From Nostoc sp. (GTDB lineage Bacteria > Cyanobacteriota > Cyanobacteriia > Cyanobacteriales > Nostocaceae), in assembly GCF_036916985.1 (NCBI RefSeq), contig NZ_JBALFD010000014.1, positions 103,123-167,122 on the forward strand: 64,000 bases of DNA. The letters are read 5' to 3'. A program made the position numbers and the translations under genes. The notes beneath the pieces are model-generated. The model was not told the origin of the DNA. It saw nothing but the letters and a program-made list of their open reading frames with translations, and searched no databases. Shown piece after piece: positions 1 through 64,000 of this stretch (position 1 is the stretch's first letter; each line of letters starts with the position of its first letter).

Positions 1-1
1 G

Positions 2-889
2 TTTTATCTACGTAAAGATGGTGAAGCAGTTAACCAAAAAGAAATTTACAAAAATATCAAAAAACGCTTTGATAAGTCAGAGATTGGTGTAAAGTCTGAG
101 CTACAAAACCTTATACAGTTTGCCAAGTATTACCAGCGTCTGAATTTCTGTGAGCAAGAACCAGAGATTAAATTAAGATATTTCTTCCAGCGATTAAAAA
201 GGCTTGACTTTACAACTTGTCATATATTCCTACTCAATGTTTATCACGAGTATGAAGAGGAACGCTTATCGCTTGATAAGTTTGAAGAAATTTTGCGTTA
301 TCTAGAGTCTTATTTTGTACGTCGTTTATTTGCTGGAATTTCCACCAAAACTTTAGGATCAGTTTTCAACGCTTTGTACTCTGAAGTCCAGAAAGTAAAT
401 CCTAGTGATGTGGTTGATGGATTACAACAAGTCTTGAAGGGTTATGATAAGAGCAAAGTTTGGCCTGATGATGATGCATTGCGTGATGGGATTATTAACA
501 AGGGTGTATACACTACAAGTTTAAGTGATAGAGCGAAGCTTCTTTTAGAGAGTCTAGAGTCATCTCTTACTAAAGAAAAAGTTAAGTCAGAGAGTTTAAC
601 TGTTGAACATATCATGCCCCAGACATTAAATAAAGAATGGAAAACAATGTTAGGGGTAAATCATGCTTCTGTTCAGAAAAAATGGCTACATACGTTAGGT
701 AACCTCACATTAACAGGATATAACTCTGAGATGGGTAATAAACCTTTTTCAGAAAAGCTAACATATTTCAATACTAGCAATTTGTCTTTAAACCATTATT
801 TTAGACAAATAAATGTTTGGAATGAAGAAGCAATCAAAAAACGTGCAGAATATTTAGCTGATATAGCTATTAAAGTCTGGCCTAGATAA
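2..889 (+). CDS. GmrSD-like DUF262/DUF1524 nuclease, C-terminal part (5' end off window)
   Basis: The frame is open from base 2, and track ORF 293..889 is only its TTG-initiated tail. The C-terminal 'TVEHIMPQ...HTLGNLTL...MGNKPF' resembles the DUF1524 His-Me finger signature. Confidence 0.7.
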   Translation, partial: FYLRKDGEAVNQKEIYKNIKKRFDKSEIGVKSELQNLIQFAKYYQRLNFCEQEPEIKLRYFFQRLKRLDFTTCHIFLLNVYHEYEEERLSLDKFEEILRYLESYFVRRLFAGISTKTLGSVFNALYSEVQKVNPSDVVDGLQQVLKGYDKSKVWPDDDALRDGIINKGVYTTSLSDRAKLLLESLESSLTKEKVKSESLTVEHIMPQTLNKEWKTMLGVNHASVQKKWLHTLGNLTLTGYNSEMGNKPFSEKLTYFNTSNLSLNHYFRQINVWNEEAIKKRAEYLADIAIKVWPR

Positions 890-971
890 AAGAAGTATTT
901 CATTCAAAGAATACCAATACTTGGTTGAGTCCTTTATAGACTTGCGATCGCACCCTCTCACTTCGCACACA

Positions 972-1064
972 GACCTAACCCCCCAACTCCCTTCCCTGCA
1001 AGGGAAGGGGGAGAAATCCGGCTCCCCTCTCCGCTTCGGAGAGGGGCTGGGGGAGAGGTCAATC
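972..1064 (+). repeat. 93-bp two-hairpin repeat (gacctaacccc...gggagaggtcaatc), left copy flanking the DUF559 gene
   Basis: Near-identical direct copy at 1515..1607. Internal palindromes are cccttccctgcaagggaaggg and cccctctccgcttcggagagggg. Confidence 0.9.
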
Positions 1065-1101
1065 ATAATCTAAAAATAAACACCTATTTCATACTTCATA
1101 A

Positions 1102-1521
1102 ATGAATAATCCAACACCCGAAGAACCCTACCCACTGACAAAAGAGGGAACTCGCAATATTGTAATCGGATACAAAGCAGACTTAGTTAAAGTGCAGCGT
1201 GCCAAAGAACTACGTCAGCAAATGACACCAGAAGAAAAAATTCTTTGGCAACATCTTCGTGCTAATCGCCTGAATGGTTTGCACTTTCGCCGTCAGCAGA
1301 TTATCAATGGCTTTATTGCAGATTTCTACTGTCACGCAACTGCATTAGTGATAGAAGTAGATGGCAAAATTCATGAACAACAAGCTGAATATGATGCAGA
1401 ACGGGACAAAGTTTTGTCAGCTAGGGGACTGCGTTTGTTGCGAATTAAAAATGAAGAAGTGAGACACAAACTTGATAAAGTTTTGATGCGTATTTCCCTA
1501 GCTTGTTCTCAACAGACCTAA
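1102..1521 (+). CDS. DUF559 (Vsr-like) endonuclease-domain protein
   Basis: 'ILWQHLRANRLNGLHFRRQQIINGFIADFYCH...LVIEVDG..H......D..RD..L...G..LLR' is the typical DUF559 core. The stop codon lies inside the flanking repeat. Confidence 0.8.
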   Translation: MNNPTPEEPYPLTKEGTRNIVIGYKADLVKVQRAKELRQQMTPEEKILWQHLRANRLNGLHFRRQQIINGFIADFYCHATALVIEVDGKIHEQQAEYDAERDKVLSARGLRLLRIKNEEVRHKLDKVLMRISLACSQQT

Positions 1522-1607
1522 CCCCCCAAGTCCCTTCCCTACCAGAGAAGGGAGAGAAATCCGGCTCCCCTCTCCGCCTCGGAGAGGGGTTGGGGGAGAG
1601 GTCAATC
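1515..1607 (+). repeat. 93-bp two-hairpin repeat, right copy flanking the DUF559 gene
   Basis: Direct repeat of 972..1064 with a few substitutions. Confidence 0.9.
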
Positions 1608-1703
1608 CATGCGATCGCGATAAACTGTTAAAATCTAATTACCTGACACCAAAATTTTAACAGGTGAACACCAATGGATTTCTACACATAGGAGTTATTA
1701 AAA

Positions 1704-1916
1704 ATGCTTGAAGTTCACAAGAACTATGTTCTCGACGAAAATCAAAAACCTATTGCCGTACAAATTCCTATCGCTGAATTTGAAAAGATTGAAGAAATTC
1801 TTGAAGATTACGGTTTAGCAAAACTCATGGAGGAAGTAGAGGAAGAAAAACCATTATCGAAAGATGAAGCACTACAATATTATCAATCACTAAAAGAAGA
1901 AAATGTGGCAAGTTGA
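1704..1916 (+). CDS. putative type II antitoxin
   Basis: Small acidic 70-aa ORF that overlaps the downstream RelE/ParE-like ORF by 14 nt, the classic TA layout. Confidence 0.6.
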   Translation: MLEVHKNYVLDENQKPIAVQIPIAEFEKIEEILEDYGLAKLMEEVEEEKPLSKDEALQYYQSLKEENVAS

Positions 1917-2175
1917 ATATACCAAAAGATTCTTGAAAGAACTTGCTGCTTTACCAGTTGAGATTCAAAGCCGCATAGAACCTATCGTGTTTCAAGAGCT
2001 TGAATCAGAGAATCCGTTTGAATTAGGATATATTGAAAAACTGAAAGGCTATAGTGATAAATATAAAATTCGAGTTGGTGATTATCGGATTGGTGTTACT
2101 CTTGATCAAGAAACAAAAACATTAATCTGCCAACGAGTTGCTCACCGCAAAGACATCTACAGAATTTTTCCTTGA
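1903..2175 (+). CDS. RelE/ParE-family type II toxin
   Basis: 90 aa. 'YTKRFLKELAALP...YKIRVGDYRIGVTLDQETKTLICQRVAHRKDIY' matches the RelE/ParE plasmid-stabilisation pattern. Confidence 0.75.
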   Translation: MWQVEYTKRFLKELAALPVEIQSRIEPIVFQELESENPFELGYIEKLKGYSDKYKIRVGDYRIGVTLDQETKTLICQRVAHRKDIYRIFP

Positions 2176-2397
2176 AGCACTGAAAAGCTTTTTAATATTA
2201 CTGTATACACACCCTAATACGATTTGAGCAAAAGCGCGATCGCACAATCATTAAATAAGTCGCTGAATAGCTGAAAATTTAGTGTTTTCAGTACTCGCAG
2301 TCTAGACAAAAATTCCTCTAAATCGCCTGATAAATTGGGAGATTTAGAGGATTTACAATAAGAGAAATCGAGCAATTTGACCGCTAAATTCTTCTTA

Positions 2398-3150
2398 TTA
2401 ACTACAAGTATTTGCTGAAGCAGAATTCACTGTTGTTAAATCGCCAGTGAAAATAACTGTGTATTGATAAGGTGATGAACCAGAACAATTCATGGAATTT
2501 GTATTAGCGCGACGGGGAGTCCACCATGATTTTGCTTGCACAGTCAAATTTGCGCCGTTCCATGAGAGAGCATTGACAACTAAAGAGTTAGTTTTGCCAT
2601 CATCCGCCTTTTTAGCAGATAAGAATGTGGCATAATTAACATCGCCATTGTCTGGATTAATCCGGGCTATAACTGCGACTTTTGGCCCGCCTCCGCTACC
2701 ATAGTTAGACAGCCAACGTCCAGTAGCAAAGCGGCGAAAATCATTACCTGGTTGAGTGCCGGTGGAAGAGTAAACGCCATATAAAACATTGCTCCCATTC
2801 CAATACAATCCATAACCTGTACCATCGTCCCCAGTTGTTTCATAATCATCACGACACCAGGCTTTTATCCCATTATTAAAGCGGATAGTTCTAGGATTTT
2901 TGTTATTAGATGAGACTTGCCGATAACCAATGTAAAAGCTTGTTGTTCCACTAACTACTCTGGGGCCATTTTTAGCTTTGATTGTTGCTTCACTATCACC
3001 GCAAGTGAATGTCACAGCATTACCAATAGATGAATTTACTATTTGGGCTAAAACTGGAGGAGCTTTTTGTGTGAGTAATAAATCAGATGCTAATACTACA
3101 GACAAAGACAAACATGCAAAATACTTTTGTAATTTGCGAGAATAATTCAT
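2398..3150 (-). CDS. secreted hypothetical protein (Cys-containing)
   Basis: Long ORF. The ATG at 3150 gives the signal-peptide-like N-terminus 'MNYSRKLQKYFACLSLSVVLASDLLL'. I recognise no family. Confidence 0.6.
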   Translation of the reverse strand: MNYSRKLQKYFACLSLSVVLASDLLLTQKAPPVLAQIVNSSIGNAVTFTCGDSEATIKAKNGPRVVSGTTSFYIGYRQVSSNNKNPRTIRFNNGIKAWCRDDYETTGDDGTGYGLYWNGSNVLYGVYSSTGTQPGNDFRRFATGRWLSNYGSGGGPKVAVIARINPDNGDVNYATFLSAKKADDGKTNSLVVNALSWNGANLTVQAKSWWTPRRANTNSMNCSGSSPYQYTVIFTGDLTTVNSASANTCS

Positions 3151-3513
3151 GGTATGAACCTGCCGAGTAAGTGAAACGAGAAACACCGTATCACTATAAA
3201 CTCTAATTAGTATTTAGACAAGTAAAATTGTTTCAACCCCCATTTTGCAGCATTTTCAACATTACAAAAAACGAAAATAGACTACAAGTGCATAACAGGA
3301 TATGCATGAAAATGCTTGATAGTAGCTGTATATAATTGTGATTTCTTAAAGAACATCAGTGAATAAAAGAAATTCCCATGAGCTACGCTCTAGTGTAGGC
3401 GATCGCAGCAGTCACAACAATGGTTTCAATGAATAATGTAGCCTTTGTTGATTCTGTATACTCCTGGTGAGAAGCTTTCTTTTGCTCTGTTTTTTGCTTT
3501 GTTTCGTCTTTGA

Positions 3514-3909
3514 TTAAGCGGTTTTAGCATTTTCATCTGATACTTCTCCTGTAACAGCTTTCAAGCGGCTCAATCGGCTTTTACGGATACGTTCGCTATC
3601 ACGAACGCCACCCGCCATCTCATATTCGCTACTGTCTTTGCCATATTTAAAAGCAACCCCCATCACCATCTTATCTGTAAGATTACTTAAACTTTTTTCC
3701 ATTGCATCAATTTTAGTTTTGGAAGAGTCAATTAAAACCAAAGCAGTGTTATAAGCATCAAGCATAGTTCGTAATTGCTCAATTGATTGAGCTAGGTTTT
3801 GCAAATCGCAATTATTACCAAAATCCAAATTTGAATCAATTGCTTTCAGTCCAGCGGATCTCAATTCAGCTTTTTCTAAAACACGAGATGTACGTTTTCT
3901 GCGGGACAT
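3514..3909 (-). CDS. hypothetical protein (coiled-coil-like, 131 aa)
   Basis: Clean ATG ORF with a basic N-terminus. No recognisable motif. Confidence 0.5.
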   Translation of the reverse strand: MSRRKRTSRVLEKAELRSAGLKAIDSNLDFGNNCDLQNLAQSIEQLRTMLDAYNTALVLIDSSKTKIDAMEKSLSNLTDKMVMGVAFKYGKDSSEYEMAGGVRDSERIRKSRLSRLKAVTGEVSDENAKTA

Positions 3910-4076
3910 AAATCTATTCCTTTGTGAAGGTTATAGGGCTAGTTTGCCTTACATCAGTTGTTTTCTGGTTCAGTAAAATTCATGAATAATTGTATTTCTG
4001 CAAAAAATACAAACCAATCTGCGTAATTTCTCTTAATTTTTGGTTTGCACCAATTTATCTTCACAGTTGCTTTAAT

Positions 4077-4265
4077 GTTGATGAGGAATATTGCAATGTT
4101 GATGAGGAATATTGCAATGTTGGTGAGCAACATTACAATGTTGATGAGGAATGTTGCAATGTTAGTGAGGAATGTTGCAATATTTATGAAAAATATTGCA
4201 ATGTTGATGCGGAACATTACAAGGTTGATGACGAACATTACAATGTTGATGAGAAATGTTGCAAT
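4077..4265. repeat. tandem array of nine 21-bp units (consensus gttgatgaggaatattgcaat)
   Basis: Units counted directly at 4077, 4098, 4119, 4140, 4161, 4182, 4203, 4224 and 4245. Degenerate partial units lie at both ends. Confidence 0.95.
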
Positions 4266-4395
4266 GTTACAGCAGTTTTTAGGTGTTTAGACCATGAATT
4301 AGATGGAGAATGTGGAGTAGGCTTGCCGTAACTTGTACTGAGCGTAGTCAAAGTAGCGTAGTCAAACGGGAGGTCAGAGTGTATTCAATATACTC

Positions 4396-4513
4396 TGACC
4401 TCACTTCCATTCCTCTCTCCTAAAAGGAGAGAGGCTTTGAATTTTGCTCCCCAACGCTAGTAGGGAAGTGGCTGGGGTTCGGTTTGTATTGGACTCAACT
4501 GAGAAGCGCTATA
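4396..4513 (+). repeat. 118-bp dispersed repeat (gacctcacttccattcctctctcctaaaaggagagagg...ggttaggt...ctgagaa.cgctata)
   Basis: Second copy in the same orientation at 7139..7256. Confidence 0.85.
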
Positions 4514-4719
4514 TAGCAATCCGATTTGATTTCTGAACTTATTTGCGTAGTAGACGTAGGTTGGGTTACGCAAAGCCTCCACCCAACCTAAAATTTTTTT
4601 GCTAATGACTTGGGGGATGTAGAAACCCCAATCTCAAGCGAAGCCAAATTGGGGTAGTTCATTACACTAAGATACTTATAGCGGTTCCCATTCAGATGAG
4701 GTACAACATTATACCGCAA

Positions 4720-4974
4720 GGTGTAGGGGTAGGGCACTGCCCATTGGTGTCAACTTAAGCTGGAAATAGCTTATCTGTTGGCTTCCATGCCCGCCCGGAA
4801 ATTTATTTCCGGGCTAATAGCTTAAGTCTACTGAAGTAGACTGGAGATTTTTAGCGATATTTAGTCATCTTCAGATGACTTTAGCTATTATACGGGAATT
4901 TCAATTCCCGGCGGACGAGCGGTTTCACGTTAAGTTGACACCAATGGGCAGTGCCGTGCCCTTACGGGTGTACC
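4720..4974. repeat. about 255-bp palindromic composite element with 26-bp perfect terminal inverted repeats
   Basis: ggcactgcccattggtgtcaacttaa at 4733..4758 has its exact reverse complement at 4930..4955. The interior is built of four short hairpins in mirror order. Confidence 0.85.
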
Positions 4975-5286
4975 TTACTGGGTCGGGAAATGCTATATTT
5001 TCTCATCAATATTTCAATAAGTGGTCAGACAAAAATATTTACAGTTATTGCGATTGCTTTATTCTGCAACTCTTGGAGATGCTACCGCGAACGCGACCTT
5101 CGCAATAACATTGTGTAATTAATTCTGTCTGACTACTTACTGCTTCACTCATGCCATTTATATTCCCAATACAAAGCTTTCAGAACGAAGACAAAGTAAT
5201 ACTTAGGTACTATCATAGGGCGATCTCAGTGTGCTAGTTGCGTAAGTCCTGTCTAAGTATAAAGACCTCTCCCAACACATCCCCAC

Positions 5287-5571
5287 TTATTCTTCATTTA
5301 TTTCTGGAGGTTCTTCTAAAAAGCCAGCAATTGGGAGAGGGAATTCACCGCTATTGAGTAGTATTTCAAAGCATTCATCTTCTGAAATTCCGTGTTTTTT
5401 AGCTTTGTAGGCTAGTAGCTCTTTAAAGGCTCCGATATTTCTTCTTATATAGAATGAAGTTATTGAGGCTAAGTTAGCTCTTAGAGATCGCTCCATTAGC
5501 TTTGAGGCTACCAAAAACCAATCTTTATCAAAATCTGATAAATCTATTGATCCGACATTTAATTTAGCCAT
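5287..5571 (-). CDS. hypothetical protein (94 aa)
   Basis: ATG ORF in an AT-rich patch, divergent from the next two ORFs. No motif recognised. Confidence 0.45.
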   Translation of the reverse strand: MAKLNVGSIDLSDFDKDWFLVASKLMERSLRANLASITSFYIRRNIGAFKELLAYKAKKHGISEDECFEILLNSGEFPLPIAGFLEEPPEINEE

Positions 5572-5872
5572 TTTTTACTTCTTTATTTTTCCTATATTAC
5601 ACTTATTTGATACTGGTACACCATGTAGTATACTAGTGATATAAGTTACTTACACGAACTTTTTAATATTTTTTAATACGATGTTAAATCTATATAACAT
5701 TGGTATATTAAAAAGGTGGATAAATATATAACATCTGACCAGACAGGTATACGCTACAAGATTAGACAGAGGATAGTAACTTGTCTTGTAGCTACTTGGA
5801 CATGTCTAAGACTGTCGGTTTCTTGTCCGTTCTTTGTCTTGTCCACACTTTGACCTGCTACTAATAGAGACA

Positions 5873-6178
5873 ATGTTAGCCACTGACCAAGACACGACCA
5901 CTAACGATTCACTTGATGAGCCTGAATATACCCGAACGATTGTTGCTGGGAAATTAAAGATTTCAGCAAAAACTCTTGTTCGTTATTTAGCATTTGGTAC
6001 TGATTATATTCCTGCCTTGAAAGCTTATGTATTGGATGACCGCCCTTTGAACGGTAAACGAATTTTGGAGTCCTATATCAAATATTTAGAAGAAATTCAA
6101 TATCTAAAGTTAGATTATTTGCCTTTGCGAGTAACTGAGATTTTGAATCATAAATATACACTACTGGAGAGTGATTGA
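5873..6178 (+). CDS. hypothetical protein
   Basis: Track ORF 5834..6178. The first ATG is at 5873. The stop overlaps the start region of the next ORF. Confidence 0.45.
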   Translation: MLATDQDTTTNDSLDEPEYTRTIVAGKLKISAKTLVRYLAFGTDYIPALKAYVLDDRPLNGKRILESYIKYLEEIQYLKLDYLPLRVTEILNHKYTLLESD

Positions 6179-6180
6179 TT

Positions 6181-6402
6181 ATGAGTATTTCAGAACTTGT
6201 GACATTTTTAAACGGTGTTTCTTATATTCTGGACTCTGTACAAGATTCACCGGAATTAAAAAGATTGATCGAATCAAGATATTACTTGACAAGTAATAAT
6301 CTAGTTTTCGCTGACATTCTGCTAGTAATCGAAGAAGTATCTAAGGGATTAGCCCAAGCAAATAAATTTGAATTAGATCAAAAACTATTATTGGAAGAAT
6401 AA
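6181..6402 (+). CDS. hypothetical protein
   Basis: Track ORF 6175..6402. The ATG is at 6181, immediately after the upstream stop, which suggests coupling. Confidence 0.4.
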   Translation: MSISELVTFLNGVSYILDSVQDSPELKRLIESRYYLTSNNLVFADILLVIEEVSKGLAQANKFELDQKLLLEE

Positions 6403-6495
6403 ATCATACAACTAAAAAATTATGCTCTCAAACATCAGATTTCCGTTATCGATGCCATTGAGATTATATCTTCCAAATTTACCAAAATTGCTCTT

Positions 6496-6972
6496 AGAGG
6501 TTGTTTGAAAAGTAGTTACCTGTGATTTTAGGCACTTGTTGATCCCCCCTAACCCACGCCAGTCGCTCCACTTGGGGAGACCCCAGATGCTCGCGTCGCT
6601 AACGCTGTGCTATCGCCCTTGGCGTCTCCCCTTCTCTACGAGACGCTACGCAAAGGGAGAAGACCGCGCTGGCTCCCCTTAAAAATGGGGGAATCGGAAT
6701 TAAAGTCCCCCTTTTTAACGTGAGTTCGACAAGTCTTATTTGACCTCTCCCCCAGCCTCTCTCCGTGTCGGAGAGGGAGCAAAAGGCTGAATTTTTCGTT
6801 GCTCCTCCCTTTCCGTTTCGGAGAGGGAAGTTGGGAGGGAGAGGTTCATCGACCTCACGTCTTTTTAAGGGGAGGCACTGCGTTGGGCGGGTTCCCCGAC
6901 TTGAAGCACGTGGCGTGGATTTAGGGGAATCTAAAACGTTTTGCTACCAACAAAAGGACTTTTCAAACATTC
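6496..6972 (+). mobile_element. MITE (agaggttgtttgaaaagt ... acttttcaaacat type) carrying nested insertions
   Basis: The ends and core match the intact 163-bp copy at 60266..60428, but this copy is 477 bp because other repeats are inserted into it. Confidence 0.8.
6717..6860 (+). mobile_element. about 145-bp MITE with TIR aacgtgagttcga / tcga.ctcacgt, nested inside 6496..6972
   Basis: Same element as 47686..47831 and, inverted, 50666..50811. Confidence 0.85.
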
Positions 6973-7138
6973 TTTTACCATAAAATCATTATTTTCGGCT
7001 ATTGTTTGCGTAAGTCTTAAGATGATTACAATAGAGAATTATCTGGTAAATCCACTTGCACATAAAAGGCTATGCTTTTTTGAGGTGGAATTATTAAGGT
7101 TTAACTATAGCGTTTCTTGTTCGGATGCAATATACTTT

Positions 7139-7256
7139 GACCTCACTTCCATTCCTCTCTCCTAAAAGGAGAGAGGCTTTGAATTTTACTCCCCAACGCT
7201 AGAAGGGAAGGGGCTGGGGGTTAGGTCTGTATTCTATGCAACTGAGAACCGCTATA
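7139..7256 (+). repeat. 118-bp dispersed repeat, second copy
   Basis: Aligns along its whole length with 4396..4513. Confidence 0.85.
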
Positions 7257-7281
7257 AGTAATTAATGGGAGCAAAAATGAT

Positions 7282-8379
7282 ATGATTGGGATTGCGATCG
7301 CAGGCACCGGCTTTGGTCAAAAAGTCCACATCCCTGGATTCCAAGCGCATCCTGGCACTGAGGTAGTTGCTGTTTATCACCGAGATATAAATAAAGCCAA
7401 AGCTATAGCAGAATCCCATAATATCCCCCACGCTTCCGACTCACTTACAGATATTGTGGCATTACCAGAAGTGCAAGCAGTCAGCATCTCTACACCGCCT
7501 TTTTTGCACTATGAAATGGCAAAAACTGTATTGCAAGCTGGGAAACATTTATTACTAGAAAAACCGACAACTTTAAATGTAGGTGAAGCTAAAGAACTTT
7601 ATCAGTTAGCTAAAGCAAAAGGCGTGATTGCGACTGTAGATTTTGAATTTCGCTTTGTACCAGCATGGCAGCTGTTTGCAGAATTATTGTCAGAAAACTA
7701 TGTGGGTAAGTTACGTCTAATTAAAATTGATTGGTTAGGTTCTTCTCGTGCTGATACTTCACGCCCTTGGAATTGGTACTCTGACAAAGATAAAGGAGGC
7801 GGTGCATTAGGATCTTTGGGTTCTCACGCCTTTGATTATATTCACTGGTTATTTGGGCCAGTCCGTAGATTAAACGCCCATTTAACTACTGCGATTCCCA
7901 CACGAGTTGACCCTGTGAGTGGGGAATCTAAGTCAGTGGATACAGATGACAACTGTATATTAACCCTGGAATTGGCAGATGGCACACCTTGTCAACTTTC
8001 TATCAGCGCGGTTGTTCATGCACCAAGAACCCATTGGGTAGAAGTATATGGCGATCGCGGTACATTAATAATGGGCAGTGAAAATCAAAAAGATTATATA
8101 CACGGTTTTCGAGTTTGGGGTTCCCAGGTAGGTAAACCTCTAACGGAAATAGAAATACCGAATCGGTTAATTTTTCCCAAAAATCATGCTGATGGGCGCA
8201 TTTCGGCATTTATCCGCGTCGTAGACCAATGGCTACAGGGAATTGAACGCAATCAGGAAATTACACCGTCACTACGAGAAGGAATTTATTCTCAGTTGTT
8301 GATGGATTTATCCCATGAATCTCATCAAAAAGCAAGCTGGGTAGATGTTCCCAGCTTGGAAGGATTTATTAGTAATTAG
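7282..8379 (+). CDS. Gfo/Idh/MocA-family NAD(P)-dependent oxidoreductase
   Basis: N-terminal Rossmann 'IGIAIAGTGFG', plus 'LLEKP' and a C-terminal alpha/beta domain typical of the family. Confidence 0.85.
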   Translation: MIGIAIAGTGFGQKVHIPGFQAHPGTEVVAVYHRDINKAKAIAESHNIPHASDSLTDIVALPEVQAVSISTPPFLHYEMAKTVLQAGKHLLLEKPTTLNVGEAKELYQLAKAKGVIATVDFEFRFVPAWQLFAELLSENYVGKLRLIKIDWLGSSRADTSRPWNWYSDKDKGGGALGSLGSHAFDYIHWLFGPVRRLNAHLTTAIPTRVDPVSGESKSVDTDDNCILTLELADGTPCQLSISAVVHAPRTHWVEVYGDRGTLIMGSENQKDYIHGFRVWGSQVGKPLTEIEIPNRLIFPKNHADGRISAFIRVVDQWLQGIERNQEITPSLREGIYSQLLMDLSHESHQKASWVDVPSLEGFISN

Positions 8380-8386
8380 AAATCAA

Positions 8387-8632
8387 ATGAGCAAAACTCC
8401 CCGCATTCGTATTCCGCCGGAAGTAAAGAAATATGTTTTTCAACGTGACCAATACCAATGCCGAAGTTGTGGTAAAACTACTGTAGAAACTAACCTCAGC
8501 ATTGACCATATCATTCCTCTTGCCCGTGGCGGTCAAAATGATATCAGCAATCTGCAAACTCTTTGCTTGAACTGCAATCAGCAGAAAACAGACAATATTG
8601 ATCCCCGTTTCCGGCGGCATTTTGATTTATGA
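8387..8632 (+). CDS. small HNH endonuclease
   Basis: 'CRSCGK...DHIIPLARGG.N...NLQTLCLNCNQQK' is an HNH motif with Cys pairs. An ATG at 8387 lies within track ORF 8345..8632. Confidence 0.8.
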   Translation: MSKTPRIRIPPEVKKYVFQRDQYQCRSCGKTTVETNLSIDHIIPLARGGQNDISNLQTLCLNCNQQKTDNIDPRFRRHFDL

Positions 8633-8883
8633 CGGTTCTCAATCAAGACGCGATTTATCGCCTCTCTACAATTAGAGAACTCCACAGAATGATTGATCCA
8701 AAAGCTGTCATTGCGTTCGCCCTTGGCGTTCCCGCAGGGTACGAAACGGAGTGTAGCAAAGCAATCCCAAGATTTTGCGGTTGCTTCATTTCGCTTCTCT
8801 ACGAGACGCTACCGCGAACGCTCCATTCGCAATGACAATTGGGCATTTCTTTTTGTGGAGGTCTCTTAGGGTTTTGGATACAT

Positions 8884-9030
8884 TAGACATCTCCAGAAAA
8901 GAAAAAAGACCCCTCTCCAAACCTCTCCGCGAAACGGAGAGAGGCTTTAAAACCCCACTTCCCTTGTAGGGAAGGGGGGTTAGGTCTGCGTGCAAATTTG
9001 TGGTCTCTAAATCTTTTCCGGAGATGTCTA
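8884..9030. repeat. two-hairpin repeat core bracketed by inverted repeats tagacatctccagaaaag / cttttccggagatgtcta
   Basis: Inverted termini read directly. The core resembles the 972..1064 family in reverse orientation. Confidence 0.75.
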
Positions 9031-9038
9031 TTACGCAC

Positions 9039-11774
9039 TTATCCCAATTGATTTGAGATCATACTGACATCAACAGCTAACTTTTTGCCCAACTTAAGCA
9101 ACTGAAGACACTGATTATTTCCTTCATTATCAAGGTTAGTAATACAGACTGGCGCTATCTGACTGTGCAAACAACTAAAGTATAGTTCTTGCGATCGCTG
9201 TAGGGAAACATCAATATTTAGTTGATCCCCGACATCAATCAATCGCTCTAACAGTTGGATATCTGCATTAAAACTACCATTGGCATCGTGTAACAATTGC
9301 CAGAGCGATCGCGCGATTAATTGTTCTAACATCTGCTTACCGTCGGGAATATTTAGCCGACAACGCAGATGTTTTGCTTCAGTTGCGATCGCTTCTAATT
9401 CTAAAATGTGACTCCAACTCTTTTGGGGATCAGCGATATCTTGCTCAAGCGATCGCAATGTCATCAGACAGCGATGCCCCAAAGCAATATCGGCTGCTAC
9501 CTGCAATTCTTGGGGTACTGCGATTTCATCTCGGTGAAACGCCATCAGCACACCGTAATTATCACGGTAGGCTTGAGTATATAACTGTCCTAAACGTGTC
9601 AGTGTTTCCTGACTCAGCAGCCGCATAATCCGGTGGCGTTCTTCAGCAAATAGATTTTGCAAGCTGAAAGCTTCTTCCCCAAATAGCTGCGTCATCGCCA
9701 AGATCGTATGAGCCGCACTAGCTTGTTTTAGTGCCCCAAACAGCTTTTCTTTTAATTGGCTATAGTCACGCCGCCCGGTAAATTGTTGAATACCGCAGTG
9801 GAAATCCCAGCCTCCCAAATGCAGCACCGCAAATACCAAATGCTCACTTTCCCAAGTAATCTCTGATACTAGCTTTAAATTTCCCACAGCCAGAGTTAGC
9901 GATCCCATGCGTTGCAGTTGGTAATCCAACTCATTGGCAGCGTAGCAATAAACCTTTTTGTGGTAACGCTGAGACTGTTTGTCAGCAGCATCTTTTCTCG
10001 GTAGGGAATTGTGTGTCTCTGCTGGTTTCTGACTGGTAAATAGGGAAGTAATGGCGTAATGGGCTGCGACTTGCTTAAATCCAAGTTGGGCAGTTAACAC
10101 AAGTTGCCGATAAATTTCTGCACCGTGTTTGAACTGATCCACATTACTAGGAGCTAAACCAAGGCGTTTGACGAAACCTTTTTCTAACTGCACACCTGCC
10201 ACATCCCCTGCCAATTCTAAAGCACGGGCAGCATAGCGGAGAATTTGCGTCCCCTCTGGACGAGAAATTTCTTCAAAAAACCAACCGCAACTCGTGAACA
10301 TTAACAAAGCGTGACGCTGCATTTCTAATAGGCGCAGAGCGTCTACTTGTTCGGCTGCTGTTAGTTTGTGGGTTTGATGACGGGCTAAGAAACGGTTGAC
10401 ATTACTAGCAGAGCGATCGCGCATTACTTGGATATATTCATCTCGTGCTAACCAGGGATCGCGAAATAACTGTCTACCATGTTCTGTATACACTTCAGTT
10501 AGCTGATCCCGCAGCCAATTTAGAGCATCCCGCAAAGGACGACGCCATTTCTGATGCCAAACACCTCCCTCTCCACCACAACCACAATCATCTTCCCATC
10601 TGCCGACACCGTGGGCGCAACTCCAGGCTGTGACTGACTTCAATTCCACTTCCCAACCAGGAGAATTTAAGCTGAGGTAGTGGGCAAAGTTCGTCACCGT
10701 CCAACCATGTTGAGCAAACTCTTTGGTAAAGGCGTAGGCTAAAGTTTTCTCAGTTCCCTTTTTGTGGTGTCCGAAGGTTTCCCCATCTGTCGCTACTGAA
10801 ATTAACTGTGCTGGGCGATGATCCCCACGTACTGCTGAACCGATACGTCCGGTAAAGCGACTCGAATTATAAACGACATCACTAAAACCCATATCCCGCG
10901 ATATCGGGCCATCGTAGAAGAAAATATCAATGTAAGGGGGGGAGTGGGGAGTGGGGAGTGGGGAGTGGTTACTATCTCCATTCCCTTCCTTGATCGCACT
11001 CAGAGGTGAAGATGAAGTGTCTAATGTGGGCTGCAAATAACAACGATAGGGACGAGTAGAATCAATCTGACTACCGCCGACTTCAATCCATTCAGGATGA
11101 GGATGCTCTGGAGTAGGGAGGGGACGGCAACGCAATGCTTGAGATGGTGCAAGGATAATGAAGCGAATACCCTCAGCAACAAGAGCTTCTAGGGTTGCGT
11201 AGTCTACAGCCGTTTCTGCTAACCACATCCCTTCGGGATCGCGGCCAAAGCGGGAGCGGAAGTCTTCTTTACCCCAGCGAATTTGGGTATATTTGTCGCG
11301 CTCATTGGCCAGAGGCATGATGATGTGATTGTATACTTGCGCGATCGCATTGCCATGACCATCCAGGCGATCGCTACTCTTGGCATCTGCCTCTAAAATC
11401 CGCTGATAAACCTCCACATCGTAGCGTTCTAGCCACGACATCAGCGTTGGTCCAATATTAAAACTGAAATATTCGTAATTGTTGACGATCCCCACCACTT
11501 CGCCTTGATCATTTAAGACTCTGGCAAAGGCATTCGGACGATAGCATTCCCAATGAATCCGCTCATTCCAATCATGGAAAGGTGCAGCGCTCGGTTGGCG
11601 TTCAATTGCGTCCAGATAAGGGTTTTCCCTTGGTGGCTGGTAAAAATGACCATGCACCGTCACGTAAACACCATTAGCCTTTCTCAGGGGATCAGTTTCT
11701 TTGGTGTTATTGGGATCTGAATGTAATGTTAACGTTGAGCCAGAGCTAGCTGGCATTTGGGCAGCAGAAGTCAT
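9039..11774 (-). CDS. glycoside hydrolase family 57 protein with long C-terminal (DUF3536-like) extension
   Basis: The N-terminal 'VHGHFYQPPRENP...FHDWNERI' is the GH57 hallmark. The uninterrupted ORF is 911 aa. Confidence 0.85.
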   Translation of the reverse strand: MTSAAQMPASSGSTLTLHSDPNNTKETDPLRKANGVYVTVHGHFYQPPRENPYLDAIERQPSAAPFHDWNERIHWECYRPNAFARVLNDQGEVVGIVNNYEYFSFNIGPTLMSWLERYDVEVYQRILEADAKSSDRLDGHGNAIAQVYNHIIMPLANERDKYTQIRWGKEDFRSRFGRDPEGMWLAETAVDYATLEALVAEGIRFIILAPSQALRCRPLPTPEHPHPEWIEVGGSQIDSTRPYRCYLQPTLDTSSSPLSAIKEGNGDSNHSPLPTPHSPPYIDIFFYDGPISRDMGFSDVVYNSSRFTGRIGSAVRGDHRPAQLISVATDGETFGHHKKGTEKTLAYAFTKEFAQHGWTVTNFAHYLSLNSPGWEVELKSVTAWSCAHGVGRWEDDCGCGGEGGVWHQKWRRPLRDALNWLRDQLTEVYTEHGRQLFRDPWLARDEYIQVMRDRSASNVNRFLARHQTHKLTAAEQVDALRLLEMQRHALLMFTSCGWFFEEISRPEGTQILRYAARALELAGDVAGVQLEKGFVKRLGLAPSNVDQFKHGAEIYRQLVLTAQLGFKQVAAHYAITSLFTSQKPAETHNSLPRKDAADKQSQRYHKKVYCYAANELDYQLQRMGSLTLAVGNLKLVSEITWESEHLVFAVLHLGGWDFHCGIQQFTGRRDYSQLKEKLFGALKQASAAHTILAMTQLFGEEAFSLQNLFAEERHRIMRLLSQETLTRLGQLYTQAYRDNYGVLMAFHRDEIAVPQELQVAADIALGHRCLMTLRSLEQDIADPQKSWSHILELEAIATEAKHLRCRLNIPDGKQMLEQLIARSLWQLLHDANGSFNADIQLLERLIDVGDQLNIDVSLQRSQELYFSCLHSQIAPVCITNLDNEGNNQCLQLLKLGKKLAVDVSMISNQLG
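10936..10968. repeat. heptamer array (ggggagt)n inside the GH57 coding region
   Basis: gggggggagtggggagtggggagtggggagtgg read directly. It encodes 'HSPLPTPHSP' on the minus strand. Confidence 0.9.
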
Positions 11775-12193
11775 GTATATTCATCCAAAACAAAAAATTT
11801 GCAGTTGCACCGAAAATATTGTGCGTAAACCTTTCTCCAATAGTTTGAACACAAAATCCGGTATAAACAACAACTATGGAATCTAACTAAATTTTTGACA
11901 AAGCGGTTTCATTGTAGTGGGAAATCTGCGTTATCGCACAGCCCTTTCCCTGAAGGCTCAAAATCATTAGCCATTGAATAAAGCCTCAGTTAGGGGTTTT
12001 CTTTTCTTGGGTGCTAATCAAAATTTTAATTGTCTTTTAATATATTAAACCTTATTGCTGGTGTAATATCTTGGCTTAAATTCATACTTTTGCAACAAAA
12101 GATGACAAAAACTCCTTAAATCGCAATCTTATTTTACACAATATCCGCAGTGGCGAACGGAAAACAGTACAATCTCTGAATTGGTCTAGAGGC

Positions 12194-12376
12194 GGTTGAG
12201 AGTATCCTATGGGAGTAGTAAGTGCTGAGTGCTGAGTAGTGAGTGCTGAGTAGGGAGTAGGAAAGCAAAGAGATGCTCCCGATGGACAAGAATAATAACT
12301 TTTAACTCCTAACTCCTAACTCAGCACTCAGCACTCAGTACTCATAACTCAGCACTCCGATAAGATACCCTCAACC
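12194..12376. repeat. about 180-bp imperfect inverted repeat built from STRR heptamers (gctgagt / actcagc)
   Basis: The left arm ggttgagagtatcctat...gtgctgagtgctgagt... is mirrored by ...actcagcactcagc...ataagataccctcaacc. It ends 12 nt before the cax ATG. Confidence 0.85.
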
Positions 12377-12387
12377 CAAAACAAGAA

Positions 12388-13479
12388 ATGTCAACCAAAA
12401 ACATTATTCTTTTCGCTTTACTACTGTTCATCCCGGTTTCTGTCGCAGCCCACTTTCTGGAGTGGGGAGAATTGATAGTTTTCATTACAGCTGGATTAGC
12501 AATTTTGCCCTTAGCAGCTTGGATGGGTACAGCCACAGAAGAAATTGCTGTCGTAGTCGGGCCATCATTGGGGGGCTTGTTAAATGCCACTTTTGGGAAT
12601 GCTACAGAACTAATCATCGCCCTAGTGGCATTGAACGCTGGGTTAATCGATGTAGTCAAAGCCAGTATCACGGGATCGATTATTAGCAACTTACTACTGG
12701 TGATGGGTTTTTCCATGCTTTTGGGAGGACTGCGCTATAAAGAACAGACGTTTCAGCCAATTGTGGCGCGGGTAAATGCTGCTTCGATGAATTTGGCGGT
12801 GATTGCCATTTTGATGCCAACGGCGATGAATTACACTTCTCAAGGAATTAACGAAGAAACACTGCAAAATCTTTCTATTGCTGTTGCTGTAGTATTAATC
12901 CTGGTTTACGCCCTAACGCTGCTATTTTCGATGAAAACCCACTCTTATTTATATGATGTGGGTGTAGCGGAGACAGAAGAAGAGGAAACACCACACGCGA
13001 AACCAAATATGATGTTGTGGATTGGCGTGTTGCTAGTATGTACCTTGCTAGTGGCAATTGAGTCAGAAATGCTAGTAGATTCTCTGGAAGTGGCTACATC
13101 TCAGCTAGGTTTGACGGCGCTGTTTACAGGGGTGATATTGGTTCCCATCGTCGGTAACGCGGCTGAACACGCCACAGCAGTCACCGTGGCGATGAAAGAT
13201 AAGATGGATCTTTCCCTTTCGGTAGCTGTGGGATCAAGTATGCAGATTGCCCTATTTGTCGCACCCGTGTTAGTTATAGCAGGGCGGATATTAGGTCAAC
13301 CAATGGATTTGGATTTCAAACCCTTTGAATTAGTAGCTGTGGTTGTGTCAGTGTTGATTGCCAACAGTATTAGTTCTGATGGTAAGTCCAATTGGCTAGA
13401 AGGCACTTTGTTATTAGCTGCCTATACAGTATTGGGGTTTGCTTTCTACTTCCATCCAGTTATAGAAAGTATAGGGTAG
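12388..13479 (+). CDS. cax: Ca2+/H+ antiporter (CaCA/CAX family)
   Basis: Polytopic membrane protein with the two alpha-repeat signatures 'GNATELIIAL' and 'GNAAEHATAV'. Confidence 0.9.
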   Translation: MSTKNIILFALLLFIPVSVAAHFLEWGELIVFITAGLAILPLAAWMGTATEEIAVVVGPSLGGLLNATFGNATELIIALVALNAGLIDVVKASITGSIISNLLLVMGFSMLLGGLRYKEQTFQPIVARVNAASMNLAVIAILMPTAMNYTSQGINEETLQNLSIAVAVVLILVYALTLLFSMKTHSYLYDVGVAETEEEETPHAKPNMMLWIGVLLVCTLLVAIESEMLVDSLEVATSQLGLTALFTGVILVPIVGNAAEHATAVTVAMKDKMDLSLSVAVGSSMQIALFVAPVLVIAGRILGQPMDLDFKPFELVAVVVSVLIANSISSDGKSNWLEGTLLLAAYTVLGFAFYFHPVIESIG

Positions 13480-13580
13480 TTAACAGTGCGTAGGCGTAGC
13501 CTGTCGTAGACATCGCGAGTCAATTTTAGATTTTAGATTCTTTTGGTTCTAAGCCTCTTTTTCAACCCTTCTGGGTGACA

Positions 13581-13614
13581 CAAATCCAAAATCCAAAATC
13601 CAAAATTTAAAATC
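13581..13614. repeat. STRR heptamer array (aaatcca)n
   Basis: caaatccaaaatccaaaatccaaaatttaaaatc read directly. Confidence 0.9.
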
Positions 13615-13677
13615 TGTTAATTACCCCCTTTTGCCTGGGACAGTGGAAAATAAAGAGATATAAGAGCGATCGCCTGT

Positions 13678-14817
13678 ATGAGCTACTGCCTTAATCCCCA
13701 TTGTCCCAAGCCTGAAAATCCCGATCATGTCAATTTTTGTGTGACTTGCGGTTCTAAGTTACTCCTCAAAGAACGTTACCGTGCTATCAAACCAATCGGA
13801 CAAGGTGGTTTTGGCAAAACTTTCTTAGCTGTGGATGAAGATAAACCCTCCAAACCACGCTGCGTAATTAAGCAATTTTATCCCCAATCCCAAGGCACGA
13901 ACACTCTTGCAAAAGCTGTAGAGTTATTTAATCAAGAAGCGGTGCAGTTAGATGAATTGGGCAAACATCCCCAAATTCCTGAACTACTGGCATATTTTAC
14001 CCAAGAAGCCCGACAGTATCTTGTACAAGAATTTATTGATGGGCAAAACTTAGCCCAGGAATTAGCACATAAAGGGGCTTTTAGTGAAACGCAAATCTGG
14101 CAACTATTAAATGATTTATTGTCAGTTTTGCAATTTTGTCACGCCAGACACGTAATTCACCGTGATATTAAGCCAGAAAATATTATTTTACGTAGCAGTG
14201 ATAGCAAACTAGTATTGGTAGATTTTGGTGCGGCTAAATCTGCCACTGGTACTGCTTTAAATAGAACGGGTACTAGTATTGGTAGTCCAGAATATGTTGC
14301 ACCTGAACAGATGAGAGGTAGGGCTGTTTTCGCTAGCGATATTTACAGTTTGGGTGCTACTTGTGTGAATTTATTAACCCAGCGATCGCCTTTCGATTCT
14401 TATGATACTCAAAACGATACATGGGTTTGGCAGCAATACTTGCAAACTCCGATTAGTAATCCGTTGAGTCGTATTCTGAACAAGATGCTAGAAAGTATTC
14501 CAGTTCGGCGTTATCAAACAGTCGATGAAGTTCTCAAAAACTTAAATCAATACTCACAAGTTGCAGCCATACCAGCGATTGCGGCAAAGCCTATCCCTCA
14601 ACCGCCACCCAATTCTCCACCCGCTTTTTTATCGAAATCTCCTAGTCAACTTGAGAAGGAATTAGAAGAAATGAAAACCCAATTTATGGGTAGCAGTAAA
14701 CCTCAAGCAAATAAAGTACAGCCACCAAAGCCCACATCTCAGCCTCCTAGTACAAATAAAATAGATCAAGAATTAGAAGAATTAAAAGCTAAATTTCTTG
14801 GTAATAACAACCCCTAA
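13678..14817 (+). CDS. Ser/Thr protein kinase with N-terminal 4-Cys zinc-ribbon prefix
   Basis: 'CLNPHCPKPENPDHVNFCVTCG', then 'GQGGFGKTF', 'HRDIKPEN', 'DFG' and 'SPEYVAPE'. Confidence 0.9.
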   Translation: MSYCLNPHCPKPENPDHVNFCVTCGSKLLLKERYRAIKPIGQGGFGKTFLAVDEDKPSKPRCVIKQFYPQSQGTNTLAKAVELFNQEAVQLDELGKHPQIPELLAYFTQEARQYLVQEFIDGQNLAQELAHKGAFSETQIWQLLNDLLSVLQFCHARHVIHRDIKPENIILRSSDSKLVLVDFGAAKSATGTALNRTGTSIGSPEYVAPEQMRGRAVFASDIYSLGATCVNLLTQRSPFDSYDTQNDTWVWQQYLQTPISNPLSRILNKMLESIPVRRYQTVDEVLKNLNQYSQVAAIPAIAAKPIPQPPPNSPPAFLSKSPSQLEKELEEMKTQFMGSSKPQANKVQPPKPTSQPPSTNKIDQELEELKAKFLGNNNP

Positions 14818-15090
14818 AATACACTATGACTTATCTCCTAAACCTTATTTATGTTAAAACTTAGAGTTTTTTAAAAGATATATTTATGTAGGTTGGGTGG
14901 AGTGAAACGCAACCCAACATTACCACCAAATTTTATGTTGGGTTACGCTATTGCTGCACCCAACCTCCAAAACTACGGTTCTCAAGGTAGACGAGGTTTA
15001 ACAGACTATGGTGTATATACATCTCCGTGTAAAACAAAAATCGTTATAGTAAGTTCTAATATAGGTAATTTTTTTAAATGCTAAAAAAAT

Positions 15091-15987
15091 ATGAAGATTT
15101 ATAAACTTTTAATTATCTTGGTAGGAGCGATCGCACTCCTTACCAGCGCTGGTTATTATTATGTATTCATCTTAGGCGCGCCCCAACTAGACCCACCCCA
15201 AGAAGAGGCCAATACTGGGCTAAAGTTTCAATTAACTAGCTTCAACTCCCAAGCGATGGGTGCAATCCGTAATTACGGCGTGATTTTGCCCCCTGGTTAT
15301 AGCAAAAATCCGCAAAAGCGATACCCTGTAATCTTCTTGCTACACGGTGGTCATGATGATGCCCGTGCTTATGTTGATAAATATGCACTCTTAGACGTAC
15401 TGCATGAACTTTATCAAAGTCAAAAATTACCACCATCGATTGTGATTACACCCGATGGTAATGATAATCGCGGTTCCAGTCCTTTATATGACCCCGATTA
15501 CTTTGATGGGGCAAATGGTAAAGTGGGAACTTTAATTGGGTCAGAATTAGTGCAAGTTGTCAAGTCGCGCTACCGCACTTTAGAAAAACCCCAGTCTTGG
15601 GCGCTGGGAGGTTTGTCTTCTGGAGGATGGGGGGCTTTTAATATTGGGTTACGGCATCTTAACAACTTCCAGATATTGTTTAGCCATAGCGGTTATTTTA
15701 CCGATAACAGTGGTTCACAAAATAGTCCCCAACAAATTGTGCAGCAGCTATCACCCCAAGATCGGAAGCAATTGCGTGTTTACCTGGATGCGGGTATGAA
15801 CGATAGTAATTTACTAGCTTCTACCAAAGCTTTTAACGAAACCTTGAATCAGTTAGGCATTGCTCACGTATTTTATGCGTTTCCTGGAGGTCATGGTTTG
15901 TCTGGTGCAGATATCGGCTGGAACTACTTTCACAAACATCTTAAAGATTCGCTATCGTATGTAGGTGAACAGTTTAAAAAAAGTTAG
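15091..15987 (+). CDS. putative esterase (alpha/beta hydrolase, esterase-D/enterochelin-esterase-like)
   Basis: N-terminal TM helix, 'YPVIFLLHGG', and the nucleophile elbow 'GLSSGG'. Confidence 0.75.
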   Translation: MKIYKLLIILVGAIALLTSAGYYYVFILGAPQLDPPQEEANTGLKFQLTSFNSQAMGAIRNYGVILPPGYSKNPQKRYPVIFLLHGGHDDARAYVDKYALLDVLHELYQSQKLPPSIVITPDGNDNRGSSPLYDPDYFDGANGKVGTLIGSELVQVVKSRYRTLEKPQSWALGGLSSGGWGAFNIGLRHLNNFQILFSHSGYFTDNSGSQNSPQQIVQQLSPQDRKQLRVYLDAGMNDSNLLASTKAFNETLNQLGIAHVFYAFPGGHGLSGADIGWNYFHKHLKDSLSYVGEQFKKS

Positions 15988-16094
15988 GAGTTAGGAGTTA
16001 GGAGTTAAGAGTTTTAACGCCAAAACAAATGACCAATGACCAATGACCAATGACCAATGACCAATGACCAATGACTAATGACTAATGACCAATA
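15983..16094. repeat. two adjacent STRR arrays, (aggagtt)x3-4 then (atgacca/atgacta)x9
   Basis: Counted directly. ATGs occur every 7 nt from 16029 to 16085, and the last unit supplies the start codon of the next gene. Confidence 0.95.
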
Positions 16095-17755
16095 ATTTAA
16101 AAACTCAGATTGGACTTTGGAGTGCGGCATTCCTTACAGGTTTAGTCGGAGTAGTAAATTTGTTATCAGCAGTGACACCTAATCTGTATGGTAGAAATCA
16201 CTGGTTGAAGGAATTTTTGCCATTTGATATCCGGGCCAGTGGTCATGTATTTACAGCCCTAACTGGGTTTATTTTACTAACACTTGCTACTAACTTATTA
16301 CGCCGAAAAAAAATAGCCTGGTTGCTTACCATTGGTTTACTAGTAATTTCCATTTTCAGCCATTTGCTGAAGGGATTGGACTATGAAGAAAGTCTACTCT
16401 CTGGAGTTTTACTGGGACAATTAATCTTGATGCGTCATTATTTCACGGCGCAGTCAGACCGTCCTTCTATCGCACGGGGAGTCAGAGTACTTATAGGCGC
16501 TTTATTATTTACTCTGGCATATGGAACTATTGGATTTTATTTGTTAGACGGCAAATTTTCCGAGAATTTTAATTGGCGTGAAGCGATAATTCAGACTTTG
16601 GCGATGTTCTTCACTGCGGATAATTGGGGACTGCAACCAAAGAGTCGATTTGGAGAATTTTTTGCTAACTCCATTTATATTATTGCAGGAGTTACTATTG
16701 CTTATGCAATGCTAATGTTATTGCAACCTGTGTTTTGGGGGAATCTAGCAACTACAAATGAGCGAAAAAGAGCTAAAGAAATTGTTGAGCAATATGGATG
16801 TTCTTCTTTAGCAGCGATCGCACTCTTAAATGATAAGAGTTATTATTTCAGTCCTTCTGGTAACAGTGTAATTGCTTATGTTCCCAAGGGACGGGGTGCG
16901 ATCGCTTTAGGAGATCCCATTGGCCCTGTTGAAGACCGCAAAGAGACAATTGTTGCTTTCCGAGAGTTTTGCCAGCGTAATGACTGGTATCCTGGCTTTT
17001 ATCAAACTTTGCCCGATGATATTGAGCTTTACCAGTCATTGGGGTTTAGAGTACTCAAGATTGGAGAAGAAGCGATCGTTGATCTGAAAAGTTTTACGTT
17101 ACAAGGTAAAGCCGGCAAAAACTTTAGACCATCAATCAGTCGTTTAACTAAACTAGGATACAGAATCGACTTTTACCAACCACCTATCGCCAATGATTTA
17201 TTGCACCTCCTCAAACCTGTCAGTGATGAATGGCTAAAGATGGTACAAGGTTCGGAAAAACAATTTTCTTTGGGTTGGTTTGATGAAGCCTACCTGCGAG
17301 AGTGCGAGATTGCTGTAGTGCATAATCCTGAAGGTCAGATCAGCGCCTTTGCGAACATTCTCCGGGAGTACCAACTCAACGAAGCCACTATTGACATGAT
17401 GCGACATCGCTCATCTCTTGAAAATGGCACAATGGACTTTTTATTTATTTCCCTACTCCAACATTTTAAAGAGGGTGGCTACGACAGCTTTAATTTTGGT
17501 CTTTCTGCCCTTGCGGGAGTTGGAGACAACCCAGAATCACGCCGCTTAGAAAAAGTATTGCACTATCTTTATGGGCACTTGAATCGCTTCTACAACTTCA
17601 AGGGATTGCACGCTTACAAAGAGAAGTTCCGCCCCCGTTGGGAACCGCGTTATTTGGTTTACCCCAGTTTAACCGCCTTACCGGATGTAGTTGTGGCATT
17701 GATTCGCGCAGATTCAGGCGATCGCCTCTTCGATTATTTCAAACCCGGAGCATGA
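16085..17755 (+). CDS. MprF-like phosphatidylglycerol lysyltransferase-domain (DUF2156) membrane protein
   Basis: Six to seven N-terminal TM helices followed by a soluble domain ('SVIAYVPKGRGAIALGDPIGP...') resembling the MprF C-terminal synthase domain. Confidence 0.7.
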   Translation: MTNNLKTQIGLWSAAFLTGLVGVVNLLSAVTPNLYGRNHWLKEFLPFDIRASGHVFTALTGFILLTLATNLLRRKKIAWLLTIGLLVISIFSHLLKGLDYEESLLSGVLLGQLILMRHYFTAQSDRPSIARGVRVLIGALLFTLAYGTIGFYLLDGKFSENFNWREAIIQTLAMFFTADNWGLQPKSRFGEFFANSIYIIAGVTIAYAMLMLLQPVFWGNLATTNERKRAKEIVEQYGCSSLAAIALLNDKSYYFSPSGNSVIAYVPKGRGAIALGDPIGPVEDRKETIVAFREFCQRNDWYPGFYQTLPDDIELYQSLGFRVLKIGEEAIVDLKSFTLQGKAGKNFRPSISRLTKLGYRIDFYQPPIANDLLHLLKPVSDEWLKMVQGSEKQFSLGWFDEAYLRECEIAVVHNPEGQISAFANILREYQLNEATIDMMRHRSSLENGTMDFLFISLLQHFKEGGYDSFNFGLSALAGVGDNPESRRLEKVLHYLYGHLNRFYNFKGLHAYKEKFRPRWEPRYLVYPSLTALPDVVVALIRADSGDRLFDYFKPGA

Positions 17756-18006
17756 ACTACTCATACTGCTACGAGCTACATCTACACAACTTGGCATTTT
17801 TGTGATACAATTGTACTATAAAAGTATGAATGTCCGGTGAGTATGCAGCGCGAAATTTACCAGACATGCCCAAAACTTGTAGTAAATGAACGCCCATAGT
17901 AGCTAGTAGTCTGTCCCATTAATTTTGTTGGGCTGCTAGATCCCCGACTTCTTCAAGAAGTCGGGGATCTGAACACCACTAACCTCTCAAAACTTTTGGG
18001 AGGTTA

Positions 18007-18033
18007 GAGAGACGCGATAAATCGCCGTCTCTA
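18007..18033. repeat. short hairpin repeat gagacgcgataaatcgccgtctc
   Basis: The same 23-mer occurs at 50476..50498 and 53001..53023. Variants are at 63141..63208, 19596..19620 and inside smc at 27529..27554. Confidence 0.85.
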
Positions 18034-18084
18034 CAGGGAATTGAATTTTGAATTGTTAATGACCTTTATGTAGAAGGTAGCAAT

Positions 18085-19476
18085 ATGACGAATAATCAAA
18101 TTTCTCTGGTAGAATTAATCCAAATTTTTACACAGTACCGCAACAATATTATCGTCAATATCAAGCACCTAGAAGAACATTATCAAAGAACAGGTATCAA
18201 GCGTGTTAAAGGTGTTAGAAACGAAAATGGGGAACTGCTTAAACCTTGGTTAAGAACAGAATATATTGATAATGCTGAGTATGTAAGTATGGGCGATTTT
18301 CAGTTTAATCGCAATACTGCTACTCTCAATATGCTTATCAAACGTAAAGTCAAACTTGCCAAATTTGAAGACAAAACCCCTACTATTGAGGTAGCAGGTT
18401 TGCTAGTGACTGACCTCAATACCTTTAATAACTATACAATTGTCAGTGACGGCAAAATTAATGTAAAGTCTTTAGTAGTCAAAATCAGCAGTAAAAAAGC
18501 CTTTGACTTACTCAAAGAAAAAGGAATACTGGATGCAGAAGAATTTGACTTCCGTGCTGAACATACCATTCAGTTAGATGACTTGCCCCTTGTAGCTGCT
18601 AATAGTTATTACAGCAGCATTGATGGACTATTCAATGAACTAGCAGAAATTAAAGTACTTGTTAGTATTATTTCTGCTCACTTAAGAAAGGAGTCAGATG
18701 TATTTGTAGCAGGACAGTTAGATGAGTTTAAAAAGCACTATCTGTCTAAAAATGTTTACATTAACTTCCCTACAACTAATGAATACACAGATATTCATGA
18801 AGCTTTAGTTAATGGTACTATTGAGTCAAGATTGAGCTATAAAATTGATGTCGGTAGTCAAGATATTCTTAACCTCAGTAAGTTTCATTCTGCTAACAAG
18901 TTTCTGAATAAAATGTATCGTCTTTATGATAGAATAACTGGAGAAATTTTCATCAAGCCTAGTTTTGAGATGGCATTGAATGAAAATCTTGCTTTTCGGC
19001 ACAGGCTATTATCATCACGCACCAAGATTACAAAAGTTGACGAATTGATGAAACCAATTTTTGATGATTTTCTTGGACTTGAGCAAAATGGTATTGTTGG
19101 AGGTATTCTTAAGAAAGTTGGTGCTGATAGTTTGGCGCAGTTATTTCAGGAGAAACAAACTGGTAAGCAGATCAACAAAGAGGAAATGGTTGCAGCTTTA
19201 ACAGTGGCAAATAAAAAGTTAGAACAATATGCAGAAAATATCTACCAAGATAAAATATCTCCCTTGGTATTTTACATAGGTTCTACTGGTTTATTGCCAG
19301 ATCAAATGCAAGCAATAGCTATGACGGCTGAGGAAGCTGCTGCTAAATACCCAAATTTGCAATTTTCTAAAGATGAGCAAGAAGGTACTTTTTTTGCAGT
19401 TGACGATAGTATTATCAGCATCTATGTAAAAACTGAATATTACAGCAAACTTATTTCTGTAGGTGTAGACAATTAG
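18085..19476 (+). CDS. hypothetical protein (463 aa, orphan)
   Basis: Long clean ATG ORF, AT-richer than its neighbours. No motif recognised. Confidence 0.6.
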   Translation: MTNNQISLVELIQIFTQYRNNIIVNIKHLEEHYQRTGIKRVKGVRNENGELLKPWLRTEYIDNAEYVSMGDFQFNRNTATLNMLIKRKVKLAKFEDKTPTIEVAGLLVTDLNTFNNYTIVSDGKINVKSLVVKISSKKAFDLLKEKGILDAEEFDFRAEHTIQLDDLPLVAANSYYSSIDGLFNELAEIKVLVSIISAHLRKESDVFVAGQLDEFKKHYLSKNVYINFPTTNEYTDIHEALVNGTIESRLSYKIDVGSQDILNLSKFHSANKFLNKMYRLYDRITGEIFIKPSFEMALNENLAFRHRLLSSRTKITKVDELMKPIFDDFLGLEQNGIVGGILKKVGADSLAQLFQEKQTGKQINKEEMVAALTVANKKLEQYAENIYQDKISPLVFYIGSTGLLPDQMQAIAMTAEEAAAKYPNLQFSKDEQEGTFFAVDDSIISIYVKTEYYSKLISVGVDN

Positions 19477-20032
19477 ATTGGATATACTAATCTAATTTGA
19501 TTTGTGAGAATGCAAATATTAGAATCCCGACTTATTTGATAAGTCGGGATTCAATACGCTTAGTTTAAGGTTTTTTGATGAAAATTATAGATCACAAAGG
19601 CGCAATTCATCGCGTCTCTTCTTTTAACCGAACTTGAAGGATTTTAAAACCTGGTAGCAACTACGTATTTATTTTAAGTTTTAGTATATAAAAATTTAAT
19701 ACTTGAGTTTAGTAGAAAGAATACTGTATAATAGACTACTTAAGGTACTGGGTTGGAAACCACAGATATAGCAATCTGATTTGATTTTTGAACTTATTGG
19801 CGTAAGTAAGAGTAGGGAATTTCTTACAACTCAGATAGGATTGCCATATAGTTTTATGTTTTTGTGACTCAAGACAGAGCCGCTATTGTCTTGTTATTTT
19901 GATATATCACTTTGCAAAGTTAATTTTATTACCTGATATAGCAATAGATTTACTAATAATCTTTAAGAAAATTACGCAGAAATCAACTTCAATGAGACAA
20001 TCTGACCTAATCTTCTCAAGCGAAAGGAAGAC

Positions 20033-20308
20033 ATGAACGATCGCACAAAGGCTCTTCAGGCTCTCGCCGCTGAACGTTGGCGGATATCCCTGATTCTCAG
20101 TGGAGCCATGATGTTTATTTACTTCGGCTTTATCCTATTAATCGCGTTCAATAAGCCCCTGCTGGGGTCATTAGTATTTCCTGGCCTTAGCCTGGGAATT
20201 TTACTAGGGGCGCTGGTAATTGTCTCAGCATGGGTATTAATTTTTATCTACGTGCGTTGGGCAAATAGCAGTTACGATGACCAAATCGCAAGGCTGACAC
20301 GCAAGTGA
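20033..20308 (+). CDS. DUF485 (YjcH-like) inner-membrane protein
   Basis: 91 aa with two TM helices, located upstream of actP as in the E. coli yjcH-actP arrangement. Confidence 0.75.
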   Translation: MNDRTKALQALAAERWRISLILSGAMMFIYFGFILLIAFNKPLLGSLVFPGLSLGILLGALVIVSAWVLIFIYVRWANSSYDDQIARLTRK

Positions 20309-20310
20309 AA

Positions 20311-20582
20311 ATTGGGCATGGGGATGAGCGAGTAGGGAAGAAGCAAGGGAGCAGGGGGAGAAATCAATTCAAAATTCAAAATGACGCTCTCTACGAGACG
20401 CTAAAAGCGTAGCTTGCTTCTCTGAAAGAGTACGCAGACTCGCTCTAAGCGTTCGCGCAGCGTCTCGTAGAGAAGCCATGCCGTTGGCGGAGCCTCTCGT
20501 AGAGAAGGCTTTACGCTGCGCTAACAAAATTCAAAATTAAAGAACTTCTGCCTCCTCTTTCCCAATGCTCAATGCCCAATAG
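20311..20582. repeat. about 270-bp palindromic repeat cluster between the yjcH-like gene and actP
   Basis: The ends attgggcat / atgcccaat are inverted. The interior contains ctacgagacgc / gcgtctcgtagag-type repeats and (aattcaa) heptamers. Confidence 0.75.
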
Positions 20583-20633
20583 CAATTTCTAGTCCCAAAT
20601 TCAAAAATACTAAACCTACTAAACCAAAAAAGC

Positions 20634-22202
20634 ATGAATAGTGTGTGGTTCAATCTGCCACTGGCGGCTGATATTACCAGTCTTGGTCACTTTAACCCGT
20701 TAGCGATCGCTTTCTTCTTTCTATTTGTTATCAGTTCTTTAGGCATTACCTATTGGGCGGCAAAGCTCACCAAAAATACAGCACAGTTTTATACAGCTGG
20801 CGGTAAAATTAGCGGTTTCCAAAATGGGCTGGCCCTAGCAGGAGACTTCATGAGTGCAGCTAGCTTTTTAGGTATCGCTGGGCTGGTGGCACTCAACGGC
20901 TTTGATGGCTTGATTTATTCTATCGGCTTCCTGGTGGGCTGGCCGATTGTTATGTTCTTAATTGCCGAACCACTACGTAACTTAGGTAAATATACTTTTG
21001 CCGATGTAGTGGCTTATCGCTTGCAGCAAAAGCCTGTACGTATCGCCTCTGCGATTGGAACGCTGGTAGTAATTAGCTTTTACTTAATTGCCCAAATGGT
21101 AGGTGCTGGAGAGCTAATTAAACTGTTGTTTGGCTTTGATTATGAATTAGCTGTGGTCATTGTCGGTTGTGTGATGATGGCTTATGTGATTTTTGGTGGG
21201 ATGATTGCCACCACCTGGGTACAAATTATCAAAGCAGTTCTGTTGCTCGGCGGAACTATCTTACTAGCTATTTTGGTACTGGCACAATTTGGCTTTAACC
21301 CACTTGCTCTTTTCGCTGCTGCATCTGAGAAGTATACAGGTGTATTAGCTCCGGGCAAACTGGTTTCTAACCCCTTGGATGCTATCTCTTTGGGACTATC
21401 CTTGATGTTCGGCACTGCTGGATTACCTCACATCCTAATGCGTTTCTACACAGTACCCGATGCCAAAGCAGCGCGGCTCTCTGTTACTTATGCCACAGCT
21501 ATTATTGGCGTTTTTTATCTCCTTACCTTCATTCTGGGCTTTGGAGCAATGGTATTGGTAGGTAAAGATGCGATCGAGAAAATTGGTACTGGTGGTAACA
21601 TGGCTGCGCCGATGTTGGCAGAATTTCTCGGTGGTGATGCTTTCTTAGGTTTTATTGCGGCTGTTTCCTTTGCAACAATTTTGGCGGTTGTCGCTGGGTT
21701 GACACTCTCAGGTGCAGCTGCACTGTCTCATGATTTGTGGGTAAACGTGGTGCGTTCGGGTCATGCTGACGAGTCAGAACAACTGAAAGTAGCTCGCGGT
21801 GCGACAATGCTTTTGGGGTTAGTGGCCATATTCCTGGGTATTTTATTTAAAGGTCAAAACGTCGCTTATATGGTAGGTTTAGCATTTGCGATCGCTGCTA
21901 GTGCAAACTTCCCAGCATTGCTTTTATCAATGCTTTGGCGACGCTTCACTACCAACGGTGCGGTTGCAAGTATGTTAGTAGGTACTGTCTCCTCTTTAGT
22001 ACTGATTTATTTGTCGCCTACGATTCAAGTAACGATTCTTAAGCACGCTTCTGCACCCTTTCCGCTAAAAAATCCTGGATTAATCAGTATCCCACTAGCG
22101 TTTATTGTGGCGATTGTGGTTTCCCTATTGAGTACTGAACAGCAGGCACAGGAAAAATTTGCGGAAGTTGAGGATCGGATTCATATTGGTTCTGGGATGT
22201 GA
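20634..22202 (+). CDS. actP: cation/acetate symporter ActP (SSS family)
   Basis: '[27 protein letters not shown]....[31 protein letters not shown]' closely parallels E. coli ActP. Confidence 0.9.
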
Positions 22203-22418
22203 TTTTGTTAACGGACAAATAAGGCGAATAGAATTGCCTGCGGCACACTGCGTGAACGCGGCTACACAAACATAGACGCTTTGCGGCTTCCCGCAGGGTA
22301 GTCCGCCTGCGCGGACTAAGAAAGAAAATTGAGGATTTTTAACCCACGGAGGTGGGTTTTGCCTGTGTAGTCGCGGTTTCTAACCGCCCTTTTAATGTTA
22401 AATTGACTTGGCTTTTCC

Positions 22419-23261
22419 CTACTGCCCAAGTTCTTTGATGTTATTCATCACTTGTTGGTATAAGTCGTTGTTACCCTGACTTTGAAAAATGTTTGCTGCT
22501 TGTTGTAAGTCTTTGAGTGCCCCTTGTTTGTCTCCGTTAGTGGCGCGGGCGTTTCCCCGGTTATTGTAGGCAGGGGCAAAGTTAGGATTGAGGCGAATGG
22601 CTTGATTGTAATCTGCGATCGCACCCTTAGGATCTCCATTGGCAGCACGGGCATTTCCTCGGTTATTGTAGGCGATCGCATATCTGGGGTTGAGGAGAAT
22701 TGCTTGACCAAGATCGTCTATTGCCCCTTTTTTATCTCCATTGGCGGCGCGGGCATTTCCTCGGTTATTGTAGGCTTCGGCATAGTTGGGATTGAGGCGA
22801 ATCGCTTCACTGTAATCTTTGACTGCTTCTCTGTTACCTCCTAATGAGGCGCGGGCATTTCCTAAGTTATTGTAGGCTTCAGCGTCATTAGGGTTGATGC
22901 GGAGTGCTTGATTGTAATCTGCGATCGCTTTTTCCTTGTCTCCCAAATCGAAGTAGACTAATCCCCGTCCATTGTAGGCAGCGCCATATTGAGAATTTTG
23001 ACTAATTGCCTTACTATATGATGCGATCGCAGCTTGCAAGTCGCCATTTAAATGCTGATTCTTTCCCTGAAGATAGAATTCTCCACCTTTAGAAGTTGTA
23101 GCTGAACGACGGTTAGGTTGACTGACTCCTATTTCTGTCACCAACACATTGTCATTCTTACTACAAGAAATACTGCTAGTTGCAGCCAATGTAGTAAAAA
23201 TAGCTATGGTAAATAAAGTATTTACCCTTGTTCGGTTTTGCCCAAATAAACGCCGTCTCAT
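22419..23261 (-). CDS. TPR-repeat lipoprotein
   Basis: Signal/lipobox-like 'LAATSSISCS', then about six 34-aa units ('A..DY..AI.LNP..A.AYNNRGNAR'). Confidence 0.85.
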   Translation of the reverse strand: MRRRLFGQNRTRVNTLFTIAIFTTLAATSSISCSKNDNVLVTEIGVSQPNRRSATTSKGGEFYLQGKNQHLNGDLQAAIASYSKAISQNSQYGAAYNGRGLVYFDLGDKEKAIADYNQALRINPNDAEAYNNLGNARASLGGNREAVKDYSEAIRLNPNYAEAYNNRGNARAANGDKKGAIDDLGQAILLNPRYAIAYNNRGNARAANGDPKGAIADYNQAIRLNPNFAPAYNNRGNARATNGDKQGALKDLQQAANIFQSQGNNDLYQQVMNNIKELGQ

Positions 23262-23494
23262 AAGTTAATATAAACTGCCATATTACCTAAATCGAATTAA
23301 TACCAAAACCTAGACTTTAATTCTTTAACTCAATAATTATTTTAACTTTTAATAGACCTTTAAAGTTAATTGACAAATTTCCCTAATATCTTATAGATTT
23401 ATCAGGGAAGGTACGAGAAAATAATTATTAAATTTCCAGATTTATGCTTTACAATAACTCTATAAATTCCGACATTTGTAGCCTGATGAACAAT

Positions 23495-24415
23495 TTACTC
23501 ATCCTCCGCTTCAGTCTCTTGAGTTTTGGGAATTAGTCGCCAAGAGGTATTTTTGTCAATATCTACAGACAATTGTTCTAGATTTTGCCCTAAATCTTTT
23601 TGGAGTTTCTGAGTTAGTGTAATCGGAAAATCTAAATTAATACCTTGAGTTTGTGCTAGCCTTGCCAATTCGGTAAATGTAGCTTTGATTGTAGTGCGCT
23701 CATAACTAGTCAGCTTATAATCATAAGTTTCAGATATATTCTGAGCCTGCATAGCTTTTTTTATACGTTCTTGCAAATGCTCAAATTCTGAATTCAACAA
23801 CTTCCATTGCTGCTCAACTTGCGAGTATCTGGTACTTAGTGATATTAAGTCTTCCGTTGCGGGTTCGGGGCTGGCTTGGGCTTGTAATCGTAACAAGTTT
23901 AAGTGGATTTGAGCAAGATAAATACAATCTAAGTAAGCATACTCTATCTGTTCTTCAGTCAGGGGGCGTTTTCCCCAATCGCTTGTTTGTTCTTGTTTAT
24001 CGATATTATTAAAGCTACAAAGTGCTGTAGCTATAGTCTTAAGTTGGTAGTTGGGTAATGGTAAAAGATAGTAGGGAATTTTTTTTGCCATTTCCAAAGT
24101 GCAAGTAATATTTTTGGCTTTCTTGTTACCGAGAAGCTTTAGATCATAACTGGCGTTGTGAAAAACTTTTTCAATAGCAGAATTTATCATAATTTCTTCA
24201 ATAAATTCAGCTATAATATTAGGCTGATCTAAGACATCTAAAAGATAGACGCGATCGCCACTCATATCTTGAGGATTATCTAATACCTGAATCAGTGACA
24301 GTCGGGGATTACGACTTTTATAGTCAGCGACTTCTGTATCTATCCACAGTGTTTTAGCACTGGTATATTCAGCAACAATGGCACGAATTTCGCTAGCGGA
24401 AGTAAGGTAGGGCAT
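23495..24415 (-). CDS. 3'-5' exonuclease (DEDDy, RNase D-like) domain protein
   Basis: 'WIDTEVAD' (ExoI), 'HNASYDLKLL' (ExoII) and 'YAYLDCIYL' (ExoIII). Confidence 0.8.
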   Translation of the reverse strand: MPYLTSASEIRAIVAEYTSAKTLWIDTEVADYKSRNPRLSLIQVLDNPQDMSGDRVYLLDVLDQPNIIAEFIEEIMINSAIEKVFHNASYDLKLLGNKKAKNITCTLEMAKKIPYYLLPLPNYQLKTIATALCSFNNIDKQEQTSDWGKRPLTEEQIEYAYLDCIYLAQIHLNLLRLQAQASPEPATEDLISLSTRYSQVEQQWKLLNSEFEHLQERIKKAMQAQNISETYDYKLTSYERTTIKATFTELARLAQTQGINLDFPITLTQKLQKDLGQNLEQLSVDIDKNTSWRLIPKTQETEAEDE

Positions 24416-24880
24416 TGGCTAATATTTCCTGATATTTAGGGCATTGTCAGTAAGCCATAGTTTTCTAAAGTAACATTTTGTTGGTAAATTTGTTCGCACA
24501 GGATTGCAAAAACGCTGAAGTTTGGAATTCGTCATAGACATCGCCAAACTGACTCAAATCTGATAATATCGAGTCACGACTGTAAAGCGGTACAGTCTCA
24601 GCTTAATAAAGCTTCTTAGCATCTGCCTTAAATTGACAGATAACCACAGACTGTATGCAGACTATACTGGTCAGCAACCGTTAGGAAAATTGAATTGGTG
24701 CTTTTCAAAAGTGGCTGCAAAATCTTAGCCTCAAGAAATCGTCCAAGTTTCAATTTTAAGTAACCTGGGTGCTTGCTTGGGTACTTTTACTGCCTCAGAT
24801 TTAATTGCTTTTTAACATCTGCTCCTCACCATGACACACACATTAATTAATTGCTTCAAGTACTCAATTCGGAGATGATA

Positions 24881-25354
24881 ATGAAAAAGCTAATTCCATT
24901 ACTAGTTAGTAGCATTTTGGTAGTTGGTACTTTTGGCTGTCAAGACGCTCCTAAAACTGGTTCGGAAACTCCTAGCACTACAAATGAAGCCGCTCAAGCA
25001 CCAGCAAAACCAGCTTCTCAGACAAATCAAACCACGGAGAAAACTACTTCCAAAATTCCAGCAACACAAACCACTCCTTTAGTAGCTAGCGCAGGTACTA
25101 AAGTTAAAACCAATACTGAGAAAACCGCAGCAACAAAAGCTAAGGGCGACTTAAAAACCGAAGTTAGTCAAAAATTGAACAAAGGCTTACCAGGTAATAA
25201 GTTACAAGTTGAAAATAAAGAGGGTGAAATTATCCTCAAAGGCACAGCGACTTCTGCTGAAGAACTCAAGAAAGCTGAAACCTTGGCTAAGGAAGTTCAA
25301 GGTGTGAAGACAGTGAAGGTAGAAGCAAAAGTTGAAACTGTGAAAAAACCATAA
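24881..25354 (+). CDS. BON-domain lipoprotein
   Basis: GGAG lies 6 nt upstream of the ATG at 24881. Lipobox 'VGTFGC'. The C-terminal 'ILKGTATSAEELKKAETLAKEVQGVKTVKVEAKV' is BON-like. Confidence 0.7.
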   Translation: MKKLIPLLVSSILVVGTFGCQDAPKTGSETPSTTNEAAQAPAKPASQTNQTTEKTTSKIPATQTTPLVASAGTKVKTNTEKTAATKAKGDLKTEVSQKLNKGLPGNKLQVENKEGEIILKGTATSAEELKKAETLAKEVQGVKTVKVEAKVETVKKP

Positions 25355-25402
25355 CAGAATAACTGAAGCTATCAGTTAACAGTTAGATTCATCATCAAAG
25401 AT

Positions 25403-25440
25403 AAACAGGATTTACGTCTGCGTAAGCCCTGTTTATTTTA
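25403..25440. terminator. hairpin between convergent genes (possible bidirectional terminator)
   Basis: aaacagg-atttacg-tctg-cgtaagc-cctgttt followed by atttta. Confidence 0.5.
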
Positions 25441-25478
25441 CTTAAATAAGAGTGAAAAATTGGTAAAATAAGATTGAA

Positions 25479-26117
25479 CTACAACAGGCAAATCGATTTA
25501 AGAACTTGTAACAACTCGATTGAAGATGTAGAGCGAGTTATATCTAGTTTTGGCAATAATTGGTACACAGGAGGATTCCCTTGCTGCATATAGACAAACT
25601 GGTAATCCATACCGTTAGTAGTCACGCCCCAAACTGATGTTTGATTTTCTAGACTTTTGTAGGCATAAGTGAGCAACTGGGGTAATCCTTCCAAAGCATT
25701 AAAACTACTATTTTTAGATTCAATTACTAATATCAAAAAAGGCGTAGTTACTATTCTTTTTTGAGTCTTGCTAACAGCTAAAAGATCCATCCGTCCTTTG
25801 ATATTTGCATCTTCATCTTCTATAGAGATGTCAGCTATATTTTCTTCTAATGTAATTTTAATGCTGGACTGATAGAAACCAGCTAATTTCAGTAATGGTG
25901 CAAGAAAGAGAAATTTTATTTGTCCTTCAGAGATTTTACCCTCTGAGTAGTATTCATGGTATATATTACGGATTACCTGTAATTCCTGATGCTCAAATTC
26001 TGTGAGATTTGTTAGCGATAGCAATGATGTAAATGAGTCATTTAACTGTTCTGTTAATTTTAGAAGGCTTTGAACATCTTTCAGACTAAGATTTCTTGCG
26101 TCTAAAGTAATTGTCAT
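25479..26117 (-). CDS. PD-(D/E)xK (HsdR-N-terminal-like) restriction-endonuclease-fold protein
   Basis: 'GRMDLLAV...FLILVIESK' fits the D...E-x-K nuclease motif spacing. Confidence 0.5.
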   Translation of the reverse strand: MTITLDARNLSLKDVQSLLKLTEQLNDSFTSLLSLTNLTEFEHQELQVIRNIYHEYYSEGKISEGQIKFLFLAPLLKLAGFYQSSIKITLEENIADISIEDEDANIKGRMDLLAVSKTQKRIVTTPFLILVIESKNSSFNALEGLPQLLTYAYKSLENQTSVWGVTTNGMDYQFVYMQQGNPPVYQLLPKLDITRSTSSIELLQVLKSICLL

Positions 26118-26385
26118 TGATTTACCTTTTCCTGGTTTAACTCAAATAAAATTGGAATCAGTTGATCTAGTTGCTGTTGATGGTGTGCAATTAAATCTCA
26201 TGCTCGTGCTAACTCTAGTAGTATTGTAGTTTTCTCTGAACCACGATTCTCCTGACTTCCTCTGTCCTAGCCTGCGGCTTGCTGCTACGCGCGTCTACGA
26301 TAATCCTAAATTTCCCCTCTACCCTCTTGCGAATTTTTAATTAGTTGATACACTTGTTCTTCATTAGCCCAGTGAACCAGCGCCT

Positions 26386-29300
26386 ATGGTGCATATCAAG
26401 CGCGTGGAACTTACCAACTTCAAATCCTTCGGTGGCACTACCTCAGTCCCTTTGCTACCGGGGTGTACTGTCATATCTGGGCCAAATGGTTCGGGTAAGT
26501 CAAATATTTTAGATGCACTGCTATTTTGCCTCGGACTCTCCAGTTCTAAGGGAATGCGAGCCGATCGCTTGCCAGATTTAGTAAATAACACTCAAACAGC
26601 TAAAGGACGCGCTTCTATTGAGGCTAGCGTCACTGTGACATTTGATTTGTCGGATGAAATCTCACACAAAGATACAAAGCCGCAAAGGGAGGAAGTAGAG
26701 GAAGTAGGGGAAGTAGGGGAAGAAAATCCAAAATCTAAAATCCAAAATCCAAAATCGGCAGAGTGGAGCGTCACTAGAAGGCTAAGAGTCACTCACCAAG
26801 GGACTTACACCTCGAATTACTATATCAATGGTGAAGCTTGCACATTGACAGAACTGCATGGGGAATTAAGTAACCTGCGGGTTTATCCTGAAGGCTACAA
26901 CGTGGTGCTACAAGGGGATGTCACCAGCATTATCTCGATGAATGCGCGAGAACGGCGGGAAATTATTGATGAATTGGCTGGGGTGGCGGCATTTGATCGC
27001 AAAATTGTCCAAGCCAAATCAACTTTAGATGAGGTGAAGGAAAAGGAAGATAGCTGTCGGATTATTGAAACTGAATTAACTGCACAGCGCGATCGCCTTT
27101 CCCAAGATCGGGCAAAAGCTGAGAAATATCAAAAACTCCGCACAGAATTTCTGGCGAAACAATCTTGGGAAGCTGTTTTATCATGGCGATCGCTACAAGC
27201 GCAACAAGAAAAGTTAGTTCACGAAATTCAAACAGGCGATCGCAATTTTACTGAACTCACTACCCAACTCACAAACCTAAATTCCCAAATCGTCCAAAAA
27301 ACTGCTGAACTAGAACAACTCAACGCCCATGTCAAAGCCTTGGGAGAAGACGAACTTTTGGCGGTACAATCTACCCTTGCCACCCAAGAAGCAGAACGAA
27401 AACAACTCCAGCGTCAGCTAACCGAATTACAAACAGCTTCCCAAGAAACTGCCAAACGTCTAACTCAGACTCAGCAAGAAATTCAAAAACATCACCATTC
27501 CCTAGAAGAAATTGCCGAAACACACATTGTAGAGACGCGATTCATCGCGTCTTCCCAGCAGCAAAGAAATGAAGCACAGCAAGCTTTAGAAAGTTCCCGC
27601 GAAGCCGCCGCCGAAATCGCCTCAGCTTCCGAAGCATGGGTGCAGCAACAAACAGCATTCAACCGTCAAATTGAAGCTTTGCTGCACACCCTAGAACCGC
27701 AACGCACCGAACAAGCACAACTGAGGGAACGCAATAATCAGTTACAGCAACTTATCCAAGAGCAAACTCAGTTAATTGAACGCGACGAACCGCTTTTAGC
27801 AGAAAAACAAACTGAGTGTTATCGAGTTGAAACAGAATTTAACGCCTCTAGCGAACCCATCCAAAATTTAGCTCAAAATCTCTCAGCCACCGAACAAGAA
27901 CTGCAAATCCAACAGGAAACCCAAAAACGGTTACTTTCTGAACAACGAGAAAAACAACGCCAGTTGGATAAAATCGAGGCGCAAGCGCAAGCACAGCAAG
28001 AAGTCCAAGGAACCCAAGCGAGTAAAGTCATTTTACAATCGGGAATACCTGGACTTTGTGGTTTAGTTGTGCAGTTGGGAAAGGTGGAACCCCGCCATCA
28101 GCTAGCTTTGGAAATGGCTGCTGGGGGACGCTTGGGACATATTGTGGTGGAAGATGACAGCATCGCCGCAGCGGGTATTGAACTCCTCAAACAGAAACGT
28201 GCAGGGAGAGCGACTTTTTTACCGCTAAATAAAATTCACGCTCCCAAATTTACTCAAGATGCAACGCTGCGTTTTGCTAGCGGCTTCGTTAACTATGCTG
28301 TGAACTTAGTTGATTGCGATCGCCGTTACAAAGATGTCTTCAGTTATGTTTTTGGTAACACAGTAGTATTTGCCAGCCTTGAGGCGGCGCGGAAAAATTT
28401 AGGACTGTATCGCATTGTCACCTTAGACGGGGAATTGTTGGAAACCAGTGGTGCAATGACTGGTGGTAGTAACAGCAATCGTTCAGCGTTGCGGTTTGGT
28501 AATGCGGAAGCGGCGGAATCTGATGAAGCGATCGCTTTAAAAAGTCGTTTGGTGGATATTGAGCGGGTTTTAGAGCGTTGTACTGAAGCGATCGCAACTT
28601 TGTCAACCAGAACCAAAAAACTCACCCAGGAACTCACAGAATCGCGTCAGGCGCGGCGCGAACAGCAGTTGCAATTGGAACAGTTGCAGAAAGACATTAA
28701 GAGTTTAACAACGCAATTAGAGGGGACGCGATCGCAACTCGCCCAAAACAGCCAAAAGTTAGCCACTGCTCAATCCCGATTAGAAATTTTAGAGCGGGAA
28801 TTACCGGGACAAGAAAATGAGTTGCAACAATTGCGACACGCCTTAGCAGAGTTGGAAGCGTCTCAAACTCCCAGTGAATGGCAACAAATCCAGGCAACCA
28901 TTAAAATTCAAGAGCAACAATTACAACAACGCGAAACAGCGTTACGAGAAGCTGAACAAAGATTAAAAAATTTAGAAAATCAGCAACAACGTTTGCAAGA
29001 AAAAATTCAAGAAGGGGAGGAGCGAATTAGCCAATATCATCACGAACAAGAGGCGCAACAAAATCAACTAAATACCCTCAGCACTCAGCACTCAGCACTC
29101 AGCACTCTCATCACCCAAACCCGCGCCAATCTCAGCCTTATGGAGCAGAATTTGGGAGAAGAGAAACAAAAACGTGACGCTACAGAACTGGAAGTGCGAT
29201 CGCATCTTTTACGCCAACAACAATTGGAATGGGAAATCCAAAAACTCCAAGAAACCCAAGAGAAGCGGCGAGAGGAACTAATTGCACTGCAAACTCAATT

Positions 29301-30018
29301 GCGGGATGTGGGAGCAGAATTGCCCAATCCGTTGCCTGAAGTTCCAGACAAGGTAGATTTAGAAGAATTGCAGAAAGAATTGCGATCGCTTACCAAACGC
29401 TTACAGGCAATGGAACCTGTTAATATGCTGGCGTTGGAAGAATACGAACGCACTCAAAACCGTCTCCAAGAACTCACCCAAAAATTAGAAACACTAGAAG
29501 GAGAACGCACCGAACTACTTTTGCGGATTGAAAACTTTACCACATTGCGGCAACTTGCCTTTAAAGAAGCTTTCGATGCCGTTAATGAAAACTTTCAATC
29601 AATTTTTGCCATTCTTTCCGACGGCGACGGCTTCTTACAACTCGAAAATCCCGAAGATCCCTTTAGCAGTGGATTGAATTTAGTCGCGCACCCCAAAGGC
29701 AAACCCGTACAGCGCCTAGCTTCCATGTCTGGGGGAGAAAAATCACTCACAGCCTTGAGCTTTATCTTTGCCCTGCAACGCTACCGTCCATCGCCATTTT
29801 ACGCCTTTGACGAAGTAGATATGTTCCTAGATGGGGCAAACGTAGAACGATTAGCTAGAATGATTAAACAACAGTCACAACAAGCGCAATTTATAGTTGT
29901 GAGTTTGCGTCGTCCGATGATAGAATCAGCCGAACGCACAATTGGCGTTACTCAAGCACGAGGAGCTTACACTCAAGTTTTGGGGATTAAGTTACAATCA
30001 TCCAATACATCTGCTTGA
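26386..30018 (+). CDS. smc: chromosome segregation protein SMC
   Basis: N-terminal 'ISGPNGSGKSN', long coiled coils, a hinge ('GLCGLV...'), and C-terminal 'LSGGEKSLTALSFIFAL' plus 'FYAFDEVD'. Confidence 0.97.
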   Translation: MVHIKRVELTNFKSFGGTTSVPLLPGCTVISGPNGSGKSNILDALLFCLGLSSSKGMRADRLPDLVNNTQTAKGRASIEASVTVTFDLSDEISHKDTKPQREEVEEVGEVGEENPKSKIQNPKSAEWSVTRRLRVTHQGTYTSNYYINGEACTLTELHGELSNLRVYPEGYNVVLQGDVTSIISMNARERREIIDELAGVAAFDRKIVQAKSTLDEVKEKEDSCRIIETELTAQRDRLSQDRAKAEKYQKLRTEFLAKQSWEAVLSWRSLQAQQEKLVHEIQTGDRNFTELTTQLTNLNSQIVQKTAELEQLNAHVKALGEDELLAVQSTLATQEAERKQLQRQLTELQTASQETAKRLTQTQQEIQKHHHSLEEIAETHIVETRFIASSQQQRNEAQQALESSREAAAEIASASEAWVQQQTAFNRQIEALLHTLEPQRTEQAQLRERNNQLQQLIQEQTQLIERDEPLLAEKQTECYRVETEFNASSEPIQNLAQNLSATEQELQIQQETQKRLLSEQREKQRQLDKIEAQAQAQQEVQGTQASKVILQSGIPGLCGLVVQLGKVEPRHQLALEMAAGGRLGHIVVEDDSIAAAGIELLKQKRAGRATFLPLNKIHAPKFTQDATLRFASGFVNYAVNLVDCDRRYKDVFSYVFGNTVVFASLEAARKNLGLYRIVTLDGELLETSGAMTGGSNSNRSALRFGNAEAAESDEAIALKSRLVDIERVLERCTEAIATLSTRTKKLTQELTESRQARREQQLQLEQLQKDIKSLTTQLEGTRSQLAQNSQKLATAQSRLEILERELPGQENELQQLRHALAELEASQTPSEWQQIQATIKIQEQQLQQRETALREAEQRLKNLENQQQRLQEKIQEGEERISQYHHEQEAQQNQLNTLSTQHSALSTLITQTRANLSLMEQNLGEEKQKRDATELEVRSHLLRQQQLEWEIQKLQETQEKRREELIALQTQLRDVGAELPNPLPEVPDKVDLEELQKELRSLTKRLQAMEPVNMLALEEYERTQNRLQELTQKLETLEGERTELLLRIENFTTLRQLAFKEAFDAVNENFQSIFAILSDGDGFLQLENPEDPFSSGLNLVAHPKGKPVQRLASMSGGEKSLTALSFIFALQRYRPSPFYAFDEVDMFLDGANVERLARMIKQQSQQAQFIVVSLRRPMIESAERTIGVTQARGAYTQVLGIKLQSSNTSA
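26690..26756. repeat. in-frame heptamer arrays (ggaagta-like, then aaatcca) inside smc
   Basis: gaggaagtagaggaagtaggggaagtagggg...aaaatccaaaatctaaaatccaaaatccaaaatc encodes 'EEVEEVGEVGEENPKSKIQNPKS'. Confidence 0.9.
29077..29107. repeat. in-frame STRR array (ctcagca)n inside smc
   Basis: ctcagcactcagcactcagcactcagcactc encodes 'LSTQHSALSTL'. Confidence 0.9.
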
Positions 30019-30218
30019 GTTTTTGTTAATAATAGTGTATAGATAAACCACGTAATGTCCGACTTTCTCTCAAACCTAACCCCCAACCTCTTCCCTACCA
30101 GCGAAAGAGAGCAAAAATCAAAGCCTCTCATCCACTGTGAGAGAGAAATTGAAGCGGGGTTCCAAGGAGAAGTCGCACATCGCGTTAAACCGGATTCGAG
30201 ATCAGGACTCGGTATAGA

Positions 30219-31214
30219 ATGACCTCCGAACAGATAATTAGGCGTTCCGACATATTAAATACCCAGGTGATTACCCGCGACAACGGCAAGCGGCTAGGCA
30301 TCATCAGTCAAGTCTGGGTAGATATCGATCAAAGAGAGGTTGTGGCTCTTGGTTTGCGAGACAGCCTGATCTCCATTTCGGGCATACCGCGCTATATGTA
30401 CCTCAACAACATCAGCCAGATTGGTGATGTCATCTTGGTTGATAACGAAGATGTCATTGAAGATATCGAAGTTGAATCTCTCAGTAATCTGATTAACTGG
30501 GAAGTAATCACAGAAACAGGTGAAGTATTAGGCAAAGTTCGGGGCTTCAAGTTCAACGGCGAAAACGGGAAGCTTGAATCTATAGTCATTGCTTCTTTAG
30601 GATTGCCCCAAATTCCCGATCAATTTGTCAGTACTTACGAGTTCTCAGTAGATGAAATTGTCAGCACTGGCCCCAATCGGTTAATTGTGTTTGAGGGAGC
30701 CGAAGAACGGGTAAACCAGTTGACAGTTGGTTTACTAGAGCGCTTGGGTATCGGTAAAGCGCCGTGGGAACGCGATGCAGAAGAAGAATACGGCTACACT
30801 CCACCACGTACAATTGCACCACCCAATCAACTACCTAGTGGAGTACCATTGCAACCACCCAGGCAAAAAGTTCGCGCCCCCGAACCCGTAGCGCGGGAAG
30901 AAGAATGGAATGAAGACTATGTGGAAGAGGAAAGGCCACAGCGTCAGGTAATGAAGGCGCGGCAGTATGAGTCTATTCAATACGAAGAAGACGAGGAAGA
31001 AGATAACTGGAGCGAAGCAACGGGCAACGACAGGTATCAACAACCGCAACCGCTAAAGTATGAAGCCCAGCCTTATAGCAAGCCTTATGTTGACGAATAC
31101 GATGATTATGACGACGTAGATGGCGATGCTTGGGAAGATGCGCCGAAGCCTGTGAATATTCCCAAGAAAGTCAAGGAAAGGCAGCCAGAATACGAAGAAG
31201 AAGGCGGATATTAA
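30219..31214 (+). CDS. PRC-barrel domain protein with acidic C-terminal tail
   Basis: Two PRC-barrel-like segments ('VITRDNGKRLG...', 'VITETGEVLGKV...') are followed by an E/D/Y-rich tail. Confidence 0.7.
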   Translation: MTSEQIIRRSDILNTQVITRDNGKRLGIISQVWVDIDQREVVALGLRDSLISISGIPRYMYLNNISQIGDVILVDNEDVIEDIEVESLSNLINWEVITETGEVLGKVRGFKFNGENGKLESIVIASLGLPQIPDQFVSTYEFSVDEIVSTGPNRLIVFEGAEERVNQLTVGLLERLGIGKAPWERDAEEEYGYTPPRTIAPPNQLPSGVPLQPPRQKVRAPEPVAREEEWNEDYVEEERPQRQVMKARQYESIQYEEDEEEDNWSEATGNDRYQQPQPLKYEAQPYSKPYVDEYDDYDDVDGDAWEDAPKPVNIPKKVKERQPEYEEEGGY

Positions 31215-31278
31215 TTAATTCGTAATTCGTAGTTCGTAATTTTCGGCTTAAATTACAAATTATTTCTCTGGTAAATTC

Positions 31279-31316
31279 AGCCCTCTCTTTGCAAGCAAGG
31301 AGGGGGCTAATTTTTG
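31279..31316 (+). terminator. candidate rho-independent terminator after the PRC-barrel gene
   Basis: agccctctc...ggagggggct imperfect stem followed by aatttttg. Confidence 0.45.
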
Positions 31317-31442
31317 AGGATAAGTGAGGGATTGGAGAATGTACTATCGGCTCAGAGGTAGATATTCAATTCGATCCTGGTATTCATCCTCAAACGAAGC
31401 TTCCACAATGATGATTAATTCTTCAACAGTTTGTCCAATGCT

Positions 31443-31709
31443 TCAGTTTGCATCAATGGTGAAAATTCCGGGAATATGACGACCTGAAGCTAAATGGTCA
31501 GTCAAATGTCCGGGCATAGACTTACGGTTATTCGTCACCAAAATAAATCCATTGGTTTCGCACCAAATCAAGATATCTGGATCTGGAGTGCCCTTGGGTG
31601 GCACATCTAAATCCCCAATGATTCGCACGACCAATTCAGGGTTGCGCCGCACAAGTTGGGAGCGATATGTAGGATTCAGATGTTCATCCAACAGATACCG
31701 GATTGCCAT
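31443..31709 (-). CDS. DUF5615 (Mut7-C/PIN-like) putative toxin, truncated by an in-frame TGA
   Basis: The ATG at 31709 overlaps the upstream stop (TAATG). 'ILIWCETNGFILVTNN' is the family core. The frame stays open for 32 codons beyond the TGA (see findings). Confidence 0.7.
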   Translation of the reverse strand: MAIRYLLDEHLNPTYRSQLVRRNPELVVRIIGDLDVPPKGTPDPDILIWCETNGFILVTNNRKSMPGHLTDHLASGRHIPGIFTIDAN

Positions 31710-32083
31710 TAGCTTTCCTGTAAATGCTTTGGAGCTTTTTCTTCCTGCATCCGCCGAAACCTCATCCTGGCAGGAGATGGATTTTGCTGTTGCTCTTCGC
31801 GTATGGTTCGGGAAAATTCCAACCAATCTACCAGATACGCATCAACTTCTGAACGATGATGCAAGTAATACAAAATCGTGGCGTAAACCTGTTCCAACGT
31901 CACCGTATGAAATTGTTCGGCAATTTCTTCTGGTGTTTTGCAGTGATAGATATACTCGTAAAGAATGCTCTCAATCCCAATGCGGGTTCCTTGGAGTCGG
32001 ATGTCATTTGGTGCAAGGGCGTTGAAATACTCTTCCAGTTTCATAAAGCAAGATTGCTCGAATGAACATTCCACTTCAATCAT
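31709..32083 (-). CDS. DUF433 putative antitoxin
   Basis: 'IRLQGTRIGIESILYEY..H.KTPEEIAEQF..VTLEQVYATILYY' is the DUF433 HTH-like core. The start may be the internal ATG at 32044. Confidence 0.7.
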   Translation of the reverse strand: MIEVECSFEQSCFMKLEEYFNALAPNDIRLQGTRIGIESILYEYIYHCKTPEEIAEQFHTVTLEQVYATILYYLHHRSEVDAYLVDWLEFSRTIREEQQQNPSPARMRFRRMQEEKAPKHLQES

Positions 32084-32209
32084 AGAAGAACACCGGGAAA
32101 CTCTATGATGAATGCTAAAACAGTTTGTAACTAATTAGTTAAGTGTTTAGAAACTCACGAAAAACTGCTAGCGTCAAACAAAGTAAAATATCGTTGTGGA
32201 CTTTCAAGC

Positions 32210-33934
32210 TTGAAAACCCGTTCTAATTACTGGCTACTACTGCCTTATATCCGACTCCAGTGGCAAACCATCGCCAAGGGACTTATTGGCATTTTGGGAT
32301 ACGTGCTAGCGACACTAGTATTGATCAATGTCGCTGGTAAATTGGCAATTCCCTTTGCCCAAGGTAATGTAGTAGCGATCGCTCAAATAACTGGTAGTTG
32401 TGCTTTAGTATTTCTTATCAGAGGCTTGTTTCAGTCTATACAAGATATGTATATGGCAAAAGCTGCTCTGAGAGTTGCTTTTCATCTCCGCCAACAAGTC
32501 TACGCCCATCTGCAAAAGCTAAATCTCAGCTATTTTGAAACTGCAAAAGCAGGTGATTTATCTTACCGCCTCACAGAAGATGTTGACCGAGTTGGCGAAG
32601 TGGTAAATAAAGTATTTCACGACTTTATCCCTTGCATTTTGCAGTTGGTAGCAATTCCGATTTACATGATTTACCTAAATTGGCAACTGACACTCGCAAC
32701 AGTGATAGTTGCGCCACTGATGGGTATTTTAGTCGGCTGGTTTGGGGAACGGTTACGCAAGTATTCCTTAAAAAGTCAAAATCGGGTGTCGGGTTTATCA
32801 GCCATCCTCTCAGAAGTTTTCAACGGTATTCGTTTGGTACAGGCTTTTGCTGCCGAAAATTACGAAATCGCCCGCTTTGGCCATGAAGCAGAACGCAGCC
32901 TGAAAGCGAAATACTCAGCCGAACAGCTAAAAGCAATTCAGATTCCCATCATCGGATTTTTGGAAGCCTTAAGTGCGTTATCGTTACTGATTGTGGGAGC
33001 GTGGCAAATCTCCCAAGGTAACTTGACAGTGGCGAATTTTTTCAGTTATCTGGCGGCGGCGGCGCTGTTAATCGATCCCATTGGTCATACTACTAACAAC
33101 TACAACGAATTTAAGCAGGGTGAAGCATCTGTTGACCGCGTTTTTGAATTGATGGCGATTCAACCGACGGTGATTGAAAAGACAAATGCGATCGCTCTCC
33201 CCCCAGTCAAAGGCAAGGTAGAATATCGTCATATTTCCTTCGCCTATAAGCCAGGTGAACCCGTATTAAAAGATATCAGCTTATTGGTATCGCCAGGTGA
33301 AGCGATCGCACTTGTGGGTGCTTCTGGTGCTGGTAAAACCACATTTGTCAATCTCCTCCCCCGTTTTTACGACCCCGAAGTTGGTCAAATCTTCATTGAC
33401 GATGTTGATATTCGAGATGTCAAGCTACATAGTCTGCGGCGACAAATTGGGATTGTTCCTCAAGAAACCATCATGTTTTCAGGAACGATTGCCCAAAATA
33501 TCGCCTTTGGACAAGATATTTTTGACATAAAAGCAGTTAAAGAGGCGGCAAAAATTGCTAATGCCCATCAATTTATTAGCCAACTACCAGAAGGTTATAA
33601 GACTTGGGTAGGCGAACGTGGGGTAAACTTGTCAGGTGGACAAAGACAAAGAATTGCGATCGCTCGTGCTGTTCTGCTCAATCCCCAAATCTTGATTCTT
33701 GATGAGGCGACATCAGCATTAGATTCCGAGTCAGAAGCATTGGTACAGGAAGCGCTGGAAAGATTGATGGAAAAACGCACAGTATTTATTATTGCTCACC
33801 GTTTATCGACAGTTAGAAGGTGCGATCGTATCTTAGTTCTCGAACAAGGGCAAATTGTCGAATCGGGAACCCATGAAGAATTATTAGCTCTAGAGCATCG
33901 CTATGCGCGGTTTTATGCCCAGCAGTTTAGCTAG
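32210..33934 (+). CDS. ABC exporter, fused permease/ATPase (MsbA-like)
   Basis: Six-TM N-terminal domain, 'GASGAGKTT', 'LSGGQRQRIAIARA' and 'LILDEATSALD'. TTG is the only plausible start. Confidence 0.9.
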   Translation: MKTRSNYWLLLPYIRLQWQTIAKGLIGILGYVLATLVLINVAGKLAIPFAQGNVVAIAQITGSCALVFLIRGLFQSIQDMYMAKAALRVAFHLRQQVYAHLQKLNLSYFETAKAGDLSYRLTEDVDRVGEVVNKVFHDFIPCILQLVAIPIYMIYLNWQLTLATVIVAPLMGILVGWFGERLRKYSLKSQNRVSGLSAILSEVFNGIRLVQAFAAENYEIARFGHEAERSLKAKYSAEQLKAIQIPIIGFLEALSALSLLIVGAWQISQGNLTVANFFSYLAAAALLIDPIGHTTNNYNEFKQGEASVDRVFELMAIQPTVIEKTNAIALPPVKGKVEYRHISFAYKPGEPVLKDISLLVSPGEAIALVGASGAGKTTFVNLLPRFYDPEVGQIFIDDVDIRDVKLHSLRRQIGIVPQETIMFSGTIAQNIAFGQDIFDIKAVKEAAKIANAHQFISQLPEGYKTWVGERGVNLSGGQRQRIAIARAVLLNPQILILDEATSALDSESEALVQEALERLMEKRTVFIIAHRLSTVRRCDRILVLEQGQIVESGTHEELLALEHRYARFYAQQFS

Positions 33935-34086
33935 TCAGAATTGCTTGACCAGGTTTTTTGAAAATTTTACTTTATCAATTTCTGTTCTGTTACGATAGAA
34001 CAATCAACCTGCACAGACAGTCTGTACAGGTTAAGCAAGAATATACTTAATTCAACTTACAAGTGTAAAGGAAACTCTTGATACTT

Positions 34087-34188
34087 ATGGTTTCTACTAC
34101 TTATACTTACACACAAGCACGAGAAAAGCTGTCTGAACTGTGCCAGAAAGTTACTTCAGAACGCATAATGGAGCCATGTTGCGGCTGA
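34087..34188 (+). pseudogene. Phd/YefM-type antitoxin N-terminal fragment
   Basis: 'MVSTTYTYTQAREKLSELCQKVTSERI' resembles the YefM N-terminus. The ORF then runs into unrelated sequence and stops after 33 aa. Confidence 0.45.
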
Positions 34189-34213
34189 TGCCCAAAGAAC
34201 CGGACGTACTAGG

Positions 34214-34426
34214 GTAATTGTGCAGGATAACGGGCCTATACACCGATGCAAAGAAGTACAAAAGCTGTAGTCAAAATGGGAACAGATGGGTTTGTACATC
34301 TTCTTTTTACCCGAATATTGCTCCGAAATGAACCCCATTGAATTGGAGTGGCAACACCTTAAGAAAAATGAACTATGTGGGCAAATATTCGATGATGAGC
34401 ACCACCATTGCTTACGCTGTAATTGA
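34214..34426 (+). pseudogene. IS630-family transposase C-terminal fragment with in-frame stop
   Basis: The frame reads 'VIVQDNGPIHRCKEVQKL*SKWEQMGLYIFFLPEYCSEMNPIELEWQHLKKNEL', matching the IS630 'LDN..IH...FLPPYSPELNPIE..W' DDE region. No N-terminal part is present. Confidence 0.7.
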
Positions 34427-34541
34427 TGGTATTCAAGCTAGGGGAAAAAAAGGAAACTACAGTACAGAGCGTGTCAAATTTAACTCCAATTCTTCAGGTT
34501 AAATTTTTGTTACATACTTATAAATTTTCCCACCCACCTAC

Positions 34542-35756
34542 TTACATCAAAGTGCAAACAACCCGAAAACCAAATCTACTATCAGTAACGCTTGCCATTT
34601 CAGAAAAGCGAGATGCAGAACGACAGCAATTTGGAGAAGAATCCCAAGAACCACCACGCAAAATTCGATATTCTTCATTGCCATCATTTAACCATACACT
34701 CCCATCTAAAGGTGCGCCTTGATAGTCTTCGTGTTCGTAATCAGCACACCACTCCCAAACTAGCCCGTGCATATCGCATAATCCAAAAGCATTAGCTGGA
34801 AAACTACCAACCTCTATTGTCTGCTGGTAATAAAAAGTATGAATATTTTCGTTATGTCCACAATAATTGGCTAAATTAGGCGTAATTATTTTGCCAAAAT
34901 GAAATGGAGTTGATGTTTGAGCGCGACAAGCGTATTCCCATTCAGCTTCGCTAGGTAAACGATATTTTCTTCTTGTTTGTCGTGAAAGTCGCTCACAAAA
35001 CTCTTGTGCATCATGCCAAGAAACTCTTTCTACAGGTAAGTTATCTCCCTTAAAACAAGATGGTTCCACTTTAAGACAGCGTTTAATTTTTGGAAGCTTT
35101 GCAATAACTCTCCACTGTGCTTGAGTAATAGGATACTTACCCATACAAAAGGGTTTTAAAGTGACTATGTGCTGGGGACGTTCATCTTCAAGTGATTCAG
35201 ATTCATCTTGAGGTGCGCCCATTTGAAATTTACCACTACCAATAGAAACTATTTCCAATACAATGCCATCTGCTAGACTCTCTATAAAATACTCAGCTTG
35301 TTTAAAATAACGCTTCGTTTCTATTCCTTGAGTGTCTATAGTTACAACTTCAAACTCGAACTTTGTGATAGCTGGTATTGTTGGAGGAGGAAGCAGTGGT
35401 GTTTGTACATTAGTTATAACTACAAACTTTTCATTTGTATCTGTAGGAGAAATATTAGATATAAGAGAAATCGGGGAATTTGCTTGTGAAGCTGTTTCAA
35501 TGCTGATTTTCTGGAGTATTTCTTGTATCTGTCGAAGGATTGCGGTCGTTTCTTCATTAATACCTTCGTTGATGATGCGATCGCCAATATGAATATTGTT
35601 GCTATCAGAGGTATTAACTATATATTTAGCTGACTGTACCAAATGCTGATTACTACTATTTTCTAGCCATCGTCGCAGTAGAGCAATATCCTTTTTATCT
35701 TTTTTACCATCTATGATGCGGTTAAGTATCGTGATTAACTCGTGAGGTGTAGTCAT
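34542..35756 (-). CDS. formylglycine-generating-enzyme (SUMF1/FGE-sulfatase) domain protein with extra N-terminal module
   Basis: C-terminal 'MGKYPIT.AQW...VSWHDAQEFC..L......YRLPSEAEWEYACRA...GL.DMHG.VWEWC...RILRGGSW'. The N-terminal 150 aa or so are unassigned. Confidence 0.8.
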   Translation of the reverse strand: MTTPHELITILNRIIDGKKDKKDIALLRRWLENSSNQHLVQSAKYIVNTSDSNNIHIGDRIINEGINEETTAILRQIQEILQKISIETASQANSPISLISNISPTDTNEKFVVITNVQTPLLPPPTIPAITKFEFEVVTIDTQGIETKRYFKQAEYFIESLADGIVLEIVSIGSGKFQMGAPQDESESLEDERPQHIVTLKPFCMGKYPITQAQWRVIAKLPKIKRCLKVEPSCFKGDNLPVERVSWHDAQEFCERLSRQTRRKYRLPSEAEWEYACRAQTSTPFHFGKIITPNLANYCGHNENIHTFYYQQTIEVGSFPANAFGLCDMHGLVWEWCADYEHEDYQGAPLDGSVWLNDGNEEYRILRGGSWDSSPNCCRSASRFSEMASVTDSRFGFRVVCTLM

Positions 35757-35842
35757 TCAATACCATCAAGTGTTATAAACATTTATTAAAAATAGTGTAA
35801 CTTTCTCTATCTCACTCGATAGCTAAACTAAGTGATCGCAGA

Positions 35843-35873
35843 CAAAAAATAGCACATCCTAAAGGATGGCTAT
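35843..35873 (-). terminator. rho-independent terminator downstream of ssb
   Basis: On the minus strand, atagccatcc-ttta-ggatgtgctat is followed by tttttt. Confidence 0.7.
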
Positions 35874-35935
35874 TTGTAGAAATTGTCTAATTGTGATGTT
35901 AGTTAGCAAATTGAATACAGGCTCAACTACCAACT

Positions 35936-36481
35936 TTAGAACGGAATGTCATCTGGATCTGGTTCTTGCTCTTTCACTGCTGGATAAGTGGTTCGCTCAT
36001 AATTTGTGGGTTGGGATACGGGTTCGTAACTTGGCGCTGGGGTAGGTGCTGGACGTGCTGACTCGTAAGTGGGAACCTCTTTCTGTGGAGGACGAGATGC
36101 TGAAGGTGTTTGTCGTGGAGCAGTTTCAGTGAATGATGGGGTTACGGTTGCAGAGGGTAATGGATCGGTATCAAAACTACCTCCAACAGATTGAATTTGC
36201 TGCACCGTCAATTCAGCGCGTTTTTCTTTAAAACCTTCTTGACGCTCAACAGTATTCATCGTTAAACGTCCTACCAAGATGACGCGATCGCCTTGGTGGT
36301 AGTTTTGCTGAATTTCTGTCGCTAAATTCCCCCAGCCGACAACTTTCAGCGTGGCTGGCGGATCTTCTGGTTTCTGAGAATTGGGAAACTGCACTAGCAT
36401 TTCCGTGACTCCCAGATTATCCGCTGTATAGCGGAGTTGCGGCTCGTTAATAATTTCCGCCATCAAAACGCAGCTGTTCAT
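35936..36481 (-). CDS. ssb: single-stranded DNA-binding protein
   Basis: OB-fold N-terminus ('...LRYT.....V.E..V.F......W.........GD.V.V.GRL'), a P/T/S-rich linker and the acidic tip 'DDIPF'. Confidence 0.9.
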   Translation of the reverse strand: MNSCVLMAEIINEPQLRYTADNLGVTEMLVQFPNSQKPEDPPATLKVVGWGNLATEIQQNYHQGDRVILVGRLTMNTVERQEGFKEKRAELTVQQIQSVGGSFDTDPLPSATVTPSFTETAPRQTPSASRPPQKEVPTYESARPAPTPAPSYEPVSQPTNYERTTYPAVKEQEPDPDDIPF

Positions 36482-36752
36482 TAAAATTACTCCTGACTGT
36501 AAAAAGTGCTAATTGAAAAAGAGAGGGTTTTTCTATGTAGTGCCAATTAATATCTAGATATGTTTAATTGTTTGCATTTTTTAATAATGCCTGAGTTTTT
36601 AGTTATTTCTAGCATAAAAGCCAAGCGATCGCTTTGAACAGCATTGAGTATACTGTTCGCCACCCTCGCTTGACTAAATTGAGCATTCAATTCTGCATGA
36701 GTAGTATAATTGTACCACCCATTTCAGAAATAGAAAAAATTATTGGCAAAAA

Positions 36753-38012
36753 TTAAGTCTTGACGTGAACCGGAAAAACACCCAAGGCGATCAACCTGGC
36801 GGGAAGGTCGCGCAAGATGGGTAAGCGCAAAAACGCAGGTGGTACAAAGGTACGATTTGAATTGAGAACTGGGGCAAATACCCGCTTTTGGATAAAAGTT
36901 TGAAACGCCTGAATGATGCGTGTGGGCAACTCGCGTTGATGCTGTACTTTTGCTAGGTCGCTAGGTTGTACTTGGCGCTTCTTGAGTGGTTTGCTGAGTG
37001 CATTCGCCGTAATTACAGCATCTTGAATCGCGTAGTTAATCCCAACTCCACCAACGGGGGACATTATATGAGCTGCATCACCGATGAGTAGCAGCCCTGG
37101 ACGATACCAGCGTTTGACGCGGCTGGACTCCACTGAGAGAAAAGCTATTTGTGACCAATCATGTAAATTTTGAATGCGTTGCTGGAATTCTGGCAACACT
37201 TCGACAACAGATTTTTTTAATTCCTCCAAACCCTCAGCCCGTAATTGTTGATAGCCTCCCTTAGGGATGACATAAGCAACTTGCCACTCATCACCACGGT
37301 CAAGCATGGCGATGATATTACCTTGACCAAAGCGCCCCATTCCCCCTTCAGGGTCTTCTGGCTGACGCAGTAGGCGAAACCAAAGGACATCCATTGGTGG
37401 CGAGGTTTCGATTGATTCAAACTCACCCAGGTGGCGTAAACGTGAGTGGCGACCATCTGCACCCACTGTCAGTATTGCCCGAATTTCATGCCAGCCACCC
37501 CCTCCCCGATAGCGGACACCTTGAATTACGCCATTTTCGGCAATTAATTCCTGTACATTCGCACCCATCACCAGATGGAAACTAGGATATTTTTGTGCTT
37601 CTTGGGTGATGAACTCCAGGAATTTCACCTGCGGAAGCATCGTAATGTAGGGGTAGCGGGTTTTCAGATGACTAAAATCTGCGAATGTGACAGTATCTTG
37701 AGCAGTTTGAATACTAATTTGGCGCATTTTGGTATGGGGAAGTTGTAACAAGCGATCGCTAAGTCCCAATTCCTCCATAATTTCCATCACCGATGGATGA
37801 ATCGTATCGCCGCGAAAGTCGCGATCGAAGTCTTTGTGTGCTTCCAGCAACATCACAGAAATGCCTTGACGCGCTAACAACAGTGCTAATACTGCTCCTG
37901 CTGGGCCCCCACCCACAATGCAACAATCTGTGGTTTGTACGTCTACAATGTCATGGATAGGATTAATACTTGGGTCTTGGGAAAGATTTTTAGGTATATC
38001 GGTAGTCATCAC
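36753..38012 (-). CDS. FAD-dependent monooxygenase (UbiH/PHBH-like)
   Basis: 'DCCIVGGGPAGAVLALLLARQG' dinucleotide fold, 'GADG..S..R' and 'LIGDAAH.MSP.GG.G.N'. Confidence 0.85.
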   Translation of the reverse strand: MMTTDIPKNLSQDPSINPIHDIVDVQTTDCCIVGGGPAGAVLALLLARQGISVMLLEAHKDFDRDFRGDTIHPSVMEIMEELGLSDRLLQLPHTKMRQISIQTAQDTVTFADFSHLKTRYPYITMLPQVKFLEFITQEAQKYPSFHLVMGANVQELIAENGVIQGVRYRGGGGWHEIRAILTVGADGRHSRLRHLGEFESIETSPPMDVLWFRLLRQPEDPEGGMGRFGQGNIIAMLDRGDEWQVAYVIPKGGYQQLRAEGLEELKKSVVEVLPEFQQRIQNLHDWSQIAFLSVESSRVKRWYRPGLLLIGDAAHIMSPVGGVGINYAIQDAVITANALSKPLKKRQVQPSDLAKVQHQRELPTRIIQAFQTFIQKRVFAPVLNSNRTFVPPAFLRLPILRDLPARLIALGVFPVHVKT

Positions 38013-38237
38013 AACACCTCCTGACAGCCCTAAAATTTAGGGTAGTTTGCTTTTGATGGTGCAAGCTATTTTTTTAACTTTTCGTATTTACTCTAAACGT
38101 GTATTATGATTGGCGCTAAACTGTCATTGGTCATTTGTCATTTGTCCAATGCCCCTTAAGAGTGCTGAGTGGGGAATCTCATTTCTTTACTCGGAACTCG
38201 GAACTGTTTTGCCCCATGCCCAATCCCCAAATTAGTT

Positions 38238-39560
38238 GTGTCCCAAGTTGTTTTAGAAAACGTTTATAAAAGTTTTTCCTCACGTAAAGGGGAAAGTGTT
38301 ACCTCACAAACCCAATCTCCCCTCACATCTGGGGATAAAGCTGATGCAGGGCAAGATCGTGCCGGAAGTGTCAACGTCTTGCGGCGGATTAACCTGACGA
38401 TCGCAGATGGCGAGTTTATGGTGCTGGTAGGCCCTTCTGGTTGTGGTAAAAGCACCTTGCTACGGTTAATCGCCGGCTTAGAGGTGATGACCGGCGGTAA
38501 TATTTGGGTAGGCGATCGCTTGATCAATGACCTACCACCAAAGGAACGCGACATCGCAATGGTGTTTCAAAATTATGCCCTCTATCCGCACATGACGGTG
38601 TATGATAACATCGCGTTTGGGTTACGCCGTAGGGGAAGCAGGGGAGCAGAGGAGCAGAGGAGCAGAGGAGAAAATACTTCTTCGTCTCAATATCTTCAGG
38701 CGTGGACGGAAAATCTTTTTGTGGGGGCGACCAGAAAGTTACCTAAAGGATTACGCTACACTTCTGACAAAGAACGGGCGGTGAATGAACAGGTGCGTAG
38801 TGTTGCTCAATTGTTGCAAATCGAAACATTGCTGAATCGCTTACCCAAACAGCTATCTGGGGGACAAAGACAACGGGTTGCATTGGGAAGAGCGATCGCC
38901 CGTGACCCCCAAGTATTCTTAATGGATGAACCGCTTTCTAACTTAGATGCGAAACTGCGGGCGGAAACCCGCGCCCAAATTGTCAAATTGCAGCGCCAAC
39001 TGGGGACAACGACGATTTACGTTACCCATGACCAAACCGAAGCGATGACAATGGGCGATCGCATTGCGATTATGTCTGAGGGTAAAATTCAGCAAGTCGC
39101 TTCTCCCTTAGAACTTTACAACCGTCCTGCCAACCTTTTTGTAGCAGAGTTCATTGGTTCCCCACCGATGAATTTTATTCCTGTAGAATTTCATGCGCCG
39201 CAGTTGATTACTCATCCCCAGTTGCGTTTCACCCTTCCAGAAGTTTGGGGAAAAGCTTTACAAAAATATGATGGGAAAACTCTAATTTTAGGTATTCGTC
39301 CAGAACATTTGAACTTGAGTATGCCTGCTACCAAAAATCTACCTGTACAAGTAGATTTGGTAGAAAATCTCGGTAACGATTCCTTTCTCGCCGTTAAGAT
39401 TGCCGAACCAGGATCTCAACCTGCCACTACAGCCAATTACCTACAAGTGCGAATACCACCAGACCGATTTGTACAACCTGGTGAGCAACTTTGGTTATCG
39501 CTAACTCCAGAAAAAATTCACTTTTTTGACCCAGAAACCGAGTTAGCAATATTTCCCTAA
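38238..39560 (+). CDS. MalK/UgpC-type sugar ABC transporter ATP-binding protein (with repeat-derived inserts)
   Basis: 'GPSGCGKST', 'LSGGQRQRVALGRA', 'FLMDEPLSNLD' and a C-terminal regulatory domain. The start is uncertain: GTG at 38238 is chosen, and the track ORF begins at 38169. Confidence 0.85.
   Translation: MSQVVLENVYKSFSSRKGESVTSQTQSPLTSGDKADAGQDRAGSVNVLRRINLTIADGEFMVLVGPSGCGKSTLLRLIAGLEVMTGGNIWVGDRLINDLPPKERDIAMVFQNYALYPHMTVYDNIAFGLRRRGSRGAEEQRSRGENTSSSQYLQAWTENLFVGATRKLPKGLRYTSDKERAVNEQVRSVAQLLQIETLLNRLPKQLSGGQRQRVALGRAIARDPQVFLMDEPLSNLDAKLRAETRAQIVKLQRQLGTTTIYVTHDQTEAMTMGDRIAIMSEGKIQQVASPLELYNRPANLFVAEFIGSPPMNFIPVEFHAPQLITHPQLRFTLPEVWGKALQKYDGKTLILGIRPEHLNLSMPATKNLPVQVDLVENLGNDSFLAVKIAEPGSQPATTANYLQVRIPPDRFVQPGEQLWLSLTPEKIHFFDPETELAIFP
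38632..38670. repeat. heptamer array (ggagcag)n inside the ABC ATPase gene
   Basis: ggggaagcaggggagcagaggagcagaggagcagaggag encodes 'GSRGAEEQRSRGE'. Confidence 0.9.
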
Positions 39561-39562
39561 TA

Positions 39563-39934
39563 CTATCCGCGCCTAATTGGTAGAATACGCACTCTGGATT
39601 GGGCTTGGTCAACAGTGACCAATGCGCCTGTCTCTAGTGAAGACTCAAACTGATTCAGGGCTGAAATAACTAGATTTTCTATACTTTTTGGCAAAACATC
39701 CTGGGTACGAACCTGAATAACACTAGGAGTATCGACACCTGTCGCAGCTAGCAGGGAACCAAAGTCTAAATCGTGAGTAAAGACGATATATCCATTAGTT
39801 CTTGCCCACTCCATAATTATTGAATCTTTCTCACGGGGATCGCCAACCGTAGACCAGTGGACAGCAGCAATATTGTACCTCTCAAAAACCGCAACCCAAT
39901 CAGGAGAAAGGTTCATATCAATCAAAATTTTCAT
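39563..39934 (-). CDS. DUF5615 (Mut7-C/PIN-like) putative toxin, full length (123 aa)
   Basis: 'MKILIDMNLSP......IMEWARTNGYIVFTHDLDF' is the family core. It overlaps the upstream DUF433 gene by 4 nt. Confidence 0.7.
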   Translation of the reverse strand: MKILIDMNLSPDWVAVFERYNIAAVHWSTVGDPREKDSIIMEWARTNGYIVFTHDLDFGSLLAATGVDTPSVIQVRTQDVLPKSIENLVISALNQFESSLETGALVTVDQAQSRVRILPIRRG

Positions 39935-40161
39935 GCACTTCTAAGAGGAACTTCAATCTCTTCAGCCCGCCATGCAGCGTAGGCAAGTGCCTCATAGATG
40001 TCGGCTTCTTCGAGGTAGGGATACGCTTTGAGGATGTCGCTATTACTGTGACCAGATGCCATTAAGCCGACGACAGTTCCAACGGTGACACGCATTCCCC
40101 GAATGCAGGGTTTACCACCCATCACTTCAGGATTGCGAGTAATTCTAGTGAGATTTTGCAT
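39931..40161 (-). CDS. DUF433 putative antitoxin
   Basis: 'ITRNPEVMGGKPCIRGMRVTVGTVVGL...G.S...IL.AYPYLEEADI.EAL.YA' is the typical DUF433 sequence. Confidence 0.8.
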   Translation of the reverse strand: MQNLTRITRNPEVMGGKPCIRGMRVTVGTVVGLMASGHSNSDILKAYPYLEEADIYEALAYAAWRAEEIEVPLRSA

Positions 40162-40238
40162 AATTTTTGTAGAGTAGGAGTAGGGTTATTGGATTGAGCA
40201 TCCCAACTTTCACAAGTACGATCAAATTTCATTGGAAA

Positions 40239-43200
40239 TCAATCTTCTTGAGAAAGAATTAAATTTAGAATATTCATTTCTTTAGACTGGAATATTTGAT
40301 TTTCATTAAATAGGTTTTTACCTAATTTATCCATTGCACCACTATTGAAAACTACGTAAGGAATATTTTGATAATTAGAGTCAATAGGCAAAATATTATA
40401 TGCTAAAGCAAGTGTAGAAACGTACCGAGCTAAAATATCCCGTAAAGACAGATTATCAATTTTTCTCTCATTTTCAAAATAATCTTCAAAAGCCTGAAAA
40501 GATAAAAATGTCTGTATAGGTAAAGCATAATAACGTTCTGACGAAAGAGAAGTTTGGGTTAATTTTTGTGAGCGTTCTAATTCACTAAAAATTGTTCTAG
40601 TCAAGTCTATTAAAGAATAAGCAGCACTAATAATTTGTTTTGGATATTTTCCTGACTTTACTAAAAGTTGAAGTTGTTTGATAAAATCTTCATTTCGCTT
40701 TTGATCGAGAATTTTTTCTAAGTCAATATAATTAGTTTCTTTAACTAGTTTCTCTGATAACGGTACAATGAGTAAACTACCTCTAACGTATGTTTTTTCA
40801 ATTGGTGGTAGACTCAGTAAATTATCAAGGCTAGTCTCAATTTTTGATAAAAAATTAAATCCAATTGAAACATAGGATACTTCTTGAGTTTCAGAAAGTG
40901 ATTTATTTTGAGAATAAGGGCTGATTTGAGTTTTTTGAATAGAAAGTAATTCAGATAAATTTTGCTCTATATTTTTCAAGATATTATCTCTAGGTTGTTT
41001 TTTTACCTCCTTTTGAATTTGCCGTAATAATGTAGCCAATGTACCAATAAATGTCTCCCCTGCTTGGCTAATTGCTTTACCACCAATAGGAATAATAACG
41101 TATCGTTTTCTACCAATTTCCCCTGATCCCATAATCCGGGTCATAATAGATGCTTTCAGGATAATCAGAATATTTAATACATTCAGACAAGCTTCTTTTA
41201 ATGAAAGATTTGTAAGTTGTTCTGATTCAGCAGCACTTAAACTTTTTCCATTATCATCTACTTTTTTTGGGTAGTATATCGCTTTATCAGACAAGTAAAA
41301 ATTTAAATATTTACTACCCTTGTCTAGTTCACCACCTCGCCCACGGTAAATTACTTGGATAATTTCCATCAAATTTTGCTCAATTTGAAAGCTAGGTATC
41401 TGCACAAGAATATATTTAGTTTGGGTAAAAGATAGACCGCGAGATGCAGAAGCAGTCATAAAAACTACTTTGACTGTATTTTGGTATTTCTGAATTTCAG
41501 CTTCTTCTTTATCTGATAAACTGGCATGTATTTCTAAATATTCTTGATGCAGAGTAAAGCTAGGTCTTAGCTGATAAATTTTAGTAATTAATTGCTTGAG
41601 AGTATCTTTATTTTGGATATAGACTATAATCTGCCCATCATTTTCATCTAGCAATTTTAAAATATCTTCTTCAATTTTTTTAGCTACCTTAGTATCTAAA
41701 GTAAAAGTTTCATCTGTAATGTCTTCTGAGCTTAGTGACTGGACAAATATGTGATAATTAAATATCAGCTTGTCAGCAGGGTAAGAATTTGCATTTATCA
41801 GACTTGCAGGCTTACTCAAAAATTGAAATTCATTAAAAGATAAACATTGACCAACTGAATCTGAAACTTGTCTAACAAATATTCTATCTCCCTGAATTTG
41901 ATTTTGGGAAAGATGATTTTCAACTACGTCTTGTATTGTCAGTGACGCGTCAGCAGTAATCACTTTCAGATTAAAGCCGTATTCAGGATTTAACAAATCA
42001 TATTCTTCAACAAAATCTAAAACGCCATGTAGAAAAGCAACTCCCTCTTGGGAACCTGTAATTTCGTCAATCATAATGAAAATATTTTTCATCCGACTGG
42101 CGATTTCTTTCATCTTCTTTGGAATAATCCCAGGAGGCTTTTTAGAAGAATTATAAGCACTACTAAATATTCTACCGAAATGCTTTAAAGTATTACCGTA
42201 GCGAGTTTCCTTTAAAGACTGCATTGAGGCTGTAGCAATAATATTATTAGGTAAATCAGGATTAATGATACAGGTGTGAATTGCTTCACACAAACTTGCT
42301 AAGACTCCAACCTCACGTGGTTTTTCTACTTGTACCAAGTTATCTGTACGTCTAACCAAGCGACTAGGAAAGTCAGATACTTTGTCTTTTAAATTTCTAG
42401 CATCTAAAAATTTTACTTGCCCTATTTGATGTTCGTCAGTCAGGTTATTATTATAGTACTCAATAACGTAACCTCCATTGGCATCATCAAGTATTCTTTT
42501 ATTGGTATTAATACAAATTAAATTGTCCGAAACTAATTTTAAGCTATTTTCCTCTGTAAACTTGTCAATAATATCTCGGTTAACCTGAATTCGAGGACTG
42601 ACGTATATTAGCATTGAACCCTCATGCAAGTGGTCAATAATTTGCTTTGCAACTGCTGTAGTTTTACCAATTCCAGGATTCCCCGTCAAAAACAGCAATG
42701 GTATTCTAGAATCTGCAAGGGTTCGATGTATCAACTCTGCATGAGCATTTCTAAATTCTGTTTCTTTTAGGTCTAGCGATCGCTTAATAGATTCAGGTAC
42801 AATACCGGCCGTATTAAAAAAATCTTGCCCTGCTTCAAATACTTCAGTATTTTCGATATAATTTATTGTATCTTTTTTTGTTTCAACTATATCTTTGACA
42901 AACCTGTTGCCATCCTGAAAGTTTCTAGCTGCATTACTTTTAATGACTTCAAGTAACGTGTTCCGGCTGTCATTAATATCTTTGTCACTCTTATTTTTGT
43001 ATATTTCATAACAATTTTTTAAGATTTCCAGGCTATTTTCAGCATTGTCTTTTTCTTTAGTCAAAGCAATGCCGTTAATCATTCTGTCACTATAGCCAAA
43101 GCAATTAAATTTAACTGCATCAGTTCGTGATATTTTACCTGATGACAGTAAAAATTTATAAAAACTCCAAGCATAACTAGAAGCTTGGATAACCTTCACG

Positions 43201-43949
43201 GCTTCCTTGTCTTTAGTCTTGAAAGCACAGAAGAAGCGAGTCAATTCTTTAGAATATATCTCGTTAAGTTTATTGTTATTGTCGCTACTATTTCCAGTAT
43301 CGATACCGAGTCCACAAAAACTAGACTTGGAACGCACATAATTTAACTCAGTATTTAATGATTCTACCAAACTTTGAATGTTATTTAAATCAGTTATAGA
43401 ATGAATAGCTGAAGTTGTAAAAGTGGATAAGTCTACAACTAAAATTCGATACTTACCCATGTACCGCAGCAATAAGAGAGTATCTGCTTTGAGAAATTCT
43501 CCACCATCCATATAACGGCTAATATCTACGTTTTCAAAGCCCTGAATTTCTAAAATTTCCTTGTAGCAGTCAGGAGGATATCTCTCTAAATTTTTGATAC
43601 CAAAGGCATTTTCATTGTGGAAATCACACTGAAAATAGATAATTTCTATTTTGCTTTTAGTTAGCCAGCCAGATGCTTCTATATATTCTCGCACAAAGCT
43701 GTAGCCCGAAGTCCATCCTTTTTGAATAAATAATTTTACCCAGTCACCAATAATTTCTTGATGAGATTTATCTATGAAATTATTAGCTATAGACTTTTGG
43801 ATATTATGCAAATATAACTTACTTAAAGGCTGAAGATAAACATCGCCGTAGTAATGTTTTAACTTGGAATGCTGAAAGTAAGTTAAAATGCCGATATTAA
43901 AACTTATTTCAAATACTCGACCTAAATTAATGCCTAAATCATTTACCAT
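40239..43949 (-). CDS. 1236-aa helicase-like P-loop NTPase of unknown family (core of the AT-rich island)
   Basis: AGGAG lies 7 nt upstream of the ATG at 43949. Ordered motifs are 'LTGNPGIGKTT', 'IMIDEITG', 'ITADAS', 'FMTASASRGLSF' and 'QVIYRGRGG'. The N- and C-terminal thirds are unassignable. Confidence 0.8.
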   Translation of the reverse strand: MVNDLGINLGRVFEISFNIGILTYFQHSKLKHYYGDVYLQPLSKLYLHNIQKSIANNFIDKSHQEIIGDWVKLFIQKGWTSGYSFVREYIEASGWLTKSKIEIIYFQCDFHNENAFGIKNLERYPPDCYKEILEIQGFENVDISRYMDGGEFLKADTLLLLRYMGKYRILVVDLSTFTTSAIHSITDLNNIQSLVESLNTELNYVRSKSSFCGLGIDTGNSSDNNNKLNEIYSKELTRFFCAFKTKDKEAVKVIQASSYAWSFYKFLLSSGKISRTDAVKFNCFGYSDRMINGIALTKEKDNAENSLEILKNCYEIYKNKSDKDINDSRNTLLEVIKSNAARNFQDGNRFVKDIVETKKDTINYIENTEVFEAGQDFFNTAGIVPESIKRSLDLKETEFRNAHAELIHRTLADSRIPLLFLTGNPGIGKTTAVAKQIIDHLHEGSMLIYVSPRIQVNRDIIDKFTEENSLKLVSDNLICINTNKRILDDANGGYVIEYYNNNLTDEHQIGQVKFLDARNLKDKVSDFPSRLVRRTDNLVQVEKPREVGVLASLCEAIHTCIINPDLPNNIIATASMQSLKETRYGNTLKHFGRIFSSAYNSSKKPPGIIPKKMKEIASRMKNIFIMIDEITGSQEGVAFLHGVLDFVEEYDLLNPEYGFNLKVITADASLTIQDVVENHLSQNQIQGDRIFVRQVSDSVGQCLSFNEFQFLSKPASLINANSYPADKLIFNYHIFVQSLSSEDITDETFTLDTKVAKKIEEDILKLLDENDGQIIVYIQNKDTLKQLITKIYQLRPSFTLHQEYLEIHASLSDKEEAEIQKYQNTVKVVFMTASASRGLSFTQTKYILVQIPSFQIEQNLMEIIQVIYRGRGGELDKGSKYLNFYLSDKAIYYPKKVDDNGKSLSAAESEQLTNLSLKEACLNVLNILIILKASIMTRIMGSGEIGRKRYVIIPIGGKAISQAGETFIGTLATLLRQIQKEVKKQPRDNILKNIEQNLSELLSIQKTQISPYSQNKSLSETQEVSYVSIGFNFLSKIETSLDNLLSLPPIEKTYVRGSLLIVPLSEKLVKETNYIDLEKILDQKRNEDFIKQLQLLVKSGKYPKQIISAAYSLIDLTRTIFSELERSQKLTQTSLSSERYYALPIQTFLSFQAFEDYFENERKIDNLSLRDILARYVSTLALAYNILPIDSNYQNIPYVVFNSGAMDKLGKNLFNENQIFQSKEMNILNLILSQED

Positions 43950-44337
43950 AAAGCGCACTCCTAATTTCGGTCAAAAAGGCTAAGTTATTAAACTTAACAT
44001 TCTTCACCGAGTAAGTATAAGTAGATATTTTACCGATACCTTCGTCACCAATTAGTTTACTATAAGGGTTCAGCTTGAGAGCAATATTTCGATTTACTTC
44101 GTATGGAGAAAAATGAAATAAAGCAATGTATTGTAAAATCGTCTTTTGTAAAGGCGAATCTTTATTTAATAACCCTTCTATAATATCTTTCGTATCACCT
44201 AAGTTATAAATATTTAATAAAGTACTGTAACAAACTACACTATTAAATATAGTCCGCTCTTTATCTACAGAACGGCCTGTAAAGAGGTTGAGAAAAACTC
44301 TGGTTTGTTGGCTTTTATCCACAGATAACTTTTCCAA
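43939..44337 (-). CDS. hypothetical protein (ORF c of the island, with no ATG codon anywhere)
   Basis: A 132-codon open frame in AT-rich DNA. The only start option is TTG at 44337. It overlaps the NTPase start by 11 nt and ORF b by 73 nt. Confidence 0.5.
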   Translation of the reverse strand: MEKLSVDKSQQTRVFLNLFTGRSVDKERTIFNSVVCYSTLLNIYNLGDTKDIIEGLLNKDSPLQKTILQYIALFHFSPYEVNRNIALKLNPYSKLIGDEGIGKISTYTYSVKNVKFNNLAFLTEIRSALYGK

Positions 44338-44837
44338 TGATTAACAGGCTTATCAAGTAAATAACTTACTTCATAATCGGGATCATCTAAATCTGGATCG
44401 TTGATATAATTTATTAATAATCTCAGCCGCTTAATTAATGTTTCTAAACATGCAAAACCCTGTGCATTTGAATTATGTAGACTAGTTTTTGCACATTCTA
44501 TTCTCAAATAATCCAAATAATCTATTTTGATATCTCGTAGTAGTCTCGGAAGAGATTCAGTGTCTACTATTTTTTGAAATTCAGTAAGTTCAGATTCTTT
44601 TTGCTCTGATATATTGTCTAAAATTTCTGTCAGCTGTTGCCAATCTTGTGAATCGGGTCTACTTATAGTATCTATGTAGCTTTTAAGGCTCTCTAAAAGC
44701 CTACTATTAAAATTAGATAATGGTGTGCAAAGATTGTCTAAGGAAGATTGAGTTTCGTTTTCTCCACAAGCAGTAACAAGTTGTCTTCTCAATTCATCTC
44801 TAATGGCTTGGATTTTAGAATAAAATTCTGTTTCCAA
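44265..44837 (-). CDS. hypothetical protein (ORF b of the island, with no ATG codon anywhere)
   Basis: A 190-codon open frame whose only start option is TTG at 44837, 1 nt after the stop of ORF a. The predicted protein looks helical and acidic. Confidence 0.5.
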   Translation of the reverse strand: METEFYSKIQAIRDELRRQLVTACGENETQSSLDNLCTPLSNFNSRLLESLKSYIDTISRPDSQDWQQLTEILDNISEQKESELTEFQKIVDTESLPRLLRDIKIDYLDYLRIECAKTSLHNSNAQGFACLETLIKRLRLLINYINDPDLDDPDYEVSYLLDKPVNHWKSYLWIKANKPEFFSTSLQAVL

Positions 44838-44838
44838 C

Positions 44839-45078
44839 TTAAAAATTTACGGTTGCTGCTTTAATACCTATATTCTGTGTTAAAGGACTTTGTGGACGTT
44901 GATTGGTATTGGTAGCAATTTCATAAACTGAGATTCTGAGTTTATTTCCATCTGGAGAAAATTTAAATAGTGGTTTTTGTTTAATTAATTCTAAAATTTT
45001 GTCTAGTAATGGAATGTAATCTAATTTTGCTAATGGATTTCAGCTTTCCTCAATAGAATGTCTTGATGTTGATGTCAT
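44839..45078 (-). CDS. ORF a of the island: ATG-initiated, 80-codon frame interrupted by TGA at codon 13
   Basis: My own translation is MTSTSRHSIEES-TGA-NPLAKLDYIPLLDKILELIKQKPLFKFSPDGNKLRISVYEIATNTNQRPQSPLTQNIGIKAATVNF-TAA. It is missing from the ORF track because no start codon follows the TGA. Confidence 0.35.
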
Positions 45079-45473
45079 GATGCAACCACTGTTTAGAAAG
45101 ATTTCAATTTTGTGACTTACCCTAAAAGATTGATGCACTTAAACAGCAGCCAACAGAGTAAGCTGGCAGAATGAATTCTGAGTTTGTAAGACTTATCTTA
45201 TAACCCAAAAATTTTAATTCAGCCATATCGTTAGTTTTGAAGACTTACGCTTATCTGGTGAATATTATAGTATAAATGTACCAAAAAATTGCTTTTGAAA
45301 AAAAGTTTAAAATTCTTAATTTTTAGTAAAATAGTTTGTTAATCAATTTGGTAAAAAAGTGCTTTCAACTGTAAAGTAGTGATGCCTACGGCGGCAAGCT
45401 ACGCACCTACACCCCAAATTTCACAAGTGCGTAGCCGTAAGGCTTGTCCTTAGACATCGCACTCTCAAAGTTA

Positions 45474-46226
45474 TTAATTTGTAGAAGCACTAAAAGATAG
45501 TGCAGATGCTGCCAGTAAATGCGGATGGTGGTGTTGCCAAAAACTCAAAATCTGTTCACCAACCTGTTGAGGATAGAAGTAGTGAAAAAAATGATATCCT
45601 TCTGGGCATTCCCAGAGCTTATCTTCTGGTTTTAACCAATTTAACCAGTCATGCAATGCAGTTGGGTTGACTACCGGATCGCTCTTGCTACCACATACCA
45701 TCATCGGCATAGAAACTCCACCCTTGGGTAAATAAACCAACTTAAACAAAGAGTGTGATGATGGAGATTGTTCTAAATCTTTATCTAAGGTAGCGACTAA
45801 CTTCTTAGTAGTATGAGGTGGTTGATTTCCAAAAAGACTGCGGACATTGCTTGCCAAAACTAACTCACGGCTGATGTTAAAAAGTTGTCGTTGATAGTAA
45901 TAATGAGCTTGCCAATTGTTTGCAGGTTGAGCTGCTACAGCCAGCAGAGTTAGCGATCGCACTTTTTGCGGAAATCGCCGCGCAAAGGTTAAGGCGATCG
46001 CACCACCTATAGCATGACCGGCTAAATGTACGGGGCGATCGCGCCATTCTAAAAAGTCATATAGCAACTCCACAGCTTGATCTATGGAACTAGCTTCATC
46101 TTTAGTTTGCTGATATTCCCACTGGGCGACACTCGTATACCCAGATAAATATTCAAGTAATGGTTTATCAAAACGCTGCAAAGCAGGACTAGCACTTAAC
46201 CATAAAACATCAAATGGATCGGACAT
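45474..46226 (-). CDS. alpha/beta-hydrolase-fold protein (IsiC-like position), nucleophile elbow reads GHAIGG
   Basis: 'VHLAGHAIGGAIALTFA' elbow with Ala where Ser is expected. It lies directly downstream of flavodoxin, as I recall for the isiB-isiC arrangement in unicellular cyanobacteria. Confidence 0.7.
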   Translation of the reverse strand: MSDPFDVLWLSASPALQRFDKPLLEYLSGYTSVAQWEYQQTKDEASSIDQAVELLYDFLEWRDRPVHLAGHAIGGAIALTFARRFPQKVRSLTLLAVAAQPANNWQAHYYYQRQLFNISRELVLASNVRSLFGNQPPHTTKKLVATLDKDLEQSPSSHSLFKLVYLPKGGVSMPMMVCGSKSDPVVNPTALHDWLNWLKPEDKLWECPEGYHFFHYFYPQQVGEQILSFWQHHHPHLLAASALSFSASTN

Positions 46227-46257
46227 ATAATACCTATAAATTCTAAATTATCAATTT

Positions 46258-46287
46258 CAATAAAGGCGCACAGCTAGCTGTGCGCCC
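46258..46287 (-). terminator. hairpin downstream of flavodoxin
   Basis: ggcgcacag-ctag-ctgtgcgcc, followed on the minus strand by tttattg. Confidence 0.5.
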
Positions 46288-46295
46288 CTATTAGT

Positions 46296-46808
46296 CTACA
46301 AACCAAATTCTGTCTTTAACTGAGTAACCCAAGTTTTAATTCGCTCATCTGTTAGATCAGATTGACTACCTTGATCGAGTGCCAATCCGACAAATTTGCC
46401 ATTTCTCAAGGCTCTAGAATTCTCAAAGTCATATCCCTCAGTTGGCCAGTAACCGACAGTTTTACCGCCTCGTTGGGAAATTTTTTCTTCGATAATTCCA
46501 ATTGCATCCTGGAAGTTATCGCTATAGCCATATTGGTCTCCATCACCAAAATAGGCAACCAGCTTTCCACTAAAATCTATTTCATCGAGATCGGGGAAAA
46601 AGCTATCCCAATCACTCTGAAGTTGACCAATATCCCAAGTGGGAGAGCCAATAATCAGCAAATCATACTCATTAAAAGTGCTAGTATCTGCCTCGTAAAT
46701 GGGATGTAATGTTACAACATCACCACCGAACTCATCCCGAATTTTTTCAGCATCAGATTCAGTGTTACCAGTTTGAGTACCGTAAAACAAACCAATTTTT
46801 TTCGACAT
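46296..46808 (-). CDS. isiB: long-chain flavodoxin
   Basis: 'MSKKIGLFYGTQTGNTE...IIGSPTW..G.LQSDW...KLVAYFG.GDQ.GY.DNFQDA.GI.EEKISQRGGKTVGYW...GYDF..S.ALRNGKFVGLALD' is close to my recollection of Anabaena flavodoxin. The ATG at 46808 lies within track ORF 46296..46847. Confidence 0.95.
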   Translation of the reverse strand: MSKKIGLFYGTQTGNTESDAEKIRDEFGGDVVTLHPIYEADTSTFNEYDLLIIGSPTWDIGQLQSDWDSFFPDLDEIDFSGKLVAYFGDGDQYGYSDNFQDAIGIIEEKISQRGGKTVGYWPTEGYDFENSRALRNGKFVGLALDQGSQSDLTDERIKTWVTQLKTEFGL

Positions 46809-47407
46809 ATTGTTTGTCACCTGATAAATAAATAGTTGTGTGAGCAAAAGGACTTAGGCAACAATAGCCACTCATCCTGTACGTAAATCTCACATAAGTT
46901 GATGCAACTTAGGTTGCTTAATCCAGCCTTCCCTGTTTACCAAGACATCGACTCCAGTGTTTGAATATAGCGTTATCTCCATCAGAAAGTTTGTAAATAG
47001 CTGAAATACACGAGCATCTTATTGAGTATATATCTCAATAAAACTGAAGATATACTACCAGATTTATTGAGATTATTTTTCATTTAAGATGAGTTAACTT
47101 TTGTTAAGTATTTCAGAAAACAAACCGAAAGCTAGACTAGGCAACAAGAATTCTCGTACCTTAATTGGTTAGAAGCCTTGCGCCGAATCTTAATAGAAGT
47201 AGTGGAACACCCTAACAAAAGAATTTCTCGCATACTGGAGTTTATGCTAAAAGCGATATAAGACTTGATTTTGGAGGAATTATGTGGTATGCCATTTGGA
47301 CTAAACTCAAAGTACGATAACTCGATAAAGTTATCGTACTTTATATATTAAGAGTGAACAACGCACTCTGCAAGAGGATAATTTAAATCAAACGGAGATT
47401 GTCCCTT

Positions 47408-47685
47408 ATGCCAAAAGACTGGTTTGAATGGCACGACCTCTACAATAGTGAACCGACATTGTAGCAGTGACTACAAATTAATTATTCGGAAGTATATTTC
47501 TCATAGCTTGGATGCATCTTTACCGGGAATCATTCGTGTCGTCAGTGTTTGTACGGGTGATGGGAGGGGATTTATTGAGAAGGCTATCCAAGCACTCCCG
47601 TGCAAAAGATGTGTGTGTACGCACGTTAGAAGCTGTGAATTTAGCATAACAAGTACAGTAGATGCATATATTTTGGCATTAAGTC
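47408..47685 (+). pseudogene. SAM-dependent methyltransferase-like gene remnant (frameshifted, then truncated by a MITE)
   Basis: 'MPKDWFEWHDLYNSEPTL' in one frame continues as 'IRKYISHSLDASLPGIIRVVSVCTGDGRG' (GxGxG-like) in another. The reading ends at the MITE boundary at 47686. Confidence 0.4.
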
Positions 47686-47831
47686 AACGTGAGTTCGACA
47701 AGTCTTATTTAACCTCTCCCCCAGCCCCTCTCCGTGTCGGAGAGGGGAGCAAAAAGCTTAATTTTTCGTTGCTCCTCCCTTTCCGTTTCGGAGAGGGAGA
47801 TTGGGAGGGAGAGGTTCTTGGAACTCACGTT
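47686..47831 (+). mobile_element. about 146-bp MITE (TIR aacgtgagttcga/tcgaactcacgtt-like) with 5-bp TSD aagtc
   Basis: Flanks read ...attaagtc|aacgtgag...ctcacgtt|aagtcaaag. Confidence 0.85.
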
Positions 47832-48137
47832 AAGTCAAAGTATTTAATGTTGTGAAGATCGCTACATTTGTCAATCAGCCATCAGGAGTACACATTTTAC
47901 AGCAGTTAATTTTATATTTGTAATCTTGTCAATCTAGCGATTTTCATACCCTGCGGGTTTATGGGTGTGCGCCCCTAGTTAAACAATCAAAAACTTCAAT
48001 AATTAACTCTTATAGGTAAAAAACCACTTTTAACCTTTTCATAACCGAAGATTAATCAAAATTTATCCGGTATCATCTCTCGACTTTCTGAAGTAAACAT
48101 TGTACAAAAAAGCTAGGCCGTAGAGGATGCAAATTAC

Positions 48138-48575
48138 ATGAGTCGAAAAGTCAGCAAAGTGTTTAAACAGTCTGGGGTGATTCCTTACAGAGTGAACAAT
48201 GGTAAAATTGAAATCTTGCTAATTACCACCCGTGATTTTCAACACTGGGTAATTCCGAAAGGAGATATTCCTAATGGCATGAGTCCGCCTGCTTCAGCAG
48301 CTAAAGAGGCGTGGGAAGAAGCAGGAGTTATTGGGCATGTAGATGTGAAGGAACTGGGCACTTATAAATACCGCAAACAAGGCAAAAGTTACCGCGTCAA
48401 GATGTATTTATTACCAGTCGAGATGCTGAGTGAAGATTATCCAGAAGCAAGTAAAAGAAAACGGCAGTGGGTAGAAGTGAATAAAGCTATCAGGCGGGTT
48501 AAATTCAATTCACTAAAACGAATCCTTAAAGGTTTTTTCCAAGTCAAGTCTCACTTCTGTGCATTTCGATATTAG
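48138..48575 (+). CDS. NUDIX hydrolase
   Basis: NUDIX box 'GDIPNGMSPPASAAKEAWEEAGVIG' (GX5EX7REUXEEXGU-like). Confidence 0.8.
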   Translation: MSRKVSKVFKQSGVIPYRVNNGKIEILLITTRDFQHWVIPKGDIPNGMSPPASAAKEAWEEAGVIGHVDVKELGTYKYRKQGKSYRVKMYLLPVEMLSEDYPEASKRKRQWVEVNKAIRRVKFNSLKRILKGFFQVKSHFCAFRY

Positions 48576-48788
48576 TTAGATATTGAAATACACATTATTT
48601 TGAGCCTATAAGACCAAAGTGAGGTTTTTTAGAATTAGCTATACTTAAGACCACACAAGGGGCTTAAGCCCCTGATTAAAAGTGTTCCTATAGCTGCCTG
48701 CGACTTCAGTTGTCGGGTATTTTAGACAAAGTAGAATGCACTCATTTGACAGTGAATATGCGTCTATTTATTGAGTGTAAAATCAGTT

Positions 48789-49580
48789 TTAAATCCATAG
48801 TAAAGTTACCCAAGTTTTTATACCGACAATTCCATCAGCCTGCAATTTCTTAGATGTTTGAAAACTAACAACTGCGTTTTTAACTAACTCAGAAAAATGC
48901 CCATCAATGGCATCAGTATATAATCCAATATCTTTTAGTTGCTGTTGTAATTGTTTTACTCTTAGTCCAGAATCTCCTAGCTGCAATCCATTGAATCTAT
49001 TCAAATCGGCTCGACCACTAACACCACTAACACCAGATATATCACCTTCATATTGATGAATTAAGTATTGCCCCTGCCAAGCACTAGGAATACTTGGGTT
49101 TTTGGCTCCGTAGTGGGCAATCCATAACGGATAACTAGCAAAATCTGATGGATTACCTATTTCTGCCCAGAAACTAGGGAAGGTATAAATAATTGGTTTG
49201 ATTGGTTTTTTTGTTTGTTGCAAAAGGGCTTTTTCTACCTCTGCTAACCACTGCTTCGCTGCACTAATTACTGCTTGGCTACTTACTTTATCAGTTATCT
49301 CTACATCCAGAACTGGTGGTAAGTCTCCTGGTTCTAATTTGCCCAATGTTTTTAAGAATTCCTTCGCTTGCTGAACTGGGTCAGATGTATGGGGGTGAAA
49401 GAAATGATAAGCACCCCGAATAATACCAGCAGCTTTCGTGGTCTGCCAGTGATGAGCAAAAGCAGAATCTTTTATGCTAACTCCTTCTGTAGCTTTGACA
49501 AAGGCAAAAGTTTTACCAGAGTTTTTTACTGCTGTCCAATCTACTCTGCCGTCTTGATCGGCAACATCAATTCCTTCCAT
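48789..49580 (-). CDS. GH25 muramidase with C-terminal peptidoglycan-binding domain
   Basis: 'GIDV...G.VDW..V...G..FAFVKATEG......F...W.......G..RGAYHF', plus C-terminal 'V..LQ..L...G.Y...IDG.F......AV..FQ....L..DGIVG..TW'. Confidence 0.85.
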   Translation of the reverse strand: MEGIDVADQDGRVDWTAVKNSGKTFAFVKATEGVSIKDSAFAHHWQTTKAAGIIRGAYHFFHPHTSDPVQQAKEFLKTLGKLEPGDLPPVLDVEITDKVSSQAVISAAKQWLAEVEKALLQQTKKPIKPIIYTFPSFWAEIGNPSDFASYPLWIAHYGAKNPSIPSAWQGQYLIHQYEGDISGVSGVSGRADLNRFNGLQLGDSGLRVKQLQQQLKDIGLYTDAIDGHFSELVKNAVVSFQTSKKLQADGIVGIKTWVTLLWI

Positions 49581-49681
49581 AGAATTTCTTAACCTTTGTG
49601 ATTAGTACAATAGTGAACTTATCAGAGGCTTTGATTAAATTTATGCTTTTTCTGGGTATTTGAGTAAATTACAGAAATCTA

Positions 49682-50323
49682 TTAGGGTTGAGTAGCAACA
49701 GAACGTACTGGAGTCACTCTAACTTTGCCTGTACAAGGCTTGATTTCTTCTGCAAGGGTAAGGTTTTGGGAGGTATTCGGAGGCGTGATTTCGATTTTAC
49801 TAGATATTGGGCAGCGTTCCTGTGGGGAACTAACATGGTTATATGCTATCTGAAATGATGCTTGTTTTCCAGGGGCTAGAGTTACTTGTTGTCGAGGTTG
49901 CCTACTCGAAAAGTAAGTGCCCTTGGAGCGAATAACTTTAATCCCCTGTAAGGGTTGATCTTTTGCATCCAGTAGTGCCAATCCCGGATAACCGTTGAGG
50001 TTACAAGGGGATGAGCCATTATTGGTGAAGGCGTAGGTGAGTGCAACATTCCCAACGCCAGCATCTTCGGAGACTCGGCGCACTGACAATTGGCTAGTTT
50101 CACAGCGCGTCGGATTCGTGGAAATAGTGGCTTCAGGGGTGGAATGCTCTATAGGTTTTGCAGTCGGTGTAGGTGTTGAAGACAACACAGCTTCTTTCGT
50201 TGGTTGTTCGGTGCTTGCTGGCAAGGCTTGCGGCTGTTTTGTAACAGAGGAAGAACCGACACAGCCAGTTGTCAACGCAGTTAGGAGCAACAACATACTG
50301 CTTTCCACAATTAGAATTCGCAT
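49682..50323 (-). CDS. DUF4232-like lipoprotein
   Basis: Lipobox 'LTTGC', a P/T-rich linker, then 'C..SQLSV......AG.G......F.N.....C.L.GYPG..LLD'. Confidence 0.65.
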   Translation of the reverse strand: MRILIVESSMLLLLTALTTGCVGSSSVTKQPQALPASTEQPTKEAVLSSTPTPTAKPIEHSTPEATISTNPTRCETSQLSVRRVSEDAGVGNVALTYAFTNNGSSPCNLNGYPGLALLDAKDQPLQGIKVIRSKGTYFSSRQPRQQVTLAPGKQASFQIAYNHVSSPQERCPISSKIEITPPNTSQNLTLAEEIKPCTGKVRVTPVRSVATQP

Positions 50324-50475
50324 ATCTTCTTTTTTTGTAGTGAACTACTTACACTGATGGTTTACATACAGTGTAAGTTTCCAAAGTAACAAGAGTTAGC
50401 GTTGCTGTGTATATACTATCTTTTATAGTGCAATACGCTTGGGTTAAGGGCTACTGGCAAAAATTTTGGGTTTTC

Positions 50476-50498
50476 GAGACGCGATAAATCGCCGTCTC
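50476..50498. repeat. short hairpin repeat gagacgcgataaatcgccgtctc
   Basis: Identical to 18011..18033 and 53001..53023. Confidence 0.85.
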
Positions 50499-50537
50499 TA
50501 CAAGTGTTTTGTTGCTCATTCTGAACTGTATTGTTTT

Positions 50538-50651
50538 AGAGGTTGTTTGAAAAGTCTAAATTAATACTAGCCCCAGCGATTAGAAATCGCGGCTACACGA
50601 GACTTTAACCCACCTTTCCTACGGAACGCTACGCGAACGTGGGTTGAAGAC
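50538..50651 (+). repeat. about 114-bp dispersed repeat (agaggttgtttgaaaagtctaa...gcgattagaaatcgcggctacacgag...cgcgaacgtgggtt)
   Basis: Second copy at 60447..60560. Confidence 0.85.
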
Positions 50652-50665
50652 CTTGATTTTGTGTT

Positions 50666-50811
50666 AACGTGAGTTCGATGAACCTCTCCCTCCCAACCTC
50701 CCTCTCCGAAACGGAAAGGGAGGAGCAACGAAAAATTGAGCTTTTTGCTCCCCTCTCCGTGTCGGAGAGGGGCTGGGGGAGAGGTCAAATAAGACTTGTC
50801 GAACTCACGTT
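50666..50811 (-). mobile_element. about 146-bp MITE, inverted copy, with 5-bp TSD gtgtt
   Basis: Flanks read ...tttgtgtt|aacgtgag...ctcacgtt|gtgttagtc. The interior is the reverse complement of 47686..47831. Confidence 0.85.
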
Positions 50812-50857
50812 GTGTTAGTCCGCACAGACGGAGAATGCTAGTGTAGTAGCGAATTAT

Positions 50858-51035
50858 ATGAGACTGTTGGTCAATTCACGGTGGGTTTGATCCCTCACCC
50901 CTAAAACATTGGTTTGGCGTTGCTTTCCCGCCCTGAAATAAATTTCGGGCTAATAGCTCAAGTCCGTTTCAACGGACTGAAATTAGAGTAATGATGGGTT
51001 AGTTAGACCCCCTATTAATTCGCCAACAGTCTCAT
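50858..51035. mobile_element. MITE with TIR atgagactgttgg.caattc / gaattcgccaacagtctcat, carrying a nested small repeat
   Basis: Same termini as 60008..60109. The interior cccgccctgaaataaatttcgggctaatagctcaagtc also occurs at about 4789..4838. Confidence 0.75.
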
Positions 51036-51093
51036 AAAATTCGCCCAAAACTTTTCAAATATACTCTTATATCTGTTAGTTAATTCAACCGAA

Positions 51094-52032
51094 TTAAATA
51101 TTATCTGTTGCTTCAATTAAAGCACTACGAATTCCTGGCTCACTCATCGAATGCCCAGCATCAGGAACCACTATAAATTCGGCTTCTGGCCAAGCACGAT
51201 GTAATTCCCAAGCTGATATCATTGGGCAAACTACATCATAGCGTCCCTGAACAATTACAGCCGGAATATGGCGGTTACGGTCTACATTTAAGAGTAATTG
51301 ATCTTCTGTTTCTAAAAATCCCTTATTCATAAAGTAATGGCATTCAATCCGTGCGAAAGCTGAAGCAAATTCACTTTCACCAAACTTTTGCATAAGTTCT
51401 GGGTCTAAAAACAGTCTACTGGTACTACCTTCCCAAATTGACCAAGCACGCGCTGCTGTTAATTGAATTTCTAAATCTGGACTAGTTAAGCGTTTGTAAT
51501 ATGCTGCGATCAGATCGTCACGTTCATCTACGGGAATTGGTTTGAGATATTCTTCCCAAGCATCAGGAAAAATATAGCTAGTACCCTCTTGGTAAAACCA
51601 GCGCAACTCTTTTTGCCTCAGCATGAAGATTCCACGCAGAATTAATGCCGTACAGCGAGAGGGATGGGTTTGACTGTAGGCTAATGATAAAGTGCTACCC
51701 CAGCTACCACCAAAAACCGCCCACTTTTCTATACCTAAATGTTGGCGCAGTTTTTCGATATCACTGACTAAATCCCAAGTGGTGTTTTCTCGTAATTCAG
51801 CATGGGGCCTACTTTGACCGCAACCGCGCTGGTCAAACATCACTAACCGCCATTTTTCGGGGTGGAAATATTGCCGATAAAAAGCTGGACATCCACCACC
51901 AGGGCCCCCATGCAGTAAAACGATGGGTTGACCTTGGGGGTTCCCTGACTCTTCAAAATGAATGGTATGAAGGTCGGAAACCTTTAAATAACCTTCTAAA
52001 TAAGGCTCGATCGCTGGGTAAAGTTCTCGCAT
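51094..52032 (-). CDS. pip: prolyl aminopeptidase (proline iminopeptidase)
   Basis: 'LHGGPGGG', 'FDQRGCG.S', 'GGSWGSTL' and a C-terminal 'GH' fit the S33 family pattern. Confidence 0.9.
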   Translation of the reverse strand: MRELYPAIEPYLEGYLKVSDLHTIHFEESGNPQGQPIVLLHGGPGGGCPAFYRQYFHPEKWRLVMFDQRGCGQSRPHAELRENTTWDLVSDIEKLRQHLGIEKWAVFGGSWGSTLSLAYSQTHPSRCTALILRGIFMLRQKELRWFYQEGTSYIFPDAWEEYLKPIPVDERDDLIAAYYKRLTSPDLEIQLTAARAWSIWEGSTSRLFLDPELMQKFGESEFASAFARIECHYFMNKGFLETEDQLLLNVDRNRHIPAVIVQGRYDVVCPMISAWELHRAWPEAEFIVVPDAGHSMSEPGIRSALIEATDNI

Positions 52033-52211
52033 TTTGGATATTCTATCAGTAATGTTGTTGTTGCGATCGCTTGTCTTTGTGAAACAACTTCAGTCTTTTC
52101 ACCTCAACACCTGGGTGCTTTCGGAAAAAGCTAGACTACCTCTGTTTTTGGCAAAGGTATGGGAATCTTAAGTGCAGGATTTAGATATTGATAGTATAGG
52201 ACAGTAATTCA

Positions 52212-52898
52212 ATGGCGTACTATTCTAATTCAGCCCCGTTCCGCTTGCGGATATATATGAAACAGAATCGTAATTCTCAAGTTTTTATTGGTTATCCTTT
52301 AGCAAACCCTACCGAATGGATACAAATTTTCAATTTTAATAACACAGAATTAATTTGTGGAAAACAGAGATTTGATATAAATGATGTCCGTTCGTTTATT
52401 ATTGCCTATCCCAGTGGTGAAATATTAGATGGAGAACTAGTATTTTACCCACTTCCTCAAGGAATATATTATATTGAAAATGAAAAAAATATCAAATCAG
52501 AAATTCTTATTCCAGAAAATCTCAAGGAAGGAAACCAACTTTTAAAAGTAGTACATAAAAAAGCAGTAGATGAAAAAAGAAATAATTATTATTCAACTAA
52601 ATTAATAAATATATCTCCAGAAAAAATTAGAGTCATCAAATTTGCTGGCTATACACAATACCACGGAATGTATATTCTTAATACTATTACTGGTGGTTAT
52701 TTCAGCGAACAAAATTTTCGAGAGTGGTATGGTGTTGATGAAGACGGTTGGATAAAACCTGGACAAACAGTAATAGACCCAAATAATTATGGTGGCCGCA
52801 AGGGTTATTGGGTTTACTTTTGTGTAAATGAGAGCGGTAAAGAATTCATTGCAGGAGCGCAATTTCAAGGAGTAAGTCTTTGGTGGAAGCTATGGTAA
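52212..52898 (+). CDS. hypothetical protein (AT-rich orphan)
   Basis: Clean ORF with alternative ATG at 52254. No motif recognised. Confidence 0.45.
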   Translation: MAYYSNSAPFRLRIYMKQNRNSQVFIGYPLANPTEWIQIFNFNNTELICGKQRFDINDVRSFIIAYPSGEILDGELVFYPLPQGIYYIENEKNIKSEILIPENLKEGNQLLKVVHKKAVDEKRNNYYSTKLINISPEKIRVIKFAGYTQYHGMYILNTITGGYFSEQNFREWYGVDEDGWIKPGQTVIDPNNYGGRKGYWVYFCVNESGKEFIAGAQFQGVSLWWKLW

Positions 52899-53000
52899 TT
52901 ATAGCTATTTTCAATAAATAGATATCTGGTGAAAACAGAGTATTCTTGATTTTGAGATGCCTACAGCTAGTAATTTGTCCCATTAATTTTGACGGTTAGA

Positions 53001-53023
53001 GAGACGCGATAAATCGCCGTCTC
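53001..53023. repeat. short hairpin repeat gagacgcgataaatcgccgtctc
   Basis: Identical 23-mer. The surrounding gtcccattaattttg context also matches 17921..17936. Confidence 0.85.
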
Positions 53024-53247
53024 TACAGGTAATTTGTCCATCAATTATTTATTGACAGACTACTAGCTACACCTACGCATTTTTGTAAAATTTTGAAGAG
53101 AGTATGTAGTTTTGCTGTAGTCTAGCATTCCAGCGATCAACTAAGGATACAATCACTATACAGATTTATTAATGCTATTGTTAGCACAAAATTGTTAATT
53201 TGTAAAGTATTTAACTCATAATACGAATTATTTAAGAGGAGTCGTTG

Positions 53248-56200
53248 ATGAGTACACAACAGCTAGAGCAAGTAAAGCAATTGCAAGCCATTGTGAACAA
53301 GATGGAAGTAACGCTGGGTGCGATCGCTGATGCTGTAGTCTGGGTAGGAGAAGACCGACTCATTCAATGGTGCAATTCTAGCTTTGAGTCTCTGGTAAAC
53401 CAACCTCACGATACTGTCTACGGTGCGAAGTTAACTGACTTACTACCCCTGACACAATTAGGACAACCAGTTGCTTTATCCTGTTATCCTGATGTGCAGG
53501 TACTCAATGGAGATTATGAAACAACAAATTATCAGTTGCAGCAAGATGGGCAGACTTTAACGCTGCAAATCTCCGGTAGCTGTATGGGATTGAGTGGCGA
53601 TCGCTGTACAATACTAGTAATTCGGGATATCACGCTGACTCAACAAACTCAAGAATCCTTACAAGAGATTGAGGAGCGGTTGCAGACATTAATTAATGCC
53701 ACACCCGATATTATCTGTTTAAAAGACGGCGAGGGAAAATGGCTGCTGTCAAACCAGGCTAACCTCGAATTTTTAGAGCTACAAGGCGTTGATTATCAAG
53801 GTAAAACAGACTCAGAATTAGCAGAATTTAGCAATTTTTATCATGATGCTTTGGTCAACTGCGACAAAACAGATGAAGAAGCTTGGCAATTGGGATGTGT
53901 GCATCGGGTAGAAGAGGCTATCCCTCGCCCTGATGGAACAATGAGCAGTTTAGATATGATTAAAGCTCCCCTATTTCACCAAGATGGTAAACGCAAAGCT
54001 TTGGTAGTTTTAGGGCGGGATCTGAGCGAACGTAAACAAACTCAAGTAGCTTTAGAAAATTCTCTATCTTTGTTAAGCGCGATCTTTGAATCGATTCAAG
54101 ATGGTATCTTAGTAGTCGATAGCTCAAGTAATATCACTAGTTATAACCAAAAGTTCTTAGAAATGTGGTCAATTCCACCAGAACTTTTGACAGAACCAGA
54201 TCATCCTCAGCGACTAGCATATCTGGCAAACCAGCTAAAAGACCCTGATGTTTTTTTGCAACGAGTCCGAGAATTATACTCACAGCCGGAATTAGTTAGT
54301 TACGACTGGTTAGAACTAGAAGATGGCAGAGTATTTGAGCGCTACTCTTGTCCTCAGCGCATCGGCGAACAGATTATTGGTAGAGTGTGGAGTTTCCGCG
54401 ACATCACCCAGCGCCAAAGGGCAGAAGCAGCACTGCGACAAAGTGAATTACAATACCGCAGTATTTTTGAAGCAATTAATGATGGACTATTTATTATTGA
54501 GATGGAGACTGAAAAAGTCGCCGAAATTAATCCGGCGGCTTGTCAAATGCACGGTTATTCTTATGAAGAATTTCTCAGTTTACATCCATCTGTTTATATT
54601 CATCCAGACTCACATCCCGTCTTTCTAGAGTTTGTTGAAAAAACACGAGATGGTGACCAATTTTATGGGCAAGCAGTTGATATCTGCAAAGATGGCACTT
54701 TAATAAATGTGGAAGTCAAAGGAACGACCTGCATTTACAATGGCAAGCGACACATTTTAGCAATAGTGCGGGATATTACGGCTCGCAAACGCACCGAGGA
54801 AGCCTTACGCCAAAGCGAAGCCCAGTACCGCGATTTGGTGCAAACAGCCAACTGTATCATTCTGCGTTGGGATGGCAATGGTGACATCATATTTTTAAAT
54901 GACTACGGTCAAAGGCTTTTTGGTTTTGATTTAGATGAAATTATCGGACGTAATGTTATTGGCACAATTGTTCCAGAAACCGAAACTTCCGGGCGCGACT
55001 TGCAGACATTAATGGTTGATATTTGTCAGCACCCAGAAAACTATCTATTTAACGAAAACGAAAATTTATGTAAAAATGGCGATCGCGTCTGGATAGTCTG
55101 GGCGAATAAACCCATTTTAGATGCCCAAGGAAACTTAATTGAAATTCTTTCAGTCGGCACTGATGCCACAGAACGCAAACGCGCCGAAGCAGCCCTCCAG
55201 GAAAATGAGTTAAAATTCCGTAGCATTGTTGAAAATGCCAACGATCTGATATTCATCCTCTCGCCAGAGGGAATTTTTACTTATCACTCGCCAAATGTAA
55301 CTGCACTTATGGGCTACAGCCTAGAGGAAATCGAAGGTCATTCTGTGGTGGAGTTTACCAAACCGGAAGACTTAGCAACTAGCGCCGCCGCTTTACAAAG
55401 GGCGATAACTGGCGAAAAGCTGACTAATATTGAAGTGCGATTGCGACACCAGAATGGTAGCTGGCGATGGTTCAACTTTAATACTTCCACTATTAATACT
55501 CCCAACGGTGAAATTGCGATCGCCGGTGTGGGACGCGACATTACAGAACGCAAGCAAGCAGAAGAAGCCTTGCGTCGTAGTGAAATGAAATACCGCAACA
55601 TCTTTGAAAATTCCCAAGTCGGGATTTTTCGTACCTGGCAAAAAGATGGATTGATTATCGATGCGAATCAACGTGGTGCTGAGATATTAGGTTTTACCTC
55701 TGCGGCTGACTTAATTGGCAAGTATTTCACAACTGATTTATATGTCAATCCAGAAGATCGCGTGCAAATGTTAGCAGAGTTAGAAGAGTCAGGTGAAGTT
55801 CGCAATTTTGAAGTAGCACTACGACGCTTGGATGGATCTGTTGTTTGGGTATTGTTGTCACTCCGTCTCAACGCAGACGAATCCTGTTTAGATTGCGTCT
55901 TTACAGATATTAGCGATCGCAAACAGCAAGAGCAAGCTTTACGCTTAATTGTTGAGGGTACAGCAGCGAAAACAGGCAATGAATTTTTCAATTCCTGCGT
56001 TCGTTACCTTGCTGAAGTATTACAAGTTCAATATGCTCTAGTGACTGAGTTTAATGATGACTCAAGAACGAAAGTCCGCACTTTGGCATTTTGGTCTTGT
56101 GGGGCTATTAACGAGAACTTGGAATATGAGTTGCAGGGTACTCCTTGCGAATACACCTTGCAAGGTAAAATGTGTCACTACCCTCAAGCAGTGCAAACAA

Positions 56201-58803
56201 CTTTCCCAGAAGATGCCGATTTAGTGAGGATGAATGCCGAAAGCTTTTTTGGCGTTCCTCTCACCAGTTCATCCGGCGAAATCATTGGACATCTAGCAGT
56301 GATTGATGTCAAACCTATGAAGCCCGATCCGGGACGAGAACTGATTGTGAAAATTTTTGCCGCCCGTGCCGGTGCCGAATTAGAACGCAAACAAGCAGAA
56401 GCCGCCTTACAGCAAAGCGAGTTAAAGTTTCGCACCATCGTGGAAAAGGTCAACGATGTGCTATTTGTGATCACTCCTGACGGGGTTTTCAACTATATTT
56501 CTCCTAATATCTTGAATACCACCGGATTTGCCCCCAGCGAAATTGAGGGTAATTCCTTGGCATTCTTTACTCATCCCGATGATGTGCCAAAATGTCAAGA
56601 AGTTGCCCAAAGTATCCTGGCAACAGGTGAGGGAATTTCGGGGACTGAATACCGCGCGAAACATCGTAGTCAAGGATGGGTTTGGCTAACTAGTAACGCA
56701 GTCCGTACCCAAGATGCCCAAGGTAATTTTCAGATTGTCGGTGTAGCTCGTGATATTAGCGATCGCAAACAAGCAGAAGCAGCCTTGCAACGTCGGACTC
56801 AAGCCGAAAGTTTAATCAGCAGCATTTCTCGGCAATTTATTGACCAAGATTTAGCAACAGCAATTAATTTTACACTGCAAGCGATCGCTCAATTTATTGA
56901 TGCTGAACACAGTTGCATTTTTGAATGCTCCCAGGATAAAAGTGAATTCAACCTGATCCATGAATGGTGTGGCGAAGATGTTGCACCATTGATTGATATT
57001 GCCAGAGGTTCGCCTGTGGAAGTTTTCCCCTATTTCTACGAGCCGATTCTCCGTGGTAAGCATCGACAAATCTCTTGTGTGGAAGATTTACCCCTGCATT
57101 TACCTGAGCGAATACTTTTTGAAAGTATGTCGTTTCAGTCTATACTCGCTGTGCCAATGGTTCATGCTGGCAGAGTAGTTGGGTTTGTTGGTGCAGCAAT
57201 GATTCACTACTCAAAAACCTGGAACCAAGAAGATATTAATCTATTAAAACTGGTAGGTGAAATAATTGCGATCGGTCGAGCTAGACACCAGGCAGAAGAA
57301 GCGCTAAGAATTGCCAAAGAAGCAGCCGAAACTGCCAACCGAGCCAAAAGTGCTTTCCTCGCTAACATGAGCCACGAACTGCGTACCCCTTTAAATGCGA
57401 TTCTGGGTTTTTCCCAATTAATGGAGCGAGACACTAGCCTTAACTCAAATCAGCGTGAATCATTAACTACCATTAACCGCAGTGGAGAACACTTACTCAA
57501 CTTAATTAACGATGTCTTGGAAATGTCCAAAATTGAAGCTGGGCAAATCATTTTCAACCCCGAAGACTTTGACCTATATCTGCTGTTGCAAACACTACAA
57601 GAAATGTTCAAAGTGCGGACACAGGCAAAGCAATTGTTTCTCAAATTTGAAATGGCTCCCAACCTCCCCCGCTACATCCAAACAGATGAAGGTAAACTCC
57701 GCCAAGTCTTAATCAATCTTTTGGGTAACGCCGTCAAGTTTACTCAGACTGGCGGAGTAACGTTGCGGGTAAGCTTAGGGAGCGGCGAGCAGGGAGAAAA
57801 TTCCTCTCCTCTGCCCCCCGCACCCTGCCCCTCTGCCTCTTCCCCATCCCTACACTTTGAAATCCAAGACACTGGACGGGGAATAGCAGCAGAAGAAATG
57901 AATAACCTGTTTCAGCCTTTTGTTCAGACAACAAGTGGTATTCAAACGAAGGAAGGAACTGGACTCGGACTGACTATCAGCCGTCAATTTGTGCGGTTAC
58001 TGGGAGGCGATATTAACTTGACAAGTAGCCCTGGGCAAGGATCTACTTTTAGTTTTGATATCCAAGTGAATTTAGCCGCAGCTTTGAAAGCTGCACCCAA
58101 ATTAAATAAGGGACGCGTACTCAAACTGGCAGCAAACCAGCCATCTTACCGTATTCTCGTAGTTGATGACCGTAAAGAAAACCGCGATCTCATAGTGCAA
58201 CTTCTTGGTAGTATTGGTTTTGAAATTCAGGCTGCGAATAATGGACAAGAAGCGATCGCTATTTGGCATACCTGGCAACCTCACTTAATTTGGATGGATA
58301 TGCGGATGCCTGTAATGAATGGCTACGATGCAACCAAAGAGATTAGAGCCAGGGAAAAAAATACAACTACAAATCTCCGCACTGTAATTATTGCCCTAAC
58401 TGCCAGTGCTTTTGAAGAACAACAGGCAAGTATCTTAGCCGCAGGTTGCGACGATTTGGTTCGTAAGCCATTTCGTGAGCAAGTGATTTTTGAAAAAATC
58501 GCTGAATATTTGCAGGTACGTTATATATATGCAGAAGAGAACAGGCAAGATCCAACAAACAACAACCTAGAGAATATTCAATCTTCTATCTTGGATCTTC
58601 GCTCTGCAATTACCCTTATGCCTACCCAATGGCTAACAGAACTTAATCAAGCAGCTATTGAAGTCGATGCTGAAAGAATTTTCCAACTAATTGAGCAAAT
58701 TCCACAAACTCATTCTGTTTTGGCAGAGAAATTGGCAAATTTAGTCCGTAGCTTCTGCTTTGATGAAATTATCGACCTAACCGAGGAAAATATCCAATTA
58801 TGA
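53248..58803 (+). CDS. multi-PAS/GAF hybrid sensor histidine kinase with receiver domain
   Basis: Repeated 'RDIT.RK.AE.AL..SE..YR' PAS-linker units (about 8), two GAF-like blocks, H-box 'SHELRTPLN', 'DTGRGI', 'GTGLGL', and REC 'ILVVDD...DMRMP..NG...ALTA'. Confidence 0.95.
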   Translation: MSTQQLEQVKQLQAIVNKMEVTLGAIADAVVWVGEDRLIQWCNSSFESLVNQPHDTVYGAKLTDLLPLTQLGQPVALSCYPDVQVLNGDYETTNYQLQQDGQTLTLQISGSCMGLSGDRCTILVIRDITLTQQTQESLQEIEERLQTLINATPDIICLKDGEGKWLLSNQANLEFLELQGVDYQGKTDSELAEFSNFYHDALVNCDKTDEEAWQLGCVHRVEEAIPRPDGTMSSLDMIKAPLFHQDGKRKALVVLGRDLSERKQTQVALENSLSLLSAIFESIQDGILVVDSSSNITSYNQKFLEMWSIPPELLTEPDHPQRLAYLANQLKDPDVFLQRVRELYSQPELVSYDWLELEDGRVFERYSCPQRIGEQIIGRVWSFRDITQRQRAEAALRQSELQYRSIFEAINDGLFIIEMETEKVAEINPAACQMHGYSYEEFLSLHPSVYIHPDSHPVFLEFVEKTRDGDQFYGQAVDICKDGTLINVEVKGTTCIYNGKRHILAIVRDITARKRTEEALRQSEAQYRDLVQTANCIILRWDGNGDIIFLNDYGQRLFGFDLDEIIGRNVIGTIVPETETSGRDLQTLMVDICQHPENYLFNENENLCKNGDRVWIVWANKPILDAQGNLIEILSVGTDATERKRAEAALQENELKFRSIVENANDLIFILSPEGIFTYHSPNVTALMGYSLEEIEGHSVVEFTKPEDLATSAAALQRAITGEKLTNIEVRLRHQNGSWRWFNFNTSTINTPNGEIAIAGVGRDITERKQAEEALRRSEMKYRNIFENSQVGIFRTWQKDGLIIDANQRGAEILGFTSAADLIGKYFTTDLYVNPEDRVQMLAELEESGEVRNFEVALRRLDGSVVWVLLSLRLNADESCLDCVFTDISDRKQQEQALRLIVEGTAAKTGNEFFNSCVRYLAEVLQVQYALVTEFNDDSRTKVRTLAFWSCGAINENLEYELQGTPCEYTLQGKMCHYPQAVQTTFPEDADLVRMNAESFFGVPLTSSSGEIIGHLAVIDVKPMKPDPGRELIVKIFAARAGAELERKQAEAALQQSELKFRTIVEKVNDVLFVITPDGVFNYISPNILNTTGFAPSEIEGNSLAFFTHPDDVPKCQEVAQSILATGEGISGTEYRAKHRSQGWVWLTSNAVRTQDAQGNFQIVGVARDISDRKQAEAALQRRTQAESLISSISRQFIDQDLATAINFTLQAIAQFIDAEHSCIFECSQDKSEFNLIHEWCGEDVAPLIDIARGSPVEVFPYFYEPILRGKHRQISCVEDLPLHLPERILFESMSFQSILAVPMVHAGRVVGFVGAAMIHYSKTWNQEDINLLKLVGEIIAIGRARHQAEEALRIAKEAAETANRAKSAFLANMSHELRTPLNAILGFSQLMERDTSLNSNQRESLTTINRSGEHLLNLINDVLEMSKIEAGQIIFNPEDFDLYLLLQTLQEMFKVRTQAKQLFLKFEMAPNLPRYIQTDEGKLRQVLINLLGNAVKFTQTGGVTLRVSLGSGEQGENSSPLPPAPCPSASSPSLHFEIQDTGRGIAAEEMNNLFQPFVQTTSGIQTKEGTGLGLTISRQFVRLLGGDINLTSSPGQGSTFSFDIQVNLAAALKAAPKLNKGRVLKLAANQPSYRILVVDDRKENRDLIVQLLGSIGFEIQAANNGQEAIAIWHTWQPHLIWMDMRMPVMNGYDATKEIRAREKNTTTNLRTVIIALTASAFEEQQASILAAGCDDLVRKPFREQVIFEKIAEYLQVRYIYAEENRQDPTNNNLENIQSSILDLRSAITLMPTQWLTELNQAAIEVDAERIFQLIEQIPQTHSVLAEKLANLVRSFCFDEIIDLTEENIQL

Positions 58804-59345
58804 ACAGCAAAATTAAATTCTTGACTTTTGCCACCGTAATGCTAACAGTTTCTTCTCAAACTATCAGCATAGTTGTAGCACAGGCGAAACTAACAAACCA
58901 ATCAAAGCTGTTTATCAACGGCATTGGTGCAGTACAAATTGGCATGACTGTTCCCCAAGCAACAAAGGCTGCTGGTACTAAACTAGTAGGTGATTCACCA
59001 AATAACAATTGCTATTATGTTAAGCCACAAAATGAACCGAAAAATCTTTCGTTCATGGTGACAAAAGGTCGTATTTCTAGAGTAGATGTGCGGCAAAATA
59101 CTCAGATTACTACTCTCAAAGGCGCAAAAATTGGCGACACTGAAGCGCGAATCAAGTCCCTTTACCCAGGACAAATTAAAGTCACACCTCATAAATACGT
59201 CCAAAATGGACATTACCTAACTTTCATCCCCAAAGATCGCGCTGATCAGAACTACCGTGTAGTCTTTGAAACTGATGGTAAGCTTGTCACTCAGTTCAGA
59301 GCGGGTAAATTACCAGAAGTTGAATATGTTGAAGGCTGTTCTTAA
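58800..59345 (+). CDS. secreted hypothetical protein
   Basis: The ATG overlaps the kinase stop (ATGA). The N-terminus is signal-peptide-like: 'MNSKIKFLTFATVMLTVSSQTISIVVAQA'. Confidence 0.6.
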   Translation: MNSKIKFLTFATVMLTVSSQTISIVVAQAKLTNQSKLFINGIGAVQIGMTVPQATKAAGTKLVGDSPNNNCYYVKPQNEPKNLSFMVTKGRISRVDVRQNTQITTLKGAKIGDTEARIKSLYPGQIKVTPHKYVQNGHYLTFIPKDRADQNYRVVFETDGKLVTQFRAGKLPEVEYVEGCS

Positions 59346-59490
59346 TTTAACTATTTCAGCTTTTTAAAGGCGATTAGACAATCTTGAATGCAAAATACCG
59401 ACTCAGTTACCCAGTATTAACAATTGAACCCAACGTCTACATAAGATAAGCGGCTGCGCCCCATTCTCAGTAAATAATCTGGTAAATAAA

Positions 59491-59955
59491 ATGGCAAAAG
59501 AAATAGAGCGGAAATATTTAGTGAGAGGAGATAGCTGGAGAGAATTAGCTGAAGGTAGTGTATATCGTCAAGGATATATTGCCACACAAGATAAAGCGAC
59601 TGTACGTATACGTATAGTCGGGGAAAAAAGTTATTTGACCATTAAAGGCCCTAATATTAAATATTCAAGATTAGAGTTTGAGTATCCTATTCCTGTTGAA
59701 GATGCTCAAGAAATACTTGAAACATTATGCGAACGTCCTTTTATCGAAAAAATCAGATATAAAATAGAGTCGGGTGGTTTAATTTGGGAAATAGATGAGT
59801 TTGATGGTGTTAATAAAGGATTGATATTAGCAGAAGTTGAACTCAGTGATGAAAATCAACAAATTGAACTACCAACCTGGATTGGACAAGAAGTTTCTGA
59901 TGATTCCAGATATTTCAACAGCAATTTAGTAAAACACCCTTTTTCACAATGGTAA
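59491..59955 (+). CDS. CYTH-domain protein (CyaB/ThTPase-like triphosphate tunnel enzyme)
   Basis: N-terminal 'EIERKYLV' EXEXK signature, and the size fits the family. Confidence 0.85.
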   Translation: MAKEIERKYLVRGDSWRELAEGSVYRQGYIATQDKATVRIRIVGEKSYLTIKGPNIKYSRLEFEYPIPVEDAQEILETLCERPFIEKIRYKIESGGLIWEIDEFDGVNKGLILAEVELSDENQQIELPTWIGQEVSDDSRYFNSNLVKHPFSQW

Positions 59956-60007
59956 TGCCTGAAATATCGAGAACATCCCGATTTTATAAAAATATCTAAC
60001 CAATAGA

Positions 60008-60109
60008 ATGAGACTGTTGGCGAATTCATGTAAACCGCAATTTCTGGAGTGAGAAGCTACGACATCTCAAGCGTTGAGGATAGCGATCGCAATTCGCCAA
60101 CAGAGTCAT
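60008..60109. mobile_element. 102-bp MITE with TIR atgagactgttggcgaattc / gcaattcgccaacagagtcat
   Basis: Termini read directly. Related to 50858..51035. Confidence 0.75.
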
Positions 60110-60265
60110 AAATTAGCCGCTACAGAAACGTAGGCAAAGCCTTTCCACAGAGGTATACTAAAAACGGATGATTGCTAGACTTTTGCCCAGGCAAAAATCT
60201 TTGTATATCAATACTTCTGGCGATTTTAAAACTAAAGCTGCAACCCGTCTTTAGTATACAATCTT

Positions 60266-60428
60266 AGAGGTTGTTTGAAAAGTATTTCGCTGTGACTTTA
60301 GACACTTTTAGATCCCCCCTAACCCCCCTTAAAAAGGGGGGAACCGGAGTTAAAGTCCCCCTTTTTAACGGGGATTTAGGGGGATCTAGAACGTTTTGCT
60401 ACCAAGAAGAGGACTTTTCAAACATCCT
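60266..60428 (+). mobile_element. intact 163-bp MITE (agaggttgtttgaaaagt ... acttttcaaacatcct)
   Basis: Terminal inverted repeats plus an internal palindrome ccccccttaaaaagggggg. Serves as the reference for the interrupted copy at 6496..6972. Confidence 0.85.
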
Positions 60429-60446
60429 ATTATATCGCAAGGTGTA

Positions 60447-60560
60447 AGAGGATGTTTGAAAAGTCTAATTTATTACTAGTCCTGGCGATTAGAAATCGCG
60501 GCTACACGAGACTTTACCCACCTTTCCTACGGAACGCTACGCGAACGTGGGTTAAAGACT
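60447..60560 (+). repeat. about 114-bp dispersed repeat, second copy
   Basis: Aligns with 50538..50651. Confidence 0.85.
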
Positions 60561-60579
60561 AGATACAAAATCAAATATT

Positions 60580-60613
60580 CCAGCAGAATTGAGCCTTTGG
60601 CTTTATCTGCTGG
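60580..60613 (-). terminator. hairpin downstream of the rbp gene
   Basis: ccagcag...ctgctgg stem. The minus strand continues aatatttgattttg. Confidence 0.45.
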
Positions 60614-60646
60614 AGACTCTAAATGTGAAATTTTCAGGAACCGACT

Positions 60647-60961
60647 TTAGTAGCGATTATTGTTGCGGCGGGCATTATTACCGCCACCCCAGCTACCACG
60701 AGAAGAGTTACTTCTTTCCTCACGAGGTTTAGCTTTGTTGACTTTCAAATCACGTCCCATCCACTCAGCACCATCAAGTGCATCAATGGCAGCTTGTTCT
60801 TGGGTGTCTGATTCCATTTCTACAAAAGCGAACCCACGCGGCCGGCCTGTTTCCCGATCTGTGGGTAGTTGAACACGACTTACTTTTCCGTATTCTGCAA
60901 AAGCCTGCTTGAGGTCATCCTCTGTAACCTGATAGGACAGGTTTCCGACGTAAATTGACAT
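60647..60961 (-). CDS. rbp: RRM-type RNA-binding protein with Gly/Arg/Asn tail
   Basis: RNP2 'IYVGNL', RNP1 'RGFAFVEM'. The ATG at 60961 lies within the longer track ORF. Confidence 0.9.
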   Translation of the reverse strand: MSIYVGNLSYQVTEDDLKQAFAEYGKVSRVQLPTDRETGRPRGFAFVEMESDTQEQAAIDALDGAEWMGRDLKVNKAKPREERSNSSRGSWGGGNNARRNNNRY

Positions 60962-61353
60962 AGAAATCTCCGAATTCAGGGAGTGTAGAGAGTTAAATTC
61001 GGAGAGACGGTTTTTAGAAATCAAAACTAGTTACTCAACCGAAAATAATCTTTATGTCCATGAGTGTAGCACAGCCTCTAGCCTTTGAATATCGTCCGAT
61101 CGTGAATTTTATTGACAAATAGAACCTTTAGGACAGGTTCGCAAACCTTCCAACGACAGGCTTTTGTTGTTTGTACTATAAAAGTTACACTTTTAACAGG
61201 AAATCGATATTTAGTTAGCGATCGCTCAGATATGTAGTGTTTTGAAAATGGCGATATGGACTAAGGGCGAAGATTATTAGTAGTTCTGGTGAATATACCA
61301 TGACTAACTGTTTTAAAAACAAAATTAAAAAATATTCATCTTCAAATATCCCA

Positions 61354-62211
61354 TTAGCTCTGGTCAAAGTGCGCTAAAATCCTTTCTGCTTCCTGACACA
61401 GCAATTCGTGATATTCACCATTACTAGCCAGCAAACCTCCCCATTGATTAATATCACCAGTGTTATACTGCAACGGAGTACCATCGAAGTGAGTAAATTT
61501 ACCACCAGCTTCCGTTAAAATCAATTCTGGGGCTGCTATGTCCCAATCTTTGGGCGCAGACTTACCAGAAAGAGAAATGTAGATATCTGCATCTTGCTCG
61601 ACAATGGTGGCGATTTTACAGCCTACACTACCCACAGATTTCTGATTTTGAGAGGGTAAGTTTTGTAATAAGTGATCTAAGCGTTGGTTGCGGTGGGAGC
61701 GACTAACAACTAAGGTTAAATCTTCAATTCCTTTGCCTGACGAAACTTGTAAAGGAACAGATCCATCAGGGGTTTCTACAAATGTACCTCCACCTTTGGT
61801 AGCGTAATATAACTTTTGAGTCTCTGGTACTGCCACCACTGCTAATACTGGGCGTGTTTCCTTGACTAAAGCAATGTGAACTGCATAATCCCCGGTTTTT
61901 TCGATAAAGTCTCGTGTACCATCCAAAGGATCAATGATCCATACCCAAGGGGTGGAATGCGTATCAATATTTGACGATTGATAAGTTTCTTCACTGATGT
62001 AAGCAAAATCTTCGTTACCTAAAGTTGCTTGTAGCCTCTGCAAAATGTATTGACTTACGGCAACATCGGCAACGGTAACAGGCTCATTCTCCTTGTACTG
62101 TACTTCTAGGTTTGGGTCTTTTGCAGTGCCGTGATAATACGATCGCAGTATTTCTGCTGCACCCCAACCTACCTCACGAGCGATCGCTAATATTTCTTGT
62201 AAGTCTTTCAT
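61354..62211 (-). CDS. inositol monophosphatase / CysQ-family 3'(2'),5'-bisphosphate nucleotidase
   Basis: 'ISEE', 'WIIDPLDGT' and 'KDWD.AA' metal-binding motifs. Confidence 0.8.
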   Translation of the reverse strand: MKDLQEILAIAREVGWGAAEILRSYYHGTAKDPNLEVQYKENEPVTVADVAVSQYILQRLQATLGNEDFAYISEETYQSSNIDTHSTPWVWIIDPLDGTRDFIEKTGDYAVHIALVKETRPVLAVVAVPETQKLYYATKGGGTFVETPDGSVPLQVSSGKGIEDLTLVVSRSHRNQRLDHLLQNLPSQNQKSVGSVGCKIATIVEQDADIYISLSGKSAPKDWDIAAPELILTEAGGKFTHFDGTPLQYNTGDINQWGGLLASNGEYHELLCQEAERILAHFDQS

Positions 62212-63104
62212 TAATTTAATTCCATCCAGCGCCGTGTACCAAACAATTTACAAGAATCAGCAGCAATATTAGCTGCTAGTCCTAGTGCATCAGTAAAACT
62301 TTCCCTTAAAATGTAATGACAGAAAGCACCGTGGAAAATATCTCCAGCCCCTAAGGTATCAACCGCTTGAATCTGCGGCACATCTACGATACCAGTTTTA
62401 GTGCAACTCAAGTATTCAATTGGGTTTTGTCCGTGGGTAATGGCGATGTGAGGAATATCAAATCCACTGAGATAAGCAAAAACATCTTCTCTAGTCTGGC
62501 AGTTGGGGGGATAAAAATTAGCTGAACAGATGGCATAATCTACAAATGGCAGAATTTGCTCAAATCCAGGCTTCCAACTACCAGCATCAATTACTATTGG
62601 AATATTCTTGGCTTTAGCCATTTGGGCTAGAGCATAACTAACCGCCATCTGATGCCCATCAATCAGTAATATATTGACATTTTGCAAAATATCTGCTGGT
62701 ATAGATGCGCTGCTGACTTGAATTTTAACAGCATTAATGGAAACCACAGATCGTTCACCTGTGGATTGGGTGACAATAATTGAAGATACAGGCGGTGCTA
62801 AATCAGTGGTAGGCTCAAGGTCTGCGATCGCAACTTTATAATTTGCCAAATCACCTCGAATTAGCTGCGTCATCGGGTGAGAACCCACTACACCCAAGAC
62901 TGTAGCTTGATTACCTAAATAGCTAAAAGTCACAGCCGCGTTGGTAGCTGGCCCCCCTGCCGCTACAGTATAGTCAGTAGCGACAATCTTCTGGTTACTC
63001 TTAGGTGCAGACTCAGCCAGGTAAATCAAATCCAAGGTTACTAAACCTACAAATAACCCACGATCCGATTTTGGATTTTGGATTTTGGATTTTGGATTAT
63101 CCAT
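62211..63104 (-). CDS. PfkB-family carbohydrate kinase with STRR-encoded N-terminus
   Basis: 'GGPATNAA' and C-terminal 'DTLGAGDIFHGAF'. The only ATG is at 63104, so the first 13 aa come from the heptamer array. Confidence 0.8.
   Translation of the reverse strand: MDNPKSKIQNPKSDRGLFVGLVTLDLIYLAESAPKSNQKIVATDYTVAAGGPATNAAVTFSYLGNQATVLGVVGSHPMTQLIRGDLANYKVAIADLEPTTDLAPPVSSIIVTQSTGERSVVSINAVKIQVSSASIPADILQNVNILLIDGHQMAVSYALAQMAKAKNIPIVIDAGSWKPGFEQILPFVDYAICSANFYPPNCQTREDVFAYLSGFDIPHIAITHGQNPIEYLSCTKTGIVDVPQIQAVDTLGAGDIFHGAFCHYILRESFTDALGLAANIAADSCKLFGTRRWMELN
63067..63098. repeat. STRR heptamer array (gattttg)n, the complement of aaatcca
   Basis: gattttggattttggattttggattttggatt read directly. 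It encodes 'NPKSKIQNPKS' on the minus strand. Confidence 0.95.
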
Positions 63105-63140
63105 TTCTCATATATGTTCTTAATTATTTTTAACTCTTGT

Positions 63141-63208
63141 ACAAACGCGATTTATCGCGTCTCTCCTGTCTCTCCGGCACAGACGCGATGAATAGCGTCT
63201 CTACAAAC
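63141..63208. repeat. two variant copies of the gagacgcgat..atcgcgtctc hairpin repeat
   Basis: acaaacgcgatttatcgcgtctctcc and cagacgcgatgaatagcgtctctac. Confidence 0.7.
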
Positions 63209-63223
63209 TCCTAACTCTTGCTC

Positions 63224-64000
63224 ATGCAAACCGATCCAAAACCAGGAACACTTTACGTTGTCGGCACACCAATTGGCAACCTGGAAGATATAACCTTTCG
63301 GGCGGTGCGAATTTTACAGACTGTGGATATCATTGCTGCCGAAGACACACGTCATACAGGGAAACTGCTACAGCATTTTCAAGTTAAGACACCCCAGGTA
63401 AGTTACCATGAACACAATCGTACTAGCCGCATCCCAGAATTATTAGAGCATTTAGTTAATCATAAAGCGATCGCTCTGGTGAGTGATGCTGGGATGCCAG
63501 GTATTTCTGATCCTGGATATGAACTGGTGAAAGCCTGTATTGAGGCGGGAATTCCAGTAGTTCCCATTCCTGGCGCTAGTGCAGCAATTACCGCTTTGAG
63601 TGCAGCTGGATTACCAACGGATCGGTTTGTCTTTGAAGGCTTCCTCCCGTCTAAAAGTCAACAGAGACAGGAACATTTAGAATCTCTGCAAACAGAATCT
63701 CGCACATTGATTTTCTATGAATCGCCCCACCGCTTGCGAGATACTTTACAAGACTTAGCTCTTGTTTGGGGAAGCGATCGCCAAATTGTGCTAGGACGGG
63801 AGCTAACTAAATTGTATGAAGAATTTTGGCGGGGGACAATTGCCGAGGCGATCGCTCACTACACCCAACGAGAACCCCAAGGTGAATATACATTAGTAGT
63901 GGCAGGAGTTCCACTCAGTCAGCCCCAGCTGACAGAAGAGGAGTTGATAGCCGAATTGAAACAGTTAATTAGTCAGGGAATATCGCGATCGCAAGCTAGT
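63224..64000 (+). CDS. rsmI: 16S rRNA (cytidine1402-2'-O)-methyltransferase RsmI (3' end off window)
   Basis: My own translation is 'MQTDPKPGTLYVVGTPIGNLEDITFRAVRILQTVDIIAAEDTRHTGKLL...SDAGMPGISDPG...FYESPHRL', the tetrapyrrole-methylase-fold RsmI pattern. It is not in the ORF track because no stop is reached. Confidence 0.9.
   Translation, partial: MQTDPKPGTLYVVGTPIGNLEDITFRAVRILQTVDIIAAEDTRHTGKLLQHFQVKTPQVSYHEHNRTSRIPELLEHLVNHKAIALVSDAGMPGISDPGYELVKACIEAGIPVVPIPGASAAITALSAAGLPTDRFVFEGFLPSKSQQRQEHLESLQTESRTLIFYESPHRLRDTLQDLALVWGSDRQIVLGRELTKLYEEFWRGTIAEAIAHYTQREPQGEYTLVVAGVPLSQPQLTEEELIAELKQLISQGISRSQAS

Follow-up and report, generated by a model that had tools for sequence, protein, structure and literature searches.

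A decayed copy of a candidate Argonaute-like and nuclease-helicase gene pair in a Nostoc genome

DdmDE, a plasmid-elimination system of Vibrio cholerae, combines DdmD, a helicase-nuclease, with the long-C prokaryotic Argonaute (pAgo) DdmE (bioRxiv 10.1101/2024.05.10.593530). In the antiplasmid system ApsAB of E. coli ST38, the helicase/nuclease ApsA is paired with the Argonaute-like ApsB, and this family has cyanobacterial members (PMC11096173). PIWI-RE proteins are encoded in three-gene islands together with a DinG-type helicase and a restriction-endonuclease-fold protein (Burroughs et al. 2013; PsPIWI-RE, PMC10991935). Here we analysed the block at positions 40239-45078 of the window, a stretch of 64,000 nucleotides of Nostoc sp. 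DNA. With a probability of roughly 55%, this block is a copy, now decayed, of a hitherto undescribed two-gene cassette encoding an Argonaute-like protein, referred to below as the partner, and a nuclease-helicase. The pair is widespread and unnamed, and it probably targets plasmids or phages. We place it near DdmDE, ApsAB and PIWI-RE in kind since the predicted fold of the partner is Argonaute-like; its relation to these three systems is one of analogy and not of shown membership.

The sequence-only reading had described the block as an AT-rich islet of four tightly packed genes, i.e. three small partner genes and a large NTPase, adjoining a toxin-antitoxin module. The compositional break was confirmed, with 31.8% GC in the block compared to 39-44% in the flanking DNA (0.318 versus 0.44 in the left 5 kb and 0.39 in the right 5 kb, and 0.408 in the whole window). 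The module is also present: to the left of the block lie a MalK-like ABC ATPase gene and a DUF433 plus DUF5615/PIN-like pair, while on the opposite side a flavodoxin gene accompanies that of a 250-aa alpha/beta hydrolase. The DUF433/DUF5615 genes are outside the conserved two-gene pair; they could be aligned in loci L006, L021 and L009 and were absent from the alignment in L007, L010 and L018. A recent arrival in this genome is not supported: DNA alignment showed the same position to be filled in seven other Nostoc genomes. With regard to the ORFs, those at 43939-44337 (132 aa) and 44265-44837 (190 aa) were borne out together with the 11-nt and 73-nt overlaps and the 1-nt gap, and the reading frame of the fourth (44839-45078) is broken by an in-frame TGA at codon 13. 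Because of this stop, the collinearity of the fragments on one protein and two deletions relative to Nostoc sp. C117, the block comprises one intact gene and one pseudogene rather than four genes, and the system has two genes (Table 1).

Table 1. Positions of the features discussed, in window coordinates
Feature	Position	Strand	Basis
Toxin-antitoxin pair (DUF433 antitoxin-like, 76 aa; DUF5615/PIN-like, 123 aa)	39563..40161	-	Pfam E 5e-26, 2e-25
Helicase gene, 1236 aa (~400-aa N-terminal domain, SF2-type helicase core, ~350-aa C-terminal region)	40239..43949	-	ORF, homologues, Pfam Helicase_C
Helicase_C domain, aa 762-869, including motif V FMTASASRGLSF and start of motif VI QVIYRGRG	41343..41666	-	Pfam match, invariant columns
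Walker B DEIT, aa 628-631	42057..42068	-	D628, T631 invariant, E629 nearly invariant (15-homologue alignment)
Walker A GNPGIGKTT, aa 423-431	42657..42683	-	Invariant in 15/15 homologues
Helicase N-terminal domain, aa 1-~400, candidate PD-(D/E)xK/Cas4-like nuclease	42750..43949	-	AF2 model, sub-threshold Foldseek matches
Partner fragment C, aa 905-1036, end of PIWI-like region	43939..44337	-	tblastn, 82.6% identity to Nostoc 1036-aa protein
Junction of 1780-bp out-of-frame deletion; aa ~306-904 lost (linker, MID-like, most of PIWI-like region)	44338..44339	-	blastn vs Nostoc sp. C117
Partner fragment B, aa 81-305 minus 57 codons, frame differs from fragment A	44340..44843	-	tblastn, DNA alignment
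Junction of 171-bp in-frame deletion	44704..44719	-	blastn HSPs overlapping by 16 nt (L006 7295 and 7451)
Partner fragment A, aa 1-81, nonsense TGA at 45042-45040 (codon 13), frameshift ~44842	44842..45078	-	Translation, sequence, tblastn

The three upstream ORFs are fragments of a single partner gene of ~1035 aa, as judged by tblastn with an intact 1036-aa Nostoc protein. Residues 2-81 of this protein aligned to 45069-44842, residues 81-305 to 44843-44340 in a different frame, and residues 905-1036 to 44337-43942. Four lesions were found in the gene, namely the nonsense codon, the frameshift and the 171-bp and 1780-bp deletions, the latter two called against the C117 locus (L006), which is fully collinear with and 92-96% identical to the corresponding locus of the window. 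The ends of the larger deletion, window positions 44339 and 44338, correspond to L006 positions 7831 and 9612, respectively. The 16-nt stretch that aligns to both sides of the smaller one suggests a microhomology-mediated origin. In C117 and six other Nostoc genomes the partner gene is whole at the syntenic locus. The TGA of fragment C overlaps the helicase ATG by 11 nt, and the same 11-nt overlap between partner stop and helicase start occurs in loci L001 and L002 and in the Bacillota locus L087.

The helicase gene of the window is undamaged and evolves under purifying selection, its dN/dS against Nostoc orthologues being 0.13-0.19 (about 0.14). The ORF encodes 1236 aa counted from the ATG (an alternative GTG start lies at 43958), and full-length homologues range from 97% down to 39% identity. 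All five helicase motif strings quoted earlier from the letters were found, in the order claimed, and the Pfam Helicase_C match scored 28.8 bits compared to a gathering score of 23.5. Pfam scans, in which every family down to E = 1 was reported, gave nothing for the helicases except P-loop and Helicase_C, and only these two were recognised in the Pfam, NCBIfam, PADLOC and PDB sequence searches. The N-terminal domain may be a PD-(D/E)xK/Cas4-like nuclease. Its AF2 model (pLDDT 76.6) produced no significant Foldseek match (best E 0.08), and the assignment comes from the named sub-threshold matches, which were enriched in Cas4, RecE, lambda exonuclease, herpesvirus UL24 and 'PD-(D/E)XK' proteins. 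Residues E14, D156, D173, D217, K248, K252, Q255 and Y259 were invariant in an alignment of eight N-terminal regions of helicases from cyanobacteria, the Bacillota genome L087, the Lactobacillales-like contig L088 and the unassigned metagenome contigs L089 and L090, with 21-25% identity to the window helicase.

The partner probably has an Argonaute-like fold, as predicted from the AF2 model of the intact protein (pLDDT 76, pTM 0.63), with undetectable sequence similarity to Argonautes. All 35 best Foldseek matches of this model in the PDB were Argonaute/PIWI proteins (TtAgo, Siwi, RsAgo, hAgo2, MILI and QDE-2 MID-PIWI), with probabilities of 0.23-1.00 (the first 19 at least 0.82) over alignments of 340-1090 columns, and the TM-scores were low (0.15-0.33). 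The predicted C-terminal half has the MID plus PIWI (RNase H-like) architecture of Argonautes, in which a Rossmann-like alpha/beta unit stands before the RNase H-like unit as MID stands before PIWI; within the PIWI-like part, model confidence was lowest at aa 840-1010. At the sequence level, a Pfam scan of 14 diverse partners at E <= 1 returned no Argonaute-type family, the partner profiles matched no Argonaute among PDB sequences, and hhalign against a pAgo alignment gave a probability of 0.2%. The best hhalign segment, which was non-significant, placed Q708 onto TtAgo Q433 and N725 onto N449. Q708-G709 is invariant over three phyla and K736 inside the cyanobacterial set, whereas the first two residues of the MID pocket, its Y/R-K half, are not conserved. 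No canonical DEDX tetrad was recognisable, and D763, E781 and H979 are strongly conserved.

Moreover, the two genes occur together well outside the window. Relatives of the helicase were found in 339 GTDB species genomes, the best 80 of the 339 being all cyanobacteria, and 62 of the 82 non-redundant loci carried the two genes side by side and both intact. Only the partner and the helicase were common to all contexts, and in other genomes the helicase has the partner gene directly upstream; the suggestion that the upstream ORFs could be one fused gene was right as to the single gene and wrong as to its length, which is ~1035 and not ~400 aa. Intact partners in relatives have ~1000-1060 aa and helicases ~1200-1240 aa, and the overlap between the two genes usually ranges from a few to some 20 nt. 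The split architecture of the window was found in none of the 82 loci. On a 6.7-kb metagenome contig the partner is joined to a P-loop region (P0213, 2028 aa), possibly by a frameshift or assembly artefact. No family in PADLOC, Pfam or NCBIfam names the system; this includes the PADLOC comparison proposed in the sequence-only reading, whose view of an uncharacterised defence-like system around a large helicase is thereby supported. The distribution is patchy over three phyla, with paralogous clades together in one genome. Distant copies are found in Bacillota, beside Wadjet (whose genes adjoin the cassette in two Bacillota-type loci), and on Acinetobacter and Cupriavidus plasmids; further copies are carried by cyanobacterial plasmids, some adjoin Tn7-like genes, and a TIR-NB-ARC protein is encoded near one or more. 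Many cyanobacterial copies occupy stable chromosomal positions, such as the syntenic one next to purQ, fur and Band7 genes in a Nostocaceae subclade, and viral contigs yielded none. The cassette was AT-richer than its flanks in all 37 loci measured.

Like DdmDE, the cassette is a two-gene unit of a ~1200-aa SF2 helicase with a presumed nuclease and an Argonaute-fold protein lacking the canonical DEDX, and the same logic of Argonaute-like recognition and helicase-nuclease destruction would be expected (bioRxiv 10.1101/2024.05.10.593530). However, neither the helicase profile with DdmD nor the partner profiles with DdmE gave a PDB sequence match at E up to 10, and none of the 50 best Foldseek matches listed was described as DdmE. 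The nuclease candidate is N-terminal, whereas the nuclease of DdmD is C-terminal, and Walker A lies at aa ~429 as compared to K55, the ATP-binding lysine mutated in DdmD by its authors. The Argonaute-like gene comes first, apparently the reverse of the ddmD-ddmE order, and at ~1000-1060 aa its product is substantially longer than DdmE, presumably ~700 aa.

With ApsAB the cassette shares an Argonaute-like protein invisible to sequence search and paired with a large helicase, and the conserved 'QG ... K' element of the MID-like domain recalls the Y-x3-K...QG...K motif of ApsB (PMC11096173). The cyanobacterial ApsA-like (~1315 aa, Walker A near aa 45) and ApsB-like (~770 aa) proteins in the supplement of that paper are nevertheless other proteins, and hhalign of the cassette profiles against their first 399 aa gave a probability of 0.1%. 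In that work the coding sequence downstream of apsA was collected as the ApsB-like gene, while the Argonaute-like gene of the cassette is upstream of its helicase; the ApsA nuclease is C-terminal and our candidate N-terminal; and the RNase H fold, reported not to be conserved in ApsB, is predicted in the partner (PMC11096173). The likeness to PIWI-RE consists of a divergent bacterial PIWI, in which a unique N-terminal region replaces PAZ/N, coupled with a helicase and with a module of nuclease fold. Should the N-terminal domain of the helicase be a nuclease, the cassette would carry both enzymes in a single polypeptide; it has two genes, and PIWI-RE islands have three. The 14 partners gave no PIWI-type family in the Pfam scans at E <= 1, and Pfam presumably contains pPIWI_RE models. 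The separated R and E residues that define PIWI-RE were not identified in the partner, which is also ~250 aa longer than PsPIWI-RE (~784 aa, as implied by a deletion that spanned 5-2352 bp of the piwi-re coding region; PMC10991935). Among the canonical long pAgos that have an accessory nuclease or helicase, a cyanobacterial long-A pAgo with the Cas4-family nuclease ACE1 likewise combines an Argonaute fold with a Cas4/PD-(D/E)xK-type enzyme (PMC12094033). Such pAgos can be recognised from their sequence and have DEDX, whereas the partner is not so recognised and apparently lacks the tetrad.

By analogy with DdmDE (bioRxiv 10.1101/2024.05.10.593530) and ApsAB (PMC11096173), the partner, probably not a slicer itself, would bind a short nucleic-acid guide and with it recognise invading plasmid or phage DNA; it would recruit or release the nuclease-helicase, which would translocate along the invader DNA while its nuclease domain degraded it. 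A rather unlikely variant, still in defence, is that the partner is a guide-independent RNase H-fold nuclease or scaffold of the NurA or TdpA type, acting with the helicase as a HerA-NurA-like or TdpAB-like degrader. Foldseek did return NurA (2ygk), TdpAB (8wfd_G) and the RNase H-like TM1739, ranked after the Argonautes (E 0.4-0.7); the conserved D763, E781 and H979 could form a non-canonical active site, and the MID pocket lacks conservation in its Y/R-K half. In contrast, the top 35 matches are full Argonautes (one a MID-PIWI fragment) whose alignments exceed the RNase H core alone, and both the MID-then-PIWI order and the hhalign placement of the Q...N...K motif on the TtAgo MID pocket argue against this variant.

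TtAgo and PsPIWI-RE have been proposed to serve chromosome maintenance, and deletion of PsPIWI-RE alters cell division and ciprofloxacin sensitivity (PMC10991935). A housekeeping role of this kind (replication termination, decatenation or repair) would suit the stable position in seven other Nostoc genomes and next to purQ, fur and Band7, the purifying selection on the helicase and the lack of copies among viral contigs. It nonetheless seems improbable given the patchy distribution, the plasmid copies and co-resident paralogues, the AT-richness wherever measured, the Wadjet, Tn7-like and TIR-NB-ARC neighbours, and the frequent pseudogenisation, the window included. Hardly credible, finally, is a four-component system of separate small-to-large genes: three ORFs (132, 190 and 1236 aa) are indeed open and tightly packed, but the internal stop, the mapping of the upstream pieces, in order and in three frames, onto a single gene, the two deletions and the lack of a split homologue among the 82 loci refute it.

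Returning to the decayed Argonaute-like cassette, the window copy is probably non-functional as a guide-directed system in this strain, since its partner is a pseudogene and only the helicase survives. Decay of the cassette has occurred repeatedly among the loci, and the helicase is often kept intact where the partner is missing, so that it could have a function of its own.

The block at 40239–45078 on the minus strand differs clearly in composition from its surroundings, as the sequence-only reading had noticed by eye. Its GC content is 0.318, compared with 0.44 and 0.39 in the adjacent 5 kb and 0.408 in the whole window, and sliding-window values ranged from 0.27 to 0.35 at about 40250–45250 and from 0.41 to 0.49 on both sides. 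The large reading frame is present as proposed, 1236 aa when counted from the ATG, with the quoted helicase motifs in the order described for them, and the 11-nt overlap, the 73-nt overlap and the 1-nt gap between the frames are all correct. The neighbours could also be identified, namely a MalK-like ABC ATPase, a DUF433 plus DUF5615/PIN-like pair, a 250-aa alpha/beta hydrolase and a flavodoxin. The fourth frame (44839–45078) does not hold: its codon 13 is an in-frame TGA. Nothing relevant emerged when the window or the locus was scanned for Rfam families, tRNAs and promoters or terminators.

The three frames upstream of the helicase gene had been taken for separate genes; tblastn and DNA alignment show that they are pieces of one broken gene. 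In close helicase homologues a single gene of about 1035 aa, here called the partner, lies directly upstream and overlaps the helicase start by 11 nt (comparison locus L001), and only parts of this intact partner can be recovered from the window (see table). From 46061 to 39501 the window is collinear with the DNA of Nostoc sp. C117 at 92–96% identity with two exceptions, both within the partner gene: an in-frame deletion of 171 bp, whose junction consists of 16 nt that align to both sides, and a 1780-bp out-of-frame deletion with its junction between 44339 and 44338. The same two deletion junctions were obtained against six further Nostoc genomes, all with intact partners of 1034–1063 aa. Together with a nonsense codon and a frameshift near 44842, this makes four lesions in the partner gene of the window. 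Since the presumed targeting subunit is destroyed, the window copy of the pair should be inactive, and what remains there is a relic. In the annotation the small ORFs should become a single pseudogene, and counts of active systems should leave this locus out.

Coordinates of the broken pair in the window and of features at comparison loci (L-numbers), with the loci in which an intact helicase lacks a normal partner
Feature	Locus	Coordinates	Basis or remark
Helicase gene, minus strand	window	40239–43949	intact
Intact partner aa 2–81	window	45069–44842	tblastn
Intact partner aa 81–305	window	44843–44340	tblastn, different frame
Intact partner aa 306–904	window	absent	tblastn
Intact partner aa 905–1036	window	44337–43942	tblastn
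DUF433/DUF5615 (PIN-like) toxin-antitoxin pair	window	39563–40161	adjoins the helicase gene
Intact pair, Nostoc sp. C117	L006	6910–13711	
JetD_C (Wadjet-associated) and DUF6063 genes near the pair, Gottfriedia sp.	L087	14964–19120	
Wadjet-type genes DUF2397, DUF2398, SbcC_Walker_B, DUF3323+DUF2399; also integrase	L088	1148–9592	
HNH endonuclease and WYL-domain protein after the pair, Acinetobacter piscicola plasmid pYH12207-1	L093	8956–10962	HNH protein PtuB-like in PADLOC
TIR-NB-ARC-TPR protein, 923 aa, directly upstream of orphan helicase, Xenococcaceae MAG	L082	6920–9691	
Partner broken	L002/L017, L004, L020, L030, L034		
No partner nearby	L059, L082, L085		
Partner fused in frame to helicase	L019		

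The helicase of the window is intact. Its dN/dS relative to Nostoc orthologues (0.13–0.19) equals the values obtained where both genomes have an intact pair, and on this ground relaxed selection was rejected for the orphaned helicase, from a comparison that is pairwise only and has little power. The helicase may persist in the window because the partner was lost recently, or it may serve an independent function. Besides the window, an intact helicase with a broken or missing partner was encountered in about 9 loci (five broken, four missing), and the loci surveyed contained no clear case of the reverse, an intact partner with a broken or missing helicase. This asymmetric decay suggests either that the partner is costly or that the helicase has an independent role.

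With regard to distribution, the helicase family comprises more than 485 clusters at 90% identity. When one genome per GTDB species was scanned, at least 339 genomes contained a helicase relative, and the best 80 of these were all cyanobacterial. Both genes were intact, adjacent and on the same strand in 62 of 82 non-redundant loci, most of the remainder being cut by contig ends, and the usual overlap between them ranges from a few nt to about 20 nt. Clustering of the neighbouring ORFs showed that only the partner and the helicase are common to different contexts. What accompanies the helicase upstream is a single gene of about 1035 aa, not three ORFs. A profile search of 1.84 billion representatives yielded 350 partner relatives. 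A separate, second search for homologues that started from a partner alignment brought up the same 56 proteins as before.

The pair is not confined to the cyanobacteria. Gottfriedia sp. (Bacillota) has a partner of 1039 aa and a helicase of 1223 aa with an 11-nt overlap, near Wadjet-associated genes; on a Lactobacillales-like contig a complete Wadjet operon and an integrase immediately precede the pair, and another contig has the pair with TniQ and a PIN protein. An Acinetobacter plasmid encodes a pair of 1191 and 1327 aa, for which hhalign gave 100% probability over the full length of the helicase and 84% for the partner over aa 566–1006. A Cupriavidus plasmid contains a helicase relative (23% identity over aa 252–1200) preceded by a 1094-aa ORF, a pair judged solely from the ORF sizes and the tblastn match. 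Several cyanobacterial copies are likewise plasmid-borne, the copy of Calothrix NIES-2100 adjoins Tn7-like genes and PglZ, and in 37 of 37 loci the AT content of the cassette exceeded that of its flanks by 2 to 11 points. A scan of viral contigs gave no relatives of the cassette. The plasmid copies, the Tn7-like/PglZ neighbours and the AT-richness fit an accessory, defence-like element.

The helicase carries the SF2 features Walker A, Walker B and Helicase_C (motifs IV–VI). The Pfam Helicase_C family scored 28.8 bits against a cut-off of 23.5 and was matched in all 15 family members examined, the other Pfam matches being weak P-loop hits around aa 420. GNPGIGKT, DEIT and QVIYRGRG are invariant or nearly so across the homologues, and the core spans aa ~420–880. 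Apart from P-loop and Helicase_C, nothing was found by Pfam, NCBIfam and PADLOC in the window proteins, the intact partners or the Bacillota and proteobacterial copies. The sequence-only reading had been unable to place the block in a named system from motifs alone. PADLOC-DB v2.0.0 matched no component of a named anti-phage system to the cyanobacterial, Bacillota and proteobacterial copies, giving only marginal P-loop-type matches (mad8, E 0.001–0.009; Csf4/DinG, E 7e-4). Searches of PDB sequences with single sequences and three profiles produced only SMUBP-2 (E 0.009), over Walker A/Ia. The partner received no name from Pfam, NCBIfam, PADLOC or PDB sequence searches, and non-exhaustive literature searches revealed no description of the family.

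The intact partner P0121 was modelled with AlphaFold2 (pLDDT 76, pTM 0.63). When this model was compared with the PDB by Foldseek, the best 35 matches were all Argonaute/PIWI proteins, with probabilities of 0.23–1.00 and of at least 0.82 for the first 19. They include TtAgo, Siwi, RsAgo, hAgo2, MILI, EfPiwi, KpAgo and a QDE-2 MID-PIWI fragment, aligned over 340–1090 columns at 7–11% identity, and are followed further down the list by weak matches to the RNase H-like nucleases TM1739, NurA and TdpAB. In the model a Rossmann-like alpha/beta unit (aa ~611–741) precedes an RNase H-like unit (aa ~752–1036), just as MID precedes PIWI in Argonautes. In its predicted fold, and there alone, the partner appears to have the MID plus PIWI (RNase H fold) combination that defines a prokaryotic Argonaute (pAgo). 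At the sequence level, no Argonaute-type Pfam family was found for 14 partner members at E up to 1, PDB profile searches with the partner gave no Argonaute, and hhalign showed no significant similarity of the partner to TtAgo or to a six-sequence pAgo alignment (probability <1%).

The 5'-end pocket of the Argonaute MID domain has the motif (Y/R)-x3-K ... Q ... K. Q708-G709 of the MID-like unit is invariant across three phyla, and K736 is invariant in the cyanobacterial set and K, Q or R in the wider cyanobacterial and Bacillota-type set, the proteobacterial copies not being alignable at this position. The spacing of Q708 and K736 matches that of the Q and the second K of the pocket; the positions of the Y/R and the first K (693 and 697) are variable or His and not conserved. 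The best hhalign segment against the pAgo alignment, itself statistically insignificant, placed Q708 on TtAgo Q433 and N725 on N449. D763, E781 and H979 of the PIWI-like unit are conserved candidates for catalytic residues. The position expected for the second catalytic Asp, after beta-4, is K, Q, H, N or D, and because of this variation a canonical slicer site in the predicted PIWI-like unit seems doubtful. The DEDX catalytic tetrad is required only in slicing pAgos.

The N-terminal domain of the helicase (aa 1–400) was modelled with AF2 (pLDDT 76.6). Foldseek gave no significant match to this model in PDB or BFVD, with best E values of 0.24 and 0.08, respectively. Most of the named sub-threshold matches in both libraries were PD-(D/E)xK enzymes, namely Cas4 SSO0001, RecE, lambda exonuclease, HinP1I, phage Cas4-family exonucleases, herpesvirus UL24 and proteins described as 'PD-(D/E)XK'. 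Eight N-terminal regions, 21–25% identical to that of the window, were aligned; they belong to cyanobacteria, to Bacillota-type loci and to two metagenome contigs of unassigned origin, and E14, D156, D173, D217, K248, K252, Q255 and Y259 are invariant among them. Q255xxxY259 is thus fully conserved, but a canonical (D/E)xK was not seen. A Cas4/RecB-like nuclease is a reasonable, unproven assignment for this domain, with even chances of being right.

Nearest in kind to the pair are DdmDE, ApsAB and the PIWI-RE/DinG/REase islands, and membership is shown in none of them. Searches of PDB sequences at E up to 10 retrieved no DdmD or DdmE chain, no PADLOC model matched, and nothing described as DdmE was among the best 50 Foldseek matches listed for the partner. 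DdmDE has its helicase N-terminal and its PD-(D/E)xK nuclease C-terminal, whereas the pair has the candidate nuclease N-terminal to the helicase core; the C-terminal 350 aa lie outside the model, and a C-terminal nuclease, as in DdmD or ApsA, is conceivable there. As to PIWI-RE, Pfam includes pPIWI_RE models, and Pfam scans of partners and helicases, which list every family up to E = 1, gave no PIWI-type or pPIWI_RE-type family. For ApsAB, hhalign against the first 399 aa of cyanobacterial ApsA-like/ApsB-like proteins (PMC11096173) gave a probability of 0.1%. The pair also appears to differ in gene order (Argonaute-like gene first), domain order (candidate nuclease N-terminal) and partner size (~1000–1060 aa).

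The sequence observation is confirmed in part, and the claim of a novel system is partly supported: no named system matched and the pair is defence-like, but it consists of two genes rather than four, is of a kind already known and is present in the window as a decayed copy. What was observed is a conserved overlapping pair, a predicted Argonaute-like fold, intact ATPase motifs and defence-like genomic behaviour. By analogy with DdmDE (bioRxiv 10.1101/2024.05.10.593530) and ApsAB (PMC11096173), the Argonaute-like partner would bind a short guide and recognise foreign DNA, and would then recruit the nuclease-helicase, which would translocate while its nuclease degrades the target. We put at about 40% the probability that the ~1000-aa partner represents an unrecognised prokaryotic Argonaute-like lineage, invisible to sequence profiles, which acts with the N-terminal-nuclease helicase as a guide-directed defence against plasmids or phages.

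At the level of the family the finding is noteworthy. If this reading is correct, the pair would stand beside DdmDE, ApsAB and PIWI-RE as an independent solution, and Argonaute-fold targeting proteins coupled to helicase-nucleases would be more widespread and more diverse than in current catalogues, one such family being common in filamentous cyanobacteria, a group in which genetic work is limited by barriers to plasmids and phages. That loci repeatedly lose the Argonaute-like gene but keep the helicase, the window and at least five others among them, would then suggest that the targeting subunit carries a cost or that the helicase has a second role. The pair would also offer a test case for the decay of such systems and for the way in which catalytically dead Argonautes pass their targets on to motor nucleases, and a new profile pair for defence-system finders.

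Several minor observations concern the surroundings of the cassette. The toxin-antitoxin pair adjoining the helicase gene in the window aligns in Nostoc sp. C117 and two other Nostoc loci (L021 and L009), its DUF433 gene is also present in L091, and in L007, L010 and L018, where it gave no alignment, the site is filled by other DNA; this pattern suggests that the toxin-antitoxin pair is polymorphic for presence and absence, independently of the cassette. In some other Nostoc genomes (L007, L009, L010, L001 and L031) two CP43/IsiA-like (PSII family) genes separate the 250-aa hydrolase from the cassette; their absence from the window is another local indel in the isi region. In one Nostoc subclade (L014, L015, L023, L025, L028 and L029) the cassette is bordered on one side by N6-methylase-like ORFs together with a RelE/ParE-like one, and on the other by a TraG/VirD4-like coupling-protein ORF of 620 aa. 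These identities, read by eye from the sequences, would fit an integrated conjugative element. The tandem arrangement partner-helicase-partner in three Microcoleus-type genomes (L056, L063 and L067) is likely two cassettes in a row. The metagenomic protein P0213 (2028 aa, ENA, 6.7-kb contig), one of the 350 partner relatives, joins a partner to a helicase-like P-loop region, possibly through a frameshift or assembly artefact. On the Acinetobacter piscicola plasmid the HNH endonuclease and the WYL-domain protein may be an added effector and regulator, and a TIR-NB-ARC-TPR gene takes the upstream position at the Xenococcaceae locus. Finally, in two haloarchaeal plasmid loci (Haloferax, L096; Natrinema, L097), taken solely for building the pAgo alignment, a phospholipase D family protein comes after the Piwi-domain proteins, with AAA/UvrD genes at their flanks.
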